From Eledone cirrhosa (lineage: Eukaryota): a DNA stretch of 64,000 nucleotides. The first letter of the stretch is position 1, and each line of letters opens with the position of its first letter. Below the pieces are notes generated by a model. The model saw only the letters and a list, made by a program, of their open reading frames with translations. It was not told the origin of the DNA and searched no databases. The position numbers and the translations under genes were made by a program. The stretch is taken from the NCBI GenBank assembly GCA_964016885.1, contig OZ024744.1, positions 50,778,001 through 50,842,000 on the forward strand. The letters are read 5' to 3'. This document shows, in pieces, positions 1-64,000 of the stretch.

Positions 1-547
1 GTGATTTGGCTCAGCTCAGCCAATCAACGCCAGTAGAAGAGGATGTATCCCTACGCGTTCTGAGGGAGAAATAGCCTGCAAAGATTTGAAGACGCAAAAC
101 ACTTCCAGGCTAGAGGACTTCCAGGCTCGATCGTGCTAAGGTAAACAACCATTTTTCTTGCGCCGTGAAATCACTAGCCAATATGTAACACAACAATTTA
201 ACCACGGCCTGGCAACGCTTCTCTCAGCCTGTAGCCCGTGTCTTTCTGGAATCTTAATTCGTTTGTTTAATTTCTCTTGGCATGCCAGCTCAACCTCTGT
301 TAATAAATAATGTAAAACCAAGCTAAAAGTCGTTGTCGATATTCATATTATATCTTTCTACCAAACCTGGTTCCTCGTGGCAACATTACAACTTCTGAAA
401 TATACTTCTCCGCTAAATTGGAATTTACATCTTCAACCCAATTGGTGACTTATACACAACAAAGAGAAATACATAACTTTCCTTTAGTATAAACATAACA
501 TACTTAGCTACCACATCAAGACGTAAAATATCCGCGTATAGATCGTA

Positions 548-1041
548 CTATCCTTTAGTGTAAAATGTGTGGCTGTAATACAGGAAAGTTTTGTGCAATT
601 TATGTTTACAAGCCGAAATTGCCTCAGATTTTTTGTTTAAGATGTGGTCTGTGGCGTAGAGTATTTCCAGGGCCTCAGCGGCGCAGAGGTCACATGGTCT
701 TTTATTTCCGTTATACAATCTAGCCCTAGCTAGGATCTCCCAGTGTAACTTATATTGGGTGTGGTTGTCTTTTAGACTCCAGATATAAGCTGAAAGTGAC
801 GTCATATTCCTTCTTAGAGGGCAACGAAAAGAATGGGTATGCATGTAAAGACGCTGCTTGAAACTATTGGCGGTTAACCCTATGTAGGCCCTACGGGACG
901 TGGGTGTTACAACCTTACATTTGTAGACAATGTTACTAGAGAGGCATTTCCCGGATAGGGGGCAATCAACCCGATTCCTACAATTACAGTTAGTACTAAC
1001 TACAGGGTTGCACGTGTTCCTACGGCTAGGTAGTTTAGCTA
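548..1041 (-). mobile_element. Penelope-like retroelement fragment: GIY-YIG endonuclease domain, 5'-truncated at a (TA)n tract
   Basis: The C-terminal part of ORF 548..1225 reads [26 protein letters not shown]...[21 protein letters not shown]...[11 protein letters not shown]...WEIL...[11 protein letters not shown]...LNKKSE. This is a Cys-rich linker, the IVY/YIG motif pair, and the conserved R, H, E and N of PLE GIY-YIG. The N-terminal YIYI part is microsatellite. Confidence 0.9.
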
Positions 1042-1485
<444 letters not shown>

Positions 1486-2342
1486 ATATATATATATATA
1501 TATATATGAGAGAGGGGAGGAGAAAATCCTCGCTGTGGTGCCAAGTGGTTTCACCTTAAGTACTCCTATGATTTGTGGTCTCTCTAGTCTCAGTCTCTCT
1601 CTCTCTCATCATCATCATCATTTTACGTCCGCATTTCCCTGCTTATATATGACAATTTTCTACAGTTTTTGCCTACCAAATTCCATTCACACGGCTATAA
1701 TAGGTGACACTTTCCACTGTGAGAACTGAGCCCAGAACCTCATGGTTGTGAAGCAAACTACTTAACCAAACAACCATGCATAAATTGTTCTATTTGTGAA
1801 GTTGAGTGGAGTAATGAATATCTAAACTGATATTAACTAAATGTAGTTTGTATTTATTGATGGTGATTGGTGAACTGGTTCAAGTCAGCATTCTTGTGAA
1901 TCACTGCCTCAACAATTACTAGTACTACCATCGCAAAGGAAGGAAAGAATGATTAAGATACATGTATGGGTAATGCATAATGTTTTCCCTATTGAAAGTC
2001 TTCCTTAATCTTTGAGGTTTACCAGGCCAGGGCTTCTCCTGGTTGGATGGTTTGACAAAGTCTGTGACTAGAAAGGTCAGGACCCACATTTGGTTCATGT
2101 GTTTCATCTTTAGCTTGGTTTCTATGGCTGGGTACCCTCCCTAATGCTAACCACTTTCAGAGTGTACTGGGTACATTACTACTTTATATAGGTATATGTA
2201 TACACGCACGAAAATATGTTACAATTGCAAAGGGATGTGCTCTACAAGTTAGGGTGTTGGTCTCACATTCATAAGGTTGTGGGTTCATGGAAAGTGGTTC
2301 ACTGTGTTTGTGAGCAAGCTGCTTCATTTCATGTTACCTTTT

Positions 2343-2645
2343 ATGATAGGACTGTGGCCCTTATCATTAAAACACCAAAGAAATCTATGAGACACAACTG
2401 CATAGGAAGCCAGCTAAACCTATATAAGTATGAGCTGTAACAACATGATAGGACTGGTGCTCCTTTTCATTAAAACACTCAAGAAATCTATGAGACACAA
2501 CTGCATAGGAAGCCAGCTAAACCTTCATAGGTGTGAGCTGTAACAACATGATAGAACTTGGGCCTCTATCATTAAAACACCCACAAAACCTATGAGATGT
2601 AACCTTGTAAGAGGCTAGCTAAACCTACATAGATGTGAATTGTAA
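2343..2645. repeat. ~102-bp tandem repeat, 3 copies
   Basis: Units start at 2343, 2445 and 2548 and share ATGATAG...TCATTAAAACAC...CTATGAGA...AGCTAAACCT. Confidence 0.85.
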
Positions 2646-2856
2646 ATTTCATTTTTTATCTTTTATGTTACAATTTCTTGATTTTTTAAAAAAAGAAATA
2701 TCAATTTATGGCAGACATTTTTTTTTTGTTTTTTTTTTTGTATTAGTGACAACGCTGGATGGAAGTTTCATTGTTCTACATTGTGTGACATTTTTAATAT
2801 TATTCCACCACTCTTGTGTTTAAACTCTAGTTAAAAATTCCAATTTATTATGGCAG

Positions 2857-3009
2857 GAACTTATACCAGAATTCTATTACCTGCCTGAAATGTTTGTCAA
2901 CCAAAACACATTCAACTTTGGAGAACAAGACGACAACATTAAAGTGGATGATGTATGTCTTCCGCTCTGGGCACGAACACCTGATGACTTTGTCCGCATC
3001 AATAGAATG
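2857..3009 (+). CDS. NBEA: Neurobeachin/LRBA-family BEACH-domain exon A (153 bp, phase 0/0)
   Basis: ggcag acceptor and gtaaat donor. Encodes ELIPEFYYLPEMFVNQNTFNFGEQDDNIKVDDVCLPLWARTPDDFVRINRM, matching the BEACH signature ELIPEFYYLPEMF...LPPWA...FVRINRM. Confidence 0.96.
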
Positions 3010-4151
3010 GTAAATATTGTTTTGTTTTCTTCCCCTATTCCACTCTGTTGTAAATATCAACGATGGGTGATGATGAAAGCAAGTAAAATGAAATAGAAGC
3101 AAAGTAAAACAAACAAAAAATTTTGGTAAAGAGTTTTTTTACTCAAAATATTGAAATATAAGGTGAAATTGTAAATTATTGTTTTGTTTTGTTTTACTTG
3201 TTTGTTTCCAGTTTGCATTGCACTGGATTTTCTGATACAATTTTAGAAATTAAGAAACACTTAATTATTAAGGGTGAGACAGTGGTGTGGTAAAGGGATG
3301 ATAATTCAGAGTGTTATACACACATACACAATATATATATGTATTTTAATTCTGGTAATTTGACTCCCTACCCATTACTCTTGTTCTCATTTTAAATTCT
3401 GTTCCACTGGGAACAGCTTTACCTTTCATTGATCCAATATCAATAAGATAGGTACCAGATATGTCAAAGGGCAGTGGAACTCAGAGAGTCAATGGCTATC
3501 TAATTGTGTGTAATGGCTTGACAAAGCATGTTAGCCTTAGTTGACAGTCTGTCTTGGACAAGGATCACTCTGATTTCAAAACCAGAATGGATTGGATTCT
3601 TTAGTCAGCTTTGTAACAAGCTTTCAAGTGGCCAATGGCTTCATCCTTGGGATGATAGTGGATGGATTGTGGCTCTGTAGCCAACTACTGAGTAAAGGTT
3701 GGATGAGGATTTAGGACCCACCAATGTCATCTTTATCCCATTGAGAATCATGAACTTACAGCATCGTATAGATGAGCAATGGTGCAATTGTTCATGGTCC
3801 CCAACCCTCAGCAGTGAGGAAGGGAAAAAACCAACCATCCAACCACTTATGTATTAAGGGTTGACTTGATGTATTTCATCAACTACCTGTATACAAACAT
3901 GCTTGATCTTATTTGAATGACCTAGAGTTAAAAAATTGGATTTTTTTTATTAACTATTTAGCCTTTTTTTTAAGACTCAAGGTATTTAGATATAAAACTA
4001 AGAAGATATCTGTGCCATCACTTAACTTGCTAGAAAGACCAGCTAAATCTCCCTTAATCTTTTGATACCAACCTACCTGAAACTGACCCTGGTTCTTTGA
4101 TACAAAGTTGTGTATTTATCTAAAAAGTTTTATCTTCTAAACACCAACTTA

Positions 4152-4335
4152 ATAATTGTTTCTACATTAGGCACAAGGCCACCAATTACCCAGTGTATTA
4201 CTGGTACTTTATTTTATCGACCCCATAAGGATGAAAGGCAAAGTTAACCTCGGCGGGATTTGAACTCAGAATGGCAAGGGCCGTAACTCTAGGCGTCAAA
4301 GCATGGCGTCCGACCCTCTACCAATACTGCCAAAT
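4152..4335 (-). mobile_element. tRNA-derived SINE family B copy
   Basis: Reverse complement of the 5629 and 59578 copies, including CTGAGTTCAAATCCCGCCGAGGTTAACTTTGCCTTTCATCCTT..GGGGTCGATAAAATAAAGTACCAG. Confidence 0.8.
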
Positions 4336-5203
4336 GAGAAAGTTTTAGTATTACTAAATCACCTCCAAATTCTTGATTATTTTCATTAGAAATATGTTAA
4401 TGAAAAGTCTAAATTAGATCTGAAGTGGTGGCAGTGACGGCAAAGTACTTTTATCATATTTTAATTTGATTTTCCAACTAATTTGTTTTTTTTTATCCTG
4501 TTGTAATTTTGTTTTGTTTTCCTTGTTTCCTGTTTTTTTTTTATATTTATTTGTAAATTCTTAGATTTTGACATATTTTGAAGGCAGTGTTTAAATTATA
4601 TCAATATGTCTGCCATAACAACTAAGCAGTCAACCATGAAATAGATGGAGATTTTTCTAATTTCAAGGAGAGTGATCTGCCTTGCTGCTGCTGCTGCTTG
4701 TTGGAAACAGACATGGTCATGTGCTTAAGAAGTTTACTTTGCAATCACATTGTTTCAGGTTCAATCCTACAGCATAGACACCGTCATTAGTTGTTTTTTG
4801 TTTTGTTGTTTTTTTGTTGTTGTTTTTTTTGTAGCCTTATGAGTGAAATTGTGTTGAACCAGTGATTCCAAATGTGGTATCCATGTCAAACAGTGGGGGA
4901 ATTTGAATATTTTCAGAGCAATGTTTCTAAATTTTACATTTAAAATTTTACTTTAGAAGGTATTTCTATATTAAAGAATGGGGCATTAAATTTTCTGACA
5001 TGTTGTGACATACTTATCTCACTCATACTTATCTCCCATCAACTTTTAAGCAAACCACAGAGCTCTGTCATTCTCTTGTTATGATAACAATGGTGCAATA
5101 CTTTCTCTAGCAGCAACCTAGAAAATTCAGCTAGTAGTTGAAGTGTTGGTTTACAATTGAACCTATAGCAGTGGAGACTTCTAGCATCCTAGGTACCCTA
5201 GAC

Positions 5204-5516
5204 CAGTGTTACTCAAAGTGGTGGTCCGCGGACTGGTACCGGTACGCGAGCCATCAGCTACCGGTACGCGGCCAGTGTCCAGGCCATGCTAAGGAATCAT
5301 TTGAGGAATTTTTTTAGTACTCCTTTTATATGTTTTGATATTGTATTATTTGTTTACAAAATAAATAGAAGATAAAAAAATGGTCAACTAATATTATATT
5401 CATTATATATATATCGTTTCCGGTATAAATTAATATTACTACGAAATATTAGCAGTACGTGGCACATTGAAAAAAAAAATGTCGGTCCGCCACATCAGAT
5501 AGTTTGTGAAGCACTG
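5204..5516. mobile_element. Non-autonomous hAT (Charlie-like) DNA transposon
   Basis: Ends CAGTGTTACTCAAAGTG and TAGTTTGTGAAGCACTG form an imperfect TIR. The 8-bp flanks CCCTAGAC and CTCTAAAC are 6/8 identical and resemble the Charlie NTCTAGAN target. Confidence 0.8.
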
Positions 5517-5628
5517 CTCTAAACCACTTCCCTACTAACTGCTATTGAGATGGTGTTAGCCACTCACAGGAAGAAGCCTTGCAAGTTTGACTGACTCTTT
5601 CAGCATATTTCCCTCATCATTATTAGGG

Positions 5629-5815
5629 TAGGTGGATTGGCAGTATCGGTAGAGGGTCAGACGCCATGCTTTCCAGCATAGTTACGTCCCTTTACGATCT
5701 GAGTTCAAATCCCGCCAAGGTTAACTTTGCCTTTCATCCTTACGGGGTCGATAAAATAAAGTACCAGTAATTCACTGGGTAATTACTGGCCTTGTGCCTA
5801 AAGTAGAAATAATTA
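5629..5815 (+). mobile_element. tRNA-derived SINE family B copy
   Basis: A-box-like TGGCAGTATCGG, B-box-like GAGTTCAAATCC, a conserved body and an (ATT)n-type tail; more than 8 related copies in the window. Confidence 0.82.
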
Positions 5816-5983
5816 TTAGGGTAATGTGTGGCAATTAGTGGCAATTCTCTCTGCTGGGACCATGAGCCAACATCCATCTGAAGTTTTACACTTCAGAGAG
5901 ACAAAACAAGCAAAGGAATCAACATGACAACCTTTCATTGGTTAATTTGTGCTGTTATTATTTATCAAATCAGCTCATCTTAA

Positions 5984-6193
5984 CCCTTTAGCATTTAAAC
6001 TAGCTGTATCCAGCCATAATTCTCTCACCTCTTTCTGTTCAAACTGGCTGTAACTGGCCACTCATACTGATGTTAAGGTATTGTGTTCTCAAAATAAATA
6101 ATATCAAAATTTCATAGATTCGATATTATGTGAGATAAAGCCTTTACCATGAAAATACAATAGTATTTATAGAGTAATGTAAATGCTAAAGGG
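5984..6193. mobile_element. piggyBac-type MITE (family 1)
   Basis: TTAA on both sides (5980-5983, 6194-6197) and a 14-bp TIR CCCTTTAGCATTTA; second copy at 36064-36270. Confidence 0.9.
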
Positions 6194-6274
6194 TTAAGCA
6201 ACAACCCAAAAATGCAAAGAAGAAAATTCAACAGGTTTTGATTCGTTTTAAAATAGATTTTTAACAGGATCATT

Positions 6275-6582
<308 letters not shown>

Positions 6583-7173
6583 TAGCAGTTATTAGAAGGA
6601 AGGGATAGGGCGGGGGATTGGCAGTATCCTCTACAGATGTGTTGTTGTATTTCTAAAGCTGGAAAGAATATAAATGGTTTAATAGATGAATGAAATGTTA
6701 ATAGAGAAATGGAATGAGATGGTTGGATCATGTGTTAGGTAAAGATGAAAGTGACTGGGTGAGAAGATTAGATAGAATCTGTGATGGATGTTGTGAAGAG
6801 AAATAGAATGAGATGTTTGGGCCATGTGTTGAGGAAGGATTTCAGTTTTCTTCTTCATTCTTTTAATGGTGAGACATGAAGATTTTGATATCTATCCTGA
6901 AAATATCACTTTGCAAACAAACAGCCCCAGAATCAATTCCACTGCACAACTCCTGAAGCAAGTTTCTTTTAATATAGCCATGGATTGATACAAATCTTGT
7001 GAGTAAAATTTGGCAGATGGCAACTGTTTGGAAGTCCATTTTTGAACTGTGTCTGATTATTAGTGGTGGTAGATTTAATCTGTTGTCCAGATTAACACCT
7101 CTATACATATATATATACATATATATACATATACATATATATACATATATATATATATACATATATATACATA

Positions 7174-7212
<39 letters not shown>

Positions 7213-7213
<1 letters not shown>

Positions 7214-7487
7214 ACATCCAGTCCGAAACTAATGAGGTCGTGTAGGTGACACGACAAAAAAACACACAGTCCATGCTGTAATGTGGCCGTGTAGGTAACA
7301 CGGTAAAAACCTCCCAGTCCACACTGTAAATGTGGTTGGTGTTAGGAAAGGCATCCAGCCGTAGAAAACCCGCCAGACAGTCCTATACGAGCAAGACAAC
7401 CAATCTTGCCTCAAGTGGGAAAATTCCCATCCAAACCTATGCAAGCGTAGAAGATGGACGTTAAACGATGATGATGATGATGATGAT
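7213..7487 (+). mobile_element. RTE LINE 3'UTR fragment with (GAT)n tail
   Basis: Near-identical to 39251-39525, which directly follows an RTE ORF end. Confidence 0.8.
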
Positions 7488-8448
7488 TCTCACCTGGACC
7501 TCCTTTAGCAGTTTTATTGGATTAATGATCACTGATTATAATTATTCTGATACATTCTATAATGTGAGGTTAGATAACCTTCTATCTTAATGTAATAGTC
7601 CTTATATCAGTAGCCCGGGAGTCGGAAGTCATGGTTCCCCTGCTCCCAGGCACAGAGGATATGTAAAGCATCCTCTCACTAATCCAGAAGTTTCCAAACT
7701 GTATCACAGAATTAAGTCAGATCTGATCGATTTTTACCAATATTTGGCTGTGAATTATCTTGTTTAGAATATGTCACTAAACATCTTTGCCATGTTGCAG
7801 CATTGTAGAAATATCTAAGTGGTGGCGAAGGTTGAATGGTGTTGTCATATATTAAATGATTTGGTATGGGTGAGTGTAAACTGTGTAGTGAAAAATGTAG
7901 GCTTGGTAATTTTTGTAGTGTGGACAGAGCAAGATGTGTCAAAAACTAAGTTTGTCAGCTTACCAAACTGTTAAGTTGATATTATTTTATTTTGAGAGAA
8001 TGAGGCACATAACAAGGAGATGGCAGGGGTAGGGGTTACACACAGAGGTAGCCTAAGGCATTAAATACCTAGGCACCAGCTCTGCACGTGACTAGTGACA
8101 CATGATATATTTAAGTGTTTATTTATTAATTTTGTTAATTACATGTCACTAACAAATCCCAATTAATGTGTCATGAAAAACTTTGGAAAGTTCTAGCATG
8201 AGCCATATCAAAAAAATATATATATAAATAATAATAATAATGTTCTCATTGAAACATATTTTAAACTGTGCAGCCATTTGTTACTGAAACCCATCTCAAT
8301 TTTGTTACTGGTCTATGACAGTCTTGGTTGCTTAGGTAACATATGACTCATTTCCAATGAACTGATCATCATTACTTTCTTTTGCTGTTGTTGTTGTTTT
8401 GGCTTACCTATGAGGTTGCATCCCATAAGAGGTGGTCTCTTGGGTGTT

Positions 8449-8553
8449 TTAATCTTTTTGTTACCAACCCAGCCAAAACTGGCTCTGGTTCTATGTAACA
8501 AAACAACCCATTTTAAAGATTTCCTATCCAAATAAAATCCTCCAACTTAATTT
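8449..8553. mobile_element. Left half of a piggyBac-type MITE (family 2) interrupted by the satellite
   Basis: Starts at TTAA and is colinear with the first ~105 bp of the intact copy at 27344-27571 (GCTCTGGTTC.ATG.AACAAAAC.ACC.ATTTTAAA.ATTTCCTAT). Confidence 0.75.
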
Positions 8554-11500
8554 GTCCACTCTGTGAACTGGTACTGCAGGTGCCACAATAAAAGACACCC
8601 TGCTCACACTGTAAAGTGGTAATGATGGTGCCACGATAAAACATACTCAGCCTACACTGTAATGTGGTAGAGATGGTGCCACAATAAAACACACTCAGTC
8701 TACACTGTAAAGTGGTAGTGATGGTGCCACAATAAAACACACTCAGTCTACACTGTAAAGTGGTAGAGATGGTGTCACAATAAAACATAGTCAGTCTACA
8801 CTGTAAAGTGGTAGTGATAGTGCCACAATAAAACATACTCAGTCTACACTGTAAAGTGGTAGAGATGGTGTCACAATAAGACACTCAGTCTACACTGTAA
8901 AGTGGTAGTGATGGTGCCACAATAAAACATACTCAGCCTACACTGTAAAGTGGTAGTGATGGTGCCACAATAAAACACACTCAGTCTACACTGTAAAGTG
9001 GTAGAGATGGTACCACAATAAGACACTCAGTCTACACTGTAAAGTGGTAGTGATGGTGCCACAATAAGACACTCAGTCTACACTGTAAAGTGGTAGAGAT
9101 AGTGTCACAATAAGACACTCAGTCTACACTGTAAAGTAGTAGAGATGGTGTCACAATAAGACACTCAGTCTACACTGTAAAGTGTTAGTGATGGTGCCAC
9201 AATAAAACACACTCAGTCTACACTGTAAAGTGGTAGTGATGGTGCCACAATAAAACACACTCAGTCTACACTGTAAAGTGGTAGTGATGGAGCCACAATA
9301 AAACACACTCAGTCTACACTGTAAAGTGGTAGAGATGGTGTCACAATAAGACACTCAGTCTACACTGTAAAGTGGTAGTGATGGTGCCACAATAAAACAC
9401 ACTCAGTCTACACTGTAAAGTGGTAGTGATGGTTCCACAATAAAACACTCTCAGTCTACACTGTAAAGTGGTAGAGATGGTGTCACAATAAGACACTCAG
9501 TCTACACTGTAAAGTGGTAGTGACGGTGCCACAATAAAACACACTCAGTCTACACTGTAAAGTGGTAGTGATGGTGCCACAATAAAACATACTCAGTCTA
9601 CACTGTAAAGTGGTAGAGATGGTGTCACAATAAGACACTCAGTCTACACTGTAAAGTGGTAGTGATGGTGCCACAATAAAACATACTCAGTCTACACTGT
9701 AAAATGGTAGAGATGGTGTCACAATAAGACACTCAGTCTACACTGTAAAGTGGTAGTGATAGTGCCACAATAAAACACACTCAGCCTACACCGTAAAGTG
9801 GTAGTGATTGTGCCACAACAAAACACACTCAGTCTACACTGTAAAGTGGTAGTGATGGTGCCACAATAAAACACACTCAGTCTACACTGTAAAGTGGTAG
9901 TGACGGTGCCACAATAAAACACACTCAGTCTACACTGTAAAGTGGTAGTGATGATGCCACAATTAAACACACTCAGTTTACACTGTAAAGTGGTAGTGAT
10001 GGTGCCACAATAAAACACACTCAGTCTACACTGTAAAGTTGTAGTGATGGTGCCACAATAAAACACACTCCGTCTACACTGTAAAGTGGTAGTGATGGTG
10101 CCACAATAAGACACTCAGTCTACACTGTAAAGTGGTAGTGATGGTGCCACAATAAAACATACTCAGTCTACACTGTAAAGTGGTAGAGATGGTGTCAAAA
10201 TAAGACACTCAGTCTACACTGTTAAGTGGTAGTGATGGTGCCACAATAAAACACACTCAGTCTACACTGTAAAGTGGTAGTGTTGGTTCCACAATAAAAC
10301 ATACCTAGTCTACACTGTAAAGTGGTAGTGATGGTGCCACAATAAAACATACTCAGTCTACACTGTAAAGTGGTAGTGTTGGTTCCACAATAAAAAATAC
10401 TCAGTCTACACTGTAAAGTGGTAGTGATGGTGCCACAATAAAACATACTCAGTCCACACTGTAAAGTGGTAGTGATGGTGCCACAATAAAACACACTCAG
10501 TCTACACTGTAAAGTGGTAGAGATGGTGTCATAATAAAACACACTCAGTCTACACTGTAAAGTGGTAGTGATGGTGCCACAATAAGACACTCAGTCTACA
10601 CTGTAAAGTGGTAGTGATGATCCCACAATAAAACATACTGAGCCTACACTGTAAAGTGGTAGTGATGGTGTCACAATAAGACACTCAGTCTACACTGTAA
10701 AGTGGTAGTGATTGTGCCACAATAAAACACACTCAGTCTACACTGTAAAGTGGTAGTGTTGGTTCCACAATAAAACATACTCAGTCTACACTGTAAAGTG
10801 GTAGTGATGGTGCCACAATAAAACACACTCAGTCTACACTGTAAAGTGGTAGAGATTGTGCCACAATAAAACACACTCAGTCTACACTGTAAAGTGGTAG
10901 TGATGGTGCCACAATAAAACACACTCAGTCTACACTGTAAAGTGGTAGAGATGGTGCCACAATAAGACACTCAGTCTACACTGTAAAGTGGTAGTGACGG
11001 TGCCACAATAAAACACACTCAGTCTACACTGTAAAGTGGTAGTGATGGTGCCACAATAAAACATACTCAGTCTACACTGTAAAGTGGTAGTGATGGTGCC
11101 ACAATAAACCACACTCAGCCTACACTGTTAAGTGGTAGTGATGGTGCCACAATAAAACACACTCAGTTTACACTGTAAAGTGGTAGTGACGGTGTCACAA
11201 TAAGACACTCAGTCTACACTGTAAAGTGGTAGTGATGGTGCCACAATAAAACATACTCAGTCTACACTGTAAAGTGTTAGAGATGGTGTCACAATAAGAC
11301 ACTCAGTCTACACTGTAAAGTGGTAGTGATTGTGCCACAATAAAACACACTCAGTCTACACTGTAAAGTGGTAGTGTTGGTTCCACAATAAAACATACTC
11401 AGTCTACACTGTAAAGTGGTAGTGATGGTTCCACAATAAAACACACTCAGTCTACACTGTAAAGTGGTAGAGATTGTGCCACAATAAAACACACTCAGTC

Positions 11501-14500
11501 TACACTGTAAAGTGGTAGTGATGGTGCCACAATAAAACATACTCAGTCTACACTGTAAAGTGGTAGTGATGGTGCCACAATAAAACACACTCAGTCTACA
11601 CTGTAAAGTGGTAGTTATGGTGCCACAATAAAACACACTCAGTCTACACTGTAAAGTGGTAGTGATGGTGCCACAATAAAACATACTCAGTCTACACTGT
11701 AAAGTGGTAGTGATGGTGCCACAATAAAACACACTCAGTCTACACTGTAAAGTGGTAGTGATGGTGCCACAATAAAACATACTCAGTCCACTCTGTAAAG
11801 TGGTAGTGATGGTGCCACAATAAAACACACTCAGTCTACACTGTAAAGTGGTAGAGATGGTGTCATAATAAAACACACTCAGTCTACACTGTAAAGTGGT
11901 AGAGATGGTGCCACAATAAGACACTCAGTCTACACTGTAAAGTGGTAGTGATGATACCACAATAAAACACACTCAGTCTACACTGTAAAGAGGTAGTGAC
12001 GGTGCCACAATAAAACATACTCAGTCTACACTGTAAAGTGGTAGTGATGGTGCCACAATAAAACATACTCAGTCTACACTGTAAAGTGGTAGTGATGGTG
12101 CCACAATAAACCACACTCAGCCTACACTGTAAAGTGGTAGTGATGGTGCCACAATAAAACATACTCAGTCTACACTGTAAAGTGGTAGTGATGGTGACAC
12201 AATAAAACACACTCAGTCTACACTGTAAAGTGGTAGTGACGGTGTCACAATAAGACACTCAGTCTACACTGTAAAGTGGTAGTGATGGTGCAACAATAAA
12301 ACATACTCCGTCTACACTGTAAAGTGGTAGTGATGGTGCCACAATAAAACATACTCAGTCTACACTGTAAAGTGGTAGTGGTGGTGCCACAATAAAACAT
12401 ACTCAGTCTACACTGTAAAGTGGTAGTGATGGTGCCACAATAAAACACTCAGTCTACACTGTAAAGTGGTAGTGATGGTGCAACAATAAAACGCACTCAG
12501 CCTACACTGTAAAGTGGTAGAGATGGTGTCACAATAAAACATACTCAGCCTACACTGTAAAGTGGTAGAGATGGTGTCAATAAAACATACTCAGTCTACA
12601 CTGTAAAGTGGTAGTGATGTTGCCACAATAAAATACTCAGTCTACACTGTATAAGTGGTAGTGATGGTGTCACAATAAGACACTAAGTCTACACTGTAAA
12701 GTGGTAGTGATGGTGCCACAATAAAACACACTCAGTCTACACTGTAAAGTGGTAGTGTTGGTTCCACAATAAAACATACTCAGTCTACACTGTAAAGTGG
12801 TAGTGATGGTGCCACAATAAAAAATACTCAGTCTACACTGTAAAGTGGTAGTGATGGTGCCACAATAAAACATACTCAGTCCACACTGTAAAGTGGTAGT
12901 GATGGTCCCACAATAAAACACTCAGTCTACACTGTAAAGTGGTAGAGATGGTGTCATAATAAAACACACTCAGTTTACACTGTAAAGTGGTAGTGATGGT
13001 GTCACAATAAGACACTCAGTCTACACTGCAAAGTGGTAGTGATGGTGCCACAATAAGACACTCAGTCTACACTGTAAAGTGGTAGTGATGGTCCCACAAT
13101 AAAACATACTCAGCCTACACTGTAAAGTGGTAGTGATGGTGTCACAATAAGACACTCAGTCTACACTGTAAAGTGGTAGTGATGGTGCCACAATAAAACA
13201 CACTCAGTCTACACTGTAAAGTGGTAGAGATGGTGCCACAATAAGACACTCAGCCTACACCGTAAAGTGGTAGTGATTGTGCCACAACAAAACACACTCA
13301 GTCTACACAGTAAAGTGGTAGTGATGGTGCCACAATAAAACACACTCAGTCTACACTGTAAAGTGGTAGTGACGGTGCCACAATAAAACACACTCAGTCT
13401 ACACTGTAAAGTGGTAGTGATGATGCCACAATTAAACACACTCAGTTTACACTGTAAAGTGGTAGTGATGGTGCCACAATAAAACACACTCAGTCTACAC
13501 TGTAAAGTTGTAGTGATGGTGCCACAATAAAACACACTCAGTCTACACTGTAAAGTGGTAGTGATGGTGCCACAATAAGACACTCAGTCTACACTGTAAA
13601 GTGGTAGTGATGGTGCCACAATAAAACATACTCAGTCTAAACTGTAAAGTGGTAGATATGGTGTCACAATAAAACATACTCAGCCTACACTGTAAAGTGG
13701 TAGAGATGGTGTCAATAAAACATACTCAGTCTACACTGTAAAGTGGTAGTGATGTTGCCACAATAAAATACTCAGTCTACACTGTATAAGTGGTAGTGAT
13801 GGTGTCACAATAAGACACTAAGTCTACACTGTAAAGTGGTAGTGATGGTGCCACAATAAAACACACTCAGTCTACACTGTAAAGTGGTAGTGTTGGTTCC
13901 ACAATAAAACATACTCAGTCTACACTGTAAAGTGGTAGTGATGGTGCCACAATAAAAAATACTCAGTCTACACTGTAAAGTGGTAGTGATGGTGCCACAA
14001 TAAAACATACTCAGTCCACACTGTAAAGTGGTAGTGATGGTCCCACAATAAAACACTCAGTCTACACTGTAAAGTGGTAGAGATGGTGTCATAATAAAAC
14101 ACACTCAGTTTACACTGTAAAGTGGTAGTGATGGTGTCACAATAAGACACTCAGTCTACACTGCAAAGTGGTAGTGATGGTGCCACAATAAGACACTCAG
14201 TCTACACTGTAAAGTGGTAGTGATGGTCCCACAATAAAACATACTCAGCCTACACTGTAAAGTGGTAGTGATGGTGTCACAATAAGACACTCAGTCTACA
14301 CTGTAAAGTGGTAGTGATGGTGCCACAATAAAACACACTCAGTCTACACTGTAAAGTGGTAGAGATGGTGCCACAATAAGACACTCAGCCTACACCGTAA
14401 AGTGGTAGTGATTGTGCCACAACAAAACACACTCAGTCTACACAGTAAAGTGGTAGTGATGGTGCCACAATAAAACACACTCAGTCTACACTGTAAAGTG

Positions 14501-17500
14501 GTAGTGACGGTGCCACAATAAAACACACTCAGTCTACACTGTAAAGTGGTAGTGATGATGCCACAATTAAACACACTCAGTTTACACTGTAAAGTGGTAG
14601 TGATGGTGCCACAATAAAACACACTCAGTCTACACTGTAAAGTTGTAGTGATGGTGCCACAATAAAACACACTCAGTCTACACTGTAAAGTGGTAGTGAT
14701 GGTGCCACAATAAGACACTCAGTCTACACTGTAAAGTGGTAGTGATGGTGCCACAATAAAACATACTCAGTCTAAACTGTAAAGTGGTAGATATGGTGTC
14801 ACAATAAGACACTCAGTCTACACTGTTAAGTGGTAGTGATGGTGCCACAATAAAACACACTCAGTCTACACTGTAAAGTGGTAGTGATGGTGCCACAATA
14901 AAACATACTCAGTCCACTCTGTAAAGTGGTAGTGATGGTGCCACAATAAAACACACTCAGTCTACACTGTAAAGTGGTAGAGATGGTGTCATAATAAAAC
15001 ACACTCAGTCTACACTGTAAAGTGGTAGAGATGGTGCCACAATAAGACACTCAGTCTACACTGTAAAGTGGTAGTGATGATACCACAATAAAACACACTC
15101 AGTCTACACTGTAAAGAGGTAGTGACGGTGCCACAATAAAACATACTCAGTCTACACTGTAAAGTGGTAGTGATGGTGCCACAATAAAACATACTCAGTC
15201 TACACTGTAAAGTGGTAGTGATGGTGCCACAATAAACCACACTCAGCCTACACTGTAAAGTGGTAGTGATGGTGCCACAATAAAACATACTCAGTCTACA
15301 CTGTAAAGTGGTAGTGATGGTGACACAATAAAACACACTCAGTCTACACTGTAAAGTGGTAGTGACGGTGTCACAATAAGACACTCAGTCTACACTGTAA
15401 AGTGGTAGTGATGGTGCAACAATAAAACATACTCCGTCTACACTGTAAAGTGGTAGTGATGGTGCCACAATAAAACATACTCAGTCTACACTGTAAAGTG
15501 GTAGTGGTGGTGCCACAATAAAACATACTCAGTCTACACTGTAAAGTGGTAGTGATGGTGCCACAATAAAACACTCAGTCTACACTGTAAAGTGGTAGTG
15601 ATGGTGCAACAATAAAACGCACTCAGCCTACACTGTAAAGTGGTAGAGATGGTGTCACAATAAAACATACTCAGCCTACACTGTAAAGTGGTAGAGATGG
15701 TGTCAATAAAACATACTCAGTCTACACTGTAAAGTGGTAGTGATGTTGCCACAATAAAATACTCAGTCTACACTGTATAAGTGGTAGTGATGGTGTCACA
15801 ATAAGACACTAAGTCTACACTGTAAAGTGGTAGTGATGGTGCCACAATAAAACACACTCAGTCTACACTGTAAAGTGGTAGTGTTGGTTCCACAATAAAA
15901 CATACTCAGTCTACACTGTAAAGTGGTAGTGATGGTGCCACAATAAAAAATACTCAGTCTACACTGTAAAGTGGTAGTGATGGTGCCACAATAAAACATA
16001 CTCAGTCCACACTGTAAAGTGGTAGTGATGGTCCCACAATAAAACACTCAGTCTACACTGTAAAGTGGTAGAGATGGTGTCATAATAAAACACACTCAGT
16101 TTACACTGTAAAGTGGTAGTGATGGTGTCACAATAAGACACTCAGTCTACACTGCAAAGTGGTAGTGATGGTGCCACAATAAGACACTCAGTCTACACTG
16201 TAAAGTGGTAGTGATGGTCCCACAATAAAACATACTCAGCCTACACTGTAAAGTGGTAGTGATGGTGTCACAATAAGACACTCAGTCTACACTGTAAAGT
16301 GGTAGTGATGGTGCCACAATAAAACACACTCAGTCTACACTGTAAAGTGGTAGAGATGGTGCCACAATAAGACACTCAGCCTACACCGTAAAGTGGTAGT
16401 GATTGTGCCACAACAAAACACACTCAGTCTACACAGTAAAGTGGTAGTGATGGTGCCACAATAAAACACACTCAGTCTACACTGTAAAGTGGTAGTGACG
16501 GTGCCACAATAAAACACACTCAGTCTACACTGTAAAGTGGTAGTGATGATGCCACAATTAAACACACTCAGTTTACACTGTAAAGTGGTAGTGATGGTGC
16601 CACAATAAAACACACTCAGTCTACACTGTAAAGTTGTAGTGATGGTGCCACAATAAAACACACTCAGTCTACACTGTAAAGTGGTAGTGATGGTGCCACA
16701 ATAAGACACTCAGTCTACACTGTAAAGTGGTAGTGATGGTGCCACAATAAAACATACTCAGTCTAAACTGTAAAGTGGTAGATATGGTGTCACAATAAGA
16801 CACTCAGTCTACACTGTTAAGTGGTAGTGATGGTGCCACAATAAAACACACTCAGTCTACACTGTAAAGTGGTAGTGTTGGTTCCACAATAAAACATACC
16901 TAGTCTACACTGTAAAGTGGTAGTGATGGTGCCACAATAAAACATACTCAGTCTACACTGTAAAGTGGTAGTGTTGGTTCCACAATAAAAAATACTCAGT
17001 CTACACTGTAAAGTGGTAGTGATGGTGCCACAATAAAAAATACTCAGTCTACACTGTAAAGTGGTAGTGATGGTGCCACAATAAAACATACTCAGTCCAC
17101 ACTGTAAAGTGGTAGTGATGGTGCCACAATAAAACACACTCAGTCTACACTGTAAAGTGGTAGAGATGGTGTCATAATAAAACACACTCAGTCTACACTG
17201 TAAAGTGGTAGTGATGGTTCCACAATAAGACACTCAGTCTACACTGTAAAGTGGTAGTGATGATCCCACAATAAAACATACTGAGCCTACACTGTAAAGT
17301 GGTAGTGATGGTGTCACAATAAGACACTCAGTCTACACTGTAAAGTGGTAGTGATGGTGCCATAATAAAACACACTCAGTCTACACTGTAAAGTGGTAGT
17401 GATGGTGCCACAATAAACCACACTCAGCCTACACTGTTAAGTGGTAGTGATGGTGCCACAATAAAACACACTCAGTTTACACTGTAAAGTGGTAGTGACG

Positions 17501-20500
17501 GTGTCACAATAAGACACTCAGTCTACACTGTAAAGTGGTAGTGATGGTGCCACAATAAAACATACTCAGTCTACACTGTAAAGTGTTAGAGATGGTGTCA
17601 CAATAAGACACTCAGTCTACACTGTAAAGTGGTAGTGATGGTGCCACAATAAAACACACTCAGTCTACACTGTAAAGTGGTGGTTATGGTGCCACAATAA
17701 AACACACTCAGTCTACACGGTAAAGTGGTAGTGATGGTGCCACAATAAAACATACTCAGTCTACACTGTAAAGTGGTAGTGATGGTGCCACAATAAAACA
17801 CACTCAGTCTACACTGTAAAGTGGTAGTGATGGTGCCACAATAAAACATACTCAGTCCACTCTGTAAAGTGGTAGTGATGGTGCCACAATAAAACACACT
17901 CAGTCTACACTGTAAAGTGGTAGAGATGGTGTCATAATAAAACACACTCAGTCTACACTGTAAAGTGGTAGAGATGGTGCCACAATAAGACACTCAGTCT
18001 ACACTGTAAAGTGGTAGTGATGATACCACAATAAAACAAACTCAGTCTACACTGTAAAGAGGTAGTGACGGTGCCACAATAAAACATACTCAGTCTACAC
18101 TGTAAAGTGGTAGTGATGGTGCCACAATAAAACATACTCAGTCTACACTGTAAAGTGGTAGTGATGGTGCCACAATAAACCACACTCAGCCTACACTGTA
18201 AAGTGGTAGTGATGGTGCCACAATAAAACATACTCAGTCTACACTGTAAAGTGGTAGTGATGGTGACACAATAAAACACACTCAGTCTACACTGTAAAGT
18301 GGTAGTGACGGTGTCACAATAAGACACTCAGTCTACACTGTAAAGTGGTAGTGATGGTGCAACAATAAAACATACTCCGTCTACACTGTAAAGTGGTAGT
18401 GATGGTGCCACAATAAAACATAATCAGTCTACACTGTAAAGTGGTAGTGGTGGTGCCCCAATAAAACATACTCAGTCTACACTGTAAAGTGGTAGTGATG
18501 GTGCCACAATGAAACTCAGTCTACACTGTAAAGTGGTAGTGATGGTGCAACAATAAAACGCACTCAGCCTACACTGTAAAGTGGTAGAGATGGTGTCACA
18601 ATAAAACATACTCAGCCTACACTGTAAAGTGGTAGAGATGGTGTCAATAAAACATACTCAGTCTACACTGTAAAGTGGTAGTGATGGTGCCACAATAAAA
18701 TACTCAGTCTACACTGTAAAGTGGTAGTGATGGTGTCACAATAAGACACTAAGTCTACACTGTAAAGTGGTAGTGATGGTGCCACAATAAAACACACTCA
18801 GTCTACACTGTAAAGTGGTAGTGTTGGTTCCACAATAAAACATACTCACTCTACACTGTAAAGTGGTAGTGATGGTGCCACAATAAAAAATACTCAGTCT
18901 ACACTGTAAAGTGGTAGTGATGGTGCCACAATAAAACATACTCAGTCCACACTGTAAAGTGGTAGTGATGGTCCCACAATAAAACACACTCAGTCTACAC
19001 TGTAAAGTGGTAGTGATGGTGTCACAATAAGACACTCAGTCTACACTGTAAAGTGGTAGTGATGGTGCCACAATAAGACACTCAGTCTACACTGTAAAGT
19101 GGTAGTGATGGTCCCACAATAAAACATACTCAGCCTACACTGTAAAGTGGTAGTGATGGTGTCACAATAAGACACTCAGTCTACACTGTAAAGTGGTAGT
19201 GATGGTGCCACAATAAAACACACTCAGTCTACACTGTAAAGTGGTAGAGATGGTGCCACAATAAGACGCTCAGTCTACACTGTAAAGTGGTAGTGATGGT
19301 ACCACAATAAAACACACTCAGTCTACACTGTAAAGTGGTAGTGACGGTGCCACAATAAAACACACTCAGTCTACACTGTAAAGTGGTAGTGATGGTGCCA
19401 CAATAAAACATACTCAGTCTACACTGTAAAGTGATAGTGATGGTGCCACAATAAACCACACTCAGCCTACACTGTAAAGTGGTAGTGATGGTGCCACAAT
19501 AAAACACACTCAGTCTACACTGTAAAGTGGTAGTGATGGTGCCACAATAAAACACACTCAGTCTACACTGTAAAGTGGTAGTGATGGTGCCACAATAAAA
19601 CACTCTCAGTCTACACTGTAAAGTGGTAGTGATGGTGCCACAATAAGACACTCAGTCTACACTGTAAAGTGGTATTGATGGTGCCACAATAAAACATACT
19701 CAGTCTACACTGTCAACTGGTAGAGATGGTGTCACAATAAGACACTCAGTCTACATTGTAAAGTGGTAGTGATGGTGCCACAATAAAACACACTCAGTCT
19801 ACACTGTAAAGTGGTAGAGATGGTGTCATAATAAAACACACTCAGTCTACACTGTAAAGTGGTAGAGATGGTGCCACAATAAGACACTCAGTCTACACTG
19901 TAAAGTGGTAGTGATGGTACCACAATAAAACACACTCAGTTTACACTGTAAAGTGGTAGTGACGGTGCCACAATAAAACACACTCAGTCTACACTGTAAA
20001 GTGGTAGTGACCGTGCCACAATAAAACACACTCAGTCTACACTGTAAAGTGGTAGTTATGGTGCCACAATAAAACATACTCAGTCTACACTGTAAAGTGG
20101 TAGTGATGGTGCCACAATAAACCACACTCAGCCTACACTGTAAAGTGGTAGTGATGGTGCCACAATAAAACATACTCAGTCTACACTGTAAAGTGGTAGT
20201 GATGGTGCCACAATAAAACACACTCAGTCTACACTGTAAAGTGGTAGTGACGGTGTCACAATAAGACACTCAGTCTACACTGTAAAGTGGTAGTGATAGT
20301 GCCACAATAAAACACTCTCAGTCTACACTGTAAAGTGGTAGTGATGGTGTCACAATAAAACATACTCAGTCTACACTGTAAAGTGGTAGTGATGGTGCCA
20401 CAATAAAACACACTCAGTCTACACTGTAAAGTGGTAGTGATGATGCCACAATAAGACACTCAGTCTACCCTGTAAAGTGGTAGTGATGGTGCCACAATAA

Positions 20501-23355
20501 AACATACTCAGCCTACACTGTAAAGTGGTAGTGATGGTGTCACAATAAGACACTCAGTCTACACTGTAAAGTGGTAGAGATGGTCCAACAAAAGAACACA
20601 CTCAGTCTACACTGTAAAGTGGTAGTGATGGTGCCACAATAAAACACACTCAGTCTACACTGTAAAGTGGTAGTGATGGTGCCACAATAAAACATACTCA
20701 GTCTACACTGTAAAGTGGTAGTGATGGTGTCACAATAAGACACTCAGTCTACACTGTAAAGTGGTAGAGATGGTCCAACAATAAAACACACTCAGTCTAC
20801 ACTGTAAAGTGGTAGTGACGGTGCCACAATAAAACATACTCAGCCTACACTGTAAAGTGGTAGTGATGGTGCCACAATAAGACACTCAGTCTACACTGTA
20901 AAGTGGTAGTGATGGTGCCACAATAAAACATACTCAGTCTACACTGTAAAGTGGTAGTGATGGTGCCACAATAAAACACTCAGTCTACACTGTAAAGTGG
21001 TAGTGATAGTGCCACAATAAAACACACTCAGTCTACACTGTAAAGTGGTAGTGATGGTGCCACAATAAAACACACTCAGTCTACACTGTAAAGTGGTAGT
21101 GTTGGTTCCACAATAAAACATACTCAGTCTACACTGTAAAGTGGTAGTGATGGTGCCACAATAAAAAATACTCAGTCTACACTGTAAATTGGTAGTGATG
21201 GTGCCACAATAAAACATACTCAGTCCACACTGTAAAGTGGTAGTGATGGTCCCACAATAAAACACACTCAGTCTACACTGTAAAGTGGTAGAGATGGTGT
21301 CATAATAAAACACACTCAGTTTACACTGTAAAGTGGTAGTGATGGTGTCACAATAAGACACTCAGTCTACACTGTAAAGTGGTAGTGATGGTGCCACAAT
21401 AAGACACTCAGTCTACACTGTAAAGTAGTAGTGATGGTCCCACAATAAAACATACTCAGCCTACACTGTAAAGTGGTAGAGATGGTGCCACAATAAGACA
21501 CTCAGTCTACACTGTAAAGTGGTAGTGATGGTACCACAATAAAACACACTCAGTCTACACTGTAAAGTGGTAGTGACGGTGCCACAATAAAACACACTCA
21601 GTCTACACTGTAAAGTGGTAGTGATGGTGCCACAATAAAACATACTCAGTCTACACTGTAAAGTGATAGTGATGGTGCCACAATAAACCACACTCAGTCT
21701 ACACTGTAAAGTGGTAGTAATGGTGCCACAATAAAACACACTCAGTCTACACTGTAAAGTGGTAGTGATGGTGCCACAATAAAACACTCTCAGTCTACAC
21801 TGTAAAGTGGTAGTGATGGTGCCACAATAAGACACTCAGTCTACACTGTAAAGTGGTATTGATGGTGCCACAATAAAACATACTCAGTCTACACTGTCAA
21901 CTGGTAGAGATGGTGTCACAATAAGACACTCAGTCTACACTGTAAAGTGGTAGTGATGGTGCCACAATAAAACACACTCAGTCTACACTGTAAAGTGGTA
22001 GAGATGGTGTCATAATAAAACACACTCAGTCTACACTGTAAAGTGGTAGAGATGGTGCCACAATAAGACACTCAGTCTACACTGTAAAGTGGTAGTGATG
22101 GTACCACAATAAAACACACTCAGTTTACACTGTAAAGTGGTAGTGACGGTGCCACAATAAAACACACTCAGTCTACACTGTAAAGTGGTAGTGACGGTGC
22201 CACAATAAAACACACTCAGTCTACACTGTAAAGTGGTAGTTATGGTGCCACAATAAAACATACTCAGTCTACACTGTAAAGTGGTAGTGATGGTGCCACA
22301 ATAAACCACACTCAGCCTACACTGTAAAGTGGTAGTGATGGTACCACAATAAAACATACTCAGTCTACACTGTAAAGTGGTAGTGATGGTGCCACAATAA
22401 AACACACTCAGTCTACACTGTAAAGTGGTAGTGACGGTGTCACAATAAGACACTCAGTCTACACTGTAAAGTGGTAGTGATAGTGCCACAATAAAACACT
22501 CTCAGTCTACACTGTAAAGTGGTAGTGATGGTGTCACAATAAAACATACTCAGTCTACACTGTAAAGTGGTAGTGATGGTGCCACAATAAAACACACTCA
22601 GTCTACACTGTAAAGTGGTAGTGATGATGCCACAATAAGACACTCAGTCTACCCTGTAAAGTGGTAGTGATGGTGCCACAATAAAACATACTCAGCCTAC
22701 ACTGTAAAGTGGTAGTGATGGTGTCACAATAAGACACTCAGTCTACACTGTAAAGTGGTAGAGATGGTCCAACAATAAAACACACTCAGTCTACACTGTA
22801 AAGTGGTAGTGATGGTGCCACAATAAAACACACTCAGTCTACACTGTAAAGTGGTAGTGATGGTGCCGCAATAAAACATACTCAGTCTACACTGTAAAGT
22901 GGTAGTGATGGTGTCACAATAAGACACTCAGTCTACACTGTAAACTGGTAGAGATGGTCCAACAATAAAACACACTCAGTCTACACTGTAAAGTGGTAGT
23001 GACGGTGCCACAATAAAACATACTCAGCCTACACTGTAAAGTGGTAGTGATGGTGCCACAATAAGACACTCAGTCTACACTGTAAAGTGGTAGTGATGGT
23101 GCCACAATAAAACATACTCAGTCTACACTGTAAAGTGGTAGTGATGGTGCCACAATAATACACTCAGTCTACACTGTAAAGTGGTAGTGATAGTGCCACA
23201 ATAAAACACACTCAGTCTACACTGTAAAGTGGTAGTGATGGTGCCACAATAAAACATACTCAGTCTACACTGTAAAGTGGTAGTGATGGTGCCACAATAA
23301 AACACTCAGTCTACACTGTAAAGTGGTAGTGATAGTGCCACAATAAAATGCACTC
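8554..23355. repeat. ~14.8-kb intronic satellite array of 46-48-bp monomers (about 310 copies by length) with higher-order repeats
   Basis: Consensus CTCAGTCTACACTGTAAAGTGGTAGTGATGGTGCCACAATAAAACACA (48 bp), plus a 46-bp ...CACAATAAGACA variant. Identical ORF-track entries recur at offsets 1135, 3126 and 2184 bp. Confidence 0.98.
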
Positions 23356-23446
23356 AAATTATTAATAAATTCAAACATCTAACACATGCAGCCATGGAAA
23401 ATAGACATTAAACGGTGATAATGGTGATGGTGATGATAATGATGAT

Positions 23447-23573
23447 TAGGAACCTTTTGTTACAAATACCATCTTAATAATAAAATAATTAATAATTTTA
23501 GTAAATTACTCCAAATTATTATTAAATTCAAACATAGCATATGTCATTAGAGATATGGTTATGAAAGAGTTAA
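23447..23573. mobile_element. Right half of the piggyBac-type MITE interrupted by the satellite
   Basis: Colinear with the second half of 27344-27571 (TTAATAATTTTAGTAAAT...TCATTAGA.ATA.G.T..TGAA.G.GTTAA) and ends at TTAA. Confidence 0.75.
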
Positions 23574-23681
23574 TGATAGAGAACATAGTCTTATCATGTT
23601 CTATTTTATTTACACTTATTTTTTTCAATCTATGGTGAAATATTCAATTAAATATGATATGTTTACATATCTATATACTCA

Positions 23682-23684
<3 letters not shown>

Positions 23685-23764
<80 letters not shown>

Positions 23765-23792
23765 CGTCTCTCTCTCTCTCTCCGTCTCTCTC
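23685..23792. repeat. (CT)n microsatellite
   Basis: Read directly from the sequence. Confidence 0.95.
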
Positions 23793-23874
23793 TGTGTATA
23801 GTGTAGGTGATTCAGTGCATTGCTGATTGTGGTACCGATATGAGCACGCAATGCACAGGCAGAGTGTATATATT

Positions 23875-24152
23875 AAGAAAAACTGATGAAGTATGGTTTA
23901 TATATGATTTTATTGAGTATCGACCTATTATGCGCGTTTCACAGATGATTGGCTCAAGACCACCTATGGAAGTTATGGATCTGACTTAGTATCTATCTGC
24001 TCTGAATCACTAATCCGACAAGTAGATCAATACTTGAGTCGGGATCATAGCTTCCATAGGTGACCTCGAGTTGAGCCAATCATCTGCGAATAACAGGTCG
24101 CTACTCAATAAAAACATTAACATGTAAACAAAAAACTTCAACGGTTTTTCTT
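23875..24152. mobile_element. Foldback/MITE-like imperfect palindrome (~280 bp)
   Basis: AAGAAAAAC..TTATTGAGTA.CGACCT.TTAT..CAGATGATTGGCTCAA..CACCTATGGAAG is mirrored in reverse complement on the right arm. Confidence 0.8.
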
Positions 24153-24158
24153 GTACAT

Positions 24159-24497
24159 GCACATGGCTTAGTGGTTAGAGCATTGGCCTTGCAATTGAAA
24201 GGTTGTGAGTTCAATTCTCAGACCGGCTGATGTGTTGTTTCCTTGAGCAAGACACTTTATTTCACATTGCTCCAGTTTACTCAGCTGTATAAAATGAAAT
24301 GATAGGGACTGGGGTCCCTATCATTCCACTGCAAAGTGGTCGTGGAGGTGCCACGGCAAAAAGGCACCCAGCACTCACTGTAAATGAGGTTGGTGTTAGG
24401 AAGGACATCCAGCTGTAGAAATCAAGCCAGAATCAGTTCCCGTCCCACCCTTGCAAGCAGGGAAAAAGCGGATGTAAAATGAAATGATGAAATGATG
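24159..24497 (+). mobile_element. tRNA-derived SINE family A, full length
   Basis: A box TGGCTTAGTGG, B box GAGTTCAATTC, central body, and an RTE-like 3' end CCCGTCCCACCCTTGCAAGCAGGGAAAA...GTAAAATGA. Confidence 0.9.
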
Positions 24498-24840
24498 AAA
24501 ATGATGCACACAACACACAATCTCAATCCTTTTCTGTATCATTACAACTATCATTTTACATCTGTTTTCTATGCTGGCATGGGTAAGATGCAGTTGTCAT
24601 GGTCTGAAACTATACAGTTTAGTTTCTATGGCTGGATGCCCTTCTTAATGCCAACCACTTTACAGAGTGTACTGGGTGCATCTTCTCATGGCACCAGTAC
24701 TACTACTTTACAGAATGGACTAGGTGTATTTTTTTGTAACAGCAGCACTAGAGAGGTTTTCATATGCTGGACAACACTGAAGAGTCTTCGCTATCCTGTA
24801 TCTGTACAGATAATTATTTATGTTTTGTTTTTGTTTCCAG

Positions 24841-24935
24841 GACCTGAAGCAGTTAGGGCTACGAATGTCTTTTATTATTTAACCTATGAAGGAAGTGTCA
24901 ACCTGGAATCTATGACTGATCCAGTTATGAAAGAG
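24841..24935 (+). CDS. NBEA: Neurobeachin/LRBA-family BEACH-domain exon C (95 bp, phase 1/0)
   Basis: ttccag acceptor and gtaag donor. Completes the split Gly codon and encodes [32 protein letters not shown]. Confidence 0.97.
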
Positions 24936-25321
24936 GTAAGTTATTATTGCTTCATTTATTACACAATCTAAGAATCATATTTTCTAAACTTCATCAAAGT
25001 AAAGAAAACTTATGAGAGGATTGGTGTCAGGACATTAAGATATAAAATACTGCCTCAAAAAGCTCTGTCCAACGGATGCCAATTTAGAAAATTGAACATG
25101 AAAACAATGATAATGGTTATATATATATTTATTTAGGTTTGTTGGTTTACCACTGGATAGAACTGGTCATTCCATATGGTCAACCTCAATGTAATATTAT
25201 GGAGAGCACTCAACGTAATGCAACTCACCCGTCTTCATTTGTGTAGTTGGTGGTGCGAGTACGGAGTTAATTATTATAAAATAACAGGAGGCTGGACTGG
25301 TGTAATTCCTTAAGGTTTATT

Positions 25322-25379
25322 ATACTATGATCATTTCAGTGACCGGGTTCAGTATGAATCTGGTGACATCATCAGGTAT
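25322..25379 (-). ncRNA. Type I minimal hammerhead ribozyme motif of Penelope type
   Basis: Minus strand reads AUAC-CUGAUGA-(imperfect 13-bp stem II)-GAAA-UGAUCA-UA-GUAU: both core boxes, a 4-bp stem I, a palindromic stem III and an AUA triplet. Confidence 0.7.
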
Positions 25380-26067
25380 TCGAAATATAACAAAGGAATA
25401 TAATAGACAAAATCCATGGGGCTGAAAATCAGAGACATGAAGGCAACCGAACATTTAGCTGCTTCTACCCCGGTTGGCAGCCTTCTAGTGGTGATTATTA
25501 AGCCTACTTATGTCCATCTGTTGAAGGGGCTTAGGCTTATAGTGTACTACTACCACCCCGTCAAAGACAGAGGCCAGTGTTGAGGTCAGGTCACATTGAA
25601 GCTGGTCATGCGTGCTAGAAAGTGCTGCAAAAAAAATCTGAAAGAACATATATCTTCAACAAAGCTATATATAGTAATATATAGTGGGCGTCTGCATGGT
25701 ATAATGTATGGACAGAAATTACGATTAACAATTAGAAACATTAAATTTATGTTTTGAGTTAGAAGATGCCATTTAAGATGAAATTAGAAAAATAAGGTTT
25801 AGGTTTAAAGTTGTGAGATTTAGTTAAAGAATTTACAGAAGGAGGCTGTTATGAAAAAGTTTAAGTGTATTATAGATAATCACGATAAAGTTTCAGGGTA
25901 GAATATAGAGCAAAGATTAAGCCCATGTTTAACGGTCAATAACCAACGACGTTGCTGACCCCCGGCCAGCCCGGGGCCCAACGGTGTGTCAGCTGTTCTG
26001 AGTATTATCGTCTAGCGAAAGAAATGGAAATTTATTTTTCCGAGCACTCCAGGAATGTTAACTATTT

Positions 26068-26101
<34 letters not shown>

Positions 26102-26832
26102 CACAAAATCCCTGAGAGATAGATCCCAATAAAGTAATCTAAAAAGAACACTTCACAAGCATCTTCCCCTAGGGATATATTCTAGAATATATCCCTAGGG
26201 AAAGATATATATATAATTTTAGTAAATCCCTGCCCTGAAAATTATTCTGCAATAAACTGAAATAGAATGTATGTATTTCACTAGAAATATTGTTACAAAA
26301 AAGTTAAATAATAGTTTTGGCTTCTAGAGATACCTTGTAACTATATTTGCAGTTTTAATGAATTACCATCATTGTCATCTTATGTTCACCTTCCATACTG
26401 GCATGGATTCGACAGTAGATATGGCCTGCAAGTTATGACCTCTTTGGAGTTACTGCCCTCATGGATGAGTTGAAGGATCATACCTTGCTCGTATATTCCA
26501 TTTTTTGCCATGGATTGATGCACTTCCTAACACCTACCTCTTTACATAGTGTACTGAGTGTATTTTACTGTGACACCAATACTAGAGAATTTATCTTGCT
26601 CTTTCAACCCTACATTGTGTCCATTTAACCAACAACCACTTTACAGTGTATTGAGTACATTTTATCAGCACTAGGGAGGTTGTCATGTCTTTGACAAGAT
26701 TGTTGTCCTTTCCATACATTGTCTCTGTTTATTAATCAATATAGAGAATGTTAAATTAAATCATTGATTACAAGATACATTGAAATCTTCACATTCTATT
26801 AATTTCTGCCAACTATTTCTTATTTGTCACAG

Positions 26833-26922
26833 GCCATAGAAAACCAGATCCGCAGTTTTGGCCAGACCCCCACCCAACTTCTAACTGAACCTCACCCGCC
26901 AAGGAGTTCTTTAATGCACCTG
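26833..26922 (+). CDS. NBEA: Neurobeachin/LRBA-family exon D, end of the BEACH domain (90 bp, phase 0/0)
   Basis: cacag acceptor and gtaag donor. Encodes [30 protein letters not shown], containing the FGQTP.QL...HP.R signature. Confidence 0.97.
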
Positions 26923-27343
26923 GTAAGAATAAAACTTGCATTTATATATGCAGACACACACATATATTCATATATTTATATATATATATACATATATATA
27001 TAATTGTTTACCTCACACAACCCTGAACTAACGAAAAAAAAAAAATTACACATAATATATTTACCCAGTTAAATAAAATGAACATTTATATATTATGTAT
27101 GCGTATATTGAGTGCTCATTCAGTGCATGTAATTGGAGTGTAACATTGGTTTTCTCTTCAGAATATATATATATATACACAATACTGTTGTAGTAATTTT
27201 CAGAAATTTATATATGTATATATACACCAATCTTTTTGGTGGAGTGGAAAAAAAATTTAGAGCTTTCTTTCAGTGGAATGCAGGCATGTATTTTTTTAAT
27301 TATTATTTATGTTTGTTAATATGTGTTTGCTTTTCTCTTTTAA

Positions 27344-27571
27344 CCCATCTGACACCAACACAAACCCACAAACCAGCTCTGGTTCAATGAAACAAAACCA
27401 CCTATTTTAAATATTTCCTATTTAAATTAAAATTGTCCAACATAATTTTAATATAAGAACCATATCTTATGACCTTAGTAATGGATTAGTTAATAATTTT
27501 AGTAAATCCCTAGAAAATTTTTAATTAATTAAAATAGAATGTATTTCATTAGAAATAGGTTCGTGAAGGGG
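27344..27571. mobile_element. piggyBac-type MITE (family 2), uninterrupted but diverged copy
   Basis: TTAA-CCC...GGG-TTAA ends; related decayed copies near 28505-28673, 40350-40530, 41100-41500, 44800-45250 and 46277-46620. Confidence 0.75.
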
Positions 27572-28956
27572 TTAAAAGAAGAAAATGATGCAAACAAAGC
27601 TACCCTTAATTTGAAGAAAACCATATGGAGGGGGGGGGGGTTGTTGCTATAGTAGCAGTTAACCCTGTTATAACCATATTTCTAACAAGGATATACAGTC
27701 TTTGTCTTTTAATTATATAAACTTAATATAAAAGACAAATATTTAACTACTGATCTGTCTTGTAATAATGAGATTTCAATTAAAATTTGAACACTTTAAT
27801 TATTGATGTCTGTACCACATGAAATGACATTAGCAGTACATTTTTGAAAAGTACAACACAGTACAGTGACTACATCACATTAAAGATACTATAACCATTT
27901 AAATTAACATACCACATGAAACCACATTAGCAAGAAATTCTTGAAATGTACAAAACAGCACTATGACTACATCACATTAAACATTAAAGTCTTTAGTTTA
28001 ATACTACAGATTTTCACAGTGATTTATCTGCAAGTAAAGTTACTATAACCATTTAAATTAAAATACCACATAAAACCACATTAGCAAGACAATCTTGAAA
28101 TACATAAAACAGCACTATGGTTATATCACAGATTTTCACAACAATCTGTTCACTAATAAAGATATTATAAACATTTGAATTAACAATTACATTTTTAGAT
28201 ATTTTCTGCGAAATCATTACAGGTTGTTAAGAGAGGCTTCATGTGTTTTGGTGTTTAAGGTTTAAAAATCTATACTTGTTCCTATAGTGTATGGCCTTAG
28301 CCAGTTTTTAACATAAAATATGTATGTCTTATACACCGAAAAATACCCTACTTTTTGCTTGCTGTGTCTCATAAGTCTAAAGGTATAAATATTTTTTATG
28401 CTATTTGATTGTTTGTATTCAAATAGATTCTTCTGTACTTTTTTATGAACCATGTTTTCAAGAATATGCAATCTCCAATTTTAATTTCACACTAAATACT
28501 TCATTTAACCCTATTGATATGAAACTGCTAGAAAACACCCCTGATTTTAAGATAGAAAATTGTTTTTTTAAAGTGTTTATATTTACTAAATCCACCAAAT
28601 TCTTTGTTATTTCCAAAATATCTGAAAATCATAGTCAATGTCTTTCATTAGGAATATGGTAATGAAAGGGTTGAAATGTTTATATCTATTTTAAAATCTT
28701 CCATTATAATTGTATGTAAAAATAAAACTTTGATAAGTTATGTTCTAAGCATCAGCTTTAGTCATTTAACTGTCATCTGTTAAACTGAACTTGCTACAAA
28801 GAACTAAGTTTCCAGTTGAAGTAGTTTATTCAATGACCGTTAATAAAGTACAAAGGGAAACATTTAAGATAGGGGTTTACAGTATTTAGTTATAAACAGT
28901 TTATGTTACCTTCTCTATGGTTAAGAAATTAACTGACAACTTTGTTAGGATAGTTA

Positions 28957-29175
28957 ATAATGGTTTCTTATATAGGCACAAGGCCAGCAATTTTGGGGGA
29001 GGGGGAAATCAATTAAATCGACCCCAGTGCGTGACTGGTACTTTATTTTATCAACCCTGTAAGGATGAAAGGCAAAGTTAACCTTGGCAGGATTTGAACT
29101 CAGATCATAAAGGGCTGTAATTCTATGCTACAAAGCATGGCGTCCGACCCTCTACCGATACTGCCAATCCACCAC
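28957..29175 (-). mobile_element. tRNA-derived SINE family B copy
   Basis: Reverse complement of 59578-59765. Confidence 0.82.
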
Positions 29176-31026
29176 TCTAGGGTAGTTAATAATAAGAGAA
29201 ACAATAAGGAAAAACCATCAGTAAAACCATTGAATATAAAGAAGTATTAAATCAATGGTATAAATGATGATAATGGTCTAATAATTCAAATGATACAATG
29301 GTGAAATAACAAATATATATGTTAAAGTAGTTATTGTCTTAACTCTCAACAACCGTGGAATATCTTTGGGGCCAACTAGTTTATAATATATAATTGTTTC
29401 TACTTTTGGCACAAGGCCAGCAAATACCCAGTACATTACTTTATTTTATCGACCCCGTATGGATGAAAGGCAAAGTTAACAATGGTTTCTAATTTAGGCA
29501 TAAAGCCAGCAAATTTAGGGAGTGGAAGTTGATTATATCAACTCCAGCACTTAACTGGTACTTTATTTTATCAACCTCAGAAGAATGAAAGATAAAGTTG
29601 ATCTCAGCTATATTTGAACTCAGAATGTAAAAAGCCACAACTAAATGTTGTTAAGCATCTTGTCTAACACTCTCGTGTTTCTGCCAATCTATTGCCCTCA
29701 TAATAATAACAATAATTGTTTCTTTAATTAGTCACAAGGGCTCATTCAATAGCACAACTGTTACAAATATATGAGTTATACTACATGTGGGGCTGGACAG
29801 AGTTATATAAAAATTATAAGTCAGGGATGTTGAACAGTTGAAGGCATTTTTAAAGGTACATATTGGACCTCTTAAATCTAGCAACCTTGAGACCATACCA
29901 TTGCTCAATTTTAGGAAAATACCAGAAAAATAGAAATTAACTTTTAAACAGTCCCTTTTTAAAACATAGTCTTGCCATCTCATTCCATACATATATTGAT
30001 GTCTTATGAAAGCTAGGACTCAGTTTAAAACATGATGATTATAATTTATATGATATGGCTGTTAAGATCAACTTCAATAGATCACCCATATGTCTTATTT
30101 AAAACAGAAGACTACAAAATAAAGTATACTTTCAGCTGGATTTGAACCAAGAACCCTCTAAGATGTGGAACAAAGTAAACACTATAATGTGTTTATTTTG
30201 ACACACTACAGTTTTGGCTTCCCCCTCTCCACCACACTCCCTAACAATTGAAACAAACCAAGCCAACAAAACTATTGTTATAAAGCAGAGGTTCTCAGAG
30301 ACCCAGGCCCCATTCCCCCACCCTTGCAATCCCAGGTTTCCTCAATTCTCCATCATTTTCACTTGTCCTCTAGTAATTTTTCATCCAAGTAACATATTAA
30401 CATGAGTATGGTTACCAACTTGTATAATGGATAAAAGTACCAGTGTAATACTGGGGACGATTCTTCCTCTATATCTCTTTCTCGCTTTCATTCTCTCATT
30501 CTCTATCCTTCTCTGGAAGAAATCTGCTATACTTAGGCCTCGAAAGGGGAAGGGCTCCAGCAGGTTTAAAAAATACTCTAGAAATGCTGTATGTCAATAT
30601 GGAGCTCCAACAACTACCTCAGAAATTACAGATCCATAACATAAGGGATTAAGTCTGAAGATGGAGTTTTTTGTGAACTATATACTCTGTAAGGTCATTG
30701 GCGGTAAGAAGGGTACCCAGTTGTTAGAAAACTTGTCAAACAAAAAGACAAGAGGACTTTTCAGTTATGTTGATGTCATAACAACCTCCTTGGTGTTCAT
30801 GCCTCAATAAGATGCACCTGGTGCACTCTGTAGAGTTTGGAAACATAAGTAAACTGAGCTACTGAAAGGTCAACATCTTCACTTAGATACTGGCTGAGTC
30901 TGTGATAAACTGTCTAACTATTGCTAGCAGGGAAAACATGTTTACCTTTATGGTTGAGTATATGGGTATTTCATTTGATATATATCCAATGTACAGTATA
31001 GTTGGGTATACTGGTATTTCATTTGA

Positions 31027-31695
31027 TCATCACCATCATTATATGTCTGCTTTTCCATGCTTGGACGGGTCCTTTTTAGCATGGCATCTCTCCACATGTC
31101 GCAATCCTTTGTCATTGCCTCTGTGAGTCTCGGTGATTTGAGGTCAGTACTCAGAACCACTGCCCAGGTCTTTCTTGGTCTACCTCTGCTGTGACTTCTT
31201 TCCACTGGTATTTCCTGACACTTCTTCACCCAATGATCATTGCTCATGCACATCACATGTCCAAACCAACACAGTCTTCTCTCCTGCACACTACCTGATT
31301 CCTCTTAAACCCACCTTCTCCTTCAACTCATCCAAGCTTTGTCTCTCTCTCACACTTGCATTGCACATCCAATGGAGCATGGTTGCTTCATTTCTCTTCA
31401 GTCTGCACATGCCCATGTTTCACCACCATGCAGCATTACACTTCCCTGAAAGAATCAGGGTCCTATCTTCTCTCCTACTCACTAGCTCTTTAGTTTTGGC
31501 TAAGTTTACTCTCAGGCCTTTTGATTCTAAATTCTGTTTCCATAGTCAGAACTTATTTTCTACTTCTTTAATGGATTTGGCTATAAGGACCAGATCATCT
31601 GTATAGAGAAGTTCCATGGACAGACTGTTTTAAACTCCTCTGTAAAAGTCTGGAGGACTATAATGAATAGTAGTGGGCTAAGAACCGAACCTTGA
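31027..31695 (-). mobile_element. RTE LINE 3' fragment, internally deleted
   Basis: Minus strand gives QGSVLSPLLFIIVLQ, LLYTDDLVLIA and RRLCWFGHVMCM...RGRPRKTW, homologous to the 37401-39064 element; (GAT) tail. Confidence 0.88.
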
Positions 31696-32394
31696 TATAT
31701 ATATATATATATATATATACAATATAGTTGGATATATAGATATCCTTATCATCATCATCATTGGAAGATAGACGTTAAATGATGATGATGATGATAAGGG
31801 TATTTCATGTGATATATATACAATGTACACTATAGTTAGGTTTGTTGGTATTTTACTATAGTTGGGTATATTGGTATTTCATTTGATATACATGTGTATA
31901 TACACACAATGTACACTATTCTTTCCTTGACTAACTTTCCAACCCTAACTAACTTTCCTCCTTAATTCTTCCCTTTGCTAAAATCCTTTCTCTGGGAGCC
32001 AAATGCCCCCACCCCAGTTCCTAGTTGAGAATCATTGGTACAGACAATAGGGTCAATCATACTACTTAATATACACATTATTTTATTGACCACAGAAGTA
32101 TGAAAATCAAATGTCACCCCCGTGAGATTTGAACTCATAATGTAAATAATAATAAATCAACCCCAGTGCATTACTGGTACTTTATTTTATCCTGAAAGGA
32201 TGAATGACAAAGCTAACCTTGGCAGGATTTGAACTCAGAATGTAAAGGGCCGTAACTCTATGTTGCAAAGCATGGTGTCCAACGCCCTACTGATACTGCT
32301 AATCCACCGCCATTTTAGATTTTAGATTTTATTTGTATAAATATTTCACATAATAAACAGGAAGAGAGAAAAAAATGAAATTAAGAGTAATAAT

Positions 32395-32521
32395 TGTTTC
32401 TACTTATGGTACAAGGCCAGCAATTACTCAGTACATTACTAGTACTTTATTTTATCGACCCCGTAAGGATGAAAGGCAAAGTTGGCCTCGTCGGGATTTG
32501 AACTCAGAATGGAAAGGGATT
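32395..32521 (-). mobile_element. 5'-truncated SINE family B copy with a perfect 17-bp target-site duplication
   Basis: AAATTAAGAGTAATAAT at 32378-32394 and again at 32522-32538. Confidence 0.85.
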
Positions 32522-32567
32522 AAATTAAGAGTAATAATGAAATACAATACAATACCTTGTTACTTTA

Positions 32568-32828
32568 GCCACAAACATGGTCATTGCTTGGGAGCAGAAA
32601 ATATCCAAATACCAGGATTTAACCGATCATTTCCTTTTGATACCGGTTGTTGTCAAAACTTCTGGTGTCCTCAATCTCCAAACTGTTAATTTCCTCTGTA
32701 AAATCTGGAGAAGTGCATCCTATCCCACCTAATGAAGGAGCCCTGTAAGGTGGATGGCCTATGCAGTGGGTATCACTGGTTATATCTGCAGCAATGATTT
32801 GGCCATCTTGTCCACAAGGCACAGCTGA
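32568..32828 (+). mobile_element. Decayed remnant of a restriction-like-endonuclease (CRE-like) non-LTR retrotransposon C-terminus
   Basis: Across frameshifts it reads AWEQKISKYQDLTDHFLLIPVVVKTSGVLNLQTVNFLCKIWR / GGWPMQWVSLVI / CSNDLAILS. This resembles, from memory, the K..KY..L....F.P.AVET.G......FL..IG...W..Q..S.A..RGNA..IL pattern. Confidence 0.6.
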
Positions 32829-33060
32829 GATTTTTACTGCCAGGGGTTTAAAGTCTGCTCTTCCATTGCCCTCCCCTTTTTACTCTTTATTTCATTTTTT
32901 TCTCTCTTCCTGTTTATTATGTGAAATATTTATACAAAATAAAATCTAAAATTTGGCATTTTGACCCCAGTTCTGCCAATCCATCACCCTATAGCTATCA
33001 TATATTTAACAACACATTAGTTTGTAATTATCTTCATCTCACTTTCTATCTTTAAATCTT

Positions 33061-33170
33061 CGTTGGAGATGCAGGACATGGCAGCGATAATGAGGGACAG
33101 AGACCGCTGGAGAGAACTCGTCCATGGATCTCGGGAATTTTACCCGCCTTAGATAGATAGATAGATAGAT
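33061..33170 (+). mobile_element. 3' tip of a second RTE-like LINE family with an (AGAT)n tail
   Basis: Encodes ...[26 protein letters not shown]; near-identical inverted copy at 39657-39747. Confidence 0.65.
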
Positions 33171-34611
33171 AACATCATTATCAGTTTTCATATATAACGA
33201 CCAAACTGTGTTTCCCAACCTTCAGGCCATGTTTGTGATGTTTACATCCGTGAATAGTAATTCACATTTATTGTGTCTTTAATTAGCAAAAGATGACCTT
33301 GTTGAACCTTGTGTGTAAATTAACCATTTTCTACCTGACAACTTGCAGTGGATTAATTATTTAGTTTTTATTAATTATTAGTATTGTTGTTGTTATTGTT
33401 TAACATTACTTCCAGGTTCACGAGTTCAAATGTTGACCTCCTTGCTCTCTCTCATCTCTCTCTCTCTCTCTCTATCTCTCTCTTTCTATCTCTCTCTCTC
33501 TCACACATTTATATATGTGTGTGTGTAGAGAGAGGGAGATGAGATGTTTCTAATTAAGACCTGTAAGACCATTATTCAACTTAGTATTCCTTACTTTAAA
33601 GAAGTTGAGTGTAGATGTCATTTAAAGCATCTGAGCCATATGGTCAAAGATAAACTATTTCTCATTCTACCTGGAAATGGTTTAAGCTTGATCATGGAGT
33701 TTCATCATCATCATAACTTAATACCTATCTCCCTCCCCCATTGCCCTCTCGCCAGAGCTCAGAGGGCTCTACTGTTGGCCAACAACCTCTCTAGTGATGC
33801 CATGAAAATGCAACTGGTATATTCTGTATGGGTGGTTAGAGACAGGAAGGGCACCTCACTGTAGAAACCATGCCTAAAAGGGTTGAGAGGACTCTTCAGC
33901 TGTTCCAAAGACACAGTAACTTCTATAGTATTGGTGATCTACATGATAAATGCACCTAGTACGCATTGTGAAGTGATTGGTGATAGGAAAGTCATCCAGC
34001 TGTAGAAAGCTTGGCAAACAAAGGATTGAGAGGACCCTTTATTCATGTTGAGGACATGGCACCTCCCTTAGTCTTGGTGATCTACACAGTAAAAGCACCC
34101 AGTACACGCTATAAAGTGGTTGGTGTTAGGAAGGGCGTCCAGCCAAAGAAAGCTTGCCAAACATGGGGTAAGGAGGATCCTTCAATTTGTGTCAACTTTT
34201 CTGCACTCAATAATGGTTTCTGATTTAGGCACAATGTCAATTAGGAATTGAATCAAGTTTGATGAGATCCAGTTTGGATTTATGCCAGGCAGGAATACTA
34301 TTGATGCCCTCTTTATAGTGAGACAATATATATACTGGTATCCACCTGTTGTGGTGGGGCCAATAACATTGTTAGGACTTAATGTGGCCTTGAAGAGAGG
34401 GTTTTAATGAGATTAGGCAGTATGTGCTATAGTTTTTGTAGTAGGCTATCCTTGCATAAGGTTCACTTGAAGATTCTACTCATGCTACAGAGCCATTTAT
34501 AAATATATGTATGTATTGAACAATGAAAATAAAACAAATGTCAATGCTAGTTTCTTAATTAGGAACCTACCATCGACTTTTGTTTTATTTTCATTGTTCA
34601 ATACACACATG

Positions 34612-34653
<42 letters not shown>

Positions 34654-34733
34654 TAAAACATAACCATGTTTTCATAGGAAATCAATTTCCTGATGAAAGC
34701 TAACTTATATATATGTATATATGAAAGCTAACT

Positions 34734-34835
<102 letters not shown>

Positions 34836-34902
34836 TTAGCTTTCATATATACATATATATGTTAGCTTTCATCATGAAATTGATTTATATATATATATAT
34901 AT

Positions 34903-35243
34903 GGAGGCACATGGCTTAGTGGTTAGAGCATTGGCCTTGCAATCGAAAGGTTGTGAGTTCAATTCTCAGACCGGATGATGTGTTGTTTCCTTGAGCAAGA
35001 CACTTTATTTCACATTGCTTCAGTTTACTCAGCTGTAGAAATAAGATGATAGGGACTGGGGTCCACATCATTCCACTGCAAAGTGGTCGTGGAGGTGCCA
35101 CGGCAAAAAAGCACTCACCACTCACTGTAAATGAGGTTGGTGTTAGGAAGGGCATCCAGCTGTAGAAATAAAGCCAGAATCAGTTCCCGTCCCACCCTTG
35201 CAAGCAGGGAAAAGCGGCCGTAAAATGATGATGATGATGATGA
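34903..35243 (+). mobile_element. tRNA-derived SINE family A, full length
   Basis: Near-identical to the 24159 and 61002 copies; flanked by (TA)n. Confidence 0.9.
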
Positions 35244-35898
35244 TATATATAAATACATACATGTGTTGTGTGTGTCTAAAATAAATTAAGTGAACAAGAG
35301 GATGGAACAAATAAATAAAACCGCATCATTTCGGTCTTCAGTCACCTATTAAGTTTTGACAGTAAGGGTGGTACTCTAAATAGGAGGCAGTGACCAATCA
35401 AAGTAGGCTAGTGACTATATATGTACCTATGTATGTATATATAGCAGGGAAATCAGAGATTAAAACGATTATGATGATGATATGTATATATACATGTATG
35501 TTATAGTTTGCTTGAAGCATTCTATTTAATATATAACGTTGAAAGAGATAGAAGGCTTAAACAATGCAAAATAGACTGTAAGATGAGGTAACGAAAAGTA
35601 AAAGTTACCTGGTAATCTTTGTTTTGTTGTTGTTGTTTTTTTATCTGTTCAATATTTCGGAACATATAAGTCCCTTCATCAGGGTTTAAGGAACCTTCTG
35701 TGGATAATGTTCCAATTTCCTCTCTTTGGGATGAAATTTTGATTTTGATTAAAAAATTTTCTAAGTCATTTTCAAGCGTTTTTCAATGGTTACTTCGCTT
35801 TCAACATGAATGATGTCTATTGCCAATATAGTATTTCATGAAATCAATTTTCTTTATTCTATGAGATGTTTAGTTTGTGTTCCTGTGGTTGTGTCTTT

Positions 35899-36430
35899 TT
35901 ATGTAAAGTACTGTGTCCTGAGTTCTAATCTATTATTTATTTTCGGGTTGAGTCGATGTATGAGCAAGGTTTCCTTAATTCTTAAATTGTCCACATTTCT
36001 ATCGCTGGCTTTAATGGTAATATGTTGGTTGATGTTTCTACATTTGTCAATGTGTTTTTTTAACCCTTTATCACTCATCTTACTCTATATATACTATTGT
36101 ATTTTTGAGGTAAAGTCTTTAATTCACACAATCATCTCATATAATATCGAATCTATAAGATTTTGATGTTATTTATTTTAACATCAGTATGAGTGGCTAG
36201 TTACATCTGGTTTGAACAGAAAGAGGTGAGAGAATTCTGGCTGGATATGGCCGGTTTAAATGCTAAAGGGTTAATAAGGATGTGTGTGTGTTGAGGTGTT
36301 CTTTAATGTGGGAGTGGAGTGCTCGAGTTGTGCTACCAATGTAGAACTCCTTACATTTGTTACATTCAATCTGGTATGCCACATATGTCCGCTGGCACAT
36401 ACCTGTGTCGCGGATAGGGCAGTTAGTCAG
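35899..36430 (-). mobile_element. Penelope-like GIY-YIG endonuclease fragment interrupted by a piggyBac-type MITE
   Basis: With the MITE and one TTAA removed it reads in frame LTNCPIRDTGMCQRTYVAYQIECNKCKEFYIGSTTRALHSHIKEHLNTHTSLLKKHIDKCRNINQHITIKASDRNVDNLRIKETLLIHRLNPKINNRLELRTQYFT*. Confidence 0.87.
36064..36270. mobile_element. piggyBac-type MITE (family 1), inverted relative to 5984-6193
   Basis: TTAA-CCCTTTA...TAAATGCTAAAGGG-TTAA. Confidence 0.88.
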
Positions 36431-36466
36431 CGACCATTGATATACATGTATATTTATTATCAGTAC

Positions 36467-36580
36467 AGATTAAAGTTTAAGCAAAGAATATCTGCTTTCA
36501 CCGTATAAGGGATCTTCTGAAACTGAGTTTCAGAAGATCCCTTATACGGTGAAAGCAAAAATTCTTTGCTTAAACTTTAA
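36467..36580. repeat. Palindromic foldback element (short form)
   Basis: TTAAAGTTTAAGCAAAGAAT..TGCTTTCACCGTATAAGGGATCTTCTGAAACT is mirrored on the right arm; same family at 53220-53792 and 55028-55165. Confidence 0.85.
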
Positions 36581-37400
36581 CAATAAATATTTCCTCTACG
36601 GTTTATATATATTTTGGCTGGAACAGGTAAAAGAGTATACATACAATCCTTTTGATCAGTAGAATAGCGTGACTGAAATTAACGTCTAAGTGACTGAGCA
36701 TTCGACAGACACGTGTACCAATAATGTAATTCTGAGGAAGATTTACCATGACAATGTGTTTGGCAAGGCTGGCAATCTGAATGGCAGGTACAATCCATCC
36801 ATTTAAAGGACTTCCAGACACTTTCTGTCTAGTTTCACTCACAACGTATGAGTCAACATGAGGCTAGAGTAAATGATATTGGCACAAGATGTCAGACACT
36901 AGGATTGAACCTGGAACCTAATGATTGTGAAATGAACTCCTTAACCACTCAGCCATGCTGTGTCTCTATACACAATGACACACCACACGCACCACATATG
37001 ATTTCTTTTGTCATGGCATTTTATTAAAATTGCTGTACACATCTGTTATTTGTTAAGGGTTCTGAACCTGTATGTCACACGTCACCTCTGTGCCACACCC
37101 CTCCTCTGTGCCACCCCCACCTCTGTCCTACCACCACCCCAATTAAATATATATTCCATGATATTAAATTGTTGTACTGTAATCATTATGCCATACCATT
37201 TTCTTAATAAGGAATTTATTCATTTCAATAGTTTTACACTATAGCAATTCTTGTCAGTATTTCTCTGTGTGTTTGTTTATATATATATATATATGCAAGC
37301 AGGGAAAAGTGGACATAAAATGATGAATGATGATATATATATATATATATATATGTGTGTATATATATATATATGTCTGTATGTTTATATATATATATAT

Positions 37401-39064
37401 CATCATCATCATCATCATCATTTTACGTCTGCTTTTCCCTGCTTGCAAGGGTGGGACGGGTCTTATTCACCACAGCATCTCTCCACTTGTCACGGTCCTT
37501 CGTCATCTCCTCCGTGAGCTTCAGCGATCTGGGGTCTGTTCTCACCACCTCCGCCCATGTTTTTCGTGGTCTACCTCTACCACGTCTTCTTTTAACTGGC
37601 ATTTTCTGGCACTTCTTCACCCATCAGTCATCTTCCATGCGCATCACATGTCCATACCACCTCAGTCTCCTCTCTCGCACATTACATTCTATCCCTTTCA
37701 GACAGTTTCTCTCTCAACACATTCATGCTGGGTCGTTCACGCACATTGACATTGCACATCCAACGGAGCATGCTTGCCTCATTTCTCTCCAGTTGCTGCC
37801 CATGTCTCACTACCATGCAGCATCGTGCTCCTCACACAGGCATCATATAACCGGCCTTTCGTACGCAGGGAGAAACGCTTCTTCGTCAGCAGAGGAAGCA
37901 GCTCCCTAAACTTCTTCCAACCTGTCCTTATTCTAGTTACTATGGCCTCGGAACAACCCCCTCCCATGCTAATCTGATCTCCTAGGTACCGGAAGCTATC
38001 CACCACTTCTTTAGCACCTGCCTGCATTTGAAAAATGTGTCTATCAATGCGACTTCTACTGTCTAATTTCCCTGTACATCTACTGCATACGTATTTCTCC
38101 CTACCTGTTAGTTTGCCTGCTATCCCACTACATCTATTGTGTACCAAGGATCTGCATTGTGTGCATTTTATAGAATTTATGCCAGTTCCTTTTCTGCATA
38201 TCGAACATGGCAATTTCCCTGACGGAATCAGAGTTTTGTCCTCTTTTCTACTCATCAACACTTTTGTCTTAGCTAGGTTCACTCTCAGTCCTCTTGCTTC
38301 CAACTTCTGTTTCCATAGCCAGAATTTATTCTCTAGCTTCTCTACTGATTCTGCTATAAGAACCAGATCGTCAGCATAGAGAAGTTCCCATGGACAGCCA
38401 GTCTTAAACTCCTCTGTTATAGCTTGGAGGACTATAATGAACAAGAGCGGGCTGAGGACCGAACCTTGATATACTCCTACTTGTATCTGGAATTCCTCAC
38501 TAAACTCCATTCCTACCCTGACTTTACTGACAGCACCTTTGTACAAAGTTTTCACTGTCCTCACAAGCCATTCCTCAACACCTAGTTTCCTTAGGGACCA
38601 CCAGATGACAGATCGGGGTACCCTATCAAAGGCCTTCTCTCGGTCAACAAAGGCTAAGTATAGTGGCTTATTCTTCTCTAAGAACCTCTTTTGTAATTGT
38701 CTCACCAAGAAGAGGACATCTGTTGTACTTTTCCCAGGCACAAAACCAAACTGCATCTCATCTAGCTTGACCCTTTCTCTAATTAGTTGTGCTAATATCC
38801 TTTCTGCCACTTTCATAACCTGATCCATCAGTTTAATACCCCTATAATTGCTCCTCTCCAGAGCATCCCCTTTACCTTTGTATCTATTTATGAGAATACT
38901 GCTGCACCAGTCTTTGGGTATGACACCACCATATATAGCCTGATTGATGATGTGTGCAACCAGTTTAGTGCCTACATCCCCTGATGCCTTCAGCATCGCA
39001 GCAACTATCCCCGACGGTTCAGCAGCCTTACCATTTTTCATTTCCTTAATCGCCTCTTGGACCC
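37401..39064 (-). mobile_element. RTE-clade LINE, 5'-truncated: reverse transcriptase with a PHD-type finger and (GAT)n tail
   Basis: ORF 37779..39041 has NYRGIKL, QFGF, AFVDREKAFDRVPR, GVYQGSVLSPLLF, LLYADDL, FRYLG and LHGSETW. The C-terminus continues after frameshifts (RGRGRPRKTW). No APE endonuclease remains. Confidence 0.96.
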
Positions 39065-39078
39065 TATATATATATATA

Positions 39079-39525
39079 TGTCACTGGACCGAGATCTTTG
39101 GCGCTACACAGTAATACAGAAGACCCGCCTTACCTAAGTACAAAGTGAAACCTACTACAGTCAGTAGGCACCTCTCAAAAAATAAACCCCCGTCCCACTA
39201 CCCCCACCCCATCCACACCACCCCTTTCACTGTAAAGTTATGTTGGTACCACAACATCCAGTCCGAAACAAATGAGGCCGTGTAGTTGTCAAGACAAAAA
39301 AACACACAGTCCACGCTGTAATGTGTCCATGTAGGTAACTCGGTAAAAACCTCCCAGTCCACACTGTAAACATGGTTGGTGTTAGGAAGGGCATCCAGCC
39401 GTAGAAAACCCGCCAGACAGTCCTATGCGAGCAAGACAACCACTCTTGCCTCAACTGGGAAAACTCCCGTCCAAATCCATGCAAGCGTGGAAGATGGACG
39501 TTAAACAATGATGATGATGATGATG
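39079..39525 (+). mobile_element. RTE LINE 3' end (ORF tip, 3'UTR, (GAT)n tail)
   Basis: SLDRDLWRYTVIQKTRLT* matches the RTE C-terminus at 47880-48033; followed by a UTR with repeated CACTGTAAA modules. Confidence 0.82.
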
Positions 39526-39765
39526 ATATATATATATATAAACATAGAGACATATATATACATATATAAATATATATATATACACATACATATATATATA
39601 TACACACACATATATATATATATACACACACACAAATATATATATATTTATATATACATCTATCTATCTAAGGCGGGTAAAATTCCCGAGATCCATGGAT
39701 GAGTTCTCTCCAGCGGTCTCTGTCCCTCATTATCGCTGCCATGTCCTATATATATATATATATGT

Positions 39766-39816
<51 letters not shown>

Positions 39817-39883
39817 TATATACACACATATATATACATATATATATACACACATATATATACATATATATATATATATATGT

Positions 39884-39933
<50 letters not shown>

Positions 39934-41599
39934 ACATATATATATATATATAGGACATGGCATATATATATACACATATATATATACACACACATATATA
40001 TATATATATATACAAATATATATATATACACCTATATAAACACATATATATATATATACAGAGAGAGAGAAAGAGACATACAAGTATATATATGTATGTG
40101 TGGTGTGTGTGTGTGGAACTGCATTTTGCCTAATTACTTTTCAAACTTGTGATGATTTTAATGAAATAAATTCCTGAAGAAACAATTGACCCTGTAATAG
40201 AAACTAAATACATAAATAACACCAAATAAAAGCCAATTGAAAAGAGAAATAATTTTGAAAATACCTGACCCTATCAAGAAGCTGTATGATATTTTGTTGT
40301 GTGTATTTAGTGATTGTTTATATGTCAAAATTAAATCTTTTGATAGCAACCCACTTGGAACCAGGCCTGGTCCTAAGATACAAAGCCGTTTATCTTAAAC
40401 TGCTTATATTTAGCTGAAAACAGGAAGTGTGTCATTTACTAAATCCCAAGGAATTCTTCATTATTTTCAAAATTATTTGAAAATAATAGTTAGTGTCTTT
40501 CATTAGAAATATGGTAACGAAAGGGTTAAAGTGTTCATATTTTTCTTAAAACCTACCATCCATAATTATATGTAAGAACCTTTGTTAAGTAATGTTCCAA
40601 ACACCAACATAATAATGAGAAAGTTAGTTATTCCCCCCAAATCCTCCATTATTTTCAAAATTCTTTGAACACCATAGATAAATTGGGGGAAAAATTACTT
40701 TTTCAACAGTCTACATTATCAGATCATTTAGAAAAGGTTGTAAGAAGTAAAAGTCTCCTCCATAGTGTATTAAACCTTAGACAAGACACTCCACTCTATA
40801 TGAATACATTAAGATATCTTAACCTTAGGCAGAAACTAGCAGAAAACTGCCCGATTTTTTACAGAACATGTTAAGTTAAACACACACTAATATAAAGAAA
40901 ATGCACTAACATATTTATGATATACAAATGAATGTTCATATAACCATCATAAAATCCATCAGAACTTCTTCATATTTTTTTTTTTTTTTTTTTTTTTTTG
41001 TAATTAACAATGCTACTGATTTCCTAATTTCCATCAAGATAATGTCCTAATCCCACAGTAGATTAATTTATTAGTAGATGGCATTAATCCACCTGAAACA
41101 AACATATTCATGTTGACACCCCCCCAAAACTATCACTGGTTTTCTGAAACAAAGCCATCCATTTTAAAGCGTTCCTATTTAAATGAAACACTTCCAATAT
41201 AATTTTAAATTGGAACCATATGTTAAGTTACTGTTTTAGTAATGAAGTAATAAATAATTTTAGTAAATTCCTCGAAATTCTTCATTGACCCTTTTGATAT
41301 CAACCCAGCCCAAAATCACCTCTGGATCTCTGAAACAAAACCATCTATTTTAAAGAGAGTTCTTATTTAAATTAAAACCACCATCCCACATAATTTTATA
41401 TAAGAACCACATGTTACTATTTGAGTAATGAAATCATTAATAATTTTAGTAAATTTCTCAAAACTCTTCATTAACTAATTGAAATAAAGTGTATTTCATT
41501 AGATATAAGTTTTTTGTTTTTTTTTAATGTTGTAAGGACCTGCAATCTCCCACAGTACCCACCTAAACTATGACTTACAGTTTTAAACTAACACCTATG

Positions 41600-41920
41600 C
41601 ACACTACCACATACACTACACAACCACCTACACTACACTACCACCTACACTATATTACCACATACACTACACGACCACCTACACTACATTACCACATACA
41701 CTACACTACCACCTACACTATATTACCACATACACTACACTACCACCTACACTACATTATCACATACACTACACGACCACCTACACTACATTACCACATA
41801 CACTACACTACCACCTACACTATATTACCACATACACTGCACTACCACATACACTGCTACCTAACTACACTACTACCTACAAACATTATCACCTACACTA
41901 CCACACTACCACCTACATTA
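41600..41920. repeat. CACTA/CTACA-rich minisatellite with an internal ~100-bp duplication
   Basis: Read directly; the duplication appears as the repeated TYTTRPPTLHYHIHYTTTYTILPHTLHYH in ORF 41570..42064. Confidence 0.85.
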
Positions 41921-43715
41921 GCAACACCACATCAAAACTATTTCCTGGACATTATTTTAGTTTATTTTTCTTTATTACACTTTTTATCATTGAAATTAAT
42001 CATTATCTTTATAATTGTTATAATATATATCTGTTGTTGTTGCTATTATTATTTTATTCTTTAACTGGTTTCAATCAGTAGACTCTGGTCATGCTGGAGT
42101 ACCACTTTCAGTTAGACAATCATATCAACCCCAGTACTTATTCTTTTCAACTACTGGTACTTTATTTTAAGCATCACATTTTGTCAAGCTGCTAAAATCA
42201 TCATCATCATTTAAAACCCATTTTTCCCTGCTAGCATGGGTTGGCCAGTACTGAAGCAGAGCAACTAACCTCTTGGATGACCTTGAGCATGCTTCTCACA
42301 TATGTTCCTGCACACTTTCCATATACCCATGACAACATACTTATCTTCTTTCCTGCTCCCCAACTCCTTCCTGCAGAGCAGATCACTTCTTTAATGTTGG
42401 TGCCATGAAAATGAACCAAGTACGTCCTATCAGGTGGTAACCATGCCAAAAAGGGTTGAGAAAACCCTTCAGTTATATCAATGACATGACAACCTCTGTA
42501 ATGTTGGTAATCCACATGATAAATGCACCCAGTTCACTCTATAAAGTGGCTGGTGATAGGAAGGGCATCCAATTGTAGAAAGCTTACTAAACGATGAAAT
42601 GGGAGGATCATTCAGTTGTGTCAATGTTGTGACAACCTCACTAGTGTTGGTGATAGGAAGGACATCCAGCAATAGAAAACATGCCAAACGAAGGGTCAGG
42701 AGGACCATTCAGTTCTGACAAAATCATGACAACATCCTTAGTGCTGGTGTTATGATAAAATGCATTCAGTAGCAAGGCTTCATAATTGTCCCTTCTCTGA
42801 GTTCAAATCTCACTGAGGTTGATAAATGGCTTTCCCGCATACCCTCACCCACCCACCAAAATTACTGGCCTAGTACACATTTTAGAAACACTTGTTACTA
42901 TTGCAATTATTATTATGTAAGAGTGGTGGATTGGCAGTATCGGTAGAGCATTGGACAAAATTTTTTGCAGCATAGAGTTGCGTCCCTTTACATTCTGGGT
43001 TCCAATCCCACCAAGGTTAACTTTGCATTTCATTCTTACGGGGTCGATAAAATAAAGTAGTCACACACTGGGGTCAATTTAATTGACTTTCCCCCTCCCC
43101 CCAAATTGTTGGCCGTGTGCCTATATAAAATACCATTATTATTATTGTGCCAAAAGTAGAAACAATTATTATTATATAGGAACACCCAGTCCACACTGTA
43201 AATGTGGTTGGTGTTAGGAAGGGCATCCAGCCATAGAAAACCTGCCAGAAACAGTTCTATTTTAGTGGATGCGGCCACCCGAACAATCTTGCCTCAAGTG
43301 GGACAAACCCGTCTAAACCCATGCTAGTATAGAAGATGGACATTAATCAATGATGACGATGAAGAACAGGGGATTGGCAGTATTTAGTTACAACTTTCTA
43401 CATTCCAAGTTCCCATCCTGCTGAGGTCAACTTTGACTTTCATCCTTCTGTGGTCAATGAAATAAAGTACCAGTAAGATACTGGGGTCGATATTGTCAAC
43501 TTTCCCCTTCCTCCAAATTGTTGGACTTGTGCTAATGTTAGAAAGAATTATTAATATGTATTTCTTTTTTGTCTCTTTTTTTGTTGTTGTTATTGTTAAA
43601 TTTTTGTGACTAAAAATGCTTTTCTTATAATTTCATTTGTTTTTCTTTTCTTTTTTTTTCCTCTTCCTCCTCATCCTTCTCCTCCACCTCCTCTTCCTGT
43701 CTTTAATGTTTCCAG

Positions 43716-43757
43716 TTTACCGAGAGATATCGTGAGCAAAGAAACATTCTTAAGAAG
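43716..43757 (+). CDS. Candidate 42-nt phase 0/0 cassette exon of the neurobeachin gene (FTERYREQRNILKK)
   Basis: Long polypyrimidine tract plus TTTCCAG acceptor, an open frame of 14 codons, and a weak AAG|GTTCAT donor. No homology could be confirmed. Confidence 0.35.
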
Positions 43758-43866
43758 GTTCATGGGACATTTTTGTTTCTGCTTTTTATTTTTAATTCAC
43801 TTTAACTTATTTTTATTTATTTATAGTTTTAAAAAAAAACCAGCTCTCTCTCTCTCTCTCTATCAT

Positions 43867-43931
<65 letters not shown>

Positions 43932-46900
43932 TATATATCTTTTACTAAGCTTACTTGTCACTTAATGCTTTACTTACAGCATTAATATTTCTTCTTTTCT
44001 AACCAAACTTTTTTTTATTTGTCCACAATATATGAACACCAGAAGATTAAGATGAACACAACACAATTTAAATACAACATCAATAACAACAACATTGGCA
44101 AAAGCAACAAATAATATCATAAGTAGATTTTGGAAGTCATGTAAAGAATAAGACAACCTCTCTGGTACTGGTGACACAATGAAATACACCCAGTACACTC
44201 TGTAAAATGGTTGGTGTTAGGATCCAGCTGTGGATATCATGCTAAACAATGGTTTGAGAGGACTCTGCGGTTGTTTCAAAGACATGACAACCTTTCTATT
44301 ACTAGTGGCATATTACACCAGTATACACTGTAAAGTGGATGGCATTAAAAAGAGCATCCAGCCATGGGCCCCAACTCATCTAGGCAGACAATAGCTCCGG
44401 TTAAGTACTGACTAGATCTGTGAAGGCACCTGACAGTGGTTAGTGAATTGCGCTTGCAATCCGAAGGTTGTGAGTTCAATTCCAGGACAGAGCAATGCAA
44501 TATGTCCTTGAGCAAGACACTTTATTTCACATTGCTCTTTCTGCCAGGAGTTGTGACCAGTAGGTATTATCATCAATGAAAACCTTGTTTTGTTTTTTTT
44601 TCTCCAATTGGACAAGTTCTACCCCATTCGGTAAGCAAATGAGGTCTGGGATTTTGTGATTGATTCCTTTGGTCTGTAACAAACCATCTAACCCACACCA
44701 ACATGAAAAAGCAGATGTTAAATCATGATAACGTTGATACAGATGATTGAAATGGAATGAAAGATATGTTTTAAAATATAAGCAACAACATCAGAAATAA
44801 TTAACCCTTCCATTACTATAGTTGTATTAAAAAACAGTATCTCCTATGGCTTGTCAAATAACTTTAGAAATTATCAAGAATCTGGAAGGATTTAGTAATA
44901 TAACAAACTTATTAAGTTGGTGTTTGGAACATAATTTAGCAATGGTTCTTATATAAAATTATGATGGAAGGATTTTAGATAAATATGAACACTTTAACAA
45001 TCATCACCTTATTCATTACTATATTTCTAATGAAAGATACAGCCATATAACTTTCAAATAATTTTGAAAATAATCAAGATTTTGGTATGTTTTAGTAATA
45101 TAACTAACTTTAGTTCATTATTAAATTGGTGTTTGGAACATAACTTAAAGGTTCTTACATAAGATTGTGGTGGACAGTTTTTAGACAAATATAAACACCT
45201 TACAATAAACAGTTTTGTACTGTAGAACAGGTAGTATGGTAATACAAGTGTTAAATTCTGATATTAAAAAAATATTATTCTTGCAACTTTTTGAATTAAA
45301 CTGTGTGTGTGGAATTCAGTCAACAGGAGCTGCTAAAGTCTATCATATGTGTGTGTGTGTGTTTATGTTTCTGTCCTGTAACTTAGTAGTTTGACAAAAA
45401 GAGATCAATAAATAAGTACCAGGCTTGAAAAAAAAAAAAAAGGCCACATGAGGATGGAAGAATGATGATGATTGTGATGGTTGGGAGGTGGTAAGAAACT
45501 CAAAAAGCCAGTAAGAGAAGAAATCCCCCTCCCCCCCAAACAAGTGTTTTGGCCCTTAACTTCTAAATATATGTATAAATGGCACTTTTGTACAGATATA
45601 CAAACTTAATGTGAAAGTCAAAATTTCTCTTTCTTTTCACATTGACTTTGTATATCTATACAAAGTTCCAAGTGACTGGCATTTGTCCAAGATATCATGC
45701 TGTAGGTTTGAACCTAGGACCTCATGATTGCAAAACACTTATCTTTTTTTTAAACTGTTAAGGTGGAATTTGAGAGAGATTTGACTTATATTTCTAGCAG
45801 TCCAAGTGACTACATAGAGGCTCCCACTTGAGATAGTTGTGTACATAATTTTTATTATATGTAGTGTAATGTATTTGTTTTTTTATATTTGGTTACTTTA
45901 CTCACTGTGATTGTTCACTCAAAGAACTGGAGGTTAATTTACTTAGGTAATTAACACTGGATATAAAATAATTAATTAAATCAGACACATACTTCAGTTA
46001 TTAGATAAATGTTAGGAATTATGGATTAGACTTAAATTATATTGAATAAACCTTATTGGTGGAATGGTTGAATGTTGTACTGAGTGCCCTACTATATTTA
46101 GTTATGTCCCTTTTGACACTCAGTCAACCTTTCTCTTACTCTCCTTCCTTGGGAGAGGGGGGGATCAATAAAATGTATAGATATACTTCCTTTTAGATAT
46201 GTAGAAGGCAAATACTGTTGAATATTAAATTGATGTAAATATGTGTTGCCTTGTCAAAGTCATAATAAAAAATGTTTTAACCCTTTTGATATGAAAGCAC
46301 CTGAAACCAGGCCTGGCTCTACAATACAAGGCTGTTTATTTTAGACTGTTTACATGGTCTAAAAATGTTTCATCATAATTCTATATAAGACTTTTTGTTA
46401 AGTTATATTCCAAACACTAACATCAAAATTATTTATTAAAAATATGGTTGCAAAATAGTTAAAGGGTCAAATTTGAAATCTGGCCCTATTCCTATTTGTA
46501 GGTGGATTGACTTAACCTTTTCATGACAAATATTTCAATAAATTAATGAAGAATTTTGAGAGATTTACTAAAATTATTAATTATTTTATTAGTAAGATAG
46601 TAATTTAATATGTTGTTGTTATATAAAATTATAAGGCGGCGGATTGACAGAGTAGTTAGAACGTCAGATAGAATGGGTTGTGGTATTCATTTCCACTCTC
46701 TACTCTCTGAGTTCAAATCCCGCTGAAGTCAACTTAGCCTTTCATCCTCTTGAGGTTGATAAAAAAAAAAAGTACTAGTCAAGTACTGGGGTCGGATTTT
46801 CCTCAATATCTCTTTCTCAATTCTATTCTCTCACTCTCCCTATCCTTCTCTGGAAGAAATCTGCTGTGTTCAAACCTGGAGATGGATGGACTTCACCAGG

Positions 46901-47879
46901 TTTAAAAAATGCCCTAGAAACGCTGCACCCTGATGACTCCCTCAGAAGTTACTGGACTGTGCATGCATATAAAACTATATTCAAAGATTTCAATTCAAAT
47001 AGAATCCCTTATAATGGATGATTTTGTTTCATAGAACCCACAAAACCATAGCTGATTTTTGGCCAGGTTAATATCAAAAGATTTAATAAAGATTTTTTAG
47101 GTATTTACTAAAAGTATTAATTATTTAATTAATAAGATAGTAACTTAACATATGGTTCATCATGATTATCATCATCATCATCGTTTAACATCCATTTTAC
47201 CATGCTAGCAGGGGTTAGATGAGTTGTCCCGCTATTACACAAGCCAGATTAGATGGCCATGTCTTGCTCATACAGAACTATTTCTGGCTTGGTTTCTATG
47301 GCTGGATGCTCTTCCTAATGCCTACCACATTTACACTGTGGACTTAGTAAAAATAACGGTGGAAGAATTTCATTTAAATAGGAACCTTCTCAAATAGGTG
47401 GTTTTGTTTCAGGGAACTAGATCTTCTTTTAAGCTGGGTTAGTATCAAAGGAGTTTATAATTCAAATAATTCTGTAATTATCATAAATTTTACATCCATT
47501 CTACGCCCTTGGGAGCTACTGAGTCAACAATGTAGGTAATGCCAGCTCTGCCTTGTACACACAAATACACACAGACATATATATATATATATATATTGTT
47601 GTATTTACATTTTCTCTGCTTCATCTTAAATTAATCCAGCATTTCAACTAATACTCTAAACACTGATATCTGCACATATGAGTAACTATATGTATGTGTG
47701 TGTGTGTGTGTGTATTTGTATGTATATGTGTGTAGGGGAATGTATACTGTATACATGTGTGTGTTTGCATAGATATATGTTTGTATGTATGTGTATATAT
47801 ATATATATATACACACAAACGTGTTTGCATTCATATATGTATGTATGTATGTGCATATATATATATATATATATACAAT

Positions 47880-48072
47880 AAAGATAGACGGTAGTCACGG
47901 AATAGGCAGACCTAGAAAAACCTGGGACGAGCTGATAAACTCCGACATCACACACTTACACCTCTCCAAGACAATGTCACTGGACCGAGACCTTTGGCGG
48001 TACTCAGTAACAGAGAAGACCCGCCTTACCTAAATATATAGTAAAACCTACTCCAGCCAGTAGGCATCTCTA
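47880..48072 (+). mobile_element. RTE LINE C-terminal fragment
   Basis: Encodes IDGSHGIGRPRKTWDELINSDITHLHLSKTMSLDRDLWRYSVTEKTRLT*. Confidence 0.85.
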
Positions 48073-48359
48073 ACAAAATACAGAGAGAAAGACAGAGAGA
48101 GAGAAAAGAGGGAAATAAGAAAGAAAGACAAAACGAAGAAAAGGAAGAAAAAGAAGAAAAAGAAAAAGAAGAAATGCATGGGACAAAATAGAGAGATGGA
48201 AAAATAGATAAAGCGAAGAGCTTCATGTAAAGAGACAGAAAGAGATATATATATATAGAGAGAGAGAGAGAGGAAATAGAGATAGATACATATATAAATA
48301 TAGATATAGAAAAATTAGGTAGTGGGAGGTCATTTTGAGTAAGTGTATCAATGATGCAT

Positions 48360-48394
<35 letters not shown>

Positions 48395-49477
48395 GCTCAA
48401 GTATTAATGTAAGGGAGATATATAGAGAGATATAGAGAGAGAAAAAATTTAAAAATAGCCAGACATATTCGAGGCGTAGAAAACCCTATGTTTTAATGTA
48501 TTAGTATTTATAAAACTTACACTATATTGTAAATATCAGTATTCCTGAATGAAACAAGTATTCACAATGCGTGAAAATTCATTATCTTATGTTTAGTTTT
48601 TTAAAAAATTCATATGTCTATGTGAATCCAACTGATTCACTCCGCAAATTCAAAGTTACCGGAAAACATTCTCAATGTGGTATAAAAATTTGAGCGTATT
48701 ATTATTCTTGCGATTACTCTACAAGATTATCTATCAAGCAGAAATAGAGAGCAGATTTCAATATACTAATCGAAAATATATATTATATTATAAGCAGAGA
48801 TAACAATAATAATGATAATAAGTAAAAATATATAAAAATATAAAAATATAGAATAGAAAACTAAAAAAGAATATTACGAAAGAATATTACATAATAAAAA
48901 TATTGCATATTAAAAATACTACGTATTAAAAATATTACGTATTAAAACTTTACATATAAAAATATTAAAAATAAAAATTTACATATAAAAATATTAAAAA
49001 TAAAAATAAAATAAAATAAAAAATAAAAATATTATAGAATACTACAATACTAAAAGAATAAAAATAAAAATAAAAATAAAAATAAAAATGAAAATAAAAA
49101 TAAACCACAAAGAACAACCCTTCAAAGTTAATTGACAATATATTGCCAAGTTCACTACAAGACAAAGCCAAAAATTATCTATCAAATCACATCTAGCAAG
49201 GAATATCGCAAAAAAGATTATGATGTCCAATAATGTCTACATATGTTCCTATATTTAATATATAAGTTTATCAAGTGTAAGGTTAATTCAAAAAATTTGG
49301 AGCATCGGCTTTTAGGGTAGCTTAATTTTTCATGAGGAATGTTTAGATAAAAATAAAAATAAAAATAAAAATAAATAAAATAAAATAATAAAAAGAGTAA
49401 AAAGAGGGAATCAAAGATTTAGGAATCAAAAGATTTATCGGCTAGTTCTCATATAAATATAAATCAAACTAAATATA

Positions 49478-50030
49478 CTACATTTTAAATTTAAATTTAT
49501 ATTTAAACGTTGAGTTTAATCTATGTTTGCAACAACTGAATAAATTTGTCCGTAGGTTAAGGGAATTTTTAGATTTTAGTATAAAGAATATCTCCTCTGC
49601 GCAGAGGTCACATGTCTCAGAGGATGAATTAAAAGGAATCCCTCTTGAGACTATATTCCAAGCCGTCGAATATCTAACGTTATCTAGCTTAAGTTGCCAG
49701 AGTACACCTGATAGTGCCGTTGAAGATTTTTTATTTGGATCTGTGAAAGAATTCTTGTGGTTATTATAGCGAAGTTTAAATTCCGTCGATGTGGAACCGA
49801 CGTAGTTAAAAGAATTAGAGTCAGTATTAACATTACAATTGTATACTATATTTTTAACTAAGCAGTTGTTATTTAACGGACATTTAGATCTATCTCTACA
49901 GTTACATTTGTTAACTTGTATATTATTTATGCTATTATCAATAGGTTTTAAGTTCCTATTATTTATTCTATTAATATTTTGTGCTAAATATTGTAAATAT
50001 ACTCCAAGTATTTGTCGAGTGCTTTTATAT
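49478..50030 (-). mobile_element. Penelope-like GIY-YIG endonuclease fragment (open frame without ATG, absent from the ORF track)
   Basis: Reads KCNCRDRSKCPLNNNCLVKNIVYNCNVNTDSNSFNYVGSTSTEFKLRYNNHKNSF...TALSGVLWQLK...WNIV...CDLCAEEIFFI...LNLRTNLFSCCKHRL; paralogous to 548-1041. Confidence 0.9.
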
Positions 50031-50104
50031 CAGTTATAAATATTTACTAGTTGTAACCCAACAATTTTAAATATAACTTTACATGTATATATATATATAT
50101 ATAT

Positions 50105-51080
50105 ATCATCATCATCACCGTTTTACGTCCGTTCTTCCACGCTAGCATGGGTTAGACGGGTTATCCTGTTGTGGGTAGTGTCCGGTCGGCTGACCTTGTC
50201 TTGCTCATACAGGAATTGATTCTGGCTTGATTTCTACAGCTGGATGCCCTTCCTAACACCAACCTCATTTACAGTGAGTGCTGGGTGCTTTTTTTCCATG
50301 GCACCTCCACGTCCACTTTACAGTGTAGCTGGGTGCTTTTTTGCCATAGCACCTCCACGACCACCTTGCAGTGGGAGGGTGTGGGGGCATATTGTCTAGA
50401 TGCTTCAGCTTGTACCCATGGGAGGTCAGGTACTCTGTATTACTGCGTGACGCCAGAGGTCACGGTCGTGTATCATCGCCTTTGAGAGGTGTAATTGGGT
50501 AAGGTCGGCTTTTATCACCTCATCCCAGGTCTTCTTGGGTCTCCCCACTCCGCAGTTTCCATCGACTTCTAGTGCTCTGCACCTTTTTATGCAGCTGTCA
50601 TCCTTCATACGCATCACATGTTCATACCAATGCACACAGCATTTGATTCCTCTTATGCTCAGTCTCTCTCTCAATTCATTTATGCTTTGCCGTTTGTGTA
50701 TATTATTACTATTACATATCCAACGGAGCATGAAGGCTTCGTTTCTCTCTAATCTACGTAAGTCTTCCACAGACAGCGCCCAGGTCTCACTACCATGTAA
50801 CATTGCTGTTCGTATACACGCATCATACAGTCTGCCTTTCATTTTGAAGGAAAAGCCTTTTGCAGCTAGCAGTGGCAGTAGCTCCCTGAACTTCTTCCAT
50901 CCCATTCTTACTCTAGTTATTGTACTTTCCGAACACCCACCTCCACTGCTAATTTGGTCACCTAGGTAGCAGAAGCTGTCTACTGTTTCTACAGAGCCCT
51001 CCCAGAGATTGGTGGTACTTGTTTCCTGTGGCTGTTTGCTGCTTGCTGTCCCAGCACAGCTGCTACATGTGAAACCTACA
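50105..51080 (-). mobile_element. RTE LINE 3' fragment with complete 3'UTR and (GAT)n tail
   Basis: ORF 50426..50905 reads GWKKFRELLPLL...MLHGSETW...GRPKKTW. The UTR carries tandem ~47-bp modules. Further UTR copies at 54612-54965 and 61410-61523. Confidence 0.92.
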
Positions 51081-51088
51081 TTCTTAGT

Positions 51089-51159
<71 letters not shown>

Positions 51160-51221
51160 TATATATATACATCATCATATATATACATCATCATATATAT
51201 ATACATCATCATATATATATA

Positions 51222-51289
<68 letters not shown>

Positions 51290-52083
51290 TATATATATAC
51301 ATCATCATATATATACATCATCATATATATATACATCATCATATATATATACATCATCATATATATATATACATCATCATATATATATACATCATATATA
51401 TATATATATAGAGAGAGAGGTGTATGCATATGTGCATGTATATCTATATATTTGTACATGTATATCTTCATATTTATCAAAACTAATTATTGATTTCTCA
51501 TCATTCACACATTCGGATTTGTTTTGTTATTTATGTTTTATATATATATATATATATATAATCATCATCATTTTACGTCATTTTTTTTTTTTAATTGACA
51601 TGAAATGGTGATGATGATTTTATATATATATATAGAGAGAGAGAGATGAATACATATATCCATATGTACTTGATGGCTAAGAGAAAAGAGTCCTTAATAC
51701 CGATGTATAGTTTTAATATTCATTTTCTTAAGGCTGTTTAGACAGGTGAAACTCCAACGTAACTAGATTCACTATTTCGACTTAATAAAGGGAAGGAACA
51801 TATATGTATATATATATGTGTAATAGGTAAACAGAAATAACAACACAATCAGTACAGTATATGCAAGGAATATATTAGGTTAACGCTTGAAATAGCAGGA
51901 AGAGGATCTTAACGTTTCGGACACTAGTCCTATAGATACACATATATATATATACATGTGTACATATATATGTATATACATATATATATATATATAATTA
52001 CATATATTTATATATATATATGTATATACACGCACACACACATATGAATATATATTTATACATATATATATTTATATTTATAC

Positions 52084-52443
<360 letters not shown>

Positions 52444-52880
52444 ATACTTTCACTCGTGTAGGACACCTCGGTTATTTTTCATTTTGTAAAGAAAACCTCA
52501 CTTTCTAATATATATATATACTCACATATATCTATATCTATACACATATATATATATAGTTGTTGTAAGGTTGCAATAAATGCGTCCGTAGGCGGTATGC
52601 CATTTGAGCACTCGATGCTCACGCGGAGCAGGGTATATACTTATAGATAACGAGGAATCAGTGATGCCTTAAAACACAATTTAATAACATATTACACACA
52701 CACACATACACTCACATTCACACTCACACACACAAATACACAGTAATTCTCCAATAGTCATGACCTGGATGCGGCCCAGAGCCCTTATAGTGTAAAAAGT
52801 TAAAAGCCAAAGCACCCGCTTGTGGAGATTTCTTCTTTGAAGACCTTTTGCCGTCCAGTTCTCCTCACAGTTTCTTATCA

Positions 52881-52923
<43 letters not shown>

Positions 52924-53219
52924 TATATATTATATATTAAATATATATATATTATGTATTAAATATATATATATCATCATCATCATCATCGTTTAACATC
53001 TATCTTCCACGCTAGAATTGGTTTAGACAGGAATTGTCCCACTTGAGGCAAGATTGGTCAGGAGACCGTGTCTCGCTTGTATAGGACTGTCTGGCAGGTT
53101 TTCTATTAAATATATATGTATATTAAATAGTAATAATAATAAATGTGAAGACTAAAATCCAAAGAGGGCTCGATAAGGATAAATATATATCAGATATATA
53201 AGAACCCTAGAGCAAATAT

Positions 53220-53792
53220 TTATTAAAATAACAGTTTAAGCAAAGAATCACTGCTTTCACCTTTAACGGCAACTTCTGAAACTAAAAAAAATCAATCTGT
53301 GAATGCATTGCAACCGAAGGAAAACAGAAAGACAATACTTTGGTTCCTGAAGACGTTCTGTGGCAATGAATGGAAAAAAGTGAAGATAATACGTCGTTAT
53401 GTGGAGCGACGAGAACAAATACACGAAAAGACAATTTTCGTTCATTGCCATTTTCGTTCAACTTATTTATTTACATTATTCTTAACTCTGAAGCCGAGAA
53501 TCATTCGGTTTCCTAAATAGAATATTAGTCTAATGACTCCATTTATACCATAAATGTGGTTTTGTCTTTGCGTGTAATTGTTCTCATCGCTCCACATAAC
53601 GACGTAATTATCTTCGCTTTTTTTCCGTTCATTGCCAGGGAACGTCTTCACGAACCAAAGTATTGTTTTCCTGTTTTCGTTTGGTTACAACGTTTTTCGA
53701 AATATTTACTTCTGAGTTCACAGATTGATTGTACCCGTTAAGGGGGAAAACAGCAATTCTTTGCTTAAACTTTAATCTGTTATTTTAATAAA
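53220..53792. mobile_element. Foldback element (long form, ~570 bp)
   Basis: Termini are shared with 36467-36580 and 55028-55165. The inner arms (..TACTTTGGTTC.TGAAGACGTTC..TGGCAATGAA..CGTCGTTATGTGGAGCGA.GAGAACAA) are mirrored. Confidence 0.82.
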
Positions 53793-53974
53793 TATATATA
53801 TATATATTAAATATATATAAATATGTGTGTATTTGTGTATATATCAATGTGTGTATATATATGTTAAGAAGTGCGTTAGCAGCCAATGCGTACGATAAAG
53901 GTGTCTTAACATATATATACACACATATATATATACAGAACGGGTTACCGAGACTGCAGCAATGTGTATATAAA

Positions 53975-54546
53975 TATACATATTTAATATGTAAACATTA
54001 TAAGCATGTCAGAAATATGAATTCCCCTCATAAACTTTAATAAATAATAAAGACCTTTAATCAATTTCAAACTGGGTTCGGTCTTAATCAGAAGTTGGGT
54101 ATATCTTCTAAACAACAATACCCATTCTCTCTTAGTAGTATTCTGAAATGGACGTACTAATTTGCATATAATTATCACATGTGTTGACAGTTTATTAAAA
54201 ACTATGTCAAGCAGCCGAAGTGTACGATAGTGTTATAGCTGTGTATATACAGAGTGGGTATGGATATACACATTTTTATATATAGACCTGTAAGCCAGAT
54301 ATACAAATTCCACAGTGAATTGAAAAAAAATTAACTACCAGCATAAGCTCTATTTATATACAAATTAGTATGTCCATTTCAGAATACTACTATTATGAGC
54401 GAATGGGTTGTTTATATGATATACACACCTTTTGAAGAAGATCCAATTAGGTCAAAAAATTGATTAAAGGTGCTTGTCATTTTTTTCAATTTACTGGGAA
54501 ATTTGTACTTCCTGATATGTTTGCATACCTACATACTTAAAATGTG
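53975..54546. mobile_element. Diverged long inverted repeat, MITE/foldback-like
   Basis: TAGTAGTATTCTGAAATGGAC.TACTAATTTG.ATATAA (~54135-54171) is mirrored at ~54354-54391, with weaker similarity outwards. Confidence 0.65.
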
Positions 54547-55027
54547 TATATTTATATACATATAGTTCAGTCTCAGTTAGCCACTCTCTATATATGCAGA
54601 TATAACTTTATATCATCATCATCATCATCACCGTTTTACGTCCGTTCTTCCACGCTAGCATGGGTTAGACGGGTTGTCCTGTTGTGGGCAGTGTCTGGTC
54701 GGCTGACCATGCCTTGCTCATACAGGAACTGATCTGGCTTGATTTCTACAGCTGGATGCCCTTCCTAACACCAACCTCATTTACAGTGAGTGCTGGGTGC
54801 TTTTTCGTGGCGCCTACACGTCCACTTTACAGTGTGGGCTGGGTGCTTTTTTGCCGTGGCACCTCCACGACCACCTTGCGGTGGGGGGGGGGGGGGCATA
54901 TTGTTTATATGCTTCAGCATGTACCCATGGGAGGTCGGGTACCCTGTATTACTGCGTGACGCCAGAATACTAAGGCAAAGTCATTGGATAGGAACAAAAA
55001 TCTTTTACCTTTTTCCCATATATATAT

Positions 55028-55165
55028 ATTAAAATAACAGATTAAAGTTTAAGCAAAGAATCGCCGCGGCTTCCACCCTTAACAGGATCTTCTGAGTTTC
55101 AGAAGATCCTGTTAAGGGTGAAAGCAGCGATTCTTTACTTTAACTTTAATCTGTTATTTTAATAA
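55028..55165. repeat. Palindromic foldback element (short form)
   Basis: TATTAAAATAACAGATTAAAGTTTAAGCAAAGAATCGC...CACCCTTAACAGGATCTTCTGA is mirrored on the right arm. Confidence 0.87.
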
Positions 55166-55689
55166 ATATTTTATATATATTTATCCTTATCGAGCCCTCT
55201 TTGGATTTTAGTCTTCGCATTTATTATTATTACTAATATATATATCTGAGGATTGTTCTTTCGAGAGATGCTGCATTAGCTGCAATTTCGATTTTACTCA
55301 CTATCATTATTATGAAATATATATATATATATATTGGAAAAAGTGTGAAATTCTTGGTACAGTTAAGTATATTTTTAAAAAGGAAAAGAATGACTTCACT
55401 TGTAGTTCTAAACAATTTCATTTAATTTGCATAATATGCATTTATTGGTGATGCAAATACTTAAGTAATAGGTATTAATGTACAATATACCATATATTAG
55501 AAAATCTACAATACATTTTATATAGACATAACTATCATTTATAAGCCTCACTGAATATTTTAAACAAATGTGAAAAACATTCTGTTGTTCTCACTTTACA
55601 CAGAATAATATCAGAGTTTGTCTTTACCTGGTTCACAGCTAATTGGCTGTTCATCAGTAGACAAGTGGTCTCTGTTCACCAAGGGAGAT

Positions 55690-56026
55690 CATCATTCATC
55701 ATTTCATTTTACGTCCGCTTTTTCCCTGCTTGCAAAGGTGGGACGGGAACTGATTCTGACTTGATTTCTATAACTGGATGCCCTTCCTAACACCAACCTC
55801 ATTTACAGTGAGTGCTGGGTGCTTTTTGACGTGGCACCTGCATGACCACTTTGCAGTGGAATGATATGGACCCCAGTCCCTATCATCTCCTTTCTACAGC
55901 TGAGTAAACTGGAGCAATGTGAAATAAAGTGTCTTGCTCAAGGAAACAACACATCACCCGGTCTGAGAATTGAACTCACAACCTTTCGATTGCAAGGCCA
56001 ATGCTCTAACCACTAAGCCATGTGCC
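55690..56026 (-). mobile_element. tRNA-derived SINE family A, full length
   Basis: Reverse complement of the 24159, 34903 and 61002 copies. Confidence 0.9.
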
Positions 56027-56859
56027 TGTCAGTGTTTATTATTGAATTAATTATGCTGCTACCAAGTAAACATTATGTAAATTAGGCAGGCCATTTCAGT
56101 TATGTCATAGTTTAATATTAATATCATTTGATGATAGCTCTCTTTGTGGACAGAAATATAAGGGTACTGGTCTACTGATGAGCAACCAATTAGCTGTGAA
56201 ACATGTAAAGCCAATAACTTACATTTATTTAAATATTTACAGTACATATATATACCCATGCTAGCATGAAAAATGGACGTTAAATGATGATGATGATATA
56301 TGTGCATATATATATATATATACACACACACACAGAGAAACATATATATAATATATATACACATATATATATATCCCATATTTTTACACTTGCTTGATGG
56401 TATCTATATTAGAAAATATGTTGGTATACATACATAATATACCCAGGAATATTTACATAGGCATATATTATACACAGCGTGTGTGTGTGTATATCTATGA
56501 GCATATGTGTACTTTGTAATGCGAACTGTGAACACTTATCAAACATCCATTTTCTTTGCCACGGCCATCTGTTTATCATCAGATGGATGTTAAAATATTA
56601 TTAAGGGTAATGCCGAAATATGTGACAGTCATTTTAGCTAACGACTATGGCTGAGATTTTAATCAACTTTTTCAAGGAAATTAGCAGACAGTATTTTATT
56701 TGTTTGGATTAACAAATATTCTCATTAATGTTTGTTGGCATTTGATAGTTTATTCACTTTGTTGCATATTGCTTTCACCCATTTCTCTCTTAAATATTTA
56801 CCATAGGACTAACATTGTGGTTGTTATTACTATTATTATTGTTGTTGTTGTTGTTTATA

Positions 56860-57256
56860 ATAATTGTTTCTACTTTTGGCACAAGGCCATCAATTACCCA
56901 GTACATTACTGGTACTTTATTTTATCGACCCCGTAAGGATGAAAGGCAAAGTTAACCTTGGCGGGATTTGAACTCAGATCGTAAAGGGACGTAATTATGC
57001 TGGAAAGCATGTCCAACCCTCTACCAATTCTGGCAATGATTGTTTCTACTTTTGGTACAAGACTAGTAATTTAAAGGGAAGGAGAAAGTCGATTAAACCA
57101 ACCTTAGCAGTGTTACTGCTACTTAATTTTATTGACCCCTGTAAGGTTGAAAGACAAAGTTAACCTCGGCGGGATTTTAACTCAGAACGCAAAGGACCGC
57201 AACTCTATGCTGCAAAACGTTGTCCGACCCTCTACCGATACCACCAATTCACCGTC
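56860..57256 (-). mobile_element. Two tandem SINE family B copies
   Basis: Two successive TTGTTTCTACTTTTGG.ACAAG...GTTAACCT.GGCGGGATTT.AACTCAGA units. Confidence 0.8.
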
Positions 57257-59577
57257 CTGTTATTATTTATGATAATAATAGTAACAATAGCAATAATATG
57301 TATGTACAGGCTCCACAACTTCTGATGGAGTTGTAGGGGCACTGTAATGGCATGGTGTTTGCTGGACATTTTAAAACTTAGTGAAGCTCACCCCCTTTCC
57401 AGGTCTGAACACAGTCAATTTCTCCCTGAGAAAGAGAGAGAGTAATACAGAGCGAGAATCTAGACTGGTACTTCTTTTTTTTTACCTCGAAAGTTTAAAA
57501 GGCTAAGTTCAAATCCTTGGCAGGATTTGAACTCAGAGTACAGAGAGCCAAAAAGAATCCTGCAAAAGATCCTATCTGACACACCAGTCAAGTACCAGAG
57601 TCAATTTAATCAAGTTACACCTCTCTCCAAATTGCTGGCCTTGTGCTTAAATTAAAACCCATTGTCATTGATGATGATGATGATGTATAGGATATATAGG
57701 ATCTTTGAGGAAATCATTGACCATATGATCACCAGCTGTCCAGTATTGATATGAGAAAACCATTGATCACATGATCTCCAGCTGTCCAATATTGATAAAA
57801 AACTGAATATATACACTGCTACAACACAACAACGTTTTACCTACATTGGAAAATCTACAGATATGTCATTGAAAAACAATATGTGATATGGCTACCCAAA
57901 CCATATCAGTAATGGATGAAAAATTCACCAGTAAACTCCCAGGAAACATCACCCTACAAGAATTCCAAATAACTAAAGTACCAGTCATTTATTGGTGTTG
58001 ATCTAATCTCATAATGGCTAAATTAGAAATAACAATTATCATTATCATTAAGGCAAAGGATTGGTGTCGTCATTCAGTGATGAGTGTTGTGAAGAAAAAT
58101 GGAATGAGATGGTTGGGTCACGTGTTGAGTAAAGATGCTGTGAAGAGAAATGGGATGAGATGGTTGGGTCATGTGTTGAATAAAGATGAAAGTGATATGG
58201 TGAGAGGAATATAACCAGTGATGAATGTTGTGAAGAGAAATGTGAAGGGTCATGTGTTGAGGAAGGATGAAAGTAACTGGATGAGAGAAGTGATAGAAAT
58301 GAATCTGTAGAAGGAAGTAGAGAAAGGGAAGACCAAGAAAGATATGGCTGAAGATGATGTAGGAGTAAATGAAAGCCATGAGGTTATTGAGGTAGAGTAC
58401 AGATGATGGAGCTAAATGAAGAAAGTTATCGTTGGGCCCTGACAAAGCTAAGGTAACCCCTACTCTAGCAGGGAAGATGACCTTAACATTGTTGTTACAG
58501 ATGTAATTCTATTTCCGTGACACTGGTTGTTGTTACACCACTACTAAGAACATTTTATTATGAATTAGAAAAAACATGTCCTAGTTCATTCATGGGCCAT
58601 GAAATCCTGATGTAATCAAAGGAGTGTCATTGGGCTACACAGCATGTCTTGGGCATTTTGAACTTGGTGAAGCCATATTTCCTAAGAAAGAGAAGAAAAA
58701 GAGACAGCGAAAGAAAGAGAGAAATTATCAATCCTAGTACTGGTATTATTTTTTTAAATGGAGTTGCAGGGGGGCTACAGTGACATACAGCATTTCTTGG
58801 ACATTTAAAACTTGGTGGAGTCCATCGTTCTCCAGGTTCAATACAGCAGATTTCTTCCAGAGAAGGATCAAGAGAGTGAAATAATAGAAGTGAACAAGAG
58901 ATATAGAGGAAGGATCGACTCCAGTACTAGAGTGGTACTTTATTTATCAACTTTGAAAAGATGAAAGGCAAAGTTGACTTCGGCGAGATTTGAACTCAGA
59001 GAGCAGAGAGCCAGAACAAATAACCAGAAAGCATTCTATCTACCAATTTGCTGTCAATGTTTTAATACAAGCAGGTATATTTTTCTCATAACATTGACAC
59101 TAACTTCATAATTAGTATAGTGATTGTTAATTAGTAACATTGATTATTTTTATTATTATAAACAAAGCTTCTAAATTCAATAACAGTTGAGCACTATGAT
59201 GATTAAATCTTAGTCTTATCATCATCATCATCATCATCATCATCACAATTGTTGTTATTGCTGGACATTGGTAGTGTGTCACACAAAATCATGTGTTGTT
59301 TAGTTACATTCTGAGTACAAATCATGCTGAGGTTTCTTTTTCATCCTTTCAGACTCGCTAAATAAAATACCAGTCAAATATTGGGTGTCTTTATAATCTA
59401 TTAAATTTGAAACCATTTAGCAGAATCAGTAGAGTGTCAGGCAAAATGTTTTGCAGGATTTTGTTCCAGTTCTTTACATTCTGAGTTCATATCCTGCCAA
59501 AGTCAAGTTTGCTTTTCATCTTTCAGAGAGAGAGGCGGGACGAAGTAAAGTAGCAGTTATTATTATTATTATTAATA

Positions 59578-59764
59578 AGGGTGGTGGATTGGCAGTATCG
59601 GTAGAGGGTCTGACGCCATGCTTTGCAGCAAAGAGTTATGGCTCTTTATGGTCTGAGTTCAAATCCCGCCGAGGTTAACTTTGCCTTTCATCCTTACGGG
59701 GTCGATAAAATAAAGTACCAGTAATACACTGGATTAATTGCTGGCCTTGTGCCAAAAGTAGAAA

Positions 59765-59800
<36 letters not shown>
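59578..59800 (+). mobile_element. tRNA-derived SINE family B copy with an (ATT)n tail
   Basis: Near-identical to 5629-5815. Confidence 0.85.
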
Positions 59801-60100
59801 CATCATCATCATCATCATCATCATCTAAACTTAAGTACCTTTATCTTAGATTATAGAATTTTTCTTTTCAGTCGCCCTCTTAAAAATAATTTATTAATTT
59901 CAAAATTTTATTTTTTCTTAAAGCTATAAAGTATAAATAATTGTAATATCGCTAACATTAGTACAGTGTGACTAATTCTGCAATTTAATAAAGTATTTTA
60001 ATGTCTGGTGAAGCAGTACAAGTGTTATTTTAGTCAAGCACTCAATTTCACTCATTTGGTTTAGTTTTAGGGTTTTTAATAATTAACAACTTGATATATA

Positions 60101-60145
<45 letters not shown>

Positions 60146-61001
60146 CACATACATATATATACTTAGATATATATATATAATAAAGTAAAAGTCGAACAGG
60201 TTATTCATTACATAATCACTGTTATACATATTTTGATGGAAACTGTTATGTAATAGTTATAACCTCATCAAACAGATCTCAAGTGAACAGAAAGTTACAT
60301 GAAGAAAAATAAACATAGAAATAATAATTACTCATGCTTCTTCCATTCATTGATATGCTGTGGGCTGAATGCTGATGTTGCTCTCTCAAAGCCCTGATAA
60401 TGCTTTTTATATAAGCCAATTGTGGTGTGTTTCATTGGAAGGTACAAATAATATTAAGCTCTCTTAGTGAATTATATATGCTATACAGACACACACATAC
60501 ATGCAGGCATGCCCATACGAACCAATTCATCCATGAGCACAGTTACACTCATGAACCACCGCATGCCTGTGTGCTGTGTGGTCATGTCTGAGGGGCATGT
60601 GTGCCCTCTGAGTATATTCATGTTTTTTCCAATGGGTGTTGTCATGTGGTTGGGGGTGTATGTATTTATATATATATATATACCATATATATTTTTTTCT
60701 TTCTTTTTTATATGCATATATGTATATACAAACATATATATATATGTGTGTGTGTGTATATATATATATATCATCATCATCATCATTTCCGTTTAGCATC
60801 CATTCTTCCGTGCTTGCATGGGTTTCCATTCCGGGAGGCAAGTCTGGTCATAGTTGGCCATGTTGCACCTAGCTCTGGTGAGGACTGTAAATTTGGTGGG
60901 ATATTTTACATCTGGATGCCCTTCCTAACACCAACCACATTTACAGTGTGTGTACGTATATGTATATATATATTTATGTACGTATATGAATATATATATA
61001 T

Positions 61002-61348
61002 GGAGGCACATGGCTTAGTGGTTAGAGCATTGGCCTTGCAATCGAAAGGTTGTGAGTTCAATTCTCAGACTGGGTGATGTGTTGTTTCCTTGAGCAAGAC
61101 ACTTTATTTCACATTGCTCCAGTTTACTCAGCTGTAGAAATGAGATGATAGGGACTGGGGTCTATATCATTCCACTGCAAAGTGATCGTGGAGGTGCCAC
61201 GGCAAAAAAGCACCCAGCACTCACTGTAAATGAGGTTGGTGTTAGGAAGGGCATCCAGCTGTAGAAATCGAGCCAGAATCAGTTCCCGTGCCACCCTTGC
61301 AAGCAGGGAAAAGCGGACGTAAAATGATGATGATGATGATGATGATGA
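61002..61348 (+). mobile_element. tRNA-derived SINE family A, full length
   Basis: A and B boxes, body and (GAT)n tail as in the other copies. Confidence 0.9.
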
Positions 61349-63087
61349 TATGTATATGTACGTATCTGAATATATGTATGTATGTACATATAAGTATATA
61401 GATATATATATCATCATCATCATCATCACCGTTTTACGTCCGTTCTTCCACGCTAGCATGGGTTAGACGGGTTGTCCTGTTGTGGGCAGTGTCCGGTCGG
61501 CTGACCTTGTCTTACTCATACGGGATATATATATATATATATATATATATCATCATCATCATCATCATCATTTTACGTCCGCTTTTCCCTGCTTGCAAGG
61601 GTGGAACGGGGACTGATTCTGACTTGATTTCTACAGCTGGATGCCCTAAGATATATATATGTATGTATGTATGTATGCATATATATGTATACATATATAT
61701 ATATGTATATATATGTATGCATATATATATATGTATGTATGTATATAAATATATATATATATATATGTGTACAAAGCGAAACCTACAGTTAGTAGGCACC
61801 TCTAAATCAAAGATACACTCCCCTCCCAATACCCCAACTCCACCACCCCCATCAACACCACCCCTTTGTCTGTAAAGTTATGTTGGTACCACATCCAGTC
61901 CTAAATAAATGAGGTTGTGTAGGTGTCACGACAAAAAAACCAGACAGTACACGCTGTAATAACGGCATTCCTGTCTTAACGACATCACAACTTTCTCCGC
62001 TTGGCCTGTTCCCCCCCTTTTGGAACTTTCCCCCGTTGATGGGCGTGAGCCCGAAATATTAGGATTAAATCTCCACTACGGTAACCCTTCTACCTTTGTT
62101 TTGTTTTCATCTTTGTCTCTCTCAATTTTCACTTTCACCTGTTTCTCCTATCTATCATTCACTTCCTACCTCGAGATTTCCCTCTGCATTGTTGTGGCTT
62201 TCTTAACTACGTATTTTATAAATATATATATATGTATGTATATATATATATGTATGTATATAAATATATATATATGTATGTATATATATATATATATATA
62301 AATATATATATATGTATGTATATATATATATATATGTATATAAATATATATATATGTATGTATGTATATAAATATACATATATGTATGTATATATATATG
62401 TGTGTATATAAATATATATATATATGTATGTATATATATATATGTGTATGTATGTATATAAATATATGTATATATGTGTGTATGTATATGTATACGTTAA
62501 ACGGTGATGATGATATATATATATATATCAGTCCAGAATTAGCTGTCAAAACGGCTTGAGCTCAGCCGTCGGGGTCCTACTCATTCCTATTACCCACTCT
62601 ACTACCCTAAGTATTGAGTACTTTGGTGCGATATGGTCCACCTGGTTCCTTACCACATTTCCTTCGTTATATATATATATATATATATAGGTATATAAGT
62701 ATATATGCATATAGATATATATATGCATATATATGTATGTGTATATTTATATATGTAGTTATGTGTATATGTATATTTGTATATATATATATATGTGTGT
62801 GTGTATATATATGTGTATATGTATATGTGTGTGAATACGTATATATATGTGTGTATATGTATATTTGTTGTGTGTATATATATTTATGTGTGTGTGTGTA
62901 TATATGTATATTGGTATGTATATATATGTGTGTATATAATAAAATGAAAATATTGTGTACAGTGCTCAGGTGCACTACAACTCATCAAAAGTGTATGTAT
63001 AGTACATAGGGTAATGTACAAACATCAGGAAAATGAACAGTGCATGAGTCATGATATACACGTGTGCATGTGTATGGAAGGGGGACA

Positions 63088-64000
63088 TCAGGTGTAGTTT
63101 GGGCGAATTTCGGGAAGCATGAGGGTTTTAAAGGAAGCTGTGTCTCGGCAGCTAACAACTGACGCAGGCAGTTTGTTCCATGCTTCAGCAACTCTAAGCA
63201 TGAAAAAATGTTTCCGAAAGTCATGGGAGCTGTGCTGTTTTCTGACTTTGTAGGCAAGTCTACGTGTGTTAGACACATGGAGATCAAAAAGGTGCTCAGG
63301 GTTGTTTTTGGCGAGATGGTTAATAACTTTGTGGGTGTTTACCAAGTCCATTGCCAGACGTCGGAGCTTCAATGAATGCATGCCCAGGGAAGCAAGGCGT
63401 TCAGAGTATGGTAGGTGTTTGATGGAGGGTATGCACCAGGAGGTCAATGTTCTGAACAAGATAGGGGTTCCAGACTGATGATGCGAATTCCAAGTGTGGT
63501 CGTACCATAGCTGTATACAGCTTTAAATAGATGGCTGGAGAGCGGCTAACAAAGGTCTTGTTGAGTGATGTCAAGATACCCTCGGCGTTCTTGACAATCT
63601 TAGAGACATGCTTTGTCCAACGCAAATCGCTGCTGACAGTAATGCCCAGGTCACGTTCACAAGAGGACTTCTTGATATCAGTGTTGTAGAGGGAGTATGT
63701 GGACGCTGGATTTTTTCCTCCCAAAATGCATGGTGCTACACTTGTCCACAGCCAGTCTGTGATCTATTGTTGCATTGTGTCCAGGTCTGATTGTAGGAAA
63801 GAGTTATAGATTTCAGGATCTGTCCTTTTGATTTCAAGGTACAGCTTGATGTCATCTGCATATTTCAGTACCGTGGCATTCTTTAAGTTGGCATCTATGT
63901 CATTATTGTATGCAATAAACAAAAGGGACCAAGAACAGATCCCTGTGGTACACCAGATGACATCTCATATGGTGAAGAATGCTGTCCTAGAACCGTGACT
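63088..64000 (-). mobile_element. CR1-group LINE reverse transcriptase 3' part, frameshifted, running off the window end
   Basis: Minus strand gives SGVPQGSVLGP, KYADDIKLY, ERDLGI, VRPHLEFASSVWNPY, YSERLASLG..SLKLRR and FFMLRVAEAWNKLP. Confidence 0.92.

Follow-up and report, generated by a model that had tools for sequence, protein, structure and literature searches.

How an array of some three hundred short repeats came to fill an intron, and whether it grew where it stands or arrived ready-made, is the question raised by a locus in the 64,000-nucleotide stretch of the Eledone cirrhosa genome analysed here (contig OZ024744.1, positions 50,778,001 to 50,842,000, forward strand; hereafter the window). 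An earlier note, made from the sequence alone, had placed the array inside a retroposon, the retroposon inside a MITE and the MITE inside a neurobeachin intron. Coordinates of all features are collected in Table 1.

Joined by GT-AG splicing, exons A to D of the host gene give a single open frame of 145 aa. All four match consecutive stretches of the Pfam Beach profile, two above the cut-off and two below it, and the top PDB match of exon A was Neurobeachin (1mi1, E 7e-20), with LRBA next. By these matches, which bear out the earlier naming of the gene, the host is a neurobeachin/LRBA BEACH gene whose predicted BEACH domain is nearest to NBEA/LRBA. The array accounts for 80.9% of the B-C intron, in agreement with the 18.3 kb and approximately 80% first estimated. 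A search of Rfam with positions 23200-25000 gave four matches, none reaching the gathering score.

Table 1. Features of the array locus and its host gene (window coordinates).
Feature	Position	Strand	Evidence or remark
BEACH-domain exon A, neurobeachin/LRBA-family gene	2831..3009	+	Pfam PF02138, 62 bits; boundaries checked
BEACH exon B, 5' of host intron	6463..6535	+	PF02138, 43 bits; AG..GT boundaries
Host intron between exons B and C	6536..24840	+	18,305 bp
MITE left half, piggyBac-type, TTAA included	8449..8553	+	consensus 1-106; 91/106 identical; terminal repeat decayed
48/46-bp tandem array, ~312 copies, locus-private consensus	8554..23356	+	TRF, unit comparison
First monomer, putative retroposon 5'-truncation point, unhomogenised	8554..8604	+	9/48 from family majority, 12/48 from array consensus
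24-bp insert replacing retroposon core	23355..23378	+	copy of MITE right half 23512-23535 (23/24)
Retroposon 3' tail ending (GAT)n	23379..23446	+	common to LINEs and a SINE of this genome
MITE right half, TTAA included	23447..23573	+	consensus 111-240; 101/131 identical
BEACH exon C, 3' of host intron	24841..24935	+	PF02138, 21 bits, alone under cut-off; in frame once spliced
BEACH exon D	26833..26922	+	PF02138, 23 bits, alone under cut-off
Intact MITE-family copy	27344..27571	+	TTAA on either side

The array is bracketed by the two halves of one MITE, as had been claimed. Against a 240-bp consensus built from 33 genome copies and the window's intact copy, the left half scored 149 (shuffle maximum 44, 300 shuffles) and the right half 139 (shuffle maximum 65, 300 shuffles). 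When the halves were rejoined and aligned, the check that the earlier note had proposed, they were colinear with the consensus of the nearer subfamily (17 copies) at 206 of 235 identical columns, the junction being short of one base. The intact relative was likewise found where it had been reported. TTAA stands at 8449 and 23570 in the focal copy, and the TTAA target duplication is present on the left in 29, on the right in 30 and on both sides in 26 of the 33 genome copies. At its ends the consensus has an imperfect 14-bp inverted repeat with a CCC start, decayed in the focal copy, and both ends match four of the 20 PF13843 piggyBac-transposase loci examined (L260, L263, L265 and L267; 84-89% over 27-37 bp). 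The family is short (240 bp) and of high copy number, with 2,415 first-look candidates, of which the best 40 were scored. On the sequence evidence of TTAA, CCC terminal repeats, ends in common with autonomous piggyBac elements, size and copy number, the element is a piggyBac MITE. It shows no unusual feature: piggyBac-derived MITEs likewise have TTAA flanks, CCC..GGG ends and short imperfect terminal repeats, lack ORFs and share their ends with transposase-coding elements of the same genome.

Between the array and the right MITE half we found the retroposon tail described earlier (23385-23446), but the array does not run directly into it, as a 24-bp copy of the MITE intervenes. The retroposon core is absent at this locus (approximately 100 bp lost) and the 24-bp copy stands in its place. 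This insert has one mismatch to the local MITE, versus three at the best of 2.34 million other positions, and is likely to be a templated repair insertion. A contig from run X15 spans 23330-23410 without any difference; same-species contigs are identical over 7520-8477 and 23330-23410, and their source may be the assembled individual. No contig among the matches listed bridges the left junction. Among the matches listed for run X1, from another organism, one contig covers 7520-7986 with 44 differences and none covers the junctions, and those listed for runs X2 and X3 are short repeat matches alone. No short orthologous allele appears among these listed matches, which does not show that such an allele is lacking. 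The target-site duplication is 0-2 bp at most, TGAT being common to tail and target. It is not clear enough to establish that retrotransposition took place as one event.

The parent of the array can be recognised elsewhere in the genome. Both LINE 3' UTRs and a SINE with a tRNA head (L207 and L223, the head judged by eye) carry two to three tandem copies of the 48-bp unit, followed by a conserved core and by this same tail. The ORF's end and the core were found together at 27 places, and the longer copies have a reverse-transcriptase ORF with unit, core and tail downstream of it. Two such ORFs match RVT_1 (L090, E 3e-32; L137, E 5e-15), these being sister subfamilies and not the exact parent. 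The retroposon is provisionally labelled RTE, after its C-terminal motif and microsatellite tail. Microsatellite 3' ends are described as frequent among RTEs in part of PMC9115989, and section 16 of PMC6007223 ties RTE tails to target choice. At the focal locus no tRNA-like head with A and B boxes was found between 8553 and the array, and the insert begins at the first unit. The insert appears to be the 3' end of a LINE-dependent retroposon. Loss of the core has left it incomplete, and the parent from which it derives would be either a LINE or a SINE. The array consensus differs from the family majority at 7 of 48 positions. The earlier note had one internal module amplified; amplification stands, but the module was already tandem in the parent element, and the array is therefore an expansion of a built-in VNTR.

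TRF reported a period of 48, 312 copies and 90% matches over 14.8 kb, in keeping with the approximately 300-fold amplification first proposed. Splitting at an anchor gave 308 units, of which 224 measure 48 bp and 80 measure 46 bp, with 99 distinct sequences. Divergence within the array averages 1.8 differences per 48, against at least 6 to any other consensus; the array is homogenised internally. Its unit is homologous to part of a retroposon and the parent's tail is kept at one end, and by these features, together with the homogenisation, the array is classed as a SINE/LINE-derived satellite. The first monomers (8554-8640) had been called the most diverged. This is true of the first, with 12 differences from the consensus, but the second differs at 4, a count shared by 38 of the 308 units. 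Past the first unit there is no gradient of divergence along the array (bin means 1.65-2.9), and comparison of the units supports ancestral-like edge monomers at both array ends. A fixed higher-order repeat was rejected: no lag dominates, and the best, of 64 units with 18% identical pairs, arises from multi-kb block duplications. One of these relates 11685-13676 to 14811-16802 (1,992 bp, 99.9% identity, 3,126 bp apart), and others span 1,807 bp at 98.8% and 1,656 bp at 98.1%.

Does the repeat exist elsewhere, from where it might have been brought in? In the genome similarity searches the best candidates were scored, a limit from which exact-pattern searches were exempt. An array 70-mer had 23 of 23 genome matches inside this array, a 28-mer 108 of 112 and a 24-mer 147 of 153, so that exact patterns are 96-100% confined to it. 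Of the window's 48-mers, 223/224 are nearest to their own consensus, and among 2,651 foreign monomers only 2 lie closer to this array's consensus than to their own, none within 4 differences; the nearest foreign consensus is 6/48 away and the nearest foreign monomer 5/48. Sibling units form 35 runs elsewhere, of up to approximately 1,230 copies (59 kb), among them arrays of 59 kb on C1, 24 kb on C28 and at least 13 kb on C1. Nearly all have a private consensus, and a consensus repeated from another run was seen in 4 of 36 runs. An evenly spaced sample (39 x 10 kb = 390 kb) contained three sibling arrays of at least 12 copies, which extrapolates to 5,000-67,000 sibling-array loci genome-wide. 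In the same sample, unrelated arrays of at least 3.9 kb occur in 4 of the 39 stretches. A recognisable core or tail immediately downstream is absent in 19 of the 35 other runs, and the parent framing is therefore not universal. The 59-kb array on C1 was considered as another array in a split MITE and rejected: a left half (1-109) adjoins its 3' end and the right half is absent at the other end. The abundance of sibling arrays also led us to reject uniqueness of the event. The rarity that the earlier note implied did not hold, since with siblings at dozens of loci an origin still visible on the spot is nothing unusual for this genome.

These data bear on the alternative that a ready-made array or a sizeable seed was inserted, whether retrotransposed or copied from a sibling array by gene conversion or circular DNA. 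The earlier note had regarded arrays of the same monomer at many unrelated loci as the sign of such an insertion; the monomer family does occur in this way, but the exact variant does not. Abundant siblings provide possible sources, the repeated consensuses indicate some spread or shared seeding, and copies with 4-12 units and intact core and tail (L062, L270 and L272) mean that the inserted copy may have had more than three units. However, the exact variant was found nowhere else, which, along with the ancestral-like edge monomers, makes ready-made insertion quite unlikely.

A second alternative concerns effect and not origin. AATAAA occurs 230 times on the + strand of the array and never on the - strand, with 4 occurrences in the remaining intron, and these sense-strand hexamers could give premature 3'-end formation and so alter neurobeachin expression. 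However, the hexamer is present in many sibling consensuses and is thus inherited and not selected here, and the exons on either side are intact and in frame. We consider such an effect very unlikely, the array being in all likelihood neutral filler within the intron.

The array length and the 99.9% duplicate block are as given by the assembly, and the near-identity of that block raises the possibility of a shorter array carrying a falsely duplicated segment. This is highly improbable: the window has no N, the 99 distinct units follow no periodic order and the duplicate blocks range in identity from 97 to 99.9%, in keeping with real past duplications, and approximately 12 kb remains even without the near-perfect block. 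That MITE and retroposon arrived as one mobile composite carrying a satellite seed round the genome is hardly credible, because although six of nine split MITE copies elsewhere are broken near position 106-117, and one (L168) by a related retroposon, the other splits differ in insert and breakpoint, neither junction was matched outside the locus (best 40 candidates scored per junction) and the focal copy's terminal repeats are decayed.

The private variant and the ancestral-like first monomer together make growth in place by block duplication likely, and the order first proposed, in which the retroposon followed the MITE and was itself followed by local amplification, is upheld by the colinear halves, the private variant and the ancestral-like edge monomers. 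The array is thus very probably a retroposon-derived satellite that grew in place from a LINE/SINE 3' unit after a truncated copy entered a piggyBac MITE in a neurobeachin intron, with siblings at dozens of loci. In the history we propose, the MITE, whose halves rejoin without rearrangement, would have received, at TTT^GAT, a 5'-truncated retroposon through target-primed reverse transcription; the GAT of the target extends the (GAT)n tail there, and the duplication is of 0-2 bp. Tandem units, two to three of which pre-exist in LINE 3' UTRs and the tRNA-headed SINE, would have provided the start. One of the internal copies may then have diverged into the private variant and multiplied, whether through unequal exchange or through replication-based block duplication, so that units of ancestral-like type survived at either edge. 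The core may have been lost when a break was mended by microhomology-mediated joining, with 24 bp copied in from MITE sequence lying 157 bp downstream.

Comparable systems are known. In squamate SINE-derived satellites (sSats), as described in parts of Vassetzky et al. 2023 (PMC10702118), a segment of a short retroposon has likewise been amplified in tandem, and parent sequence persists at an end. The loci described there hold few to hundreds of units (cobra 320, glossy snake nearly 950), and the long ones are approximately 90% homogeneous with alternating subvariants, similar to this array. In contrast to that account, the unit here is 48 bp, versus approximately 70-290 in sSats, it is tandem already in the parent and common to LINE 3' UTRs and a SINE, most of its consensuses are private to one locus, unlike snake sSats, which resemble one another between loci, and the host is an invertebrate, sSats outside squamates being a matter on which those authors are unsure. 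Retrotransposon satellites of Lathyrus sativus, from part of Vondrak et al. 2020 (PMC7004042), likewise involve short element-borne arrays with occasional expansion in place, although those are plant LTR elements expanding mainly at primary constrictions, and ours is a non-LTR element in a gene intron. Passages of a review (PMC9659126) cover further tandem repeats from non-LTR 3' regions or within MITEs: Alu minisatellites, CR1 and L1 3' UTR satellites, and the MITE-borne miDNA4 and Xstir. In miDNA4 and Xstir the unit is MITE-derived, whereas here the MITE is the landing site only. No description of this satellite family, or of such a multi-birth family in this animal group, was found in the literature searched, outside which lie supplements, Repbase/Dfam libraries and subscription papers; the family is not described in the examined passages of PMC13282606, PMC12988792, PMC9115989, PMC4824008 and PMC4758252.

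TE-derived arrays and nested insertions are known already, and in a genome full of multi-kb arrays this single locus is ordinary and of little weight; the family is more interesting. The locus serves as a tidy teaching case: what the empty site looked like is given by the MITE halves, and the edge monomers show in which direction the units have changed. We lean towards the view that one 48-bp module, borne in the 3' ends of LINEs and SINEs and seeded by them across the genome, has independently given rise to satellites here thousands to tens of thousands of times, the arrays ranging from 2 to more than 1,200 copies and each being homogenised, within its parent insertion, to a consensus of its own. 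If true, this would amount to a natural experiment, replicated on a massive scale, in how satellites arise and expand, with replicates enough for tests of seed copy number, unit sequence, chromosome position and gene context as predictors of expansion. The family would carry SINE-derived satellites beyond squamates, and would bear on intron and genome size.

The window (G000:C28:50,778,001-50,842,000, from a 3.0-Gb assembly) is free of N, and TRF describes a single array at 8554-23356 with period 48, 312 copies and 90% matches. The repeats of the window appear similar to octopod repeats. Cutting this array at a fixed anchor gave 308 units with 99 distinct sequences; 224 of them measure 48 bp, 80 measure 46 bp and 4 have other lengths. 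This count is in line with the roughly 300-fold amplification of one module claimed in an earlier note. The four GT-AG spliced exons of the host gene join into one open 145-aa frame and match successive segments of the Pfam Beach profile; two of these matches exceed the cut-off and two fall short of it. The nearest PDB protein to exon A is Neurobeachin, with LRBA second. Of the 18,305 bp of the B-C intron, the array makes up 80.9%, as that note had estimated (about 80% of 18.3 kb). AATAAA occurs in the array 230 times on the sense strand of the gene and 0 times on the opposite strand. Any effect that these hexamers may have on neurobeachin is unlikely to be selected, since sibling arrays carry the hexamer as well.

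Alignment of 33 genome copies and the intact window copy gave a 240-bp MITE consensus with TTAA at each end and an imperfect inverted repeat of 14 bp that begins with CCC; TTAA is kept on both sides in 26 of the 33 genome copies. The left flank of the array matches consensus positions 1-106 at 91/106 and the right flank positions 111-240 at 101/131, both far above 300 shuffles of each. Rejoined, these halves match a closer subfamily consensus (17 selected copies) at 206/235, with 1 base absent at the junction. The proposal that two halves of one MITE bracket the array was thus borne out, as was the label 'piggyBac-type', since both MITE ends are common to 4 of 20 examined piggyBac transposase loci at 84-89% identity. 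A young-looking, nearly identical 2.6-kb piggyBac family (L251-L259, L261, L262, L266), several copies of which have open 561-aa frames, has ends unlike those of the MITE past the first bases. The retroposon insertion site is TTT^GAT, so the (GAT)n tail runs on into the target's own GAT and any target duplication is 0-2 bp at most. The breakpoint falls at consensus 106-117 in 6 of 9 split copies, a small set in part chosen by search (p ~1e-5 if uniform; p ~1e-4 without the focal copy), and these positions are a possible insertion hot spot. Two window copies on the minus strand, 47424-47081 and 47038-46541, are split close to this site; the interrupting sequence is a 191-bp retroposon 3' end in one and, in the other, a 334-bp different element with a 12-bp target duplication. 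At 41123-41511, a MITE fragment lies in a tandem duplicate of period 186.

In this genome, LINE ORF ends are followed by 2-3 diverged tandem units, then by a core that is conserved and by the tail seen at 23385-23446 in the window, and two ORFs upstream of units, core and tail match RVT_1. The same units occur in a SINE (L207, L223) whose head, judged by eye, is tRNA-like. The 48-bp unit is a resident component of retroposon 3' ends. As the window copy, which may be of RTE type, starts at the first unit, its parent may be a LINE or a SINE. Three loci with 4-12 units and intact core and tail (L062, L270, L272) likely represent the state before expansion. In the module-carrying LINEs the reverse transcriptase is followed by a PHD-type finger (L090:3634-5241 and L137:2-1183, both with PF00628 over the cut-off; window 50429-51154, minus strand). 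ATAT directly follows 8 of 30 (GAT)n retroposon tails in the window and L186-L224, hinting that (AT)n or GAT-like targets are preferred.

The earlier note had read the right end as a retroposon with this tail inside the MITE. The tail is present, but the core is absent: an anchored unit lies 50 bp from the tail motif, versus 107-199 bp in 10 aligned relatives. In its place is a 24-bp copy of MITE sequence which that reading overlooked. The match includes a small deletion peculiar to that MITE copy, while the closest of 2.34 million other positions differs from the insert at 3 bases, and short shared words lie on either side. Templated insertion is a pattern seen in microhomology-mediated end joining, by which the core may have been replaced with sequence copied from the right MITE half. 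A contig of sequencing run X15, possibly from the assembled animal itself, spans 23330-23410 without differences.

Coordinates of exons, insert and repeat arrays
Feature	Location	Locus	Remarks
BEACH-domain exons, host gene	2831-3009 (exon A), 6463-6535, 24841-24935, 26833-26922		GT-AG spliced
Insert in place of core	23355-23378		matches 23512-23535 of right MITE half at 23/24
59-kb sibling array	G000:C1 ~110,042,500-110,101,600	L091-L095, L176-L177	~1,233 units
120-bp-unit array	G000:C12 ~36,329,900-36,335,200	L230	95% matches
Unrelated arrays		L186, L188, L215, L224	57, 94, 52 and 64-bp units; 3.9 to at least 10 kb

The first unit shows 12 differences from the array consensus and 9 from the family majority, and the last retains ancestral letters. 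The monomers at 8554-8640 had been called the most diverged, which fits the first unit but not the second (4 differences, no outlier). The inserted copy may already have been a seed of several units. Blocks of 0.3-2.0 kb recur within the array at 97-99.9% identity; with MITE halves ~12% diverged, this indicates repeated block duplication, part of it recent and long after insertion, which could have proceeded by unequal exchange or a replication-based mechanism. Assembly may have inflated the array length at a 99.9% duplicate block. Insertion of a ready-made array would agree with the same monomer family forming arrays elsewhere, but is disfavoured by the window's own variant, which is private to the locus. 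All 23 genome matches of a 70-mer over two units lie inside the array, as do 108 of 112 for a 28-mer and 147 of 153 for a 24-mer; the matches outside are lone deviant units within elements or arrays whose consensus is a different one. Window units average 1.8 differences per 48 from their own consensus; among fetched sibling runs, the closest foreign consensus is 6/48 away and the closest foreign monomer 5/48. A mobile composite of MITE and retroposon is also disfavoured, as neither junction is crossed by a second copy among the best 40 candidates scored per junction. We consider it likely that the local history was as first proposed, with a retroposon inserted into a MITE and one module of it amplified in place.

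Using an unexpanded relative as query returned arrays on many contigs. Among fetched loci, chosen by search, 35 runs besides the window's passed a filter of at least 4 anchors and at least 3 48-mers (2 are halves of one array), ranging from ~5 to 1,233 units. The longest measure 59 kb (C1), 24 kb (C28) and at least 13 kb (C1), and others 6.3, 5.7 and 4.4 kb. The 36 runs including the window's have 32 distinct consensuses, and loose matching placed a core within 70 bp or a tail motif downstream in 16 of the 35. The 59-kb array, with a consensus 7/48 from the window's, ends in a partial core adjoining the left half of a MITE, which breaks off at position 109. The 120-bp unit of L230 belongs to the same retroposon family and includes the 48-bp module, so a second unit size of the family has also been amplified. 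An unselected sample of 39 stretches of 10 kb held 34 module-bearing elements, most with 1-2 units, and by TRF 3 arrays of at least 12 units, within 2 stretches; this extrapolates to ~23,000 arrays genome-wide (95% range 4,800-67,000 if independent). The rarity implied in the earlier note finds no support in these sibling runs and sampled arrays. Unrelated arrays of at least 3.9 kb occur in 4 of the 39 stretches, and long minisatellites are common in the Eledone cirrhosa genome.

Published work describes squamate SINE-derived satellites with a retroposon part in tandem, parent sequence at one end and up to 320-950 units (PMC10702118), and tandem arrays built into Lathyrus retrotransposons that expand in place (PMC7004042); many TE-derived satellites are catalogued in a review (PMC9659126). 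The window array shares the squamate features compared, a retroposon part in tandem and the parent at its end, and is a further case of the known SINE/LINE-derived satellite type. Unlike the satellites described there, it has a shorter unit common to LINEs and a SINE, belongs to a family with mostly locus-private consensuses and comes from a different animal group. The open-access articles searched yielded no account of the 48-bp satellite family. If unreported, this genome-wide family would be of greater interest than the single locus.
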